DNA of 50,495 nucleotides from a virus. Its lineage: Duplodnaviria; Caudoviricetes. Location of the stretch: the IMG/VR virus record IMGVR_UViG_3300028840_001404, positions 1 to 50,495 of that record; one strand, written 5' to 3'. Shown here piece by piece: positions 1-50,495 of the stretch; positions within the stretch are counted from its first letter, which is position 1, and each line of letters starts with the position of its first letter. The notes beneath the pieces are model-generated. The model saw only the letters and a list, made by a program, of their open reading frames with translations, was not told where the DNA came from and did no database searches. The translations under genes were made by a program, and so were the position numbers.

Positions 1-144
1 CTTTGAGAATTTTACGGGAGGTTAAGGTGAGTTTTTCTAACTACCTTGAGAACGAAGTACTAGACCATGTAATGGGAGTTGGGGCTTATTCTGCTCCTAC
101 TGTGTATGCAGCCTTGTGTACTGCTGATCCCACTGAGGCTGGTA
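1..144 (+). repeat. 144-bp terminal direct repeat (left copy), circular assembly overlap
   Basis: ctttgagaat...gaggctggta is identical to 50352-50495 and falls inside coding sequence. Confidence 0.97.
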
Positions 145-434
145 CTGGAGCTAGTATGAATGAGGTCGCTGATGCAGGAGCATATGCTAGAGTTGCTGTT
201 GCTGGCTCGTTTGGCACCGCTGCTGCTGATGGCTCTATTTCTAATGATGCAGCAATTACATTTACTGAGGCAACAGGTTCCTGGGGAACAGTGACTCATT
301 TTGCGATTGTTGATAGTGGAACACACGGAGCGGGGAACATGCTTGCTTCTGGCGCGTTGTCGGCTTCCAAAACCATCTCCAGTGGAGATATTCCCAGGTT
401 TGCAATTGGGGAATTGCAAATTAATTTAGATTAG
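27..434 (+). CDS. Small tail/tail-fibre-associated virion protein
   Basis: GTG at 27 after GGAGG, just past the upstream TAA (circular 23-25). SNYLENEVLDH...YARVAV...ITF..ATGSWGTVTHFAIVD pattern is typical of phage tail proteins. Confidence 0.75.
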   Translation: MSFSNYLENEVLDHVMGVGAYSAPTVYAALCTADPTEAGTGASMNEVADAGAYARVAVAGSFGTAAADGSISNDAAITFTEATGSWGTVTHFAIVDSGTHGAGNMLASGALSASKTISSGDIPRFAIGELQINLD

Positions 435-454
435 TAAATATTTGATCGACCAAT

Positions 455-1225
455 ATGGCCTTTACTAAACAAGATTATTACGAGACCGGAGATAATTCCG
501 AAGTTGGTACATATTTTTATTACCAACGTGGTCAAGTATTTACTGCTTCTTCAAGTTATACCATCACTAGAGTATCACTAAAAGTTCGTAGACTGTCTGG
601 TTATGACCCTGGCAATGCTAAAGTAGAGCTATTTGCTGTTGATGAGAGTGACCATCCAACTGGGTCTGCCCTAGCTGATGCAACAATTGATGGTGGCACT
701 TTTGGAACTACGGCTGACTGGGAAGATTGGGATTTTAGTGTTGGATATGCTCTATCGTCTGGTACTAAATATGCAATTGTACTATCATGCCCCGATTTAA
801 ATAATAGTTCACTTCTATCGGTCCAGTGGCGAACTGATACTACATCACCAACATATACAGGAGGAGCGGATCTATATTCAGCCAACGGAGGATCAACATG
901 GTCTTCACTTGGCTATGATCTTATGTTCCGCACCTATAGTGGAAGCGACCACGTTACTCGCGAGCTTTCTGGAACTATTGACGGAACCAGCAGTATAACA
1001 GGTATTTTATCTGGAGTTTCACTTGACTTAGCAGGCACTATCACAGGTCAATCCTCTCTGACTGGAACTATTACGCCTACAATTCCATTATCTGGAACAA
1101 TCACGTCTCTTAGTACTGTGGTGGGGACGGTAACATTTGGACCATTAAGTGGAGATAAAGCAGAGAAGGTGAGAAAATACTTGGTTGCTTTTGGAAATGA
1201 TTCTGTTTCTTACGAGAGTGTTTAA
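455..1225 (+). CDS. Virion adhesin-like protein (beta-sandwich, Thr/Ser/Gly linker), paralog of 49189-50376
   Basis: GQVFT..VSLKVRR motif and C-terminal KYLVAFGNDSVSYE shared with 49189-50376; tail context. Confidence 0.65.
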   Translation: MAFTKQDYYETGDNSEVGTYFYYQRGQVFTASSSYTITRVSLKVRRLSGYDPGNAKVELFAVDESDHPTGSALADATIDGGTFGTTADWEDWDFSVGYALSSGTKYAIVLSCPDLNNSSLLSVQWRTDTTSPTYTGGADLYSANGGSTWSSLGYDLMFRTYSGSDHVTRELSGTIDGTSSITGILSGVSLDLAGTITGQSSLTGTITPTIPLSGTITSLSTVVGTVTFGPLSGDKAEKVRKYLVAFGNDSVSYESV

Positions 1226-1228
1226 ACA

Positions 1229-2734
1229 ATGTCTACTCTAACGACAGTTACCGCTTCAATTGGTGATTTGGATACGTCAGATTCCCTTCAAGCATTTGAA
1301 GCTTTCCAGAAAGTTTTTGTAGCAAACGGTACCAATCTCAAAGTGGTTGACTTTGTGAATTGTGAGCTAACCCACACTGCCCTAACAACAGCCCACGCCA
1401 AAGGAGACACTCTTACTCAGGCTACCTCTAATGCTACAATGGTTGTTGACTTCACTAACACAGCTAAGACGAAGACCTATGGGTATGTTACCTCTGGCAC
1501 ATTTGATACGTCAAACTCGGTGACGGGCAGTGGAAGTGGAACAGCATTTACTCCAACTGCTACCGATACAGGAGCACCAGGAGGGAATCAACCTCATTGG
1601 TACGATTGGACGGTATACCCTGGAGGCTCTAGTGGAGCTATGCCAGAGAAGGCATATCTGGGATGTTTGTATCGTGGTCGATGTGTTTTGAGTGGTAATC
1701 CTAATTATCCATACCAATGGTATATGAGTAGAGTTGCCAATCCATTTGATTGGGCTTATACAGCTAATGATTCTTTGTCTCCTATTGCTGGAGGTAATTC
1801 TCAAGTTGGTCAGTTAGGTGATGTGATTAGGGCATTGATTCCTTATCAAGATGAGTACCTGATTTTTGGCTGCTCAAACTCAATCTGGGCTTTGAGGGGG
1901 GATGCTGCTGATGGAGGTTCTTTAACTCCATTAAATGATACGATAGGAATTTTTGGTTATCGGTCTTGGTGTTTTGACAGCAGACTCAATCTATATTTTT
2001 GTTCCAAGACAGGTATTTATAAGATTCCATATGGCTTTGGGCCTGCTCAACCTTTGTCTCAGTTTGTTCTCCCTGATCTGATTGCTGATACAGAACTTGA
2101 CCCAACAGTCCATAGAGTTAGTATGGAATATGACAGGGCACGAGAAGGTATTTTAATTACTATTACTACAATAACAGATGGAAGTAATGTTTGTTATTGG
2201 TATGATCTGAGTACCGAAGGTTTCTATCCTGAGTCTTATCCCAATGTATGTGGGGTCTATTCGTTGCATTTTTATGACTCTAATGATGACGCTGATCGAC
2301 ATTTGTTGCTTGGCAGCACGGATGGATATATTAGACAATTTGATGCCAGTACAAAAAATGATGCAACTACTAATGCAACTTCTGCAATTGAGTCTTATCT
2401 TACTCTTCCTATCATTGTGCCAGAGGATGATGACAATAATGTTCGGATGAATAAGATGTTAATCACTACTGCTGGCGGGGCTTCTGGTGGAAGTGGTTCT
2501 GACACTGATTCGGTTGATGTTGAAGTATATAAAGGAGACGATCCAGAAGAAGTGCTAGAGTCCATAGATGATGGTGATGCTCCATTTAACAGTAAAACTC
2601 TTTCTGGTCCTGGTAGAGCAAACTATATTCGTCAACGGGCAAAGGGGCATGCAGTTGGAATCAGGCTCTCTAATGACTCTGCTTCTAGCACATGGGCAGT
2701 TGAAAAGATTTCTGCTAATCTAACGGAGATATAA
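1229..2734 (+). CDS. Tail nozzle / packaged-DNA stabilisation protein (beta-propeller), main part
   Basis: Repeated beta-blade-like segments (YRGRCVLSG, YLIFGC.NSIWALRG, LYFCSKTGIYKI, LLLGSTDGYIRQF) and C-terminal GIRLSN..W.VE typical of P22 gp10/T7 gp12-like proteins; position after adaptor. Confidence 0.7.
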   Translation: MSTLTTVTASIGDLDTSDSLQAFEAFQKVFVANGTNLKVVDFVNCELTHTALTTAHAKGDTLTQATSNATMVVDFTNTAKTKTYGYVTSGTFDTSNSVTGSGSGTAFTPTATDTGAPGGNQPHWYDWTVYPGGSSGAMPEKAYLGCLYRGRCVLSGNPNYPYQWYMSRVANPFDWAYTANDSLSPIAGGNSQVGQLGDVIRALIPYQDEYLIFGCSNSIWALRGDAADGGSLTPLNDTIGIFGYRSWCFDSRLNLYFCSKTGIYKIPYGFGPAQPLSQFVLPDLIADTELDPTVHRVSMEYDRAREGILITITTITDGSNVCYWYDLSTEGFYPESYPNVCGVYSLHFYDSNDDADRHLLLGSTDGYIRQFDASTKNDATTNATSAIESYLTLPIIVPEDDDNNVRMNKMLITTAGGASGGSGSDTDSVDVEVYKGDDPEEVLESIDDGDAPFNSKTLSGPGRANYIRQRAKGHAVGIRLSNDSASSTWAVEKISANLTEI

Positions 2735-2735
2735 T

Positions 2736-3368
2736 ATGGCGTTTGGCAGACAAAATGTTGGAACGAAAGAGAATCCAATTTGGGTTCAAAGAGGGGCTTC
2801 GGCATATGATATAGCAAATGCTAAAGCAGCGGCTAGAGAACAGGAAGTTCGAGGATTGTTGGACCAGGTTGTCGAGACCTATGCTCCTGGAGGGGCTTAC
2901 CTAAAAGGTGCTGAGGCGATGTTGGGAAGGGAGAAGCAGAAGTACCTTGGCTCTGCAACCCAACAGTTAATCTCTTCTGGTCTGTATGGGACTACTATGG
3001 CTGCTGGTCTTCCAAAGAAATGGGAGGAGGAAGTTGGAATGCCTTCTCGTTTGAAGCTGGAGGATATCAGGACTCAGGCTTACACTGGAGCTTTGGGCCA
3101 AAAGGCAAGCTTCATTGAAAGTATTTCTGAACAAGTGCCGAGTTATGAAACTATCGCTGGCTTGACTTCCCAAGCCGCTGCTGCTCCACAACAAACACTA
3201 AATAGTTGGCTGGCCGAAACTTTTGGTCGGGTTCCTAATGCTGCTACTCCCAAAGCTGATGTCTCTAAACAACAAGCTAGAGCTAGCTTGGCTGAAGATG
3301 ACAGAAGAAGGGCTGCATATCTGGCTCAGCTTCGTGCACAGTATGGAACTGCTGGAGTTGCTTCCTAA
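2736..3368 (+). CDS. Putative ejection (internal virion) protein
   Basis: Ala/Gln-rich, helical, directly after the nozzle as in podoviruses. Confidence 0.5.
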   Translation: MAFGRQNVGTKENPIWVQRGASAYDIANAKAAAREQEVRGLLDQVVETYAPGGAYLKGAEAMLGREKQKYLGSATQQLISSGLYGTTMAAGLPKKWEEEVGMPSRLKLEDIRTQAYTGALGQKASFIESISEQVPSYETIAGLTSQAAAAPQQTLNSWLAETFGRVPNAATPKADVSKQQARASLAEDDRRRAAYLAQLRAQYGTAGVAS

Positions 3369-5416
3369 TGGCTGAATCTTCCAGGGTACCACAGATTCCA
3401 GAAATCATTCCCGGCAACTGGGATACGGTTCGTCGATTTAGTAGAGACGTAGGAAAGTATATGCGTTCTCTTGCTAAATCCAATCAAACTATTTATCTCG
3501 CTGATCTCTACCTTACTTCTAGTACTGCATCACGACTGTTGGCAACAGATGCTTCACAGAAGATTGTTAGCACAGAGTTATCGTCATGGGTAACTGGCAC
3601 TGCTAACGAGATTAATATCACTGATGATGGTGACGGCACTATAACTATTGGTATCGCTGATCCTCTGATCGTAGCTAAGGGTGGAACCGGGACTGCAACG
3701 CTAACAGACCACAGTATACTACTAGGATCGGGGACGGACGCGATTACATCCCTCGGGGCTGCTACGGACGGCCAGTTGGCCATCGGGTCAACCGGGGCCG
3801 ATCCAGTTCTTGCAACCATAACCGGCACGGCGGATGAGATTGCTGTGACCAATGGGGCAGGTTCTATTACTTTATCCTTGGATGGGGATATAGGAGACAT
3901 AGCCGGGCTAACGCCAGACGATGGCAACTTCATTGTTGGAGATGGAGCTAACTGGGTAACTGAATCTGGAAATACGGCCCGCACATCTTTAGGGCTAGGC
4001 ACCGGAGATAGCCCCACATTTACCAATGGTACCTATACGGGCGGGCTTAGAATTGGGAGCTCAAATCCTATCACGGCTGGAGGGGTTAATCTCGCTAGAG
4101 GGGGGACCAGTGAACCTTATTATAAATTTGAGAATGATGGGGGCAATAATGAGTTAGCCCAAATACGTGGTCTTAACGGAGGTGGTTTACGTTTTACGAC
4201 TGGGGATGCCGTTACGGAATGGGCACGCTTTGATGCGTCTGGTAATTTTGGTATAGGAGCTACTAGTTTATCTCATAAATTTACTGTTACCGGAACAGTA
4301 GATTTTAGCAGCACCTTAGATGTTGGAGGGGCAACAAGTATTGATGGGCTAACTTCCATCCTAGCCCAAAATGGTGCTGGCAGCACAGAACAAATAAGGA
4401 TAGGCCGGAATGATAATGGCATACGTTATCACTCTATCTTTGGAGGACATGCCAGCGGAACCTCAAGCTTTTTAAGATTTGACATACATGATGGGGGGCT
4501 AACCCCCTTCACAGGTCAAAATACTGTATTAACCCTCTATGGGGAGACGCCGGAGGCTGAGGTGGCTGGACTGATAACCAGCACTTCAACTACGCCGTAC
4601 CTATTTTTACACAACACAACGGAAGAGGATACAGATGGAGGCCGGGAGTCTCGAATAAACTTCAAGGGGGAACAGAGTGGTGGGGAAGAATCTACTCTTG
4701 CAAGAATTGAAGTAAGTCACGATGGCTCCTCAGATGATGAAAAAGGTAAGATCGTTTTTAGCACAAATGATGGCAGTGATTCTGATACCCCAACAGACCA
4801 TTTAACCATCGACGCTGCTGGTAATACTTATATTGGAGATAGAGGTAGTAATTATGCAGAGTTCAAATCTGATGGGGAACTAAATCTTCATGGCACAGCC
4901 CGAGTCTATAAGGATATTCAAATTGGCTGTAGCCAAATGAAGAAAGGCGTTGGCAGTCCTCCCGGAGAGGGTTTAATAGACGGCTTTCCTACCTTGGATT
5001 ATGATGATAGCAGTGAGGAAGAGTCTTTTTGTGCTATGTTTGGTCCTCTAGATTGGGCAGGCAGTACTGACGCAACAATACATTTGGAATTCTTTGTTGA
5101 TACTGCCCCTGCTGCTGCTGCAAATGTTGTTTGGGGTGTAGAATATAAATCAATTCCTGCTGGTGGTACTATTGATTTTTCTAGTGGCACAACTACTGAT
5201 ACTGATACTGTGGCTATTACTACTGGTACCCCTGCAAATGACAAAAAGTTGCATGAGAGTACGGGTTTAACATTTTCTAATCTGGTTCAAGACGGTGTGT
5301 TGTTATTTCGTTTGTTCCGTGATGCAACTAATGCTAGTGATACATATACTGGTGATGCTAGGTTTTTGAAAGCTCATGTACACTATACGAGTGATAAATT
5401 GGGGACTGCTTTGTAA
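3368..5416 (+). CDS. Tail fibre protein
   Basis: Gly/Thr-rich fibre repeats (VAKGGTG, ARTSLGLGT, FDASGNFGIG, IDAAGNTYIG) and C-terminal beta domain. Confidence 0.85.
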   Translation: MAESSRVPQIPEIIPGNWDTVRRFSRDVGKYMRSLAKSNQTIYLADLYLTSSTASRLLATDASQKIVSTELSSWVTGTANEINITDDGDGTITIGIADPLIVAKGGTGTATLTDHSILLGSGTDAITSLGAATDGQLAIGSTGADPVLATITGTADEIAVTNGAGSITLSLDGDIGDIAGLTPDDGNFIVGDGANWVTESGNTARTSLGLGTGDSPTFTNGTYTGGLRIGSSNPITAGGVNLARGGTSEPYYKFENDGGNNELAQIRGLNGGGLRFTTGDAVTEWARFDASGNFGIGATSLSHKFTVTGTVDFSSTLDVGGATSIDGLTSILAQNGAGSTEQIRIGRNDNGIRYHSIFGGHASGTSSFLRFDIHDGGLTPFTGQNTVLTLYGETPEAEVAGLITSTSTTPYLFLHNTTEEDTDGGRESRINFKGEQSGGEESTLARIEVSHDGSSDDEKGKIVFSTNDGSDSDTPTDHLTIDAAGNTYIGDRGSNYAEFKSDGELNLHGTARVYKDIQIGCSQMKKGVGSPPGEGLIDGFPTLDYDDSSEEESFCAMFGPLDWAGSTDATIHLEFFVDTAPAAAANVVWGVEYKSIPAGGTIDFSSGTTTDTDTVAITTGTPANDKKLHESTGLTFSNLVQDGVLLFRLFRDATNASDTYTGDARFLKAHVHYTSDKLGTAL

Positions 5417-5427
5417 AGGAATTTGAC

Positions 5428-6297
5428 GTGGCTGTAACTTATAGATTTGGAGAACAAGAGGTTAAAGCCCTTGCTGCTCAGGCTGGAAAGGCTCAAGCTG
5501 CCAGAGAACAAGTTAATCGCCGGTTCCAGAAGGATATGGCAATGCTTGGCTACCAGATGGAGCTACAGAAACAACAACGGGCGATGGCTTGGGAAATTGA
5601 GAAGATGGAGACGGCTTCTCGTCTAGACTTTCAAGCTAAGGAGAGTGAACGGATTCAGAAGCAACAGCAATTTCGATCTGCTCTGAATGAGATTGATAAG
5701 AGACGAGTGTCTAGGGGTGGCACTCTTCCGGATAATGTTGCTGATAGAGCTGCAATGAATCTGGCTTTGCAGTATCAAGGATTCTCTCCTCTAGCAGATG
5801 AGCTTCTTGGTCTTACTCCTTATCAAGAACAGATGATGGGGTTGCGTACAAGAGAACAGGAGATGAGGGAACGTCAACTAGCACTGCAAGAGGAGAAGTT
5901 TAGAACTACTGATGAATACCTGTTGGCTCAAAGAATGCAACAACAACAGGCCGGGATAACTCCACAACAGCCTGTAACGGAAGCTGTTCAACCTTCTGCT
6001 GCTCAAATAACAATGCCAGGAGTAAGCACTAAACCAATTCCATTGCGAGATATTCCTCCGAGCCAGGTCCCTCAGGATAACGGAGAGTATATTGTTCTTG
6101 ATCCTGAGTCTGGACAAATGTTAGCAATTACCCCACAAGAGTATCCTGAATATGTCGAACGTGGTTTCCTAGCAAATCCTATTTTGCCTTCTGGTCCTTC
6201 GTTTTGGGATAAGCTAAGACCCTTCAAGGATCATAAAGAAGAGATTGGTTTAGCTGCTTGGGGACGTAAATGGAAACCTGGATATATTAATCCGTAA
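5428..6297 (+). CDS. Putative ejection/internal virion protein
   Basis: Gln/Glu-rich coiled coil, in the late module before a 1026-aa protein. Confidence 0.5.
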   Translation: MAVTYRFGEQEVKALAAQAGKAQAAREQVNRRFQKDMAMLGYQMELQKQQRAMAWEIEKMETASRLDFQAKESERIQKQQQFRSALNEIDKRRVSRGGTLPDNVADRAAMNLALQYQGFSPLADELLGLTPYQEQMMGLRTREQEMRERQLALQEEKFRTTDEYLLAQRMQQQQAGITPQQPVTEAVQPSAAQITMPGVSTKPIPLRDIPPSQVPQDNGEYIVLDPESGQMLAITPQEYPEYVERGFLANPILPSGPSFWDKLRPFKDHKEEIGLAAWGRKWKPGYINP

Positions 6298-6302
6298 GGG
6301 AA

Positions 6303-9300
6303 ATGATGGCTAGAATTTATCATCCTAATGCTGTTCCATATTTTCCTGAACATAACGATGGAGTATTGGAGACTTTAGGGAAAAGTTTTGTTCGGGGGTT
6401 TCTGAATATTGGAGCCGGGGCTGTAGGTACAGCCGAATGGTTGGCAGAACAAACACCTTGGACGGAAGAGGGTGGTTTTCTTGAACAAATGCGGGTGAAT
6501 ATTCGTGAGGAAGAGAAGGAATGGGAAACTGATCCTGATTCCAAATTGGAATGGGTTGCAGGTGTAGTAGGTATGGCCCTTCCATACATGGGTGCTGCTA
6601 TGACTGGTCAAGCTGCAATTGGCCTTCCTGGAGCAGCAGCAGTAGGGTTTGCCGTAGAAGGACAGGAAGCTTATGAGTCAGCTAAAGCTAGGGGGGCTTC
6701 CGAAGGTCAAGCCAACTGGGAACGGGGGATCGTCGGTTCAGTCAATGCTGCAATTGAATCCTTGCAGATGGGAAGATTGTTTAAGTTTTCCAAATCCGGG
6801 ACTAAATCTTTTAAAGCATTTCGTAAACTCGCTTCACAAAAAGCATGGGATAAAGTATATAAAGAAGGTTTTAAGTTTAGTCGAGAACTTCTACTAAATT
6901 CAATCGAGGAAGCAGGGGAGGAATTTCTTCAAGAAGGCGTGTCACTTACCGTTCCATATTTTATGGAAGACTTAGGACCACAAGACCCTGCTGGTTTGTT
7001 TAATTATTTGATGGAGAATAAAGAACAGCTTGGGGCTGCTGTTTTGGGGGGTGCTGTCGTTGCTCCTTTATTGGGTGTGACAAGAGCAGCGATTCCTTCT
7101 CTAGCTGGTCCTAGTGTTGAATCTTTTAATAAACTCAAACAGAGGGTTAATGAAAGTACTTTGCTGAAAGCAACTAAGGAAGCTCGTATCAGAGATATTA
7201 ATAAGAAGATGGAACAAATCTTTGGTGAGGTTCCAGAAATAGTTGATGAAGCAGCTACGGTTGAGGAGGGGAAACGGTCTCCTGATACTCAGAATAAACA
7301 TGCCTCTTTGATTGATCGAATGGAGGAGAATCTTACTGTCTGGGAAGAAACTAGAGGAGAGCATGAAGAAATTATCAAGAGGAAACTTGGAGAGAAGTTT
7401 GGAGAAGTAGAGAATTTTAATAAGGAAGTATTGAATGATGATACTCTTCCTATAGAAGCTAAAGTAGCTAGTATTATGAGCTTTATGAAGGGGAGAATGG
7501 CTCCAGGCTATACTAGGTTTTTAGATTCTGGTTTTACTAAAGAAGAGTTTAATGAACTTCGTCATGTGGCAATGCAGGTTCATCAACATGATGTTCCTTC
7601 CCTTCTTAAATCTTTGACCGCGTTAGAGAAAATGTTTGCGGGTGAAGAGGGTGTAGGCAGATTGCCAGAAGTTAACGAGGTTAAAACTCTGGAACCTATC
7701 CTTGGTAAAACTTTTGTTCGTAAAGCTATTGATACAATCAAAAAAATTAAAGAGAAACCTAAGACTAGGGGACAGAAACTTCTAGGCCAGTTAAAGGAAG
7801 TAATGAACTTTCCCCGTTCTGTGTTGGCTTCTATTGACTTTAGTGCTGTTGGGCGGCAGGGTGCCTTGATGGCTTTCCTGAAACCTAAGGCTTGGCTTAG
7901 TGGTGTGGGTGCTGGCTATCGTGCGTTCTTTAGTGAAGACTATGCAGACTTTGTTGATCTGTCTTTGAAGACCCATCCGTTGTATAACACTTTACAGAAG
8001 AGTGGGGTTTTTCTTTCAGAAAGAGGAAAACTTAGTGAGTCAGAAGAATACTTTGCATCTCGCTTGGCTCATTCATTGCCAGGAATTAAAGCTTCAGAAC
8101 GGGCTTATGTTACTTCCTTGAATGTGATGAGAGCCCATGCTTTTTACTCTATTGCCACTGATTGGGCTGGTACTGGTAAGATGTCAGACCTTCCGGAATT
8201 GGCAAAGATTCTGAATCATTTGACTGGCAGGGGAAGTTTGGGTTCCTTAAAGAAACTGTCCCCCGCACTAAATATTATGTTTTTTGCTCCTAAGCTCCAG
8301 ATCGCTAGAGTTCAGACAATGACTGATTTGGTTCCTATTAGAGATGGTAAATTTTATTGGAGTCCTGCACAGAAGATTCTTGCTGCCGATCTTGCTAGTG
8401 CTTTTGGGACTGGAATGTTGGTTCTATGGCTGCTTAGCCATTTGAAGGGAGTTAAAGTCGAAGATGATCCTCGTAGTTCTGATTTTGGGAAGGTAAGGAT
8501 TGGTGATACCAGAATTGACTTCTGGGGTGGATATACTCAGATGATGAGATTGGTGGCCAATATAGCTACGGGTAAGGTTAAATCATCCACTTCTGGAGAA
8601 GTATATGATATTCCAATATCACAAACTATTGGCCGATACCTTCAAACTAAGCTCTCTCCTGTAGCGGGTGCAGCTTTGGATGTTTATCGGGGAGAAGACT
8701 TCAAAGGTGATCTTCTGGAACCAACTCCGGAGTCTGTAACAAAGCAAATCTATCAGAGATTTACCCCGCTGTTTATTCAGGACATGGCTGATTCTATTTA
8801 TTACCAGGGGTTGAATACAGGTACAGCCCTAACATCAGGTCTAGCACTGCATGGCATTGGAGCTATGACCTATCCTGTATCCGGCTCGACACAAGCAATG
8901 GCCTCTAAGAATCATTATGCGATGCAGACCTATGGAGAACGGTGGAATGATCTTGGCCCTATTTCGCAAAAATATCTGAGAGTGGCTAATCCTATTATTG
9001 ATGAGATGGATAGACGTGCTAGAAAGGAGCGGGTATCTAAAGCCGCCAAAGCCCGGTCCCTAAAGGAGCTTCGGAAATCTGAGAGGAAGCTGTTCCGAGC
9101 TTTGAAGCCAGAGATACGAAAGGAATTGGATAGATTGTTGATTCCAGTAGGTGGGTTGAGTAGGAGATTGTCCGAGGATTGGTATCTAAATGATTCCCGT
9201 TACCAACAGTACCAAGCTGAAGTGGCTGTTGAATTAAATAAGCTTCTTCCGTCTTTTATTGATGTGGATTTGGTTCCAGAAGTTAAGAGAGCAATTCTGG

Positions 9301-9383
9301 AAAAGGCTATCTCCCAGGTCAAAGAAGGGGTTCGGAAGGAAATAGTTATGAATGCTAAGTTTGAAGACTTGCGGAGGTTGTAA
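6303..9383 (+). CDS. Large internal virion (ejectosome-like) protein
   Basis: 1026 aa, helical, EEAGEEFLQE motif, Gly/Ala-rich hydrophobic N-region and DDPRSSDFGKVRIG C-region; last large late gene. Confidence 0.65.
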   Translation: MMARIYHPNAVPYFPEHNDGVLETLGKSFVRGFLNIGAGAVGTAEWLAEQTPWTEEGGFLEQMRVNIREEEKEWETDPDSKLEWVAGVVGMALPYMGAAMTGQAAIGLPGAAAVGFAVEGQEAYESAKARGASEGQANWERGIVGSVNAAIESLQMGRLFKFSKSGTKSFKAFRKLASQKAWDKVYKEGFKFSRELLLNSIEEAGEEFLQEGVSLTVPYFMEDLGPQDPAGLFNYLMENKEQLGAAVLGGAVVAPLLGVTRAAIPSLAGPSVESFNKLKQRVNESTLLKATKEARIRDINKKMEQIFGEVPEIVDEAATVEEGKRSPDTQNKHASLIDRMEENLTVWEETRGEHEEIIKRKLGEKFGEVENFNKEVLNDDTLPIEAKVASIMSFMKGRMAPGYTRFLDSGFTKEEFNELRHVAMQVHQHDVPSLLKSLTALEKMFAGEEGVGRLPEVNEVKTLEPILGKTFVRKAIDTIKKIKEKPKTRGQKLLGQLKEVMNFPRSVLASIDFSAVGRQGALMAFLKPKAWLSGVGAGYRAFFSEDYADFVDLSLKTHPLYNTLQKSGVFLSERGKLSESEEYFASRLAHSLPGIKASERAYVTSLNVMRAHAFYSIATDWAGTGKMSDLPELAKILNHLTGRGSLGSLKKLSPALNIMFFAPKLQIARVQTMTDLVPIRDGKFYWSPAQKILAADLASAFGTGMLVLWLLSHLKGVKVEDDPRSSDFGKVRIGDTRIDFWGGYTQMMRLVANIATGKVKSSTSGEVYDIPISQTIGRYLQTKLSPVAGAALDVYRGEDFKGDLLEPTPESVTKQIYQRFTPLFIQDMADSIYYQGLNTGTALTSGLALHGIGAMTYPVSGSTQAMASKNHYAMQTYGERWNDLGPISQKYLRVANPIIDEMDRRARKERVSKAAKARSLKELRKSERKLFRALKPEIRKELDRLLIPVGGLSRRLSEDWYLNDSRYQQYQAEVAVELNKLLPSFIDVDLVPEVKRAILEKAISQVKEGVRKEIVMNAKFEDLRRL

Positions 9384-9385
9384 TA

Positions 9386-9568
9386 ATGGACCAAGAACAG
9401 CGAGACGAGCTTCTCATTAGACTTGATATGAGAACGGCTGCTAGTGAGAGATGGGAGGCAAAACACGAACAGTTGCACAAGGAAGAAAAAATAACTCGAA
9501 CTAAATGGACTATCTTTCTAGCAGGGTGTGTTGTTTCTCTAGTCTCTGCCCTCAAGTTCTGGAAATAA
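9386..9568 (+). CDS. Small single-TM protein, holin-like
   Basis: 60 aa, N-terminal coiled coil and C-terminal hydrophobic helix; ends the late operon. Confidence 0.45.
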   Translation: MDQEQRDELLIRLDMRTAASERWEAKHEQLHKEEKITRTKWTIFLAGCVVSLVSALKFWK

Positions 9569-9571
9569 GAA

Positions 9572-9595
9572 AAGGGGAGGGTTTCCCCTCCCCTT
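9572..9595. terminator. Bidirectional intrinsic terminator between the convergent arms
   Basis: Perfect 10-bp stem AAGGGGAGGG-tttc-CCCTCCCCTT with A-rich 5' flank and T-rich 3' flank. Confidence 0.85.
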
Positions 9596-9605
9596 GTTTG
9601 TATTA

Positions 9606-9821
9606 TTAATCTTCGTAAGGTGGATTAAACTCTGGATCACAATCAACAATTTCCAAACATAACGCTGGAGTAATCCAGACTCCCGGTTTTTGGCATGTAT
9701 AACGTTCAAAGTTATACAGCTTTCTGCCTGTGTCTTCTGCAAAAAATTCCTCCAACACTTTCTTCTCTTTCTTTGTGGTAGTAACGATTGTTTCCTCATG
9801 GTTATGATAAACCACAAACAT
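9606..9821 (-). CDS. Hypothetical protein
   Basis: ORF with AAGG SD in the minus-strand operon. Confidence 0.65.
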   Translation of the reverse strand: MFVVYHNHEETIVTTTKKEKKVLEEFFAEDTGRKLYNFERYTCQKPGVWITPALCLEIVDCDPEFNPPYED

Positions 9822-9846
9822 TGTTTTTTACCTTTCCTTATTTTTC

Positions 9847-10281
9847 TTATCTCCGTTCAATAAACTTTCCATCAGAAATTTCCTTCCACTCCTTAGCAGA
9901 AATCTCTCTTGTACTTTTTACTTGTATTGGCTCACGCCACCTGTTTCCTGAGCTAAGGCCGATCAAACAAACCTTTCCAGTACTAACTTGGGCAAGAATG
10001 TATTCTCCATCGCCAAGACTAGCAAATCTTTGACCAACGGCATAAGTTTTTATAAAACCGGTGTCCTCCTTTATATCCTCATCCTCCTCTTCCAAATCAT
10101 TAATATGATCTATCAATATGTTTATATCAGCACGCAAATCATCAGCCAGGTATGCTGAATACTTCTCCTCGTCTACAAGCCGATCATTCAAACTATATAT
10201 CTTTCCCTCTATAATGCCTATCTCATCCCGAATCTCATCAAACATTCCTTCCACATACTTTTTTAGTTCTGCCACAGTCAT
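9847..10281 (-). CDS. Coiled-coil plus SH3/KOW-like domain protein
   Basis: GGAG SD; C-terminal TYAVGQRF...IQVKSTREIS resembles 23753-24091. Confidence 0.7.
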   Translation of the reverse strand: MTVAELKKYVEGMFDEIRDEIGIIEGKIYSLNDRLVDEEKYSAYLADDLRADINILIDHINDLEEEDEDIKEDTGFIKTYAVGQRFASLGDGEYILAQVSTGKVCLIGLSSGNRWREPIQVKSTREISAKEWKEISDGKFIERR

Positions 10282-10292
10282 AATATAGTCTC

Positions 10293-10535
10293 CTAATAGA
10301 CGTCCCCATTTTGTTTGATCTTCAAAGCCTCATAGCTTGCAGCTATACGACGATACATTTCCAACTTCATACACTCCAGTACTCCAATTACCTCATTGAT
10401 GTGTTGGTAGTTAACCCCCTTTCTGTCCAGATAATCCAGACACTCTCTTGTTAGACAATAGTTTAACTCTCCAGCATTTCTTGGATCAGTCCCTTTAGCG
10501 ATTTCGTCTCTTGCAGCTTGGGTAATATAGGGCAT
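10293..10535 (-). CDS. Conserved phage protein (DUF6899-like)
   Basis: MPYI...GELNY.LT...IGVLECMKLEMYRR...YE..KI..NGDVY signature. Confidence 0.7.
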   Translation of the reverse strand: MPYITQAARDEIAKGTDPRNAGELNYCLTRECLDYLDRKGVNYQHINEVIGVLECMKLEMYRRIAASYEALKIKQNGDVY

Positions 10536-10578
10536 GTTATAGTTCCTTTAAGGGTAAAAAGTTGGTAGTTAAGTTAAA

Positions 10579-10911
10579 CTACTTCTCTGGTGGTCTGGCC
10601 CCTCCATAAACCCAAGCATGCCAATCTGTTGAAGTTGGTTTTTGACATTTGATGATAATTGGGTCTTCACCAATCTCAATCTTGTTGTGACAGTCTAAGC
10701 ACAAAGTTTCCAAATTTGCCATGGTGTTTTTTCCTCACTTAGAACGAGGAAGAATATGGTGTGTGGTTAAATTCTTTTTTGAGCCACAGCTTCGGCATTT
10801 ACCTCCATCTCTTTTATTTACACGCTCACAGAGCCTTTTCCATTTAACCATATTAAACTGGTCTTTTCGGCTACATCCATACACTTTTGCTTGCCAAGGG
10901 TCCGCCAACAT
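10579..10911 (-). pseudogene. HNH endonuclease with an in-frame TGA (not in ORF track)
   Basis: AAGGAGG-ATG; reads RDGGKCRSCG..THHILPRSK*GKNTMANLETLCLDCHNK. TGA at 10735-10737 sits where the conserved GG is expected. Confidence 0.8.
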
Positions 10912-10976
10912 ACACCTCCTTCTTTTAATTGATTCTAGCCCCCAGAACCCCCACTTAATCGGGGTCTGGAGAGAAA

Positions 10977-11147
10977 CTAACCCGTCTCACGCTACTTGTA
11001 CAGAGGACATTCTGTGTCGGTACACAATTTTACCTCATTTGGATCATATCCACAGCACTCCAAGCACTGAAGTCGGATGGCCGATTTCCTACTACTCTTC
11101 CTTTTATTATATAATCCTCTGTATTTATTTGGTATTTCTCTAGACAT
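10977..11147 (-). pseudogene. Small Cys-rich zinc-finger protein with a premature TAG near the C-terminus
   Basis: SAIRLQCLECCGYDPNEVKLCTDTECPLYK*RETG*. First TAG at 10992-10994, where I recall this family having CPLxxYRxG. Confidence 0.55.
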
Positions 11148-11341
11148 CACAAATCCTCTGGATTGGTATTCAGACCAGCGTTGAACCCCTTTTCGTACCC
11201 CATCTTTTCGTACCCTGCAATACAGTCTTCACAAAGGTAAACGTCCAGTTCTCCCTGTTCTACACCTTGAACAGTCCAGACAAATTCTAGTTCTTTCCCA
11301 CATTCTGCACAGTAGGTTTTCATCAATTTTTCCTCCAACAA
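11147..11341 (-). CDS. Small zinc-ribbon protein
   Basis: CAEC and CEDC pairs. Confidence 0.6.
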   Translation of the reverse strand: MLEEKLMKTYCAECGKELEFVWTVQGVEQGELDVYLCEDCIAGYEKMGYEKGFNAGLNTNPEDL

Positions 11342-11398
11342 AATTGCTTTACTTCAACTCATTCCTTTGCATTCATGCAACCATTCGTTTTGTCATCC

Positions 11399-11845
11399 TC
11401 ACTCTCCAATCAGCCCGAGGGCCAGTAAACAGACGATGATGCGTTGGACGGGGCTGGCAAACATCGCGAACCATGTGTATGATTCAAACCGTGGACCACC
11501 TACACTATTCCCATTCGCTTTCCAGAAATCCTCTAATGTCATCTTGAATGGCAGCGGATATTCGCCAACAGCTTCATCCCGTAGCCTCTCCGCCACCACC
11601 TCGGGCGGATCGGTGATCGGGGGAGGGACGGGGCAGGGACGCAACCAATCAAAAGTGAATGTCTTTCCATCTTCTGTCACTTTAGCCCCACAACGGGCAC
11701 AGCATCCTCCACAGTTTTGTGGGCCATGCTCCCACTGTCCATCCCCCACCAAACCTTCCAATATAACTGTACGGAACTCAACCAACATCAGAAGGTCTTC
11801 CCAAGTCTTGTCTATCAGGTCTTTGGCAGATAGTTTCTCACTCAT
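11399..11845 (-). CDS. Hypothetical Cys/His protein, paralog of 12021-12482
   Basis: Shared EKLSAK, H..CxxCG, CPVPP.I.DPPEVV.ERL and PVQR..CLLALGLIGE. Confidence 0.8.
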   Translation of the reverse strand: MSEKLSAKDLIDKTWEDLLMLVEFRTVILEGLVGDGQWEHGPQNCGGCCARCGAKVTEDGKTFTFDWLRPCPVPPPITDPPEVVAERLRDEAVGEYPLPFKMTLEDFWKANGNSVGGPRFESYTWFAMFASPVQRIIVCLLALGLIGE

Positions 11846-11848
11846 TTC

Positions 11849-12019
11849 TTATCCTTTTATTTCTCGAACCTCAAGCACTTCCCAATCCCATTCGTCTATC
11901 TCTTCTTCCGACAGTACATTACAATTATAGGGATCGGTTTCAGTTTTTTCTAAAGATTCAGCTTCAACAACCAACTTTTTCGTTACTTTACATTGCATTA
12001 CTACAATATACTTTTTCAT
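11849..12019 (-). CDS. Small acidic hypothetical protein
   Basis: GGAG SD before MKKYIV; VEAESLE motif. Confidence 0.65.
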   Translation of the reverse strand: MKKYIVVMQCKVTKKLVVEAESLEKTETDPYNCNVLSEEEIDEWDWEVLEVREIKG

Positions 12020-12020
12020 A

Positions 12021-12482
12021 TTATTCTCCAATCAGTCCTAGAGCTAGTAAGCATATGAGGACGCGTTGGACAGGGGTGGAGTCATAGATATACCACCAAA
12101 ATCCATCTTCTCTGGTCTCAATAATTTTGTCCGCTATGGCCCCCATAGCTTCCCACCATACACATGGTCTTCGTGGGTGTTTTACTTGTACTGCCTTTAT
12201 TAACCTCTCCACCACTACCTCCGGCGGGTCCAAGATCTGGGGAGGAACGGGGCAGGCATCGGAATATCCCTTCGGTCGCGTCCACGGTATTTTCAGGTAG
12301 CCCTCGTGATTGTGCATCCACAACGTCTCGCCGCACTTGAGACATATTGCGCCTTCGCCCTCGTGTTTCCACGGCCCCTCGTCCCCCAGCCCGTGTCGCA
12401 CGGCGACGAGAAATGCCGTCATGATTTTCAGCTCTTCCCAGGACAGGGGCAGCAACTCTTTGGCGGATAGTTTCTCGTTCAT
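12021..12482 (-). CDS. Hypothetical Cys/His protein, paralog of 11399-11845
   Basis: Same motifs as its paralog. Confidence 0.8.
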   Translation of the reverse strand: MNEKLSAKELLPLSWEELKIMTAFLVAVRHGLGDEGPWKHEGEGAICLKCGETLWMHNHEGYLKIPWTRPKGYSDACPVPPQILDPPEVVVERLIKAVQVKHPRRPCVWWEAMGAIADKIIETREDGFWWYIYDSTPVQRVLICLLALGLIGE

Positions 12483-12485
12483 TTC

Positions 12486-12638
12486 TTATCCTTTTATTTC
12501 TCTAGCTTTCAAGTCTTTCCAAACTTTATTGGGTTTTCGTTTGTCTTCAGGAATAAAGTATAGACAGTTTTTTCCACACTTTGTTTTAACATAAGGACAC
12601 AGTTTAAGTTTACAATGTCCATCATCTGGAAGAGACAT
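12486..12638 (-). CDS. Small Cys-rich protein (50 aa, not in ORF track)
   Basis: MSLPDDGHCKLKLCPY...CGKNCLYF...REIKG*, fills the gap in the operon. Confidence 0.55.
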   Translation of the reverse strand: MSLPDDGHCKLKLCPYVKTKCGKNCLYFIPEDKRKPNKVWKDLKAREIKG

Positions 12639-12639
12639 A

Positions 12640-13395
12640 TTATTTCTTCTCAATCATTTGTTTACGTGCTGCATTGGATATCAGATACCATCGTCCACAG
12701 TCGGAGCAGCGGCATCTGTACCTAACAGTTCCCATGGCTGTTACCGACGGGCCTCTTGATTGTACGTTTGTTGACCCACACTTGGGGCATGACCAGTTAG
12801 GGTTACCCTCCAAGACTCCAACATGGGTATACTGTGGAGCATAATCCTCGATCAGAAGGAATAGTTCTTCTAGCAACAGAACATCCTGTTTACAGTAATT
12901 TACCATTTTCTTCAAAGCCTTCTTATCCCCATCCATCACATCATGCCAGAGCTGAATCCCACCGGTTTCTTCCTTCTGCTTCCCAAACAGCACTTGACAT
13001 AGATAGTTCAACCTATTGCTTGGGGCACGAAATTTGCTTCTCATCAATGACAGAGTATCTACTATTTTGTAAGAAGGGAATGCGGGGATACGGTGTTTCA
13101 ACATTTCCCACATAAGCCACTTTAGATCAAAGGCTTTACCATTATGTCCAACAATTTCATCAGCTTGATTCAATACTTCTACAAATTGTCTCAACATCTC
13201 TGTTTCATCCTGGTTCTTGTCCCAAGTCAGGGCATGAACTTGTTTCTCATTCTGCCACTTATAACAAATACAAATGATCTTGGCTTCCTTGGTAATGTTT
13301 TCTGGTCCAAGATTAACCTTACGTCCGATGTGCCAGAACCTTCCTTCGATCATAGACGTTTCGATATCAAAGAAGCACCTCTTGATCTTAGACAT
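12640..13395 (-). CDS. DEDDy/RNase H-like 3'-5' exonuclease with C-terminal zinc ribbon
   Basis: FFDIETS, GHNGKAFD and YCKQDV motifs; CPKCGS and CSDCG. Confidence 0.85.
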   Translation of the reverse strand: MSKIKRCFFDIETSMIEGRFWHIGRKVNLGPENITKEAKIICICYKWQNEKQVHALTWDKNQDETEMLRQFVEVLNQADEIVGHNGKAFDLKWLMWEMLKHRIPAFPSYKIVDTLSLMRSKFRAPSNRLNYLCQVLFGKQKEETGGIQLWHDVMDGDKKALKKMVNYCKQDVLLLEELFLLIEDYAPQYTHVGVLEGNPNWSCPKCGSTNVQSRGPSVTAMGTVRYRCRCSDCGRWYLISNAARKQMIEKK

Positions 13396-13440
13396 TATTG
13401 TTCTCCATATTGTTTAACAAAAATAAACCATGGTGTGATA

Positions 13441-13641
13441 TTACAAATCTTCTACCAATAAACCACCGAATGGGATTCCTCCTGGGGGATGAAAATTAAA
13501 CCAAGCTGAATCCAATCCAGTTTGTTTACACAACTTCAACTTCTTCTCCTCTGTTAAATCATATAAAGGAATAGTTTCTCCATCAATAACTATGCTTGGA
13601 CCTTCATCGCCATGATCCATATAATAATTAATCCAAACCAT
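13441..13641 (-). CDS. Hypothetical protein
   Basis: AGGAG SD, operon context. Confidence 0.6.
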   Translation of the reverse strand: MVWINYYMDHGDEGPSIVIDGETIPLYDLTEEKKLKLCKQTGLDSAWFNFHPPGGIPFGGLLVEDL

Positions 13642-13658
13642 GATCTATCTCCTAAATG

Positions 13659-13844
13659 TTATTCTTCTCTATATTGCTCAACAATAAAATCTTCTTCATG
13701 TAGGCCAGCATTGTAGGCCCGTTCCATCATAGACATAATCCAATGACCACAGCGTTCATTTGGTATCCAATGAGCAGCATTTATTTCTGAACCATGTTCA
13801 TGCAAATGACAGGATTTCTCTGTCTTTGTTATGTATAGATTCAT
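13659..13844 (-). CDS. Hypothetical protein
   Basis: ATGA overlap with the upstream gene. Confidence 0.6.
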   Translation of the reverse strand: MNLYITKTEKSCHLHEHGSEINAAHWIPNERCGHWIMSMMERAYNAGLHEEDFIVEQYREE

Positions 13845-14284
13845 TTTCTAAACCTCTTGATGGCTTGCTCTACGATTGGAGTAAAGACACGTCTGATTTC
13901 GGAGAAGTTAGCTTTTAGCAAATCAGTATAGATTATATTCTCCGACTTGCTAGAATCAACCCAACCTAGATTCTCAGCTTCCATCTCTTCAATATGACAT
14001 CCATCAGAAAGTCCTGTGAACCACCAACACCAGTTGTGGCAGTTTCTTAGGATTCTCAAATCAGTTAGTAAAATATCGTAAATGCTTAATGCTTTCTTCT
14101 CCACTAGAAGTTGCATTGCAAGATCATGTTCGCCAGGAATAAACAATTCAATATCAGGGAAACACTTTCTAACCTTGTTCCCGGCTTTGACTGCTCTTTC
14201 ACAATTCTCTTCAGCAGGGATAGAGCCATTACCACGAATACTGTGACTAAAATAGATTCTTGGTTTTGTTGGAATAAGTTTCAT
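13841..14284 (-). CDS. Nucleoside 2-deoxyribosyltransferase/N-glycosidase-like protein
   Basis: RIYFSHSIRG, FIPGEHD, DL..L..C and S.GC.IE..EA match the NDT/Rcl fold pattern. Confidence 0.6.
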   Translation of the reverse strand: MKLIPTKPRIYFSHSIRGNGSIPAEENCERAVKAGNKVRKCFPDIELFIPGEHDLAMQLLVEKKALSIYDILLTDLRILRNCHNWCWWFTGLSDGCHIEEMEAENLGWVDSSKSENIIYTDLLKANFSEIRRVFTPIVEQAIKRFRK

Positions 14285-14395
14285 CTTTTTCTCCCTTTGT
14301 AAGCATTGGCTGTCAATTCTCCAAGGCTTGCTTCCTTCTCTCCTTCTGGTGAAGCTGCTAGAACTAATACATCATCTGATAGGTGTGAACAGAGG

Positions 14396-14911
14396 CTATG
14401 GTTCTGGGATATGTTTCCACCTGAGCCCCTTACATATTTTACTGATTGCATTTTCTCCCACATTGAACATCTCCGCTAATTTTTTTAGAGAATAGTTTTT
14501 GTACTTTCTATATGCTTTGATGAATACAACGTCAAGCGGCTTAAGCTTGCTGTGAGGGTGGTTCTCTCCTTTGCCAAACTGGAAAGGGGACAAGTCTGTA
14601 TTTCGTCCATGTCGAACTGTGTCCAAAGAGTTTTCTTTGGATGTACCCCAAGCCAGATTTTCCAAGCTGTTGTCAAATGAGTTGCCATTCAAGTGTCTAG
14701 TTATCATACCTTCTGGCCTGGGCCCAACAAAGGTTTCTAATATCAACGCATGGACAAACTTCCTCTCTCCATGAACTAACCAAACAGCAAGATATTTACC
14801 ATCATGTTTCGTTCCAGATAGAAATCTCTTCTTTTTCTTGGACCATATCCTACCATCTGGTGTTGCTAAATGGTTTGGATAATTAGGAATCTCTTTCGCG
14901 TCGGTAAGCAT
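14396..14911 (-). CDS. NUMOD4-type HNH homing endonuclease
   Basis: IPNYP..ATPDGRIWS, VHALILETFVGPRP, RHLNGN..N.LENLAWGT.KEN, C-terminal HTH and W.H. Confidence 0.9.
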   Translation of the reverse strand: MLTDAKEIPNYPNHLATPDGRIWSKKKKRFLSGTKHDGKYLAVWLVHGERKFVHALILETFVGPRPEGMITRHLNGNSFDNSLENLAWGTSKENSLDTVRHGRNTDLSPFQFGKGENHPHSKLKPLDVVFIKAYRKYKNYSLKKLAEMFNVGENAISKICKGLRWKHIPEP

Positions 14912-15302
14912 GTGGTAACAACTCCCCTAAAGTATATTCTTCAGTTCCATTTTCACCACCAAACAACATGAGAAGGTCGTTTGGGAACCATGTTGATAGG
15001 GCCTGTAGACAGCACCCACAACTTTTATGTGGACCAGTTGGACACCAAACGGCCAGGGCGGTGACATCATGGGCTCTAAATCCTCCAGCAAATAATCTAC
15101 ATAAAGCAGCTACCTCTGCATGCACCGCTGGATGTCCATTAAACTCCACATTTCCACCAACAACAATGTGGGAGGGTATACCTCGTTCTCTTGCTTCTGT
15201 CCTAATTGCACAGCCTACAGTGAAGTTGCTCTTGAATGCCTTAGAATTGCAGGCAGCCAAACGTGCTGCTGTGATAAGAGACTCTTTTTCCATCGTTGTC
15301 AT
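14883..15302 (-). CDS. cdd: Cytidine deaminase
   Basis: SNFTVGCAI, GGNVE, HAE, SCGCCLQ (PCGxC-like) and ELLPHAY tail of homotetrameric Cdd. Confidence 0.8.
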   Translation of the reverse strand: MTTMEKESLITAARLAACNSKAFKSNFTVGCAIRTEARERGIPSHIVVGGNVEFNGHPAVHAEVAALCRLFAGGFRAHDVTALAVWCPTGPHKSCGCCLQALSTWFPNDLLMLFGGENGTEEYTLGELLPHAYRRERDS

Positions 15303-15320
15303 TCTCTACCTCCTTAAAAA

Positions 15321-15424
15321 AGATAAACCGGGGACAGTGAATAAACAATTATACTCCACGTCCACCACGATATAGAGTCCTGTCTTTCGCACTAGTCCCC
15401 GGCATCTATAGTCCCCGGTATCTA
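15321..15424 (-). promoter_or_regulatory. Structured leader/terminator-like RNA upstream of cdd
   Basis: CCGGGGAC(T)AGTG pairs with CACTGTCCCCGG around inner stems, followed by a U run and AAGGAGG. Contains a 16-nt tandem duplication. Confidence 0.55.
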
Positions 15425-15727
15425 TCAAAATTTCTGAACGATCCACTCTTCCTCAAAGTTCTCACACGTATTGCTTAATGGGTACTTCAATCCAATCCGA
15501 TGTCTGGAAGCTGCACGACAAATTGATTTGTAGTTCTCATATGCTTCTGGTCTCCATTTCCTTACCGCTCTCAATCTTTGAAAAATGGACTGCCTAGTTA
15601 CTCCAAGCAGCATTGCTGTTTCAGAAATAGTTAACCCCATGCCAATAGGGGCAGGTGTGCAGCAAATCAAAGTTTCCATCTGCTTGCGAGTTACAGGTCT
15701 GATGTAGCTTCCTTTAGGCATTGTCAA
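15425..15727 (-). CDS. Sigma70 region-4-like HTH DNA-binding protein
   Basis: GLTISETAMLLGVTRQSIFQRL HTH; resembles 33946-34296. Confidence 0.7.
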   Translation of the reverse strand: MTMPKGSYIRPVTRKQMETLICCTPAPIGMGLTISETAMLLGVTRQSIFQRLRAVRKWRPEAYENYKSICRAASRHRIGLKYPLSNTCENFEEEWIVQKF

Positions 15728-16037
15728 ATACCCCTCGTTCCCACAGTAGCCCTTCCAAAAGGATTGTATAGCATCTGATATCCCCGGTCTTCTCTAACCA
15801 CTGCTTTTTCGATATAGGTTTGTCAGGAAACTCTCTAATAAAATCTCCGAGAGCAACAATATGTTTGGTCACAAATCCCCACAAAGCTTGTTCAGGAGTG
15901 CAACCAAGGAATTCTGCTGCCTGTTTGAAATTACTAAGTCTATCTCCATAAGCATATTCCTCCCCTTTTTTGCTCAGTGTTTGTCTAATGTCTTCTATAG
16001 CATCTTCTACTAGATAGTTAAACTCTTCATTGGTCAT
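15714..16037 (-). CDS. MazG-like all-alpha NTP pyrophosphohydrolase / nucleotide-modification-associated protein
   Basis: KKGEEYA..DRLSNFK, TKH, EKTGD..Y.ILL; GGAG SD supports the MTNEEF start. Confidence 0.6.
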   Translation of the reverse strand: MTNEEFNYLVEDAIEDIRQTLSKKGEEYAYGDRLSNFKQAAEFLGCTPEQALWGFVTKHIVALGDFIREFPDKPISKKQWLEKTGDIRCYTILLEGLLWERGVFDNA

Positions 16038-16192
16038 TATTGATCTCCCAACAGGTGGAACATAATCAGACAGCCAATACCAACCAAGATTGTGTCTAGT
16101 TGTTCCTCTAGAGAGCAATTAAATAAGTGATGAGCCAACACCAATATGGCTCCGTAACCTAAACCAATCCACATTTTAGTTGTCTGCTTCAT
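16037..16192 (-). CDS. Small two-TM membrane protein (51 aa, not in ORF track)
   Basis: MKQTTKMWIGLGYGAILVLAH...ILVGIGCLIMFHLL; overlaps both neighbours (ATGA/TAATG). Confidence 0.55.
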   Translation of the reverse strand: MKQTTKMWIGLGYGAILVLAHHLFNCSLEEQLDTILVGIGCLIMFHLLGDQ

Positions 16193-16440
16193 CTTCCATC
16201 TCCTTCAATTAGTCCATACTTATCTGTCCAATCTCTCCAGTCTTGATATAGTTGTTGTTTTGTAGCTGCTACCTCAATTGTTATAACTTCTGGTTCCTTG
16301 TTTGGGGAAAACCCGCAACGGAAATATTCAAACCCTCCATCAACGAAGACTTTTTTACATGAACAAAAATGAAAATCATGTGTGGCACGAGAATAAATCA
16401 AATCGCCACAGTTAGGACATTTCACTGCTTGAACTTTCAT
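16189..16440 (-). CDS. Zinc-ribbon protein
   Basis: KCPNCGD.IYSR..HDF..CSC...VDGG..Y. Confidence 0.75.
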   Translation of the reverse strand: MKVQAVKCPNCGDLIYSRATHDFHFCSCKKVFVDGGFEYFRCGFSPNKEPEVITIEVAATKQQLYQDWRDWTDKYGLIEGDGR

Positions 16441-16590
16441 TCTCTGCCCCTCCTAAAAGGTTATCAAACTCTTCATCCCAAGGCGATTGTTGACTGCCTT
16501 GACAAAACATACAGACGGTTTTTATTGGGTCTCCGTCTGCAACCTCATCAAAATAATATCCTAGTCCATCACAATACTTACATTTTGCCA

Positions 16591-16788
16591 TCAGTTTCCC
16601 TCCTGTCTCCTAACTATATCCTGTCCTGGCCAACCAGTTCCTTTTAGGATGAAACCTCCAATTTTAGAGATCAATCTATGGGTCGTTTCTTTTTTACACA
16701 TCGGACAAGTAGCTAGGTTTTTTGAATGGATTGATTGTTGAACTTCAAACTCGTTTCCGCATTTGCATCTGTATTGATAGGTTGGCAT
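16591..16788 (-). CDS. FmdB-family zinc-ribbon protein
   Basis: MPTYQYRC.CG..FE...CPMC...F.LKG.GW. Confidence 0.85.
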   Translation of the reverse strand: MPTYQYRCKCGNEFEVQQSIHSKNLATCPMCKKETTHRLISKIGGFILKGTGWPGQDIVRRQEGN

Positions 16789-16932
16789 TTCAATGTATCC
16801 TCATAAATTGGCTTTCCCCAGACCAAGTAACTTGCTCTAGTCTCTCTCCATGATTTCTCCTTTTTTGGATGGCATGGATATAAACCCACTCTCCTATGTC
16901 AAACTTTAGATCAATCGGTTTCATCGTACGCC

Positions 16933-17619
16933 TCACAGAGTTGCCTTAGTAGCTGCAACCACTTTTTGAGTCTCTGCATCCTGGGCCTTACTGAGTTCAG
17001 TCTTCAATGCTGCTAGAATCAAGTCCATAGTCTCCAAGGGATCACTGCCTTCCTGTTGGATGGTCGTGGATAGGCTCTCTTTTAGCTCCTTAAACTTCTG
17101 CACTCCCACAACTACTTGCTTGAACTGGTCTTCTTTAAGGCCAATTTCATCATTCAGCGCAGCCATTGCCTCTTCAACTTCTTGTGGAGACCAATCCCCA
17201 GGCTTACGTCGCATCAATCCAAGCAGGCCAGTGAATCCTCCCATACCGGCCAACCCCAAGCCCATGGAGAACAAACCTTTTTCTGAAAACAGCAGCTCTT
17301 CTCTAGCATTGGCTTGGGCCAAGTTCTTAGTCACAATATCATTGATTTGGCTATAATCAATTTCCAAATCTTCAATACTATGCTTAAGAACATTTAGCTG
17401 AATTTCATAAGCCATGTCTACATAGCTATCAAGCTTCTCTGCTTTCTGAAGACTGGGCCAACCAGAGAATTCATTAGGCTCTGCAATTCCAGCCTCAGTC
17501 ACAAACTCTACTGCCCTTTGGTCAATATCAGCAGGAGTCACAATGTGTGACAGGCTGGCACATCCCACACCTAGGCCAATTAATACAACGGACATTGCCA
17601 CCACAAGATACTTACCCAT
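16933..17619 (-). CDS. Lipoprotein with internal Gly-rich hydrophobic helix and coiled coils
   Basis: Signal peptide with lipobox LGVGC (Cys20); GLFSMGLGLAGMGGFTGLLGLM segment. Confidence 0.7.
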   Translation of the reverse strand: MGKYLVVAMSVVLIGLGVGCASLSHIVTPADIDQRAVEFVTEAGIAEPNEFSGWPSLQKAEKLDSYVDMAYEIQLNVLKHSIEDLEIDYSQINDIVTKNLAQANAREELLFSEKGLFSMGLGLAGMGGFTGLLGLMRRKPGDWSPQEVEEAMAALNDEIGLKEDQFKQVVVGVQKFKELKESLSTTIQQEGSDPLETMDLILAALKTELSKAQDAETQKVVAATKATL

Positions 17620-17640
17620 TTTCGTTCTCCTGTGTTTTGG

Positions 17641-18225
17641 TTACTTGACAATCTTAACATTTTTGCCCAAAGCCTTACAAACTTCGGCTACTGTCATTTC
17701 CACCGGTCCTTCTTCTACTTTCTCCAAAACAAACCAAGGATAACTGTATCCGTTCCCAAGAAAAAGACCACTACTATAAGACCCAAAATCCATCACTTTT
17801 TGTCTTGATCCAACAGAATCATCCATAAATTTAGTCCAAGAATTGTTCCAGCCACATTCCATACTTTTTGCCTTCCTCAAAACTCGAACTCTATCACCGA
17901 TTTGGATATTGTGTTTTTGTTTCCACCCCTGTTCCAGCGTTTCATAAGCGTTCTTTTTTGTGCCTGTCTTCTTAACAATACCAGACTTTACCTTCTCCAA
18001 AACAAACCAAGGGTACCAGAAATTGTCTTCCAACAAAAAACCAGAATTGGGGTTAATGAACTTAACCACAAGCTCCTTGCCAATGGCTTCATCCATAAGG
18101 TAATCCCAACAAGTTCCCCATCCACTTTCTTTATCCTTCGCTTTTCGCAACACCTTAATGGTGTCACCAATCTTGATACCACAACACTCTTGCAGTTTTG
18201 TGTAAGCTTCTTTTTCAGTCATCAA
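17641..18225 (-). CDS. Protein with two tandem KOW/SH3-like repeats
   Basis: I.IGD...VLRKAK..E.GW...W...MD...G...YPWFVLEKV occurs twice; C-terminal EMTVAEVCKALG.NVKIVK. Confidence 0.8.
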   Translation of the reverse strand: MMTEKEAYTKLQECCGIKIGDTIKVLRKAKDKESGWGTCWDYLMDEAIGKELVVKFINPNSGFLLEDNFWYPWFVLEKVKSGIVKKTGTKKNAYETLEQGWKQKHNIQIGDRVRVLRKAKSMECGWNNSWTKFMDDSVGSRQKVMDFGSYSSGLFLGNGYSYPWFVLEKVEEGPVEMTVAEVCKALGKNVKIVK

Positions 18226-18582
18226 TCAACCCTTTCATTAATCAGCAATTGAGTTAAACAAAGCAATCAGTTCCAGAACGAATAGTATATACACCACTAT
18301 TTGTAGATATCTAATTGCTCTCATTTGTTTATCCTCACCAAACTTTAGTTGGATGAACTGTTGTTTGTTTTCCACAAGCTGGACAGACGTGTATATACGT
18401 CTTGTTTACTACTAGATATCTGGGGGGATTGTGTCCAGGATGGTGGCAGGTTTCTTGTTCTTTTGATTTCCATAATTCTTTTGTTTTATTTTCTTGAATC
18501 ATATTTTTCTCCTAGTGATATGTTGAGTATCCAGCAAAACAGATCAGGAATACAATTGATAGTGCAACGAAGTGTAGTTCTG

Positions 18583-18732
18583 TCATTCAACTTTCTCCTC
18601 AGTATAAAAAGCATCCAAAGGTCTCAAGCTCTGCACAAACTCCGCAGCTTTTACTTCGGTATCGAATATAGCTGCCAATACATCATGTCCTGGCTCATAT
18701 TCTGATGGTTTAAAGACAACATACACCTTCAT
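18583..18732 (-). CDS. Small hypothetical protein (49 aa, not in ORF track)
   Basis: MKVYVVF...AIFDTEVKAAEFV, a common small phage motif; GGAGG upstream. Confidence 0.55.
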   Translation of the reverse strand: MKVYVVFKPSEYEPGHDVLAAIFDTEVKAAEFVQSLRPLDAFYTEEKVE

Positions 18733-19075
18733 TTACTCTCGCCTCCAATAAAAGGTTCAACCAATCATTCATTTCCATAACTGCATACGTTTTACTTCTA
18801 TTGCGAGAGAACAATAACACCGGAGTCTTACGACCAGACTCTCGTTCAGCCTGCTCCAACCATTGCCAAATCTTTGTTTTCTCTTGGCACTTCACCTCCA
18901 AACATAGATCGTTCAACTCTTCTGGCAACTGACAGATATCGCCCTTCCAATCAGGCAAAGCACCAGACATGGGAGTGCGTCTGCACTTACAGTTGAAGGC
19001 TTTGTTGATAGCATCAGCTACTTCTCTTTCCTTTCGACTGCCCTTCTGCTTGGCACTCCTACCCTTGATTGACAT
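18710..19075 (-). CDS. Holliday junction resolvase (Hjc-like PD-(D/E)XK)
   Basis: KGSRKEREVA, SGA...KGDI, LEVK.QE, W..QA. Confidence 0.85.
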   Translation of the reverse strand: MSIKGRSAKQKGSRKEREVADAINKAFNCKCRRTPMSGALPDWKGDICQLPEELNDLCLEVKCQEKTKIWQWLEQAERESGRKTPVLLFSRNRSKTYAVMEMNDWLNLLLEARVNEGVCCL

Positions 19076-19105
19076 CTTCCTCCTCCAATCTAGCAATGGC
19101 TTCTT

Positions 19106-19330
19106 TCAGTTTTTGCATAAGCACACCCCATTGAGCAAATTCCACCTAACAGAGTAGAGTTTTCTTGGTTGAATGTGATGTGACTCAAGTTCTTTTTCTT
19201 CTCCACAGATTTCACACCGATGGTCTGCAATCTCCTTTACTTTTTTTGCCCACAATATGTCTAAGTGCCTGTTGCCAAACCCTCTTGGTCTAGCAGCTTT
19301 ACGTTTCTTCTGTTTCTTCTTCTTCTTCAT
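19106..19330 (-). pseudogene. Truncated HNH/NinG-like nuclease
   Basis: RCEICG..ESHHI...RWNLLNGVCLCKN*. Stops inside the final CxxCH. Confidence 0.6.
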
Positions 19331-19511
19331 CAGCGTTCTCTTTCTCTAGTTTTTCAATAGCTTCTTTCAGTTCTTTCAGCTCAACATTGACCCAGAGAAA
19401 CTGAGAGCTTCCTCTATTCTCTTGGTTAAGTTGTATGGTTATTTCATTCAGACCACAACCGGTCCAATCCACATAACATCTTGTTTCATTGTCTCTGTTT
19501 TCCAGTTCCAT
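19299..19511 (-). CDS. Hypothetical protein
   Basis: ORF abutting primase. Confidence 0.6.
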   Translation of the reverse strand: MELENRDNETRCYVDWTGCGLNEITIQLNQENRGSSQFLWVNVELKELKEAIEKLEKENADEEEEETEET

Positions 19512-20342
19512 TTATTCTCCTTTCAAGAATTCTATTGTAGCTTTCTTTCCTTTTGATTCATACAAAGCCCTCAAATCATTCGTTGGAGGGCAGTAACATC
19601 CGGTATAAAACACTGGTCCCCCTTCATCTGTTTTAACTTTTCCTAACTTATCACACAAATCTCTTGCCCCTTTTATTCCAGGCTTGTCGTTGTCACATAC
19701 AACTATTACCGTTCTTGGCTTGGGTGAATGCAAACACAACCAATGTGTAAGCATCTCTGAACAAGCATCACAGCTTGGCCTTCCTATAACTTGTACTCCA
19801 CACTCCAAGGCTATACAGGAATCACTCCACCCTTCACACACATACAGTGGTTTGCTGTGGTCAAATTCGATCTGAGGAACCATCAATCCCAACTTACTTC
19901 CTTCAACACAACACTTCCTCCTGTCCCGAAACACTCTCTGTATTCCACAGATTTTATTATCTGCCTCTCTGAGTGGCAAAATCCAAGCTTTCCCATCCCA
20001 TCCTGCAAGCCAAGGTTGAGTTATCATTAGTGTTTCGATCTGAGACAAACCGTCTGGCATCTCATTCTCATAATATTCTTGTGCTAGTTTGGCCCAGTCA
20101 AACTCTCTTAGTTGTTTAGGTTTGTTCTTTCTTAGGCTCCTTAGCCACTCCAACTGTTTGGATGTAATCTTTCCTGACATATTACAACTCCAACAGTGGA
20201 AAGTGCCAGAATATTCTCCCTCCAAGTCTATACTAAGATCAGGAGTTCCCATCAAGCTTTCGTGGAAAGGACAAAATACATATGCCCTCCGGGGATAAAT
20301 CTTGTGTATCTTAGCGGTCTTATTTTTGAGCTGTATGTTCAT
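19512..20342 (-). CDS. DNA primase (CHC2 zinc finger + TOPRIM)
   Basis: CPFH..FHCWSC; VCEGWSD; VCDND.PG; NDLR. Confidence 0.88.
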   Translation of the reverse strand: MNIQLKNKTAKIHKIYPRRAYVFCPFHESLMGTPDLSIDLEGEYSGTFHCWSCNMSGKITSKQLEWLRSLRKNKPKQLREFDWAKLAQEYYENEMPDGLSQIETLMITQPWLAGWDGKAWILPLREADNKICGIQRVFRDRRKCCVEGSKLGLMVPQIEFDHSKPLYVCEGWSDSCIALECGVQVIGRPSCDACSEMLTHWLCLHSPKPRTVIVVCDNDKPGIKGARDLCDKLGKVKTDEGGPVFYTGCYCPPTNDLRALYESKGKKATIEFLKGE

Positions 20343-20548
20343 TATACTTCTTCCAAGATCAATTCAATATCTGTTCCTTCTAACCACTCCACACTTTGTA
20401 GATAAAGAATCTCATCATATGCTCCACTCGTGTATTCACTAAGTTGGTACTCCTGCCTAAGGGTGGTAAAGATTTTGGCTTCTGGATCACACTTTTCCAA
20501 TTCGCTAATAAGTTCTTTAACAGTCATTAGAAAAGCCCTTTCCATCAT
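20342..20548 (-). CDS. Hypothetical protein
   Basis: MTVKELISELEKCDPEA, a common phage N-terminal motif. Confidence 0.65.
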   Translation of the reverse strand: MMERAFLMTVKELISELEKCDPEAKIFTTLRQEYQLSEYTSGAYDEILYLQSVEWLEGTDIELILEEV

Positions 20549-20587
20549 CTGATATTTTATAGCTTCTTAACTTTGGGTGTGTTTTAA

Positions 20588-22492
20588 TCAAAAGAGATTC
20601 CCCTCAATGTCACAAAAGCTACAGCAATATGGTTTGAAAATAACTGGAACTTCTACTCCTCCTGTGCCGCCCCTGTTTTTAGCCACAATAATCAACGCAT
20701 CTTCCGTTTCCTTATCATATAGACTTGGGCTTTCATTTTTTTCATAATATGCTTCTCGATATAGTAGCATGACTACATCTGCATTAGCCCTGATGTATAC
20801 ACTGCCCCACAAATCCCTCATCGTTGGTTTCGGGTCTTCCCCCCTATTTCTTCTCTCGTCAGGGGCACCACTTAGTTGTGCTAGAGCTACTATAGCAACC
20901 TTGTGCTTCTTTGCAAGCTTTTTCAGCTTATCCATTTGTCTCTTGACTTTGATGTCCTCTCTATCCGTTTTCTCACAGAGTTCTGCCATCTGTAGATAGT
21001 CAATGAAGAATACTTTACATCCTTCCGACGACCACTCTTCGACCAGCTTTTCTATCGAATCGTCTGGGGCTCCTTTTTCTAATCTCCACTCTGGATAAAA
21101 ACAATTCACCGATTCAGTAATGGCTATAGTGTTTAGTTTTTCTATTTGTTTGATTGCTTTTCTGATCTCGTTCTTCTCTTCCAGTGAGAGCTTTCCGGCC
21201 TTCAATTTTTGTGAATTAACGTCTGCTACCCTACAGACCAGCCGTTCCTGTAATTCTTCTAGAGTCATTTCTAATGACATGAAACCTACAGGTACTTTCT
21301 TCGCTGATGCGAGAATGAAGTCTAGTACTAAAGCGGTATTGTGTGTAACAATAAAATCATTGGTTAAATATAAACCATCCTGATTTTTTACTTTAATACA
21401 CACCTGCTCAGTAACTCTACTTTTGTTAATGGCAACTATCTTTTTAGAAAAGGCCCTAGGCTTAGTCCATTCACCTGCTTTCCTTTTACATAAGAATGGA
21501 CATTCTAACATTTTAACAACAACAACATATTCAGTTGACTTGTTGTCTTTTTTCCTGTCATAAATTCTTATGTGTGCTAGCCCTCCCAATGACCTTACTA
21601 AGTATTGTACGTCCTTAGCCAGTTGTTCAGACGTTGTGTAGAAATTAACTCTATTGTTTCTTGAACCCCCATCAGTATCCATAAGACCCCTGAGTAAGTC
21701 CATTCGCTGCTCAACATTTCCAAAAAGATAGTGTGGAGGAATTGCCTTATGTTTAGAGGTAACACAAAGTCCCAGCTTTTCTAAGGTTCTCTTTAATGGC
21801 ATTCTCCCTGTCCCAACCAATCTATAGTATGGACATTGACCAGATGTTATTTTTCTAAGTTTGACATCTTTGGGCAGCCGAGTAAAAACCTGATCCACAA
21901 TATCTTTATCTGTCTCTGAGCAGGAAAATCTTAGATTCCTGCCTGACAGGCTGCCATCTCCAATCAGTACCCCCAGTAAGTATGGATTAACTTCAAAGGA
22001 TTTATATGGAAAATTCACGGCATTATTTACAGGAATTTTCCATCGATATCCTTGTCCCTTCGTTAAACCAAGGTCCATGATTTTCTTTAATGTTACTGTT
22101 CTTTCATTGTTTCGATTAGAAATGACAGTCCATAGATGATCTAGACCACACTCTGTAGAAGTATTATCATTGAACTCAATTTTATATGACTGTTTAATTC
22201 CCTGTGGGAACACTCCAATTACTTCCGTCAATTTTCCATCTCGACCATACACCTTTTCCCCCACCCCAATTGCTCCGATTGGTTTCCAGCCCGCTTCTGT
22301 CAAAACAGGCATGTCAACAGGCTGCTCTTTTCCCATGCCAGAACTTCCACCTAAGACATACACACACCCTTTGTTGAATCCAAAGAAAAGTTTGTCTAAA
22401 GAGGCCAGCCCTGTTGAGTACCCCATCTTCGGTTTCTTGTATGAATCTAAGAAGCCGTCAAACGACATCTGTTCAAACTTTGGCATAGCCAC
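20588..22492 (-). CDS. dnaB: DnaB-like replicative helicase (C-terminal domain only) interrupted by an intein
   Basis: STG..SLD, Walker A GSSGMGK|T, SLEM, FIDYLQ, LAQL, DL.GS..I...ADVV, IVAKNRGG. Confidence 0.92.
   Translation of the reverse strand: MAMPKFEQMSFDGFLDSYKKPKMGYSTGLASLDKLFFGFNKGCVYVLGGSSGMGKEQPVDMPVLTEAGWKPIGAIGVGEKVYGRDGKLTEVIGVFPQGIKQSYKIEFNDNTSTECGLDHLWTVISNRNNERTVTLKKIMDLGLTKGQGYRWKIPVNNAVNFPYKSFEVNPYLLGVLIGDGSLSGRNLRFSCSETDKDIVDQVFTRLPKDVKLRKITSGQCPYYRLVGTGRMPLKRTLEKLGLCVTSKHKAIPPHYLFGNVEQRMDLLRGLMDTDGGSRNNRVNFYTTSEQLAKDVQYLVRSLGGLAHIRIYDRKKDNKSTEYVVVVKMLECPFLCKRKAGEWTKPRAFSKKIVAINKSRVTEQVCIKVKNQDGLYLTNDFIVTHNTALVLDFILASAKKVPVGFMSLEMTLEELQERLVCRVADVNSQKLKAGKLSLEEKNEIRKAIKQIEKLNTIAITESVNCFYPEWRLEKGAPDDSIEKLVEEWSSEGCKVFFIDYLQMAELCEKTDREDIKVKRQMDKLKKLAKKHKVAIVALAQLSGAPDERRNRGEDPKPTMRDLWGSVYIRANADVVMLLYREAYYEKNESPSLYDKETEDALIIVAKNRGGTGGVEVPVIFKPYCCSFCDIEGNLF
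21338..22327 (-). mobile_element. 330-aa intein with LAGLIDADG homing endonuclease in the DnaB P-loop
   Basis: Starts EQPVDMPVLT..GW, has HLWTV, LLGVLIGDG / LLRGLMDTDG, VCIKV, and ends IVTHN before Thr+1. Confidence 0.9.
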
Positions 22493-22551
22493 TTCTCCAA
22501 TAAAGGGGACACTCCATTGTCCCCATTAAATCGACTCTGCTTCAACTAAGT

Positions 22552-22824
22552 CTACAGAATCTTTGTCATTCGTTCAAACTTTCTACAAGAATCCACATAG
22601 TCCCAGCTCAGGCCAAAAGGACCATCCCAACCTTCTTGTTCCAAATAAACTATGTTTCCTACATTACGACTAACACACTCAGCAATCTCTTTAGTTACCA
22701 AAAAACCAACACTGTTCTCGTCATAACCAATCCGGTTTTCAGGCTTCTCAAGTTTCTTTAGCTCTTCCTGCAACTTCTTAATATCAGCTTTGCACTGTTC
22801 AATTTTTGCTTGATTGCTGGTCAT
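22552..22824 (-). CDS. Coiled-coil hypothetical protein
   Basis: N-terminal heptads IEQCKADIKKLQEELKKLE; AAGGA SD. Confidence 0.65.
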   Translation of the reverse strand: MTSNQAKIEQCKADIKKLQEELKKLEKPENRIGYDENSVGFLVTKEIAECVSRNVGNIVYLEQEGWDGPFGLSWDYVDSCRKFERMTKIL

Positions 22825-22834
22825 TGTCTTTTCC

Positions 22835-23089
22835 TTAAAAATCTGGAACGTCTTGCTTAGGCTTAATCAATCCGGAGTTGCTCAACAATGTGCTTACGCC
22901 AAGCCACAGATTGAGAAGATCCGTCTTATTGAAGAAAGGATTGTCCTTCCACTCCTTCGCTTCCTTATCAAACTTCTGATGCTGAACAGTGTAATACGTT
23001 GTTGGCTGGTCCTGATAAGACCCTTCCCATTGCACGATCTCAATCTGCCCACTCTTGAACTTCTGAACCATCTTTGCCTTTGCCATCAA
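22835..23089 (-). CDS. Small PC4/PUR-like putative ssDNA-binding protein
   Basis: KFKSGQIEIVQW...FDK...WK....F...DL pattern; C-terminal PDF; replication context. Confidence 0.5.
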   Translation of the reverse strand: MMAKAKMVQKFKSGQIEIVQWEGSYQDQPTTYYTVQHQKFDKEAKEWKDNPFFNKTDLLNLWLGVSTLLSNSGLIKPKQDVPDF

Positions 23090-23397
23090 TTTTCTCCTTT
23101 AATAAGATTAAAAATGTTTTGTCCTGTCAGTTTCCAGCGGCACCAGTCAAAGTTTTCTTGAACTTGTTTGTCTGAATATTTTGTTGCTTCATAACAAGCA
23201 ACACCACAAACAACAGTCCAATCACTGCCTGACTTCAGCAAAATATAAGCTGTGTTGGTATAAATTCCCTTAAAAACGTCCCCGTGTTTATACTCTGGTC
23301 CCTTCTCTTCCTTAATCTGGTCCTCCAATTCTCTGATATTCTGATTAATTGCCTCACGATCTTTCTTTGCTTGCTCTAGTCTATCTTCAAGACTCAT
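23086..23397 (-). CDS. Coiled-coil plus KOW-like domain protein
   Basis: Heptads followed by PEYKHGDVF. Confidence 0.65.
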   Translation of the reverse strand: MSLEDRLEQAKKDREAINQNIRELEDQIKEEKGPEYKHGDVFKGIYTNTAYILLKSGSDWTVVCGVACYEATKYSDKQVQENFDWCRWKLTGQNIFNLIKGEN

Positions 23398-23749
23398 TTT
23401 TGATTCTCTCCACACACTGATTGACGTTTGCGGTTACTGGGAACTTAGAAAACTTAGCCCATACTCTAGCTGCATTCCAACCCGTTTCTTCCTCCACAAT
23501 CTCCAGTGCCTTTTTTTGATCCAACGTTGGTGTCGGATATGATATATCTGTTTCTACGTTAGAACCAGGGGACTTAACTTCCTCATTGTAAACCCATGCT
23601 ACAAACTTGTCTGCTACATCTAGTACATCATCAGCCCCAATCACGTCATTTGAATTGGAAAAAAAGTCAACTGCTGCCTTCAAAGCACATTGTTTAACGA
23701 TCCGTCTGTCCTTTTCTTCCCATTCCTCTTTTGTCATCTCACTTGCCAT
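23387..23749 (-). CDS. Helical domain resembling the C-terminal part of phage SSB/recombination proteins
   Basis: RIVKQCALKAAVD...VLDVADKFVAWV motif. Confidence 0.45.
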   Translation of the reverse strand: MASEMTKEEWEEKDRRIVKQCALKAAVDFFSNSNDVIGADDVLDVADKFVAWVYNEEVKSPGSNVETDISYPTPTLDQKKALEIVEEETGWNAARVWAKFSKFPVTANVNQCVERIKNES

Positions 23750-23752
23750 TGT

Positions 23753-24091
23753 TTATTCCCCCTCCAATACCAACCTACCCTCTACTTTTTGCCAATCCAG
23801 GGTTGTAAGAAAAGACAACTCATCTGCCGTTATCTTGCGTATGTTTTCTACCTTAATGCTTTTGTTATTCCAGCATGTTCCTACTTCAGCAGAATAAGTG
23901 TCTTTAACTACAACCAAAGCAATTTCACCACTTGGCAAACAAGTAACAACTGTTCTAGTATCATTTGTATACACTAGAATGTCACCAACTGAATAAGTCT
24001 CCTCCTCACTAAGCTGCTTCTTCATATTCGCCGCTGTTTCATCCGAGATAGAGATTTTCTTACCATCAATCATCAAGTAATTGTTCATCAT
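23753..24091 (-). CDS. IDGK-ISDETA N-terminal module plus SH3-like domain
   Basis: AAGGAG SD; N-terminus paralogous to the next gene. Confidence 0.75.
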   Translation of the reverse strand: MMNNYLMIDGKKISISDETAANMKKQLSEEETYSVGDILVYTNDTRTVVTCLPSGEIALVVVKDTYSAEVGTCWNNKSIKVENIRKITADELSFLTTLDWQKVEGRLVLEGE

Positions 24092-24103
24092 TTTCTCCTT
24101 AAT

Positions 24104-24535
24104 TTATTGGCCAATTCTTACATACAATGCTTTATTGTCTGCCGGAGCATAGGAACCGTGAACAGGACAAAGCTTGTTTTTTGCAAACCCAACATCAAAC
24201 TTTTCACACAAATTTCTAACATAATCAAAAGACTCAAAAGTCCATTTTGCATTACAAGAAGGCAATGGGACCTTAATCAGTTTTTTACCATGGTAATCAA
24301 TAATAGTCACCTTTTCATCATGTCCGAATGGGTGAGTGTCCAAGTATCCTTGTACCCTCTCCATAAAACTTGGATTGAACTGCTTCTTAAATTCCTCAGC
24401 AGTTTCATCACTAATTTTGATACGCTTTCCGTCAATACAAATGTAGTTCTTTATCATCTGATTGTTCTCCCATTCTTTAAGGAATTCTTCTGCTTCTTGA
24501 CTGTAATATTTAACAATTTTCCACTCATGGTTCAT
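24104..24535 (-). CDS. IDGK-ISDETA module protein (alternative start at 24457)
   Basis: ATGA overlap at 24535; second GGAG-ATG at MIKNYICIDGK. Confidence 0.7.
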   Translation of the reverse strand: MNHEWKIVKYYSQEAEEFLKEWENNQMIKNYICIDGKRIKISDETAEEFKKQFNPSFMERVQGYLDTHPFGHDEKVTIIDYHGKKLIKVPLPSCNAKWTFESFDYVRNLCEKFDVGFAKNKLCPVHGSYAPADNKALYVRIGQ

Positions 24536-25389
24536 TTTTCTGTCCTCCATTTAGAAATACAGCAGGGAGAAAACTTGCAACAACTTCTCACAGGACAATA
24601 GGATTCACACCTAATGCAACCCCCCTTTCGTGTCTCTATATGGTCCCCTCTATTGTTTTCTCTCATCCACTTCTCTGCTTCTTCCATCGTGTCTAGCACT
24701 CGCTCTGCTCTCTGCTTTCCTGTCTTCTTTACAGCGTATGTCGTAGGCTTTTCCCATCTGTCCTCCGAACTACACGAATATGGACTGCTAGAATGATACT
24801 CCAACTGGTCAAGAATAAACTGGTTTTGCTTCTCAAAGGACCAGAGTTTCAAAGGCATAGCTTTATAACTGATGATTGGATAATCCTTTTTAATAGTGTT
24901 TCTAAGCTTCCAATCTCTGTATAGCACGTCAGCAACCAAATCAACTACTTCTTTTCCCTCCATTCTCTGAAACCATGCGTAGATGTTAAGTTGTTCTTCC
25001 TCCTTATCTACTCCAAACTTTTCAAATCCCACTGCTTTGGTTTTGGTATCAATGATGTGTCCATCGAAGAAGTTGTCGGCCTTCCCGACAAGTGTAATAC
25101 CAAAAGGGTTTCCGTTTAAATCCACTGTCTGAGTTAGTTTATGCTCCGCCTCTTCTTCTGTGGTTGCCTTGGATTCACTATATTCGTGTACCGAAATGCC
25201 AATGAGAGTAGATAGCATATCACTTACATCATATTCGATATCATCAAATCTCTCAATCAATAGGGTCCTAATCCTTGGAGCATTAATTAAGTGGGTTGTA
25301 GACATCCGGCTAGGGTCTGGCCTCTTTAATACAGGCAACATTCTAGTTATTCTAGCAGGCAGCTTATATTTGTTGGTCACAGTTGCCAT
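24532..25389 (-). CDS. Cas4-like PD-(D/E)XK exonuclease
   Basis: G.SVHE, LVGKAD..IIDTKT, QLNIY and C-terminal C..RC..YC....C. Confidence 0.85.
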   Translation of the reverse strand: MATVTNKYKLPARITRMLPVLKRPDPSRMSTTHLINAPRIRTLLIERFDDIEYDVSDMLSTLIGISVHEYSESKATTEEEAEHKLTQTVDLNGNPFGITLVGKADNFFDGHIIDTKTKAVGFEKFGVDKEEEQLNIYAWFQRMEGKEVVDLVADVLYRDWKLRNTIKKDYPIISYKAMPLKLWSFEKQNQFILDQLEYHSSSPYSCSSEDRWEKPTTYAVKKTGKQRAERVLDTMEEAEKWMRENNRGDHIETRKGGCIRCESYCPVRSCCKFSPCCISKWRTEK

Positions 25390-25398
25390 GTTTTCTCC

Positions 25399-25710
25399 TT
25401 ATTCTTCAATCCTCTCTACTTGTCCACCCAACCACCCTTCCAACACACTCCTGGGAATCTTGCAAATGTTCTTAACTTCAACCCATTTGCCATTGTTCAC
25501 CATCGCATTGGTGTCTATATCCAAGAAACCAAACTTGGATACACCATCATCATATACACCCTTCTTAATAATTCTTAGCCGCCAACCACGTACAGCAATC
25601 AAATCTCCAGGCTTGAAAGTTTCCTCTCTTTCGACCGTATTTACAAACTTTTTAGCTTGAGTTCCAGTCAACTCTATGTCCCTGCCGTTTGTGTGAATGT
25701 AATGATCCAT
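25399..25710 (-). CDS. Member of the NG(R/K)-I-L N-terminal module + SH3-like family
   Basis: MDHYIHTNGRDIEL..., ETFKPGDLI, VEVKNICKI. Confidence 0.7.
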   Translation of the reverse strand: MDHYIHTNGRDIELTGTQAKKFVNTVEREETFKPGDLIAVRGWRLRIIKKGVYDDGVSKFGFLDIDTNAMVNNGKWVEVKNICKIPRSVLEGWLGGQVERIEE

Positions 25711-25721
25711 TTTCTTTTCTC

Positions 25722-26093
25722 CTATCTACAATGGTCAAAACTGTCAATTTCAATTCTAGAAGCAACAACAACCTTTCTGTTTGATTGGAGTCCCTTGGTA
25801 TGAATATCTTCTTCTTTGATTTTCACCTTAATAATTTTTCGTTTGTTAAAAAACACACATAAATCTCTCCAAAACCTGGCACTCGCTCTAGAAGTAAAGC
25901 AATGGAATCCTGATTTGTATAGAATATTATTATCATCCGTAAGTTTAGACCAAGAAGTTTTTGCTTTGTTTTGTCCTAGTTTCAACTGGAAGAATCTATT
26001 GCTTGTCCTATTGTATTTAGTCACAACCTTCCAAGCAGTAACATATCCGTCTTTCACTCTCAATGGAAAATCTGATTTATGGTGAAGGCACAT
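25722..26093 (-). CDS. Hypothetical phage protein (MCL...AWKV...Y.SGFH family)
   Basis: MCL start with AAGGA SD; YKSGFHCF motif. Confidence 0.7.
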   Translation of the reverse strand: MCLHHKSDFPLRVKDGYVTAWKVVTKYNRTSNRFFQLKLGQNKAKTSWSKLTDDNNILYKSGFHCFTSRASARFWRDLCVFFNKRKIIKVKIKEEDIHTKGLQSNRKVVVASRIEIDSFDHCR

Positions 26094-26107
26094 TGTTTGT
26101 CCTTTCT

Positions 26108-26671
26108 TCAGTATATGTGTTTCCAGCATCTTCTCTTCACAATATCACATACCGCCGAAGGAGTTATCCCATATTCTTTTGCTAATTCAATACCTTTCTC
26201 TCCATTTGCTCTTCTTTTTCTAATATCCCTAACATCAGAACCCAAAAGTTTGCTTCTAACACTTTGCTCCCCGGACCTAAACTTCGTTCCACATTCAGGA
26301 GAGCAAGTCTTTTGTGCCCTTTCCTTTGGCTTGAATAATTTTTCACAAATTGGGCAATGTTTTTCCGGTATTCTGTCTTTTCGATTCCAGATGTTTGCTT
26401 TTTGTGAAACCCATTCTAAATTGCTTACATCATTGTTTGTCTTGTCTCCATCGATGTGATGACAAACACATCCTTCTGGACAAGGACCAACCCAAGTCTC
26501 CAAGACTAATCGATGAACTAGCTTATGCCAAGAGTGGCCCCCCTTTCCCAATACAATCTGCCAATATCCTCTTGGATGTTTGCACAGTTTCAATTGTTTG
26601 TTTCCTGCCTTCACTATTCCCGTTTGACTTATTTGATATGCAGGAAAACCATAAATTTCTCTGAATTCCAT
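26108..26671 (-). CDS. NUMOD4-type HNH homing endonuclease with zinc finger and HTH
   Basis: YQIS..G.V, VHRLVLETWVGP, HHIDGDKTNN.VSNLEW...N, CPIC..CSPEC. Confidence 0.9.
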   Translation of the reverse strand: MEFREIYGFPAYQISQTGIVKAGNKQLKLCKHPRGYWQIVLGKGGHSWHKLVHRLVLETWVGPCPEGCVCHHIDGDKTNNDVSNLEWVSQKANIWNRKDRIPEKHCPICEKLFKPKERAQKTCSPECGTKFRSGEQSVRSKLLGSDVRDIRKRRANGEKGIELAKEYGITPSAVCDIVKRRCWKHIY

Positions 26672-26834
26672 GTACAGACTCCCAATTAAAGGAATGATCT
26701 TGGTGATCTGCTAGAAGAGATTCTATAAGTCTAACCGGCGATCAACTTAGACGTCTCGGTGTTCTCTCATCCATTCGCCGGTCATCTGGTTCGTTTCAGG
26801 AAGTTTTGAGATTCTTAATGCATCACTATGTTCT

Positions 26835-26861
26835 TATACGCTCTTGCAGGTCCAGGGGTTC
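26835..26861 (-). promoter_or_regulatory. ECF-sigma-like (middle) promoter GAAC-N17-CGTATA
   Basis: Same architecture as 34481-34506; AT-rich upstream tract; heads the replication operon. Confidence 0.5.
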
Positions 26862-27025
26862 TACGTATTTCGAGGGAAAATCCTGATTTTGTGAAAATTT
26901 CTCACTTTCTTCAATACCCTACCTCTCCGTAGTGAATTCAGGGAGGCTGACGAAGAGCTTTTTCACCTCTTTGATCTTTGAATTATCAATATTAGCTAGG
27001 CACATTGCACACACTCCTAGTAACT

Positions 27026-27673
27026 TTAATATGTAAAGCCCAAGGATTCAACTGCTGCCTTAAATTCCTTCATAAGCCTAGGCAGTCTAGCTTCTAGTCT
27101 TTCCTCTAGGCCAGGAGCAGTCAAATCCTCATCCGTTGCGTCAGGCCATATGGCCGTGGTCCTAGCAGCATCTAAATTCCTTTCTTTCCCTTCGGTATGT
27201 GGGAGCTGTGGTAAATTGTAAACAGGGTGTTCATTGCCATCTTTGTCAATTATGACGTATTCCCAACATGGTTGTCCTGGGTCGCCGCCAAATAGAATCT
27301 GTCTTTTTTCGCCTTTTCTCAACCCCCAACAATCCTTATCACCCGCATGGTAGACCGTGTTAGGAACATAATGAATTGGCCCGTCAGTGCTACACAAGTG
27401 CCACTTGATTAGTGGGGCCAATTGTGGAAAGCGCTTTGCTATTTCATTATGCAGGCACCCACCTCCATTACACCATAGTGTTTCACCACTCTTGTGTATA
27501 ACCGTCGGTTCACTCCATCGGCGGTCTTTAGTAAAGAGTTTGGCAGTAAGAGACAAACCCTTGTGTCCACGATGATCCTTGTCATCATAACAGACGGAGG
27601 CAATCAATGTTTCTGGCCGACCATCGTCACCAATATAGTCGGAACGAAATTTTTTAATTTGTTCTTCAAACAT
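27026..27673 (-). CDS. Conserved early hypothetical protein
   Basis: AGGAG SD; GGCLH.EI...FP.LAPLIKWHL.STDGP.HY..NT motif. Confidence 0.75.
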   Translation of the reverse strand: MFEEQIKKFRSDYIGDDGRPETLIASVCYDDKDHRGHKGLSLTAKLFTKDRRWSEPTVIHKSGETLWCNGGGCLHNEIAKRFPQLAPLIKWHLCSTDGPIHYVPNTVYHAGDKDCWGLRKGEKRQILFGGDPGQPCWEYVIIDKDGNEHPVYNLPQLPHTEGKERNLDAARTTAIWPDATDEDLTAPGLEERLEARLPRLMKEFKAAVESLGFTY

Positions 27674-27746
27674 CTTTTTCTCCTGTCTACAATGATTTAA
27701 GCTTTTTCTTTGTAAAACATTTGTAGTCTCCTTTATTGTATCTGTT

Positions 27747-28175
27747 CTAGCATCCACTCTCTTGTTTTACAAACTGTTTACATCGTTCCCACAATCTGCC
27801 CTGCATAATCCTTCTTGCGGCTTTGGTGTGTTCTTCTGCATGCCGATGAAAAGCATTGCTTTCTATCAAATTCTGAGTGCTTTTTATCTCTTCCACGTTT
27901 CGTCGCTTTAATGCGAAGTGTAGTTCATATATACCAGCAATTATTTCATGTTTTACTCTGTCGGAAAACTCTGACGCTACTAATCCTTTATCAATCCATC
28001 GGGCGTGTGCTGCTTCATGCGCCAAAGCAATCTGAGGATACTTCACATCTTTTTTTCCCTTATATATTTTTCTTTCTTCCCAATTACAAGCAGCGGTATG
28101 ATATAACTCATGTGGACCGTCAACTATTTCCCAACCATCCGGTATTCTCACACCGTCAATAATTCTCATCTTCAT
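27747..28175 (-). CDS. HEXXH zincin-like protein
   Basis: LAHEAAH with a downstream EI.A. Confidence 0.55.
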   Translation of the reverse strand: MKMRIIDGVRIPDGWEIVDGPHELYHTAACNWEERKIYKGKKDVKYPQIALAHEAAHARWIDKGLVASEFSDRVKHEIIAGIYELHFALKRRNVEEIKSTQNLIESNAFHRHAEEHTKAARRIMQGRLWERCKQFVKQESGC

Positions 28176-28374
28176 ATTCCCGATTCCATTTGTCAAATAA
28201 TACCGCTACAGCGGGATCAAATGGCGGTATCTCTTTGTTTAGTATGTCGTCAGGCGTTTTGATGCTTCGATAAAGGTTACCTCTCTCAGTAATGTACAAC
28301 CCTGCTTTCGATGGTGGTTGTGAATTATATACTCCAAGCATCATTACCGCCTGCCACTGTTTGGGTGGGATCAT
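28156..28374 (-). CDS. Early hypothetical protein
   Basis: AAGGA SD, operon context. Confidence 0.6.
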   Translation of the reverse strand: MIPPKQWQAVMMLGVYNSQPPSKAGLYITERGNLYRSIKTPDDILNKEIPPFDPAVAVLFDKWNREYEDENY

Positions 28375-28388
28375 TGTACTTTCCTTTC

Positions 28389-28547
28389 TCAAAAGTCAAA
28401 ACCCTTGAGCGAAACCCATTTGACTTGGTATCCCAGATTTTTTAACTCCTGTTCGTACTTCCTATCACTGGGCAAATCTTTGTTGGGTGTAATGTAATTA
28501 CGTTTCCATTGGTGTTCGTCTGGTGCTTTTGTCCATAGCTGGTGCAT
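28389..28547 (-). CDS. Early hypothetical protein
   Basis: AAGGAG SD before MHQLW. Confidence 0.55.
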   Translation of the reverse strand: MHQLWTKAPDEHQWKRNYITPNKDLPSDRKYEQELKNLGYQVKWVSLKGFDF

Positions 28548-28548
28548 G

Positions 28549-28731
28549 TTAACTCCTTGTGAATCTATCAATGAAGGTCTGTTTTTCCAGGTCTCGAAGC
28601 GCTTGTTTCCACATTTTATCATAGTGTCTTGCGTTCGGCACTACTCTCAATCTTCCCATGATTGATTTGCGTTTAAGAGGACAACGTTCGACCCATTCCT
28701 CAATCTCTCGCTCTACAGTCTCGCTTGCCAT
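28549..28731 (-). CDS. Early hypothetical protein
   Basis: AGGAG SD. Confidence 0.6.
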   Translation of the reverse strand: MASETVEREIEEWVERCPLKRKSIMGRLRVVPNARHYDKMWKQALRDLEKQTFIDRFTRS

Positions 28732-28812
28732 TGCTTTCTCCTAGAATACAAATCCCACAAGAAAGAATCAGGGACTCCTTTCCCTTGCAACATCCCTATA
28801 CAGCAGGAGGAA

Positions 28813-28859
28813 GGGGCTAGGCCGGAATTGAACCGGCCTCACAAACGACCACAAGCCCC
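28813..28859 (-). ncRNA. tRNA-like minihelix (acceptor stem and T-arm, no canonical D or anticodon arm)
   Basis: GGGGCTTG-T...-GCCGG-TTCAATT-CCGGC-CTAGCCCC, intergenic. Confidence 0.6.
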
Positions 28860-28866
28860 ATAGATG

Positions 28867-29238
28867 CTACCCCATGTCGATACAGCCTACCATGCGGACT
28901 GACGACCTCTTACCGGCTCTCAGTTCGTTGACCAGCATCTCGACCGCACAGGCCAACTCATCTTCGATGTTCTGGATCCCAGCTTCACCACAAGGCAAAT
29001 CGGCATCGTTGGAAAGAAACGGTGAAGCGATAGAGTGGATGGCTTTCTTTGCTATAGCCACGCGCTCAAACGCCAGCTTGCCAGCGAATTTCTTGGCATC
29101 GAAGTTTGGACCGTCCTTCTCAGCATTGTATCGCGTCAACCACGTAGCACGCTTGACCTCACTACAGTTGGCGCACTTCGGAGCGGTTGACTGAAATACT
29201 CCATGTTCATCGCACTCATAATACTTTTGCTCTGCCAT
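28867..29238 (-). CDS. Early protein with N-terminal CxxH/CxxC zinc finger
   Basis: GGAG SD; CDEH..CANC; directly after promoter 29290-29317. Confidence 0.75.
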   Translation of the reverse strand: MAEQKYYECDEHGVFQSTAPKCANCSEVKRATWLTRYNAEKDGPNFDAKKFAGKLAFERVAIAKKAIHSIASPFLSNDADLPCGEAGIQNIEDELACAVEMLVNELRAGKRSSVRMVGCIDMG

Positions 29239-29289
29239 GTTAAGTCTCCCTAAAAATGTTTATTTGGTTGTCAATGATCCACTATCTAC

Positions 29290-29330
29290 AGTATAACATG
29301 TCTGTAAGGAAATGCAAGAAAAATCTTGCA
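29290..29330 (-). promoter_or_regulatory. Early sigma70 promoter (TTGCAT-16-TATACT, extended -10 TG) with palindrome over -35
   Basis: ttgcatttccttacagacatgttatact; TGCAAGA-AAAA-TCTTGCA at 29313-29330. Confidence 0.75.
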
Positions 29331-29333
29331 ATT

Positions 29334-29387
29334 TTACCAATTCCGAATCCAGATGTACATTGCTAGAACAACTATACTCAGTTCCAT
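29334..29387 (-). CDS. 17-aa hydrophobic peptide MELSIVVLAMYIWIRNW
   Basis: AGGAGGATGAATTATGG RBS nearly identical to those of the two upstream small ORFs. Confidence 0.45.
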   Translation of the reverse strand: MELSIVVLAMYIWIRNW

Positions 29388-29410
29388 AATTCATCCTCCT
29401 ACCCATTTGA

Positions 29411-29464
29411 GATAACAGATCATAAGGGTAAGCTCCGTAGAGCCTACCGTTGCAATCTGTTATC
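29411..29464 (-). promoter_or_regulatory. Long hairpin with C(UACG)G tetraloop, RNase III-site-like
   Basis: GATAACAGAT/ATCTGTTATC outer stem and GGTAGGCTC-TACG-GAGCTTACC inner stem. Confidence 0.6.
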
Positions 29465-29627
29465 GTTCGGCAACTGACTTGTACTTCACTTCATCGATGC
29501 CCGTACTGGCCACATGTTCCTGCATCCGTTGTATGGCGGATACCGTGTTCGGGGCCTTGCCCAACCACCCGCCATCCATGCGCCTGCCATGCTTGCGACC
29601 TGACCACCTTACCAGATAAGTTACCAT
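29460..29627 (-). CDS. Early 55-aa protein (not in ORF track)
   Basis: AGGAGGATGAGTCATGG RBS; MVTYLVRWSGRKHG... Confidence 0.65.
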   Translation of the reverse strand: MVTYLVRWSGRKHGRRMDGGWLGKAPNTVSAIQRMQEHVASTGIDEVKYKSVAER

Positions 29628-29680
29628 GACTCATCCTCCTGTATTCGGTTGTCAATGAAATGTGTTGCCTCACTACACAT

Positions 29681-29723
29681 AGTATACCACAACCCTTACC
29701 CGATTGCAAGAAAAATCTTGCAA
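29681..29723 (-). promoter_or_regulatory. Early sigma70 promoter (TTGCAA-17-TATACT) with palindrome over -35
   Basis: ttgcaatcgggtaagggttgtggtatact; TTGCAAGA-AAAA-TCTTGCAA at 29704-29723. Confidence 0.78.
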
Positions 29724-29751
29724 AAGGGTGAAAATTGTGATATTAGCCTCC

Positions 29752-29928
29752 TCAAAACTCCTCAAGCAGTGTGCGGCGGAACCCGTGGAACCCATCGGCT
29801 GCGGCAATGGCTTCGACGTCGTCACATTGTTCCTTGGTGCCCTCACTAAGTAATACTACTTCATGTAGCCGATTAGATTCGTCCTCAGGCAACCCCCATA
29901 GAACATAATGCCTCATTGCCATTTCCAT
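29752..29928 (-). CDS. Early 58-aa acidic protein (not in ORF track)
   Basis: AGGAGGACGAGTCATGG RBS; MEMAMRHYVLWGLPE...GFHGFR. Confidence 0.65.
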   Translation of the reverse strand: MEMAMRHYVLWGLPEDESNRLHEVVLLSEGTKEQCDDVEAIAAADGFHGFRRTLLEEF

Positions 29929-30036
29929 GACTCGTCCTCCTGCGTATTTGGTTGTTTCTGCCTGTCAAGTACTTTTCCACCTTTTCTCGAGGTTCGTCGT
30001 TATTTTCCAAATTCCTGCCCTTCATGGCATTTTGTG

Positions 30037-30348
30037 TTACCGGACTAAAACAGATACATATACCCAGGGCCATTCACCATCTTCGGGAATGTTAAACTCT
30101 TCGACTTGCTCCAATACCATGTCTACCTCACTGGCCCTGTCAATATCGTTCAGAAGATCAGGGTTGCCATCTACGTCCCAATCACCTTGAACCAATTGTT
30201 CTACGGCGTCTGACAATGCGTTATACTCACTATTACCAATGCCCGTAGCTACATTCTCAAATTCAGTACCACACGTGCCACATCCCTGGAAATAGTCCGA
30301 ATACATGACGCCATGAGTGATAATCTCATACTCTTTGATCGGTTTCAT
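30037..30348 (-). CDS. First early gene, strongly acidic protein
   Basis: GAGG SD; 22 D/E vs 4 K/R in 103 aa. Confidence 0.75.
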   Translation of the reverse strand: MKPIKEYEIITHGVMYSDYFQGCGTCGTEFENVATGIGNSEYNALSDAVEQLVQGDWDVDGNPDLLNDIDRASEVDMVLEQVEEFNIPEDGEWPWVYVSVLVR

Positions 30349-30406
30349 GGTCTTTCCTCACAATCTCACAATCTTCATCTATCATGGATTCGATGCTTAC
30401 AAGTAT

Positions 30407-30435
30407 AGTATAACAGGTTTTGTTCGGGAATGCAA
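30407..30435 (-). promoter_or_regulatory. Early sigma70 promoter (TTGCAT-17-TATACT)
   Basis: ttgcattcccgaacaaaacctgttatact, third copy of the same architecture. Confidence 0.75.
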
Positions 30436-30467
30436 GGAAAATCTGAGAAAATTGGAGAAAATTTGTG

Positions 30468-30774
30468 GTCCGATAAGGATGTGATAGGGGCAGAAGAGGG
30501 AATAAATTCATTCCTACCCCACATATTGGGGAAATAAGGGGGGATTTGTGAGGGTTGTACACTACCCCTAGTATGTCACCTTGCATGCGCACATGAGGCA
30601 GTTGGTCCGAAGTGCATGGCTGCACTAACGTCGGGGAGGAAGTCTCCTCGTCAACTCTGCTGGCCATCTGCCTAAGTCCGATAATACTGTGGCGGCCCTA
30701 GGTTAACATTATAGGACCTTACTTGTCATAAGAGTTATAGGACCTTGACCCAGGCTGCCCACAACGTCCTATAA
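30468..30774. repeat. Five copies of GTCC(G/T)ATAA in both orientations in a non-coding region
   Basis: 30468 (+), 30676 (+), 30709 (-), 30735 (-), 30766 (+). Confidence 0.7.
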
Positions 30775-31283
30775 CCTTGAGGGGGAGGTGGGGAGAAGAA
30801 AAGGAAGGTGGGAGAGGTACTATAACAACCTTATAAATTTATACACCATATTGGGATCGAAGTTGCCCTCTAATGCACCAATGTGGAAGGAACTAGTTGT
30901 CTACAAAGAAGTTACATCAATTCAGTGCAGAGCTACACGAACACGGCCCATTGAGTAAGGGTACAGTATATTGTGCTGATCCTGGGCCGTTGCAGTTATA
31001 TTATCAACTCTAGCAGTGTCCACAAGACACAAAGTGCAGAACAAAAAGTTGTAAGAAATTTTTACTAGTTTTTCTTACAAGGCGTATACTGGAGGAGCCC
31101 GTTAGGGCGTGTCTTGTTTTGGGAGATTGTATCGTATCCATTCTACCTTTACCTCTTCGCCCAGACCAAATAATTATCCTCCTTTCGCTGCACAAATTAC
31201 TATCCCAATCAATGCTCCTCCTCCCAAGAAAATAATGTTGGTAAGGACAGCAAACAGTACATCTCTAAAAGTAGTTTCTTCCA

Positions 31284-31505
31284 TCATTCATCTCCTTCTA
31301 CTTTATAAATACATTCAATTGTATAGGTGTTTGGTTTGAGGTTTATCCAAGGACTAGCAACAACTCGTTTTGCTAAAGACTCAGACTTGTAGACCATCAG
31401 CTTTGGTGGTGTGTATGAGCCTCCCCTAGTCCAGCATACAGACTTATCTAGATTCAATACAGCCCAAAGCTCTGTCGCTTTTTTAGAAGTATCTCTATAT
31501 CCCAT
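31284..31505 (-). CDS. Hypothetical protein
   Basis: TAATG coupling to polA. Confidence 0.65.
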   Translation of the reverse strand: MGYRDTSKKATELWAVLNLDKSVCWTRGGSYTPPKLMVYKSESLAKRVVASPWINLKPNTYTIECIYKVEGDE

Positions 31506-33355
31506 TATTTAATCTCCGAATATGTTTTACCTGATTTACAATCTACCTTAAAAGGAATAGATAGACTGACTGCATTTTCCATGCAATTTGTAATACACTT
31601 CTTTACTTCATTCAGATATTTCTCCTTACATTCACAGACATATTCATCATGCACAATCATCAGCATTCTTGCTCCCCAATTGGGGTGTTTCTTAAATTCA
31701 TCATAAATCTTTCGACCAGCAATCTTGGCCTGATCTGCTGCAAAGCCCTGAATCCAGAAATTAAAGCCCTGTCGAACACACCTGTCCTTACAGGGGTACT
31801 TACCTCCCGCATGTTGGGGAAGAACATCATAGTCTGGGAAACGTCTCCTCCGGCCCATCAGAGTACTCAAATAGCCCTTATTCTTGAGTTCTCTAGGTAT
31901 CCGGTCCATCGAGACCTTTACACCAGGATAAGCCTTAAAAAAGCCATCTACCCACCTTTGAGCCTCTTCCTTACTTACCCCCTGTCTCCAGGCAATTCCG
32001 GCTGCTGTTGATCCGTAGACGATTGGGAAGTTTGCTCCATTCTTTGCTCGATAGCGTTCAGATTTGAATTTTGAAGCTGCCTTAGAATGTGCCTCTGAAC
32101 CATCCATAAGTGTATCTTCGTCCAATCCAAGTTGGAAGATATGATTTGCCGTAAGCAAATGTAAGTCGAGATTTCGCTTGAAGGCATTGATTATCCTTTC
32201 ATCTTGACTTACTTCTCCTAAGATTCTTAATTCCTGCCCACTATAGTCTGCTCCAACAAGAATGTTGTCTGTGGTAAAGATTTCTCTATAGTTAATTTCT
32301 GGGTCCTTGACGTTTGGAAGCTGTTGAAGGTTCGGGTCATAACAGTTGGTTCTTCCAGTTTTTACAATTCCAAAACTAGGTCTGATCCTTCCATCTTCAT
32401 CAATCTGATCCCATGCTGGACTAACATAAGCTGATTGTAGTTTTTGTAATCTCTTATACTCAGCCAAGGAATCAATAAATGGGTGGCCCTTCAGCCTTTG
32501 AAGAGTAAGAGCATTGACCGTCAATTCTTTCTTTTTTGCAGTCTTCTCCTCCAGTTTAAGTCCTAGTTTTTTGCAACAGTTGACTAATTGTTGACCTGAG
32601 TTAAAATTGACTGGAAGTCTCCGGAACCCTTGACCAAATATCCCTGTCTGGATATCAGCCTTCTTATCAATCAACTCTAGCATAGAATCCTCCAAGGATT
32701 CCATCTTGTTAGCAATCTTAATCTCCAGAGCTTTTAGCTTGGTTTGATCTACTAGGATTCCATTCATTTCCATTTCTGCTGCTACGGGAATAAAATTTAG
32801 TTCGATCTGAAAGATATGCTCCAAGCCTTCTTCTTTAATCTGAGGTTGAAATATCTCCCATAGTTGATATGCCCAGATAGAGTCATTCATCGCATATTCG
32901 TAGAACTCTTCACTGTGCCTACCATAGCTCTCAGCTTCTTCCCATTGTGATATTCTCGACTGAGGCACTGCTAGAACTGTATTAGCTAGGGCCTTCAGGC
33001 TATGAGAATCACGATTCTCATCAAGCAAAAAACTAGCAATAAATGTGCAGAAGAGACTACAAGGCTCCACTGACAGGAACTTCTTACAGCATTTGAAATC
33101 ATATTTTGCATGGTGTGCAATGAAACTACCTGAAGAAAAGATATTAGACAGACAATTAAATATGGAGTTAGCATCTTCATTCTCCCAACAATCACAATAA
33201 CAAGCTCTCTCTCCATCACAGAAGCTAATGCCAACCGGCTCCATCTCAAGATAGTTTAGTCCAGTCGTCTCCCAGTCGAAACTATATACATCGGAATTTG
33301 ATTCTTCAAACCAAGCCTTAACTTCATCTGGAGTCATTAGAACTTGCTTTTTCAT
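31505..33355 (-). CDS. polA: Family A DNA polymerase with 3'-5' exonuclease, no 5'-3' exonuclease
   Basis: FDWETTGL, HHAKYD, YAMND; TGR..PNLQQ, ADYSGQELR, R..AK..NF..YG, VHDE; GGAG SD supports the MKKQ start. Confidence 0.95.
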   Translation of the reverse strand: MKKQVLMTPDEVKAWFEESNSDVYSFDWETTGLNYLEMEPVGISFCDGERACYCDCWENEDANSIFNCLSNIFSSGSFIAHHAKYDFKCCKKFLSVEPCSLFCTFIASFLLDENRDSHSLKALANTVLAVPQSRISQWEEAESYGRHSEEFYEYAMNDSIWAYQLWEIFQPQIKEEGLEHIFQIELNFIPVAAEMEMNGILVDQTKLKALEIKIANKMESLEDSMLELIDKKADIQTGIFGQGFRRLPVNFNSGQQLVNCCKKLGLKLEEKTAKKKELTVNALTLQRLKGHPFIDSLAEYKRLQKLQSAYVSPAWDQIDEDGRIRPSFGIVKTGRTNCYDPNLQQLPNVKDPEINYREIFTTDNILVGADYSGQELRILGEVSQDERIINAFKRNLDLHLLTANHIFQLGLDEDTLMDGSEAHSKAASKFKSERYRAKNGANFPIVYGSTAAGIAWRQGVSKEEAQRWVDGFFKAYPGVKVSMDRIPRELKNKGYLSTLMGRRRRFPDYDVLPQHAGGKYPCKDRCVRQGFNFWIQGFAADQAKIAGRKIYDEFKKHPNWGARMLMIVHDEYVCECKEKYLNEVKKCITNCMENAVSLSIPFKVDCKSGKTYSEIK

Positions 33356-33608
33356 TTTCATCTCCATAGAATTGGAAGTAGAAATTCTCCAGTTGTTCCA
33401 ACTCTTCCTGATGAAGTTCAATATTATTACGAAACATTTCGATAGCTTCCCACAGCAGCTTACCCTCACTCATAAGGGTCTCAGGGGTAATCTGTCTGCC
33501 CCAGTATATGGTAGATGCAATGTATGGGGTATTCTGGTCCTTAAAATAAATCTCAAATAAGGCTGGATCAAGATTAGCCGTTTGCAGTAGTTTAGCTGTT
33601 GATACCAT
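33324..33608 (-). CDS. Hypothetical protein
   Basis: GGAG SD before MVSTAK. Confidence 0.6.
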   Translation of the reverse strand: MVSTAKLLQTANLDPALFEIYFKDQNTPYIASTIYWGRQITPETLMSEGKLLWEAIEMFRNNIELHQEELEQLENFYFQFYGDENEKASSNDSR

Positions 33609-33609
33609 G

Positions 33610-33786
33610 TTAAGCTCCAATATCTTCTTCCAGTTGTTGAATAGTAGCTTCAAAAGCATCATCTACAGGATAGTATTTTTCCATTACATACAACGGTTTG
33701 CCGTAGGCACCATCAATATAATAATTGTATTCTTGTACTAGTTCACGATAACGTTCCAAGAATTCTAGCTTTTTGCTAAAGCTCAT
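33610..33786 (-). CDS. Hypothetical protein
   Basis: Operon context. Confidence 0.55.
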   Translation of the reverse strand: MSFSKKLEFLERYRELVQEYNYYIDGAYGKPLYVMEKYYPVDDAFEATIQQLEEDIGA

Positions 33787-33945
33787 CGTCAGCCCTTTCA
33801 CATTTAATTAATGCACAATCGAACGTCAATTCAAACCTGGTTCCACAACTATCACAAGTGCATATTTCCAAAAGAATGTGTTCAGTTCTTTCTGACAAAG
33901 ACACATCAAATCTTTTGCATCGGCATCTAGGACAACACGCCTCCA

Positions 33946-34296
33946 TTAGAATTTCTCTTTTATCAAGGCATCTCTAGTATCCGGTTCCAGAGTGTCATAT
34001 GAAACAAACTTGCCATCCAACATGTCTTTAATTTTACAGTCCAGTTTACCCGTTAATCGCTTTATTCCATCCCTGTCTGATTTTACTTTTTCATAAGGTT
34101 TTGGAAAATTTTCCTTAAACCATTGAATCCTCCTTGTTACAGTGCTTGGCTTAATTCTTTGATATTCAGCAATTTCTTCTATTTTAAGATAGCACTCGTA
34201 CCCGCTCCACAGTAAAATGGTATCCAGATATTTTATTAGCTTCTTAACTCTTGGATCATTTTTGTCCATCACATCTTGTAAATCTCCCCAATTCAT
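33946..34296 (-). CDS. HTH DNA-binding protein (sigma region-4-like), related to 15425-15727
   Basis: LKIEEIAEYQRIKPSTVTRRI HTH, then P..YE; ends IKEKF (cf. IVQKF). Confidence 0.65.
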   Translation of the reverse strand: MNWGDLQDVMDKNDPRVKKLIKYLDTILLWSGYECYLKIEEIAEYQRIKPSTVTRRIQWFKENFPKPYEKVKSDRDGIKRLTGKLDCKIKDMLDGKFVSYDTLEPDTRDALIKEKF

Positions 34297-34480
34297 TCTT
34301 CCATCTCCTTCAGCTCCTTCTCAGTTTTACCACTCAATCGCAGATAACACTTCTTACACTTCAATCTTTTGCCAAGTAAATCAAACCAATAGTAACAGCC
34401 TTTGCCAGTAATCTTTTTACCACACTCACTACAAATTCTTTGCATCACAATTCTCCTTAAAAAGTTGACCTTCTATAATA

Positions 34481-34506
34481 TATACGAATCTGTTGTCAAC
34501 CTGTTC
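34481..34506 (-). promoter_or_regulatory. ECF-sigma-like (middle) promoter GAAC-N16-CGTATA
   Basis: gaacaggttgacaacagattcgtata; heads the polA operon; also contains TTGACA. Confidence 0.5.
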
Positions 34507-34986
34507 GCGGAAAAATGGAAATTTTGAAAAAATTTCTGCTAGACCTGAATTATAGGACGTGCCGGGAGCCTATTTTGGCTGGGGAAGGTCCGAAAATATC
34601 TCAGCTTTGCGGGTAGGAATTGACTGTGCTTGTTAGGCAGACAGTTTAACAATAGGAGTGTTGGGGGTAGGAATGAAGGAATTCTCAGATTTTTTTAAAA
34701 AAATTTTATTCCTTTGTGTCATAAGGACTTACGTGTTGAGAGAGTGTCATTCAGAGACCTTACACGCACATTTTCACTATATAGTAATAGAAAAGAGTTA
34801 ATTAAGTTAACAAACTTGGAGCATTAAGGCCGAAGGCCCAACGGTAAACATGATTGAGCGAACAAAACAGTTGACAAGGAATGGTGAAACTTAGTTCGCT
34901 ACAAATATCCTATAGTAGTTCTAGCAGTCAGCACCAGGATATCAAACGGCTGACAATAGAGAAAAGGAAAACTGGATTCTAATCTT

Positions 34987-35217
34987 ATGAAAAAGCAATG
35001 CAGGAAGTGCAAACGATTTTTTCCACGATCAAAATTTTTTGATAGACGGGATCGGATTGGAGAAGTCTACGCTTTCTGCAAAACTTGTATGAGAAAGACT
35101 CCGTTGTATGTTTCGGTTCTGGTCAACGGAGAGTATGTGCCGGTTCTGGAAAAGACCTCCAGAGAACTAGACTATCCGGCTGAAGAAGACAGGGGTTATG
35201 GTAAGGTGAATGGTTAA
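34987..35217 (+). CDS. Small zinc-finger protein
   Basis: CRKC and CKTC; TAATG-coupled to TerS. Confidence 0.65.
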   Translation: MKKQCRKCKRFFPRSKFFDRRDRIGEVYAFCKTCMRKTPLYVSVLVNGEYVPVLEKTSRELDYPAEEDRGYGKVNG

Positions 35218-35834
35218 TGGCACGTTGGGACCAACAGGGTTATGAGGAAGCCGGAAGCCCTAGGGTTAATCCAAAGGAAAAGAAACCATTCTCCACAGAA
35301 TATTCTGCAATGGCTGAGAAGCTTGTTGCTTCTGGAGCCAATCAGAAAGACTTAGCTTTTGTTTTTGGTACTTCTCAGGATGTGATTCGGGAATGGAAGC
35401 GAGATCATCCGGAATTCAAAAACGCGGTCAAACGTGGAAAGGAGATCACATTATCCCGTTTGATTGGGGCTGGAATAAAAGCTGCCGAGGGAGCCACAGT
35501 AACCACCACGACTTACACCGGAACGGGGATAGTGGGGGAAAATGGTATGGTAGAGGAATTAATCCCCGGTACAGAGGTAGACGTAAAGAAGGAAGTCAAG
35601 GAAATTCCCCCGAACGATAAGTTGATTCAATTTCTTGCTAATACTCTTTCTCGCCAACTTGGCAAGGAAGATTGGGTTTCCAAACAATTTAGTGAAACGA
35701 AGGTTAGTGGTGAGGTTCAGCATAAGATTGATGCAAGTTCCGTTCAGAAACAGATTGAGGAACAGAGTGCTAGGTTAATTAAGCATGTTGATTCCAATGT
35801 TATTGATGCTGAGGTAATAGACAATCAGAGCTAG
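35217..35834 (+). CDS. terS: Terminase small subunit
   Basis: HTH (DLAFVFG.S...I.EWK..HPEF..AVKRGK), KEIPP; directly upstream of TerL. Confidence 0.85.
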   Translation: MARWDQQGYEEAGSPRVNPKEKKPFSTEYSAMAEKLVASGANQKDLAFVFGTSQDVIREWKRDHPEFKNAVKRGKEITLSRLIGAGIKAAEGATVTTTTYTGTGIVGENGMVEELIPGTEVDVKKEVKEIPPNDKLIQFLANTLSRQLGKEDWVSKQFSETKVSGEVQHKIDASSVQKQIEEQSARLIKHVDSNVIDAEVIDNQS

Positions 35835-35865
35835 TGAATATAAAAAGATCAGTAAAACTCCTGAA

Positions 35866-37791
35866 ATGTTGTTTCAGGCTGTTCCAAAGACTGTAGTCGA
35901 AAATCTACGGTTCCGGGCTGATCTGCATTCCTATCTCGTTACAGATGAAAAGGCAAAGATTGATTTCCTTGCTAAAGCGTTTATTGATCCCAGAATCTTC
36001 TTTAACACCTGTTTCTGGGTTCCTTCCCCAAAGCAGGGCAGTAAAAGCCCTAAAGTCCCCTTTATCTTATATCCCCATCAAGAGCGGGCTGTAACGAAAT
36101 TTAAGCACGGTATAGAAGTAGGTTATGATATACTTGCTGACAAGAGTCGTGATGAGGGGGCTACCTTCCTAGTCCTTGGAATGGGCATGGTTTATTGGCT
36201 GATTGAGCCCATGTTCCAAATGCTGTTGGGTTCGCGTGTGGAAGATTTGGTAGATCGGGCTACAGGCATCAAGAATGGGTTTGTGGTAGGTTTTGAGCGG
36301 TGTCTATTCTACAAGCTCCTGTTTATGCTGCAAGAGCTTCCGCTGTATCTGAAGCCAGAGTTTGAGAAATCTCACATGATCCTCCAGAACTTGGAGAATG
36401 GTTCCTGTTTTGAGGGGGAAACGACAAATGCTGGTTTTGGCAAGGGTGCCCGTGGTCGTGTGATTATGGTAGATGAGGCTGCCCAGATCGAACCCAAGTT
36501 GGCACAGAAGATATTTGAGAACATTGCGGATACGTCCAGTTGTTGCATTCTTAATTCGACTCAGGGGGACTGGGGAGAGGCCCATCCGTATGCTAAAGCC
36601 CTAAAGCATCCGGATACGCACAAAGTAATTCTTGACTGGACAGAGAATCCGAGAAAGAATCCGGGTTTGTATGAAAGCCCCAAGACAGGAATCGTCCGAA
36701 TCCATGATGTCGAGTATTATAAGAGACTATTTCCGGGGCGATTCGACGGTATATCTAGGGGGCAGGACGTGTCTGTGGAACATTTGGAAGGAACCTACCC
36801 CTTTGTGGCCGATGGCGGTATATCAAACTTCCACTGCAAGAGATCACCTTGGTTTGACAACTATTGCAGACGACCAAACACCACGGCCAGATCGGTAGCT
36901 CAAAATGTTCTCCGGATTCCTGCTGGTTCTACGGATATGTTCTTCCGTTACGATCTGATGGAGACTTTGCGAAGCCAAATTAGGTCTCCGAGATATGAGG
37001 GCAGGATAGAGTTTACTCTAGCAGAGAGTAAAATTCAAGAGGCTTGGTTTTCTCCTGGCGGTTCAAACAGTAATTTCTCCTGGTGGGATAGTTTGCCTAA
37101 TCGGCGTCCAGAACAGAGTCATAATTATGCTGTCGGGTGTGACATTTCAAGAGGTACTGGGGCTTCTAACTCTGTAGCGGCAGTGATTGACGTTAATACT
37201 AGTGAGTTAGTTGGCCTCTTGGTCACACCATATCATCGCCAGGAACAGTTTGCGGAATTGGTTGTTGCTTTGTGCGAATGGTTAGGGGGAGTAGAACGCC
37301 CATTACTGAATTGGGAGAAGAATGGTGCCAATGATTTTGAGGCCCGTCTTGATGAGTTAGGATATTATAATTTTTGGGATAGTAATAAGAATTTCTATGG
37401 CTGGCGTTCTTCGGGTGGACCAAATGGTACTAAGATTGAGTTGTTGAATTCCTACGAAGCTGCTTTATTTGAAGGGCAGAAAGAAAAGACAGAGTTTGAT
37501 TTTCTACATATCTATGATGAGCAAACAATAAATGAGATGGCTCAATATGTTTTCTTTGAGGGCCGTGTAGATGTGGGACCTGCTACAATGCAGACCGAAA
37601 GCAGTGGAGCAAAAGCTGCTCATGGTGACAGACCAATTGCTGTAGCTATAGCTAATCTTTGTGCAAAGCAGCAAGTACCGGGAAGGCGAGACCAATATAG
37701 TTTGGTAGAGGACGGTTCCTTTCTTGATCGTGTGAGAAGACACGAGGAAGCCGAGGCCAAGAAAAAACGAGACTCGAAGGAGTGGTGGTAA
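35866..37791 (+). CDS. terL: Terminase large subunit
   Basis: LYPHQ, DKSRDEGAT (Walker A), MVDEAA (Walker B), NST, GCDISRG and HGDR nuclease motifs. Confidence 0.93.
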   Translation: MLFQAVPKTVVENLRFRADLHSYLVTDEKAKIDFLAKAFIDPRIFFNTCFWVPSPKQGSKSPKVPFILYPHQERAVTKFKHGIEVGYDILADKSRDEGATFLVLGMGMVYWLIEPMFQMLLGSRVEDLVDRATGIKNGFVVGFERCLFYKLLFMLQELPLYLKPEFEKSHMILQNLENGSCFEGETTNAGFGKGARGRVIMVDEAAQIEPKLAQKIFENIADTSSCCILNSTQGDWGEAHPYAKALKHPDTHKVILDWTENPRKNPGLYESPKTGIVRIHDVEYYKRLFPGRFDGISRGQDVSVEHLEGTYPFVADGGISNFHCKRSPWFDNYCRRPNTTARSVAQNVLRIPAGSTDMFFRYDLMETLRSQIRSPRYEGRIEFTLAESKIQEAWFSPGGSNSNFSWWDSLPNRRPEQSHNYAVGCDISRGTGASNSVAAVIDVNTSELVGLLVTPYHRQEQFAELVVALCEWLGGVERPLLNWEKNGANDFEARLDELGYYNFWDSNKNFYGWRSSGGPNGTKIELLNSYEAALFEGQKEKTEFDFLHIYDEQTINEMAQYVFFEGRVDVGPATMQTESSGAKAAHGDRPIAVAIANLCAKQQVPGRRDQYSLVEDGSFLDRVRRHEEAEAKKKRDSKEWW

Positions 37792-37795
37792 TTAT

Positions 37796-39571
37796 ATGGC
37801 TAAACACATTCTTGATGAAACTAATGTGAAAGATAGTTACCCCAAACGGCTACAAATGCTGTCTCGGATGTGGTCAAAAAAATGGGAGGGTGCATATGAC
37901 AAATCTCAAAAGTGTATGCGGTTATGGCTCTCCGGATACTTCGATAAGGGATATGCCCGCTGGCATATGTTGAATTATATGGATCGTGGAGTTTCTACGG
38001 TCACATCTTATCTTGTGTCAGGTAATCCGAAGGTTATGGTTGAAGCTGTTGCTCCGAATCTTCGTCAGTTTGCTTACAATATGAAGTTGATTCTTAACTT
38101 TGCTATTGAGCAGAACAATTTTGCTGAAGAGGTCCTAATTCCCGGTGCTGTTGCTTCAATGTTTGGGGATTGTATTGCTAGAACTTTTTACGAGTATGAT
38201 AGAGCAGTTTCACTTGATGATGAAACAATCAAGATTGGTACTCCACGTGTAGCACTGATTGAGCCTTGTGATTATATCGGAGACCCCTCGGCAAAAGTGC
38301 GGAGAGATTTTGCTATCGAAGGAGACCGATATCGTTTGCCTACCGAATATGCTAAGGATTTGTTTGGGAAGAAGTTTGCCGATCACATCAAACCGGATTG
38401 TAAATTGATTACAAAGTGTTCGGCTGAGGAATTGAGTAGCAAGGGATTTGATTTCAACAAACTGGCAGACCGGGAATATACTACATTCTTGGACATCTGC
38501 AACATTAAAGAAGGTACAATTGATACCATCATGCCGATGGGTCACAAAGCCGTGATTTTGAAGACGGTGGAGTGGGATGGGCCGGATCGAAGCCCCTATG
38601 ACGTTCTTGGATACCGGTATGCTCCGAACATCCCGATCTCGATTCCTCCAGCCTGGAACTGGTACGACCTTGATGTATCGGCCAACATCGTCGCTAAGGC
38701 CGCCCGTGAGCAGGCTGAAAGCCAGAAGACGATTCTAGCAGGGGAACCCATTGCTAAAGACGCAATGAAGTCGGTACTCAGTGGCAAGAACATGGACATG
38801 CTGTTGGCCAAACATGCGGATAAGATTCAGAAGTTTGAATTTGGTGGTGTGACGGCTGATAATTATGGCTGGCTTCAGTGGGCTAGTAATGAGTTTGCTC
38901 AGGCCGGTGGAGGAGCCAATCCTAATTTGGCTGGAAGTGGTCCTGCCGCTGATACATTGGGCCAAGAACAAATGGTTATGGCGAATGCCTCTAGAGTGGC
39001 AGGAAACTTCTACAACAGATTCCACAGTTGGATGACGAATGTTCTCCGGAAATGGTCTTGGGCTTTGATGGAAGACCCTGGAGCTTATTTTGAGGTGCTA
39101 GAAACAGTAGATATCCCTGGCGTTGGCAACTATGAGTATCCTGTATATTATTCGTCTGCTGACAAGGCGGCTGAATTTAATGATTTGATCTTTAAGCTTA
39201 TTCCATATAGTACTCAGCGTAAATCACCAGAACAGAAGTATGCAGAGTTGTTCCAATTCTGTACTCAATGGCTTCTGCCAACTATGCCGTATAGAATGCA
39301 GAGTGGGGCAACTATTGATATGGAAATGGTTGACAAGTTCTTGGCTGATTACCAAGGCATCGATTCATTCCCGCAATGGTATCATGGGACCCTGCCTGCC
39401 GATGGGCCAGATGTGAATTTTGTTATGTCAAGTAAAAGCCCTGGACAAGAGGATGACAGGTTTGGAGCTAGTCTTCCTTCTCGTACAGCAAACAATCAAC
39501 AGCAACAGTCCAGGGCAGGATTTGGAGGAGAAACTAATCTTAATCTAGGAGGCGTACCAAATGAAGTTTAG
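37796..39571 (+). CDS. Portal protein
   Basis: 591 aa after TerL; podovirus portal-like ADTLGQEQM motif and Gln-rich tail. Confidence 0.82.
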   Translation: MAKHILDETNVKDSYPKRLQMLSRMWSKKWEGAYDKSQKCMRLWLSGYFDKGYARWHMLNYMDRGVSTVTSYLVSGNPKVMVEAVAPNLRQFAYNMKLILNFAIEQNNFAEEVLIPGAVASMFGDCIARTFYEYDRAVSLDDETIKIGTPRVALIEPCDYIGDPSAKVRRDFAIEGDRYRLPTEYAKDLFGKKFADHIKPDCKLITKCSAEELSSKGFDFNKLADREYTTFLDICNIKEGTIDTIMPMGHKAVILKTVEWDGPDRSPYDVLGYRYAPNIPISIPPAWNWYDLDVSANIVAKAAREQAESQKTILAGEPIAKDAMKSVLSGKNMDMLLAKHADKIQKFEFGGVTADNYGWLQWASNEFAQAGGGANPNLAGSGPAADTLGQEQMVMANASRVAGNFYNRFHSWMTNVLRKWSWALMEDPGAYFEVLETVDIPGVGNYEYPVYYSSADKAAEFNDLIFKLIPYSTQRKSPEQKYAELFQFCTQWLLPTMPYRMQSGATIDMEMVDKFLADYQGIDSFPQWYHGTLPADGPDVNFVMSSKSPGQEDDRFGASLPSRTANNQQQQSRAGFGGETNLNLGGVPNEV

Positions 39572-40349
39572 AGTTATTTTGCTGTGCATCCTTCTCGGAT
39601 TGGTTGGATGCGAGAACCGTGAACCTGAAGCTAAGCCTACGATGTTGGTAGGAATCGCAGATCAGGTTGAAGCAGTTCGGAGTACTGTTGTTCATGTAAT
39701 GAAGGAAGGGGATTGTCAGGGATCAGGTTGCATTATTAGTGCTGACGGTTTCATCTTTACTGCCAAGCATGTCACTGATGGAGATGATGGAGATTATATT
39801 GTCACGTTGGATAACGGTGATAAGTATCCTGTCGTCAAAGCCCTGGAGGTAAAAGATCATGACGTGGCTATTTTGAAAATCGAGCCAAAAGGTCCCCTGC
39901 CTTTCTGTAAACTAGCGGATGTAAAAGCCTTGCGTCCTGGCGATTTCTTGTTTATTATGGGCTCTCCTCTTGGAGACATAAACTTCAATTCTGTCACACT
40001 TGGCATCCTTTCTTATATGGAACGGGACTTGGACCAGTACTTGACTAACTACTCTTACGGCTGGACTCCGACGTTTCAATCCGATGCTGCTGCTTATCCC
40101 GGCAATTCTGGTGGTCCGGTTTTTAATCTAAATGGTGAGGTAGTTGGCGTTCTGGTCGCTGGAATGGAAGCTTGTTTGAACTATAGTGTACCTGTTAATG
40201 TCTTCATGGATGATTTGGCTACTATTCGTCTGTGGTTTGAGCTTTCCCGGTTTGAAGTTCTGGAGCCAAAGAAAGAGTCTGACCCTGTTTGGTATATGTC
40301 TGAAGATGAATATTATGAGTCTAGAGTGAAACATGCCGAAGGAGCTTGA
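39561..40349 (+). CDS. Lipoprotein trypsin-like serine protease (HtrA/S1C-like, no PDZ)
   Basis: Lipobox LVGC; GSGCII, TAKHV, DVAILKI, GSPLG, PGNSGGP. Confidence 0.88.
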   Translation: MKFRVILLCILLGLVGCENREPEAKPTMLVGIADQVEAVRSTVVHVMKEGDCQGSGCIISADGFIFTAKHVTDGDDGDYIVTLDNGDKYPVVKALEVKDHDVAILKIEPKGPLPFCKLADVKALRPGDFLFIMGSPLGDINFNSVTLGILSYMERDLDQYLTNYSYGWTPTFQSDAAAYPGNSGGPVFNLNGEVVGVLVAGMEACLNYSVPVNVFMDDLATIRLWFELSRFEVLEPKKESDPVWYMSEDEYYESRVKHAEGA

Positions 40350-40470
40350 AGGGAAATTAAAACAGCAGGTTAGAAAGAAGGGATTTACTGGCAAGAGGGC
40401 TGATCGTTATATTTATGGAACAATAGCTAAACGTTATAAAAAAGTAAATGGAAAGTGGGTTAAAAGGTAA
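40333..40470 (+). CDS. Small basic protein (45 aa, not in ORF track)
   Basis: MPKELEGKLKQQVRKKG..GKRADRYIYGTI; TAATG-coupled to the next gene. Confidence 0.6.
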   Translation: MPKELEGKLKQQVRKKGFTGKRADRYIYGTIAKRYKKVNGKWVKR

Positions 40471-40727
40471 TGAGGATTAGGACTTATCCAAAGTACACAG
40501 TTTTGAAGATTCTGTGGAAGGATATTACATCTGATCCTAGTTGGCATTCAAAGGAAGGGCTGGATAAGGCCGAAGCAACTTCAGTTGTCAGTGTAGGAAT
40601 GTTTCTAGCAAATCATAAAGGTGAGTTAAAGATTTGCCATGATGTAGCTGAGGATGGTAGTAGTGATTATCAAGTAATCCCTTGGGGATGTATAGACAAG
40701 ATTATCATACAAAAGGAGACGAAATGA
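40470..40727 (+). CDS. Hypothetical Sm/SH3-like small protein
   Basis: I.W.DI.S..SW...SVG...IP.GCI.KI motif. Confidence 0.7.
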   Translation: MRIRTYPKYTVLKILWKDITSDPSWHSKEGLDKAEATSVVSVGMFLANHKGELKICHDVAEDGSSDYQVIPWGCIDKIIIQKETK

Positions 40728-40906
40728 CTTTCAAAGTTTTGGAAAATGTGACGAGAGAACAGATTGAGCAAATGACGACTGAGCAAGTAATAGAGCTTGG
40801 AGCAAAGGTTAACAAAGAAGCCGAGGGTGAAAAGATTCGTCAAGCCTTGTTGAATGTTCTTAATAATGCTGAGAAAAAGATTGTTGAATCTAAGGTGATC
40901 TCCTAA
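40724..40906 (+). CDS. Hypothetical protein
   Basis: AGGAG SD, ATGA overlap. Confidence 0.6.
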   Translation: MTFKVLENVTREQIEQMTTEQVIELGAKVNKEAEGEKIRQALLNVLNNAEKKIVESKVIS

Positions 40907-41262
40907 TGCCTTGTTATTGTTTTATTTGTTCAATGTGTGGAAAGAGTTTTGAGAAAAATATGCCCATGTCTCAAACCGGCAAAGAAATAAAATGTGAATG
41001 TGGAGGATTGGCAAGCAGAGATTTTCAAGCAGAGATATGTGGGGGAGTGCTGGATTCTCAACACCGTGAATATAACTTTGAAGGAGATCATGGTACAAGG
41101 TGTTATGCGGGAGCTTACCTTCCACAACAAAAAGAGGAGATGAGAAAGAATCATCCAGGAAGAGATTTTAAGTTTCGTAACAATTGTTATATTCCTGTGA
41201 TTAAAGATCGACAGGACTATAAGAAGTTTCTCAAAGAACGTGGAAATTGGGTAGAGTATTAA
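40906..41262 (+). CDS. FmdB-like zinc-ribbon protein
   Basis: MPCYCFIC..CG..FE...C.CG...RD. Confidence 0.75.
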   Translation: MPCYCFICSMCGKSFEKNMPMSQTGKEIKCECGGLASRDFQAEICGGVLDSQHREYNFEGDHGTRCYAGAYLPQQKEEMRKNHPGRDFKFRNNCYIPVIKDRQDYKKFLKERGNWVEY

Positions 41263-41274
41263 TAGGAGACGAAA

Positions 41275-41577
41275 ATGTCAGAAATCGCGAGATGTATTAT
41301 ATGCCAAGCTGATTTTAGAGAAGAGGCTTTGAAAGACGGCAAGTGTTCTCTGTGTCAAAAAGAACACCCGGAGGAGAAGAGCAGAGAGGAAGTTCTAGCT
41401 AAGGTGAAAATTCCTAATAAGCTTGGTGATGAGTTGGATGAATTTCGAGTCAGAGAGATTGTTGGTGAGATGTTGGATGGTCGTTTGAAGCCGGTAGTGG
41501 AAAAGTTGGATGCTGCACTAGCCACTACTGAGGCTCCCAAGAAAGTCCCTGGCCGTCCTAAGAAGGAGACGAAGTAA
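41275..41577 (+). CDS. Hypothetical zinc-finger protein
   Basis: CIIC and CSLC; C-terminal GRPK. Confidence 0.7.
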   Translation: MSEIARCIICQADFREEALKDGKCSLCQKEHPEEKSREEVLAKVKIPNKLGDELDEFRVREIVGEMLDGRLKPVVEKLDAALATTEAPKKVPGRPKKETK

Positions 41578-42506
41578 TGTCAAATGAAGAAACTAAAGAG
41601 GTTGTAGAGGAAGTCTCTGAAGAAATACAGACCGAGGAGACTGTAGAGCCTACAGATAAGAGGGAAGGAATTCTTGATTATATTAAGAAAGCATGGAAGG
41701 GAGCTACTGACGATACCGAAGAGAAAGAGGAGGAGGAACCTACTGAAGCTGGCGAAGTAGAAACTCGGACAGAAGAAATCCCTAGTGAGTTCATTGAGGC
41801 CGCTAAAGCCGATGGTTGGGCTACTAAGGATATAGAAGAATTTGCTGCCAATAAGACTGATGATGAGTTGCTAGAACTGCTCCCCCATCTTACTGAAGAG
41901 GATGAGGAAGAGGTTGAAGATATTGCTGAGGAACCAGCTAAGGACGAAAAGACTCCGGAGAAAACCGAAGACCTTGAAGCCTTGAAGAGTTCTATGAAAG
42001 AGGAGCTTCTAAAAGAAGTTCTCCAAGAGCTTGGACCTAAATTTGAAACACTAGATGAATTTAAGGACGAGCAATACAGCCGCCAAGTGACTTCAGACTT
42101 TGAGACGGCTAACAAAATTCTAGACGGTGCCAGTAAGGACTTGCCTGTTTTTGGTGAGTTTGAGAAAATGCCCAAGTTTACCACTGGCTCCAGAAAAGGG
42201 CAATTGGTTCCGACGAGTGCGGAGTTTAAGGCTCGTGCGGAAGTGTTCCAACTGGCTGTTGACTTGATTGAAGCGGGACGCTCCAGTGATATGCATAGTG
42301 CAATGGACGACGCCCTGGCTTGGTATCGAGGAAAGTATGGTCAGAAAGAGACGGAGCGTAAAGTGATACGCAATCTGAAAGCCCAGGAAAAGAAGTTGTC
42401 TGGTGCAAGGACGGGTAAGGAAACTAAACGTGAGTATGAATCTACCCGTGATGAGATTATAGACTACGTTAGACAAACTCAGAAAGCATTGGGCGTAGAT
42501 GCGTAG
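41577..42506 (+). CDS. Capsid scaffolding protein
   Basis: Very acidic N-half, helical with basic C-terminus; directly before MCP. Confidence 0.75.
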   Translation: MSNEETKEVVEEVSEEIQTEETVEPTDKREGILDYIKKAWKGATDDTEEKEEEEPTEAGEVETRTEEIPSEFIEAAKADGWATKDIEEFAANKTDDELLELLPHLTEEDEEEVEDIAEEPAKDEKTPEKTEDLEALKSSMKEELLKEVLQELGPKFETLDEFKDEQYSRQVTSDFETANKILDGASKDLPVFGEFEKMPKFTTGSRKGQLVPTSAEFKARAEVFQLAVDLIEAGRSSDMHSAMDDALAWYRGKYGQKETERKVIRNLKAQEKKLSGARTGKETKREYESTRDEIIDYVRQTQKALGVDA

Positions 42507-42551
42507 TGATGGATCGAAATAAAGCAAACTAATAACTAAGGAGTAAGTCTA

Positions 42552-43661
42552 ATGGCTTCTGCCCCAATTTTGGAACAGAATCTTGATATCATCCATGGGA
42601 CCCTTGAGAAGTTCATGGTCAAGGAACCTATTCTTGTTCATGCTTATGAGACCTATGAGGACCTGAATATTTATATGAAGGGTCATATGCAGGTCACGGG
42701 CAAGGAATTGAAAGGGACTGTGGAAACTGGTACGGTCGGTAACGCTGCTTGGAACAATCCCTGGCAGCTAGATAGTCTTGTTGTTAAGAACCTGACGAAG
42801 AACTATCAGCTTACGCCCTTTAAACATCTTAAAGGTGGTATGGCATTCAATGAAATGGAAGTCAGTGCTAACTCTGGTCCGGAGCAGGTTTTTGATGTGG
42901 TTAAGCTCCAGTATCGTAAAGCCAAGGCTGAAGTGGTTGATGAGTTTCGCAAAGCAATGTGGTCTGGTCCGACTAGTGCTTCGGATGTTACGAGTCCTTA
43001 TGGTATTCCCTGTTGGTTGACTGTTGGTACTCAGGCTAGTACTGGTGGTTGGACTGGTTATAGCGGTCGGTATAATGATGGTAGTACCCCTGGTACTGCT
43101 TTCGATGTTGCTGGCTTGGCTTCTAGTTCTTCGAGTGTTTCGGAGTATGCTTCTTATTATGCGGACCATCAAGGGAATCTTGATGAGTCTATGTTCCGTA
43201 TTCTGAATGAAGCTCTGATGCGTCAGAACTTCAAAGCTCCTACTCTGATGGATGTTGGAGACCAGCCGAAGGTTAACTATGCTTGCTTCAGTACTAAGAA
43301 TATTATTCTGACGCTGAATCAGCTTTACTTCCGGCTGAATTCGCAGGTTGGCCCTAATCCGATGGGTGCCGGATATTATCCTCTTAGTTCGACCCGCGTT
43401 CCTGGAGCGATTCCGCTGGTCTGGTCGGACATTCTGGATACCGCCAATACGTCGTTGTATGGGACCGATCCGATTTACGGTGTGAATATGAATGTTTTGT
43501 ATCCTGTTTATCTGAAGGATTGGAACTTTGCTCTGTCTTCAGATAAGGCTAAGGGACGTCACTTGGTTGTAAATCGGTTTATTGATTATGGTGGTCATCC
43601 TGCATGGTGTGACAGTCGTCATCATGCTGGTTTTCTGATCTCTTCGCACCCCTCTAACTAA
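42552..43661 (+). CDS. Major capsid protein
   Basis: 369 aa after scaffold, strong AAGGAG SD, biased codon use; E...NSG..Q.FD and PYGIP.W features. Confidence 0.8.
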   Translation: MASAPILEQNLDIIHGTLEKFMVKEPILVHAYETYEDLNIYMKGHMQVTGKELKGTVETGTVGNAAWNNPWQLDSLVVKNLTKNYQLTPFKHLKGGMAFNEMEVSANSGPEQVFDVVKLQYRKAKAEVVDEFRKAMWSGPTSASDVTSPYGIPCWLTVGTQASTGGWTGYSGRYNDGSTPGTAFDVAGLASSSSSVSEYASYYADHQGNLDESMFRILNEALMRQNFKAPTLMDVGDQPKVNYACFSTKNIILTLNQLYFRLNSQVGPNPMGAGYYPLSSTRVPGAIPLVWSDILDTANTSLYGTDPIYGVNMNVLYPVYLKDWNFALSSDKAKGRHLVVNRFIDYGGHPAWCDSRHHAGFLISSHPSN

Positions 43662-43683
43662 GTGAACCATCCTCTTTACTGAA

Positions 43684-44394
43684 ATGATTAACAGGAATTA
43701 TCATATGAAGGTGTGTGTTCATTGTGGTCAGAAAAAGAACCTAAGTGAGTTCCATGCCGACAGGTCACAATCTGACGGTGTAAGAACAACCTGCAAGGAG
43801 TGCTCTAAGGAGTATTCTAGACTAAGAAACTTGTCCAAAACAACAGGACAGGGTTTTGTTTGGAATACAAAGAAGATAGTTCCAAATGGATATAAACGCT
43901 GTGGTTCATGTGACCAAGTAAAAACTCTTGATGAGTTTGGTGCAAGAGAAAGAACACAAGATGGCAAGCGTTATAGTTGTAAAGAATGTGTGAATCTTCA
44001 AAACCAAGCCAGGATTGATTCTCTGGAAGGTATTGAAAGAGAAAAACACTTAGCTATTGCTAGGCAGAAATCCAGCAAAGCTCGTCAAACCGAGAAAGAG
44101 TTTTATGGTCCTTATTATACTGTGGTCCTAAATTGTAGAAGTATGGCTTCTAAGACCAACCACTCTTGGCAAGAGGTAGAATGCTGGTACGCCAAAACCT
44201 TCATGAGGCAGCAAGCACGTTGTGCAATCTGTGGTACAATTCCTGAAACCTTGTGTATAGACCACGACCACGAAACGCTGGAACTTCGTGGTCTATTGTG
44301 TAAAAACTGTAATACTGGAATAGGAATGCTGCAAGATTCAGCGGATATTTGCTCCTCAGCAGTTTCCTATCTACAAAATTTTAAAGGAGTATAG
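43684..44394 (+). CDS. Endonuclease VII-family homing endonuclease with two zinc-finger repeats
   Basis: Q..RCAICG..LCIDHDHET..LRGLLCKNCNTGIG. Confidence 0.88.
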   Translation: MINRNYHMKVCVHCGQKKNLSEFHADRSQSDGVRTTCKECSKEYSRLRNLSKTTGQGFVWNTKKIVPNGYKRCGSCDQVKTLDEFGARERTQDGKRYSCKECVNLQNQARIDSLEGIEREKHLAIARQKSSKARQTEKEFYGPYYTVVLNCRSMASKTNHSWQEVECWYAKTFMRQQARCAICGTIPETLCIDHDHETLELRGLLCKNCNTGIGMLQDSADICSSAVSYLQNFKGV

Positions 44395-44396
44395 GC

Positions 44397-45656
44397 ATGA
44401 GTATTACTTGGGCTTTGGATGAACAGGCTAGAGTTAAGACTGTTTATTACGAGGGGACCAGTACTATCCGTGAGGGTATGCCGGTTGCCTACAATCATGA
44501 CACTACTACTAACTGGACCGGTGCTTCAGTAGCATCCGGAGCCGCTACCGAAACTGACACTACGGCTGAGGGCTATCAGAACGAAGGTAAGTTTGTTCGT
44601 GTCGAGAATGTTAGTGCTGATAATGCGTTTGCTTTCGCTGGCGTTGTACGTGAGGGGTCTTATTGTGGTACGGCTGGTCCAAAGGTTATTGATATTCTTG
44701 TTCCCAATGGAGCGATTGTTCCTGTCTGGACTGACAAGTCTGTCACGCTTAAGGACCCGATGTATCTGGAGCCAGGCCAGACTACGATGACCGATCTTGC
44801 TATTGGTCCGAAGGTTGGCTACTTTATGGAAACGGTTGATCGTTCTAGTACCTCCGGTATCTGTCTAGCAAAGCTGGAAGCTCCCGCCGTTCAGACCGGA
44901 GCCGAGGCGGTTCTTCGTGGCCGTACTGCTGCCCAGATGCCGACGGATGCTATTTGGAAGAACTTTGATCTTGCTTCGTTGAAGCAGACTCCGGGTGCTT
45001 CAGTTCTGGATGTTGATTTCACCCAGGGTGAGATTGCTGATGACATCTTCCAGACTGATACTACGGCTGCTGTTTTCAACCTTCCTGGCACTGGTGGTAT
45101 TGGTGAGTGTACTCTGTTCACTTCTGCCGATAACGAGGAAGCTTCGATGCAGTGGAATGTTCCTATCACCGTTTCGGGCGGAGCCAAGTGGGCGTTTGAG
45201 GTTCGTCTGAAATGTGAGAACATTACTGATGCTAGAGCTACTTGTGTTGCTGGTTTGATGTTCCGCACGGCAGAGCAGGCCGGTGATGTGGTTGCTGACG
45301 ACGGTGCAGCTTTGACTGATGGTGATTTTGTTGGCTTTGTCCGTTTCGCTGCCGATGGTGATATCATCGATTTCATCTATGACGAAGGTAGTCAGACTAC
45401 GAATGTTCATGATGATGATTACCATACCGTTGTGGCTAATACCTATGTGACTCTCGGAATGTACTACAATGGTACTACTATCCAGGGCTACGTTAATGGG
45501 ACTGCCACTGGTACGGCGATTAGTGCGGTTGACATTGCTGCTGCCGACTTCCCCACGGGTGCCGTTTGTGTTCCGACCTTTGCCGTTAAGGGTGACAATG
45601 CTGCCGATTTCGATTACACGATTGATTGGATTCGGGTGGCCCAAAACGACGCTTGA
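44397..45656 (+). CDS. Capsid decoration/minor capsid protein with C-terminal lectin-like beta sandwich
   Basis: Follows MCP with similar codon bias; N-terminal cement-like domain and C-terminal IDWIRVAQ. Confidence 0.6.
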   Translation: MSITWALDEQARVKTVYYEGTSTIREGMPVAYNHDTTTNWTGASVASGAATETDTTAEGYQNEGKFVRVENVSADNAFAFAGVVREGSYCGTAGPKVIDILVPNGAIVPVWTDKSVTLKDPMYLEPGQTTMTDLAIGPKVGYFMETVDRSSTSGICLAKLEAPAVQTGAEAVLRGRTAAQMPTDAIWKNFDLASLKQTPGASVLDVDFTQGEIADDIFQTDTTAAVFNLPGTGGIGECTLFTSADNEEASMQWNVPITVSGGAKWAFEVRLKCENITDARATCVAGLMFRTAEQAGDVVADDGAALTDGDFVGFVRFAADGDIIDFIYDEGSQTTNVHDDDYHTVVANTYVTLGMYYNGTTIQGYVNGTATGTAISAVDIAAADFPTGAVCVPTFAVKGDNAADFDYTIDWIRVAQNDA

Positions 45657-45669
45657 TAGATTTGAATAA

Positions 45670-45702
45670 GGGTGGGTCTTAATGGGGCCCACCCAGCTTT
45701 TT
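45670..45702 (+). terminator. Intrinsic terminator after the capsid genes
   Basis: GGGTGGGTC...GGCCCACCC stem followed by agcttttt. Confidence 0.65.
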
Positions 45703-45715
45703 CTAAGGAGACGTG

Positions 45716-45865
45716 ATGAATAACGTACAAGCATTTGATTTGATTGTGAAAGTTACTGGTGAATTTAAAGGTAATCGTCAGGATCATGCAATGATTACTG
45801 AGGCTCTAGAAGTTATTAGGAAGATTGTGCTAGAACAGTCTACCGTTGTGGAGCCCGAAGATTAA
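45716..45865 (+). CDS. Small hypothetical protein (49 aa, not in ORF track)
   Basis: AAGGAG SD; MNNVQAFDLI...DH..I.EAL. Confidence 0.6.
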   Translation: MNNVQAFDLIVKVTGEFKGNRQDHAMITEALEVIRKIVLEQSTVVEPED

Positions 45866-45924
45866 GACGTCTCCAGTGGGTGGGGGAAAGGAAGCCCCTG
45901 CTCACGAATTTTTGAGGAGTAGTT

Positions 45925-46293
45925 ATGAGTGCTGAATGTAATGTTAACGTAATAGCCAAGCTGACTGGGCTTGGAGACATCCAGGAGTTTGCTAAAAGGT
46001 TCTCTACTACAGCTACTCCTACACGGGCTATCTATCATTACGCTGTACAAGACACTGCTGATACAGCTCAGGCTCTCGAAGTTGGTGATGTTGGGACTAT
46101 CGAGCTCATTATTTTGAAGTGTGTCAGTAATGATGTCGATATTGATACGTCTTATGTATCTAGCTTTAGTGCTGAGATTGAAGTACAAGAGGGTGAATTG
46201 ACTATCTTCAAACCTACTGGCACGGTATATATTCAGAACGATGATGCCGGTGAGACATCAACTGTCGAATACCTCGTAATAGGAACCAGCTAA
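45925..46293 (+). CDS. Virion structural protein
   Basis: GAGGAG SD, beta-rich, head-tail region. Confidence 0.6.
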   Translation: MSAECNVNVIAKLTGLGDIQEFAKRFSTTATPTRAIYHYAVQDTADTAQALEVGDVGTIELIILKCVSNDVDIDTSYVSSFSAEIEVQEGELTIFKPTGTVYIQNDDAGETSTVEYLVIGTS

Positions 46294-47054
46294 TGGCTAC
46301 ACTTAAGGTTACGTATTCCGACTTGTTAGTACGGGTATCCGACTTCCTCGGTTTGGGAAGCAGTACGCCAACTGGTGATGATCTTACCTTGTGTGGTGAT
46401 ATTGTAGCTAGAGGATACCGTCAGTTTCTCTATCCCGTTGATATGAGAACGGGGGATACTTATGAGTGGAGTTTTCTGAAAAAGTTCTTTGTCCTGCCCA
46501 TCAAGTCTGGTAAGTGGGTTTATCAGCTTCCAGAAGATTATTCTGAAATATTGACCGATCCTACTTATGATGACGACGATGGGTATAACTGTCTGGATAA
46601 GAGGACTCCTGAGGAAATTCTTAACCTACGTTCAGCAGTTGTGGAATCCTATCCTCCAAGCTACTATACTGTAGTTCCTCAAGGAACGAATTTGGAAACG
46701 GGCAGCTTCGATGAGCTTTGGATTTATCCGGAACCGGATGGTGCTTACAACCTTAAGTTCTTCTATAAAACTGATCCACTAAAGCCCAGCAACATTGCCG
46801 ATTACTTAGTAGGAGGAGTTAAAGGTGCCGAAGCCCTGATAGAATCTTGTCTAGCAGTAGCAGAGCTACAAGAAGATGACACCATAGGAGTGCATACACA
46901 AAAAGCAGAAGAGTTGATACAGAAGTTGATTGTAGTAGATTCTAAACGTGATGAGGATGCTATTGTCGGCAACCTTTACTCAAATACTGATCTCCTAGTG
47001 ACTCGCCGTCACCGGGGGATTCAAAACCTTTCTGACATTTATCCTGGAGAGTAA
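46293..47054 (+). CDS. Head-tail adaptor (tail tubular protein A-like)
   Basis: WSFL, YQLPED, LWIYPEPD..Y.L.F.Y pattern. Confidence 0.75.
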   Translation: MATLKVTYSDLLVRVSDFLGLGSSTPTGDDLTLCGDIVARGYRQFLYPVDMRTGDTYEWSFLKKFFVLPIKSGKWVYQLPEDYSEILTDPTYDDDDGYNCLDKRTPEEILNLRSAVVESYPPSYYTVVPQGTNLETGSFDELWIYPEPDGAYNLKFFYKTDPLKPSNIADYLVGGVKGAEALIESCLAVAELQEDDTIGVHTQKAEELIQKLIVVDSKRDEDAIVGNLYSNTDLLVTRRHRGIQNLSDIYPGE

Positions 47055-47056
47055 AC

Positions 47057-47419
47057 ATGGCAACTGATTATGAGGCTATTAGAACTCTGAAGCAGCGTAA
47101 GAAAACTGTCACCGGAACGTATACGGCTCGTACCGGCAGACCTACGGATAGTTTTGTACTGGATCATCCTATCGATATTGCTGATCCTGCTGCTGATTTT
47201 ACTTTGACTATCCCTGATGGTGTAGCCATGGGGCAGGAACTTTTGATTGTTATGTCCAGCAACGACGATTCCAAGACTGCCACTATCAGCTTTACTCATC
47301 ATGAAAGTGCTGATGCTGGTACTACGTCACTCGATGCTGCTGATGAGGCAATTAAGGTTATCTGGACGGGGACTGAGTGGGATACCATTCTCTATTCTTG
47401 TGCCGCTGACGTTTCGTAA
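47057..47419 (+). CDS. Virion structural protein
   Basis: TLTIPDG..GQEL...VIW.GTEW fibre-type module. Confidence 0.6.
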   Translation: MATDYEAIRTLKQRKKTVTGTYTARTGRPTDSFVLDHPIDIADPAADFTLTIPDGVAMGQELLIVMSSNDDSKTATISFTHHESADAGTTSLDAADEAIKVIWTGTEWDTILYSCAADVS

Positions 47420-47432
47420 TAGGAGTATAAAA

Positions 47433-47732
47433 ATGCCTAACAAATATTCCAATGCTTCTATTGCGAATGTTGGATCGGCTGGTGGGGTAGAAGTCCTCAG
47501 TATTACGACTAAAGATACTGATGCAGGGACATCCAGAGCTTGTAAGGAGGTTATTTTCTGGACCCCGGATTCGGACATCTATTTTACTGTAGGTACTACG
47601 GCTGCTGATGCTAATGATGTGCTTCTTCCTCCTACTGCTCCTATCACATTCCCGATTGATGATCCGAGTAAGCTTCAGTTCTATAATGACGGAAGCGGAA
47701 CGGAAACTGTGTATATGATCTGGAGGGTATAG
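47433..47732 (+). CDS. Virion structural protein
   Basis: AGGAG SD before MPNKYS; small beta sandwich. Confidence 0.6.
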   Translation: MPNKYSNASIANVGSAGGVEVLSITTKDTDAGTSRACKEVIFWTPDSDIYFTVGTTAADANDVLLPPTAPITFPIDDPSKLQFYNDGSGTETVYMIWRV

Positions 47733-47734
47733 AG

Positions 47735-48448
47735 ATGTTTAATATGGCCTCTTCAGGTGGAAGTTCTAAATTTGATAGTGGTATTGAATTAACAGGTGGT
47801 GGAACCCTTTCTACCACCTCCAACGGCAACATCACCCTCCTGCCCAACGGCACTGGAATCACGATAGTAGGTGACGCTGGAAGCACGAGCCATAGTCTTG
47901 CTACTAATGATGATCTGTTTGTTAGTGGCAAGTTGGAAGTTGATGGCACTGCTCATTTTGATGGTACCTTGAGATCAGAGACCACGTTCGTTACTGTAGG
48001 GACACACCAAATAGCGGGAACGGTTGACTGGAGAGGTACAGGAGTTAGTTCTGGGGCTCACGTTGATTCAAAACGAAGTGAAGAGGTTATTACTGTTTCA
48101 AACGGAACTTCAACTGCCAATGGTTCGGATGCTGATTTGTTCCCAGCTAATTCAGTAATCAGAGCAGTGGCGGCTTATGTGGTGACACCAGACGGCGGCA
48201 CACTAGCCAGCACCTTTGACGTTGGGCGGACAAATGGCGGTAATCTTGACGAGTTTATAGACGCACAGTCGGTACTGGCTTCGGCTGGATTCAACCATGC
48301 AGCACACTCAGACGGGACATTGACGTATGCAAACATGCTTCAAGTGAGTAATGACACAGTAACAGTGACCCTAGATGCCAATGCTGATACTGATGTTCAG
48401 GTTCGTGTTGTTGTCTGGTACGATCAGATCACCGCACCGACTGCTTAA
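47735..48448 (+). CDS. Fibre-like virion protein
   Basis: NITLLPNGTG and LFVSGKLEVDG fibre motifs. Confidence 0.65.
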   Translation: MFNMASSGGSSKFDSGIELTGGGTLSTTSNGNITLLPNGTGITIVGDAGSTSHSLATNDDLFVSGKLEVDGTAHFDGTLRSETTFVTVGTHQIAGTVDWRGTGVSSGAHVDSKRSEEVITVSNGTSTANGSDADLFPANSVIRAVAAYVVTPDGGTLASTFDVGRTNGGNLDEFIDAQSVLASAGFNHAAHSDGTLTYANMLQVSNDTVTVTLDANADTDVQVRVVVWYDQITAPTA

Positions 48449-48465
48449 TATTAGAGGGAGAGACA

Positions 48466-48750
48466 ATGAACTTTAATATATCTAATGAAGACCTTGCTAC
48501 TGTTGATCTTATTACTGAGACAGCAGATATGACAACGGTTGAGAAAGTAGAGTGGTCCTATCAGTATACCCACAGGGCTGCTAATCGTCAGGGCCAGTTG
48601 GTCAGGGCATGGCAGGCTGGGACTATATCACGTTTTGGACAGGAGATTGCAATACCACAAGCGATATTGGATGCATGGAAAGCAGAGATTAATGCTCTTG
48701 CTGACAGAATTGTAATTGCCCAAAATTATGTGGCTAGTGTAACTGAATAA
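48466..48750 (+). CDS. Hypothetical protein (possible fibre chaperone)
   Basis: GGAG SD, follows the fibre-like gene. Confidence 0.55.
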   Translation: MNFNISNEDLATVDLITETADMTTVEKVEWSYQYTHRAANRQGQLVRAWQAGTISRFGQEIAIPQAILDAWKAEINALADRIVIAQNYVASVTE

Positions 48751-48761
48751 GGAATACTTTA

Positions 48762-48959
48762 ATGGCAAAAGGAATGACAAAAGCTCAAGCTAAAAAAGCC
48801 GCTAAAAAGCAGAAGAAAACCGACGCCTATCAAAGATATTTAGCTTTAATTAGAAAAGGTGGTAGATCGGCTCTTCAAAAAGCCATGACTCAATATGACT
48901 GGATGAAGGCTGGACCTAGAACTAAAAAGATTGCGATGCAGAAAGCTCGGAGCAATTAA
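48762..48959 (+). CDS. Small basic protein
   Basis: Lys/Ala-rich, AAGGA SD. Confidence 0.6.
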   Translation: MAKGMTKAQAKKAAKKQKKTDAYQRYLALIRKGGRSALQKAMTQYDWMKAGPRTKKIAMQKARSN

Positions 48960-49184
48960 ATGCAGAAGCTTCCGCTGCCAATCAAAGGTTTAAACCGAGG
49001 GATAACCGTTGCCTTAACTCCAACGGAGTATACTACTAATATAAATAATGTCCGTCCTAAAGATGTGCTAGAGAACAGATTTAGAATGGGGCAGAGGCCA
49101 GGACTAAAGAAGTGGTCTACCGATAGAGTAGGTGGTGACAACCAACCTGTGATTGAAATTGTTTCTGTAAGTTCAATCAGTTAA
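48960..49184 (+). CDS. Detached N-terminal segment of tail nozzle protein
   Basis: LPLPIKGLN...NNVRP...R...RPGL resembles the GGLN...N...RPG N-terminus of nozzle/gp10-like proteins. Confidence 0.6.
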   Translation: MQKLPLPIKGLNRGITVALTPTEYTTNINNVRPKDVLENRFRMGQRPGLKKWSTDRVGGDNQPVIEIVSVSSIS

Positions 49185-49188
49185 AATT

Positions 49189-50376
49189 ATGGCTACTCTT
49201 TATTCATATACTCCATATAATGAAGCCCTAGATGATCCAATAAATACAGCAAGTTCAAAGGGACAGGTTTTTACTTTATCTTCTGGGGGAACTGTTGAAT
49301 CTGTTACTCTTCGGGTTCGTCGGGTAAATAATGCTACTAATTGCAGGGTATCGTTATATTCTACTTCTGGTGGATTGCCCCTTGCTGAATTAGCTTATGT
49401 GGATGTAGACCCTTCTGGATGGAGTACGGGATATAATGACCTTGTTTTTACTTTTGACACCCCTTATGAAGCTGAGGCAGAAACATATTGTATTGTACTC
49501 TCTTCAACAGATGCTCCTTTTGATAATCCAAGTTGGGCTGTTTCAACAGATAATAATGGAACAGAGGCAGTATGGACAGTTGGTGGAGTTTGGGAAGTAT
49601 TTGTTGGACCAAGAGGACATTCTTTAACTGTTTCTGGAACTGAGGCAGGGCATGTCAAAGCCTCTAATCCTACTCCAGCCAATGGAGCTACAGAGGTAGA
49701 CTTTTCTGGCTACACTCTGTCTTGGGATGGGAATGGAGATACGTATGATGTTCGTGGAGGAGCTGCGGGTAATTTTGTCCTTCTAGCCTCTGGTATTTCT
49801 GACAAAACCTATACTTTGGATTCTAGTGAAGTCCCTTTGTTCAAGGAGGGTGTTGTCACTTGGCGTGTTGATTCAACTAAAGATACAGAGACTTTAACTG
49901 GAGATGAGTGGACATTTGACCCTCGTCCGGGAAAAGCGTCCTCTCCTACCCCTTCAGATGAAGGAACGGATATCTCTATCGAACAAGACTTCTCTTGGAC
50001 GATTGGTACAAATGGCACAACGAACGATCTTGTTCTAGCAGGTTCTACCATTCTCAGTGGAAGTACTGACACTTCATACAGTCTGGCTGCTGATCTGTTT
50101 GATTGGGAAGACAGTGTTGAATGGAGGGTAGACAGTATTAATGAGTTTGGTACTACAACTGGTGATACCTGGGGTTTTACGGCTAAAGATTTGGACCATC
50201 TCCGAATTACTTATAACTTGATTGATGGAGGAAGTGGTAATGGTCCTTATGACGATCCGGCCGGAGTAGAAGGTGTAGACTACTTTTGGACTGGATTAAA
50301 TAACGTTATAACAGTTAAACGGTTAGTCATGTTTGGTAAGGACCGTTGTTACTTTGAGAATTTTACGGGAGGTTAA
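49189..50376 (+). CDS. Virion adhesin-like protein with two FN3-like repeats
   Basis: GQVFT domain, two KAS.PTP...WRVDS...TGD.W.F repeats, C-terminal KRLVMFGKDRCYFE. Confidence 0.7.
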   Translation: MATLYSYTPYNEALDDPINTASSKGQVFTLSSGGTVESVTLRVRRVNNATNCRVSLYSTSGGLPLAELAYVDVDPSGWSTGYNDLVFTFDTPYEAEAETYCIVLSSTDAPFDNPSWAVSTDNNGTEAVWTVGGVWEVFVGPRGHSLTVSGTEAGHVKASNPTPANGATEVDFSGYTLSWDGNGDTYDVRGGAAGNFVLLASGISDKTYTLDSSEVPLFKEGVVTWRVDSTKDTETLTGDEWTFDPRPGKASSPTPSDEGTDISIEQDFSWTIGTNGTTNDLVLAGSTILSGSTDTSYSLAADLFDWEDSVEWRVDSINEFGTTTGDTWGFTAKDLDHLRITYNLIDGGSGNGPYDDPAGVEGVDYFWTGLNNVITVKRLVMFGKDRCYFENFTGG

Positions 50377-50495
50377 GGTGAGTTTTTCTAACTACCTTGA
50401 GAACGAAGTACTAGACCATGTAATGGGAGTTGGGGCTTATTCTGCTCCTACTGTGTATGCAGCCTTGTGTACTGCTGATCCCACTGAGGCTGGTA
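50352..50495 (+). repeat. 144-bp terminal direct repeat (right copy)
   Basis: Identical to 1-144. Confidence 0.97.

Follow-up and report, generated by a model that had tools for sequence, protein, structure and literature searches.

How a podophage nozzle can be assembled when the gene of its core lacks the N-terminal part, and what role two adhesin-like proteins encoded beside it might play in this assembly, is the question raised by one locus of a viral genome. The locus lies in a window (the whole stretch of DNA analysed here) of 50,495 nucleotides, which is a podophage genome of about 50.35 kb: its ends share an overlap of 144 bp, leaving either a 50,351-bp circle or a terminally redundant genome, and the genes found at the two ends are therefore neighbours. 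Joined across the ends, all on the + strand, these genes encode a protein of 74 aa (48960-49184), an adhesin-like protein of 395 aa (49189-50376), a fibre subunit resembling gp80 (27-434), a second adhesin-like protein of 256 aa (455-1225) and a protein of 501 aa (1229-2734). An earlier reading of this DNA, made from the sequence alone (hereafter the sequence-only reading), had already listed the open reading frames of 256, 501 and 74 aa, all of which are indeed present, and had proposed that they encode a split nozzle. We would also like to point out that the gp80-like gene, which sits between the two adhesin-like genes, was absent from that reading. A scan of bacterial and archaeal genomes returned six MAG contigs from six different lineages, from which no host was taken.

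The product of 1229-2734 is by its predicted fold the core of a podophage tail nozzle (tail tubular protein B class), with a beta-propeller and distal domains but neither the N-terminal piece nor the hairpin described below. Its AlphaFold2 model (pLDDT 80.9) was matched in Foldseek to solved nozzles at E-values ranging from 1.6e-13 (9k09_U) to 6.4e-7 (8jov_A, GP4); all of the top 30 ranks were nozzle chains, and the nozzles matched were those of A4, LME-1, Pa223, SU10, P22, T7, VP1, Sf6 and GP4. Comparison with solved nozzles using VIA gave Z-scores of 16.1-18.8, the best match being Pa223 (Z 18.8, rmsd 4.4, 379 aligned residues), a range to be read with the Z of 16-17 that unrelated WD40 propellers reach with the same core, on the propeller alone. 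In these comparisons, residue 1 of the core model was aligned to residues 49-107 of the solved chains. The N-terminus of solved nozzles is therefore missing from the core, as had been claimed from the sequence and as is also seen from the fused relatives discussed below. When the core was folded alone, its first 20 residues did not form a strand (pLDDT 70-73). Single-chain podophage nozzles (T7 gp12, P22 gp10, Sf6 gp8, and those of Pa223, VP1, GP4 and SU10) have the same fold and are likewise encoded in a structural gene block beside fibre genes, but they are made as one polypeptide including the first 49-107 residues that the window core lacks, and they have no detectable sequence similarity to it. 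At the sequence level, the core matched the tail protein family phrog_376 (E 4.6e-5), and 706 relatives were found. A tblastn search of 50,697 phage records with the core gave no match, in a collection that may not include phage A1002 or its genus; phmmer comparison of the four proteins with solved chains (PDB) gave no sequence match, and the profiles A1 and A2 retrieved nothing from the same chains except a nanobody at E 1.1.

The N-terminal platform segment, not being part of the same polypeptide as the core, is represented instead by the separate 74-aa gene (48960-49184), whose assignment is based on synteny and on a family profile, and whose product has a conserved last strand at residues 62-74. 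Of 81 related loci, 71 have a homolog of this gene upstream of the core. The family profile retrieved 1,248 proteins at E<=1e-3; among the best 150 of these matches, 85 are at most 110 aa long and 37 are at least 400 aa long, and in 30 of those 37 long proteins a nozzle core is found downstream of the 74-aa module. The claim that this small gene provides the separate N-terminal piece of the nozzle was thus borne out, and the assignment is supported by fused metagenomic relatives rather than by a solved structure. Searches of PHROGs and Pfam returned no family for the 74-aa protein and none for the 256-aa protein, and comparison of 46 members of the 74-aa alignment with families gave only single-member matches at E 0.07 or worse.

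The fused relatives provide the most direct evidence on how these genes belong together. Proteins of 690-930 aa contain, in this order, the 74-aa module, a variable insert, the hairpin and the core: P0145 (772 aa) has the order 74-aa module, head, hairpin and core, P0184 (690 aa) and P0246 have a short linker between module and hairpin, and P0157 (930 aa) carries an insert that differs from those of the other fused forms. Twelve fused proteins of 697-759 aa contain a head, optional repeats, the hairpin and the core, and are colinear with the 256-aa and 501-aa proteins; their hairpin lies 3 residues upstream of the core. The segment that directly precedes the core in the fused relatives corresponds to the hairpin of the 256-aa protein, and two of the twelve (758 and 759 aa), each encoded behind a gp80-like gene, also have rope repeats. 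All of these relatives (P0145, P0157, P0184, P0246 and the cores of L036, L044, L045, L061, L067, L069, L072, L074 and L078) are uncharacterised and repeat the modules of the window in unchanged order; for the core part, the E-value support reaches up to 141 orders of magnitude. They differ from the window in using one or two polypeptides instead of four. Since the fused proteins hold the same modules, the 74-aa, 256-aa and 501-aa genes are pieces of one nozzle, and the split that had been suspected from the sequence was upheld once alignment of homologous loci had yielded the fused versions.

The 256-aa protein consists of three parts. Its head domain (residues 1-165, 455-949) is a predicted beta-sandwich, for which AlphaFold2 gave a pLDDT of mostly 91-98 per 10-residue block over residues 1-160, with 76 for the block 111-120. 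Foldseek matched the head to baseplate chains of phi812 (E 2.4e-7 and 1.1e-6), to the central fibre of mycobacteriophage Douge (4.6e-5) and, more weakly, to CBM36/CBM6 entries; the modelled head is thus like phage baseplate or fibre domains and carbohydrate-binding modules. The rope region (residues ~170-240, 963-1174), recognised by reading the sequence, contains three repeats of the form L-S/A-G-T-I-x-G-x-S-S-x-T-G and is disordered in the protein folded alone (pLDDT 47-61). The C-terminus is formed by what we call the class-A docking hairpin (residues 241-254, 1175-1216), identified by a hairpin HMM, by the model and by colinearity: the HMM, built from the fused relatives, scored it at 30.1 bits (i-E 1.4e-8), and AlphaFold2 placed its strands at residues 242-247 and 250-255.

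The gene preceding the 256-aa gene (27-434) encodes a 135-aa member of the gp80 fibre family. Its GTG start, 6 nt after GGAGG, is consistent with the 135-aa homolog in L001, and its product matches Pfam PF23140 (podophage GP4 fiber I protein gp80) at E 6.3e-42, over profile positions 2-127 of 128 and above the Pfam gathering score (143.4 bits, cutoff 27), as well as phrog_240 (E 2.5e-27) and 134 phage records. In the phiM5 and Venkman neighbourhoods, a gp80-like gene follows tail tubular protein A, and no hairpin-core arrangement is annotated there. In related loci, the same rope repeats occur either in the ORF that comes next behind the gp80-like gene or, where the core is fused, in a core preceded by this gene, and the repeats may bind gp80-like dimers. 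The 256-aa protein, with its CBM-like head, three rope repeats and C-terminal hairpin, looks like the nozzle-rope protein of phage A1002 (PMC13730344).

The 395-aa protein (49189-50376) is an accessory adhesin-like protein. Its GQVFT-type head is followed by a pair of internal repeats that terminate in WRVDS, then by a linker, and at residues 377-390 (50317-50358) by a hairpin of class B (class score -15.5). BLASTP of the 256-aa against the 395-aa protein gave E 5e-6, with 43% identity over 37 residues around GQVFT, confirming the head that had been claimed to be common to both; a receptor-binding role of these heads seems plausible. The 395-aa protein also matches phrog_877 (E 1.4e-4), and its C-terminal segment can be aligned with 30 relatives (alignment A4). 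The common terminal hairpin motif that had been read from the two proteins fared less simply: in this pair alone it did not emerge, as BLASTP found no match there and the HMM gave the hairpin of the 395-aa protein only 2.6 bits against 30.1, but in the context of the family it was recovered.

This context is given by 2,052 ORFs of 81 loci, among which a score above 6 bits defined the hairpin carriers. The motif lies 0-5 residues from the C-terminus in all 80 distinct non-core carrier ORFs, is present in 46 of 67 distinct cores, and the genes of its carriers are without exception located between the 74-aa gene and the core. The 61 complete non-redundant loci fall into at least nine architectures, that of the window being found in nine of them; two hairpins are present in 50 loci, one in nine and three in two. 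Thirty-four of the 61, all with two hairpins, combine one hairpin held covalently at the core's own N-terminus with a separate hairpin-bearing protein, and seven have a single hairpin and no accessory protein. Two classes of hairpin can be told apart, leave-one-out assignment recovering 43 of 45 segments of class A and 51 of 56 of class B. For split-off hairpins the assignment is looser, only 12 of 19 being placed in class A, and the 256-aa hairpin itself scores only +1.1 for that class; the two hairpins of the window are unusually alike, both having F-G where class B usually has A-A. Class B is further marked by its own conserved upstream segment, G-x-N-N-x-I-T, and occurs in very small proteins of 66-129 aa, which suggests a structural slot of their own.

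The whole explanation that we consider probable is that several polypeptides, joined into a single chain in some relatives, together make up the nozzle protomer. The ancestral chain would have consisted of a 74-aa N-terminal module, an insertion site, a 20-residue beta-hairpin and a core of ~500 aa. In the window, this chain would have been broken at two places, behind the 74-aa module (48960-49184) and behind the hairpin, and because of this second break the hairpin would come to lie at the extreme C-terminus of the 256-aa protein, with the core starting 3 residues later. Each of the three short repeats of the 256-aa protein would hold a dimer of the gp80-like subunit (27-434), producing a chain-like fibre, and the hairpin would anchor this whole fibre in the nozzle through strand insertion. 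The class-B hairpin of the 395-aa protein would most likely dock simultaneously, in the same N-terminal sheet and beside the last strand of the 74-aa protein, so that the proposed strand order equals the gene order: 74-aa strand, B hairpin, A hairpin and N-terminus of the core. That the A and B hairpins would dock simultaneously and non-equivalently is the arrangement to which the two hairpins in 50 of 61 loci, the core-borne hairpin in 34 and the separable classes point.

Docking of a hairpin by strand pairing between the C-terminal strand of the 74-aa protein and the N-terminus of the core is supported by a complex model. Docking of the 395-aa hairpin scored 0.86, and the best of three controls, in which the partner or the core was replaced, scored 0.00. 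In calibration, 58 of 80 solved complexes and 2 of 110 mismatched pairs attained this mark, counts that hold only roughly for a complex modelled, as here, with monomers and custom alignments. At least 59% of contacts recur between runs, and the pLDDT of the partner is at least 60. Hairpin residues 44-63 of the partner (the 395-aa piece) lie at the interface, where they contact residues 57-59 and 62-74 of the 74-aa protein and residues 2-7, 10-16, 20-42, 116-124 and 347-368 of the core, and the hairpin is thus modelled between the 74-aa C-terminal strand and the core N-terminus. For the 256-aa hairpin, included as chain 3 in the same job, no residue was named at the interface, which is not to be read as evidence of no contact. 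Of the proposed strand complementation between three polypeptides, the split of the nozzle stands on the fused relatives, and the docking itself (0.86 against 0.00) is a feature of the model, with strands given to the propeller or to the platform sheet.

The sequence-only reading had gone further and regarded the two adhesin-like proteins as interchangeable donors to a single site. If each protomer had one docking site, the 256-aa and 395-aa hairpins would compete for it, and the two receptor-binding attachments would be mixed on virions or selected in a regulated manner. The modelled site is indeed the position of the only, cis, hairpin in single-chain relatives (P0184 and P0246), at which the 395-aa hairpin was placed though the 256-aa hairpin was in the same job, and the two window hairpins have K-x-L-V-x-F-G-x-D...Y/F-E in common. 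This placement fits competition for one site as well as a failure of the model to tell the two hairpins apart, and because the 395-aa hairpin sits at the cis position, the complex model cannot settle interchangeability. Other loci do bear on it: where the core carries a hairpin covalently, this hairpin should win a single site, yet a trans hairpin is strongly conserved in precisely those 34 of 61 loci, and two hairpins are the rule in 50. The separability of the classes, with the upstream segment belonging to class B, and the small size of some class-B proteins also argue for two slots. We thus regard interchangeable donors as doubtful and competition for one site as unlikely, and retain simultaneous docking of both hairpins as the preferred reading.

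The junction between the 256-aa and 501-aa ORFs (TAA at 1223-1225, ACA, then ATG at 1229) was examined separately, as it had been proposed that the TAA might be read through. The two ORFs are in frame and separated by nothing but TAA-ACA (1223-1228), exactly as had been described, a placement expected by chance once in three cases. Were 455-2734 a single gene, with a TAA that is read through, suppressed, or a recent or artefactual nonsense codon, its 759-aa product of head, rope, hairpin and core would match in length class the two natural fusions (759 and 758 aa) encoded behind a gp80-like gene. However, the closest relatives (L001, L004, L009, L010 and L002, 66-77% identity) are all split, and their two genes either occupy different frames or have a stop that overlaps the next start; of 24 split junctions in relatives (19 distinct), chance would place about 8 in frame, but only 2 are, and many of the junctions are overlaps such as TAATG or ATGA. 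An ATG of its own opens the core, TAA is also the stop codon of the 74-aa and 395-aa genes nearby, and a tRNA gene search of the window found none. An assembly error at this codon is not borne out either: contigs of two runs from two studies have 0 differences over 400-2800 and both contain the TAA, with the reservations that either run may be the source of the window and that contigs hide rare variants. Judged by these sequence comparisons, 1223-1228 is a real gene split and not a readthrough site, and a single gene is very unlikely. Least probable of all is that the C-terminal motif serves self-association or as a folding or assembly signal, with the 395-aa protein attached elsewhere on the tail: the hairpin is found in no solved structure and its docking is based on one model and on synteny, but fused and hairpin-core forms contain the same motif within the nozzle chain, immediately ahead of the core, its carriers never leave the interval between the 74-aa gene and the core, and the complex score collapses on replacement of partner or core.

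The split nozzle of the window can be compared with that of Pseudomonas phage A1002, the only solved precedent (November 2026), which was presented as a singular case (PMC13730344). There the nozzle consists of a nozzle-rope (gp39) and a nozzle-base (gp42), with gp40/gp41 as fibre dimers; the base is truncated at the N-terminal platform and the first blades and is completed by C-terminal beta-strands of the rope protein, whose N-terminal part provides binding sites for gp80-like fibre dimers (PMC13730344). Both systems thus have an N-terminally truncated core, a rope-type protein and adjacent gp80-like gene(s). The gene order differs, being rope, fibre, fibre and base in A1002 (PMC13730344) and gp80-like, rope-hairpin and core in the window, so that the fibre genes lie between rope and base in one and before both in the other, adjacent in each case. 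The donated part amounts to ~150 residues (platform-C and propeller-C) in A1002, against a 20-residue hairpin in the window, and the A1002 base keeps short N-terminal platform strands of its own, whereas the N-terminal 74 residues form a third, separate gene here. The window further differs from A1002 in its second hairpin-bearing protein, in having about 3 rope repeats instead of 11 sites, and in a distal domain that is a CBM-like sandwich and not Ig-like. In fibre I of Ralstonia phage GP4, gp80 dimers are arranged chain-like on a separately encoded rope protein, which is anchored to the fibre-tail adaptor, the fibre lying on the capsid (PMC13730344). GP4 as described there and the window have in common a gp80-family subunit adjoining a protein of short serial repeats, but the GP4 rope is held on the fibre-tail adaptor, whereas the rope of the window ends in a predicted nozzle hairpin.

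The 706 relatives of the core, the 1,248 of the 74-aa module and the at least nine architectures in 61 loci suggest that nozzle fission is widespread, with breaks at defined places on either side of a single hairpin. In short-tailed phages, the tail fibres are normally fastened by their N-termini at the adaptor-nozzle junction; in the window, diverse binding proteins appear to be attached by their extreme C-terminus, donating strands to the nozzle itself. For annotation, this means that the hypothetical proteins of 74, 256 and 395 aa would be corrected to nozzle parts or nozzle attachments, and with fused, half-split and fully split forms all occurring in nature, the order of assembly could be tested on such a series. 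The hairpin could also serve laboratory phage-bacterium systems as a small, portable docking tag by which binding modules are fixed to a podophage nozzle. More tentatively, with a likelihood that we would place slightly below even, these loci may define a large uncultured podophage family in which the N-terminal sheet of the nozzle is built from up to four polypeptides, and in which the 20-residue C-terminal hairpin would be a universal plug turning any binding module (CBM-like heads, LamG-like domains, beta-helix depolymerase-like proteins or whole chain-like fibres) into a nozzle-mounted receptor-binding device, with two non-equivalent slots, A and B, per protomer. If this is true, host-range modules would be exchanged as cassettes between the 74-aa gene and the core.

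The sequence-only reading had placed four genes around the nozzle, and ORFs of 256 aa (455-1225), 501 aa (1229-2734), 74 aa (48960-49184) and 395 aa (49189-50376) are found exactly at these positions and lengths. It contained no mention at this locus of a further gene at 27-434, which begins with GTG 6 nt downstream of GGAGG and whose 135-aa product clearly belongs to Pfam PF23140, "podophage GP4 fiber I protein gp80" (E 6.3e-42). The ends of the window (1-144 and 50352-50495) are identical over 144 bp, implying a genome of 50,351 bp that is circularly closed or terminally redundant, and the gene order on the circle is 74-aa, 395-aa, 135-aa, 256-aa and 501-aa. The claimed in-frame junction is borne out by the sequence: TAA (1223-1225) and ACA are followed by the ATG at 1229, and both ORFs share one frame. 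Elsewhere, within the structural block, a 236-aa ORF (43684-44394) with many CxxC pairs and a C-terminal part that is HNH-like by eye is flanked by ORFs of 369 aa, with a weak major-head-protein match, and 419 aa.

The AlphaFold2 model of the 501-aa protein, made with 37 relatives as input (pLDDT 80.9, pTM 0.73), matches solved podophage nozzle chains of A4 (1.6e-13), Pa223 (2.2e-12), P22 gp10 (3.3e-11) and the Ralstonia phage GP4 (6.4e-7), as well as those of SU10, T7 gp12, VP1 and Sf6. VIA-align gave Z 18.8 for the Pa223 nozzle (rmsd 4.4, 379 aligned residues) and Z 16.1-17.9 for the remaining nozzles; since cellular WD40 propellers also reach Z 16-17, with the propeller part alone, nozzles are distinguished by the aligned length (343-411 residues vs about 250 for WD40 propellers) and not by Z. 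Judged by its model, the 501-aa protein is a podophage nozzle core. Its residue 1 corresponds to chain residue 49-107 in all nozzle alignments, for which the ranges give first and last aligned residues only, and the nozzle N-terminus is therefore missing from it, as had been claimed. Folded alone, core residues 1-20 are non-strand (AlphaFold2, pLDDT 70-73). Sequence searches of the core against solved chains and tblastn against 50,697 phage records gave no match; in metagenomes its family comprises 706 proteins at E<=0.001 among 8,000 candidates scored. In the 641-aa core of a related IMG/VR locus (entry L003/L011 780-2705) a Q-x-F-T head is inserted after about residue 55, and among metagenomic relatives P0072 carries a CBM_5_12 module near residue 545 (27.5 bits vs the Pfam cutoff of 26.2) and P0058 one below that cutoff. 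Directly after the core, the 210-aa ORF 2736-3368 has same-position homologs in 64 of 81 loci, and neither a PHROG nor a Pfam family was found for it.

A profile of 46 members of the 74-aa family, run against 1.84 billion representative proteins, gave 1,248 matches at E<=0.001, 109 of them at E<=1e-10. By length, the best 150 of the 1,248 comprise 85 proteins of at most 110 aa, 28 of 111-399 aa and 37 of at least 400 aa. In the long proteins the module stands at the extreme N-terminus, and in 30 of the 37 a core of the 501-aa type follows downstream (phmmer E 1e-31 to 8e-141). P0145 (772 aa) consists of 74-aa module, head, hairpin and core; in P0184 (690 aa) and P0246 a short linker (about 8-15 residues) stands in place of the head, and in P0157 (930 aa) a long different insert does so. 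From these long proteins it follows that the 74-aa gene, as far as sequence can tell, is the detached N-terminus of the nozzle, and the earlier proposal to this effect holds. The family has no match among solved structures or PHROG families. In some members (P0194, P0196, P0200, P0205, P0209, P0222 and P0223, 248-372 aa) an extra domain stands ahead of the conserved last strand, P-V-V-A-M-x-Q-V..., and the protein still ends with that strand, which is evidently what has to be retained; the insertion marks a third hot spot of this kind in the nozzle N-terminus.

Homologous loci had been proposed as the place to look for fused versions, and these were found. An IMG/VR scan confirmed 216 of 222 candidate stretches, of which the best 80 were used; plus-strand ORFs were called in 81 loci (some the same contig twice) and searched with the window's proteins. 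Of the 81, 71 have a 74-aa homolog upstream of the core, with 0 to 4 genes in between, and most of the others are incomplete. Twelve cores of 697-759 aa are colinear with the 256-aa and then the 501-aa protein: a Q-x-F-T head is followed by K/R-x-L-V-A-x-G-N-x-x-x-W/Y-Y-E, 3 residues and the core N-terminus. The fused cores of L044 (758 aa) and L072 (759 aa) also have serial repeats like those of the 256-aa protein, with a gp80-like gene upstream. Because of this colinearity, 455-2734 represents the split form of a gene that is whole elsewhere.

A hairpin HMM made from the fused forms was run on 2,052 ORFs and found this motif of about 20 residues in 46 of 67 distinct cores (35 at residues about 8-35, 11 after an N-terminal domain) and in 80 distinct non-core ORFs. 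All 80 of the latter copies end 0-5 residues before the stop codon, 59 of them exactly 1 residue before it, although their carriers are diverse (CBM-like heads, W-R-I/V-D-signature domains, LamG-like domains and proteins of 66-129 aa). The window's copies score 30.1 bits (256-aa) and 2.6 bits (395-aa). The sequence-only reading had given these two proteins a common head and a common terminal motif: the heads are indeed related (BLASTP E 5e-6), and the likeness of the last 14-16 residues, absent from the BLASTP output and not significant for the pair alone, becomes convincing through the family-wide position of the motif. AlphaFold2 models the 256-aa motif as a hairpin (strands 242-247 and 250-255, pLDDT 72-77), behind a confident head (1-165) and a disordered stretch (170-240, pLDDT 47-61).

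Docking was modelled in one four-chain job, along the lines first suggested: two chains were the core and the 74-aa protein, the third was the C-terminal 57 residues of the 256-aa protein, and the C-terminal 66 of the 395-aa protein served as the partner to be scored. The score was 0.86 vs 0.00 for the best of 3 controls, a mark that solved complexes met in 58 of 80 cases and mismatched pairs in 2 of 110, these counts being rough for our own alignments and a four-chain job; runs share at least 59% of contacts, with partner pLDDT of at least 60. The confident interface is formed by partner residues 44-63, the 395-aa hairpin; its contacts are residues 57-59 and 62-74 in the 74-aa protein and, in the core, 2-7, 10-16, 20, 22, 29, 31, 38, 40, 42, 116, 122, 124 and 347-368. 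In the tightest pairs, strand 1 of the hairpin lies by 74-aa residues 64-70 and strand 2 by core residues 5-7, a meander of 74-aa last strand, hairpin and core first strand that is the layout implied by P0184. The model supports, and does not show, binding of the 395-aa hairpin between the 74-aa strand and the core N-terminus. It names no residue of the 256-aa hairpin at the interface, where absence of naming is not absence of contact. For the suggested strand complementation, natural fusions support the split and one controlled model the docking of the 395-aa hairpin.

Were the two adhesin-like proteins interchangeable donors, as had been supposed, their hairpins would compete for a single nozzle site. 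Of the 61 complete, non-redundant loci, most carry two hairpins (50), the others one (9) or three (2). The commonest arrangement (34 loci) is 74-aa gene, X-hairpin protein and hairpin-core; the window's type (74-aa gene, X-hairpin, gp80-like gene, Y-hairpin, bare core) occurs in 9 loci and, without gp80, in 4. Seven loci have only the 74-aa gene and a domain-hairpin-core, 2 have the 74-aa gene, a small X-hairpin, a gp80-like gene and a fused domain-rope-hairpin-core, and 5 are arranged otherwise. A covalent hairpin 3 residues from the core should fill its own site, and the separate one is still conserved, so that a second place is the simpler reading. The hairpins fall into class A, in or directly before the core, and class B, on a separate protein and usually after G-x-N-N-x-I-T; leave-one-out assignment is right for 43 of 45 (A) and 51 of 56 (B), partly on the strength of the flanks, and of the 19 split-off hairpins no more than 12 are assigned to class A. 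Of the window's two hairpins, that of the 395-aa protein falls in class B (-15.5) and that of the 256-aa protein weakly in class A (+1.1); each has F-G at the usual class-B A-A position. Given the two-hairpin loci and the separable classes, we rate simultaneous docking above competition for one site, the single model not being decisive, and the idea of interchangeable donors lacks support.

A covalent form through readthrough of the TAA is not supported either. In related loci where a hairpin ORF is immediately followed by a bare core (24 loci, 19 distinct junctions), the split is in frame only twice, and at many junctions the stop overlaps the start, as TAATG or ATGA; all of the closest relatives (L001, L004, L009, L010 and L002, 66-77% identity) are split. 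TAA also terminates the 74-aa and 395-aa genes, no tRNA gene was found in the window, and although low-level readthrough may occur, nothing points to it. An assembly error is opposed by two contigs (50,381 and 50,366 bp) from 2018 sediment and 2021 seawater metagenomes of two studies, identical over 400-2800, either of which may be the window's source, and contigs hide rare variants. The split at TAA is old and real. These 2.4 kb recur in sediment and seawater on contigs of ~50.37 kb with 0 differences, and a relative's short contigs overlapping 2179-2241 have G>A at 2209.

Between head and hairpin, the 256-aa protein has three L-S/A-G-T-I-x-G-x-S-S-x-T-G repeats. In the Pseudomonas phage A1002 and in GP4, gp80-like dimers are described as sitting on a rope via strand augmentation (PMC13730344); if the analogy holds, about three such dimers would sit on the 256-aa protein. 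Twelve loci have a gp80-like gene placed between 74-aa gene and core, and in 11 of them hairpin A is on a separate protein or after a domain within the core, not simply at the core start. One to five rope-type repeats occur in the ORF after the gp80-like gene or in the fused core of L001, L002, L009, L010, L013, L031, L034, L041, L044, L055 and L072, and degenerate ones only in L004. In L014-L017 and L054 a 406-489-aa protein, by eye a right-handed beta-helix of depolymerase type, follows the gp80-like gene and precedes a 102-171-aa hairpin ORF. The 256-aa head resembles phage baseplate and central-fibre domains (phi812, E 2.4e-7; Douge gp20, 4.6e-5) and, more weakly, carbohydrate-binding modules, and we infer that the heads are receptor-binding. 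Downstream of the fused nozzle of L078 (about 9,700-11,298) are a gp80-like gene and a 374-aa protein that combines a Q-x-F-T-type head with some 8 serial repeats but has no hairpin, which may be a chain-like fibre anchored otherwise. Of 50,697 phage records, 134 encode a gp80-like protein, among them phages of Ralstonia, Mycobacterium, Caulobacter and Stenotrophomonas; phiM5 and Venkman both have the gene behind that of tail tubular protein A, and its annotation in Venkman reads "tail tube B".

The observation as a whole is confirmed, and natural fusions and one controlled model support the split-nozzle reading. The kind was first described in November 2026 for A1002 (PMC13730344), the only split nozzle that we found in the literature, and the comparison uses its published description. 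[quoted passage not shown] As far as that description goes, principle and neighbourhood are common to both, whereas the window's form differs in donating a 20-residue hairpin, in having the N-terminal 74 residues as a third gene and a second hairpin-bearing protein, and in placing the fibre gene before the rope gene. A scan of bacterial and archaeal genomes found no usable signal for the host of these podophages. Comparison of their loci suggests that many uncultured podophages, a large group, use a docking system that is general and modular.
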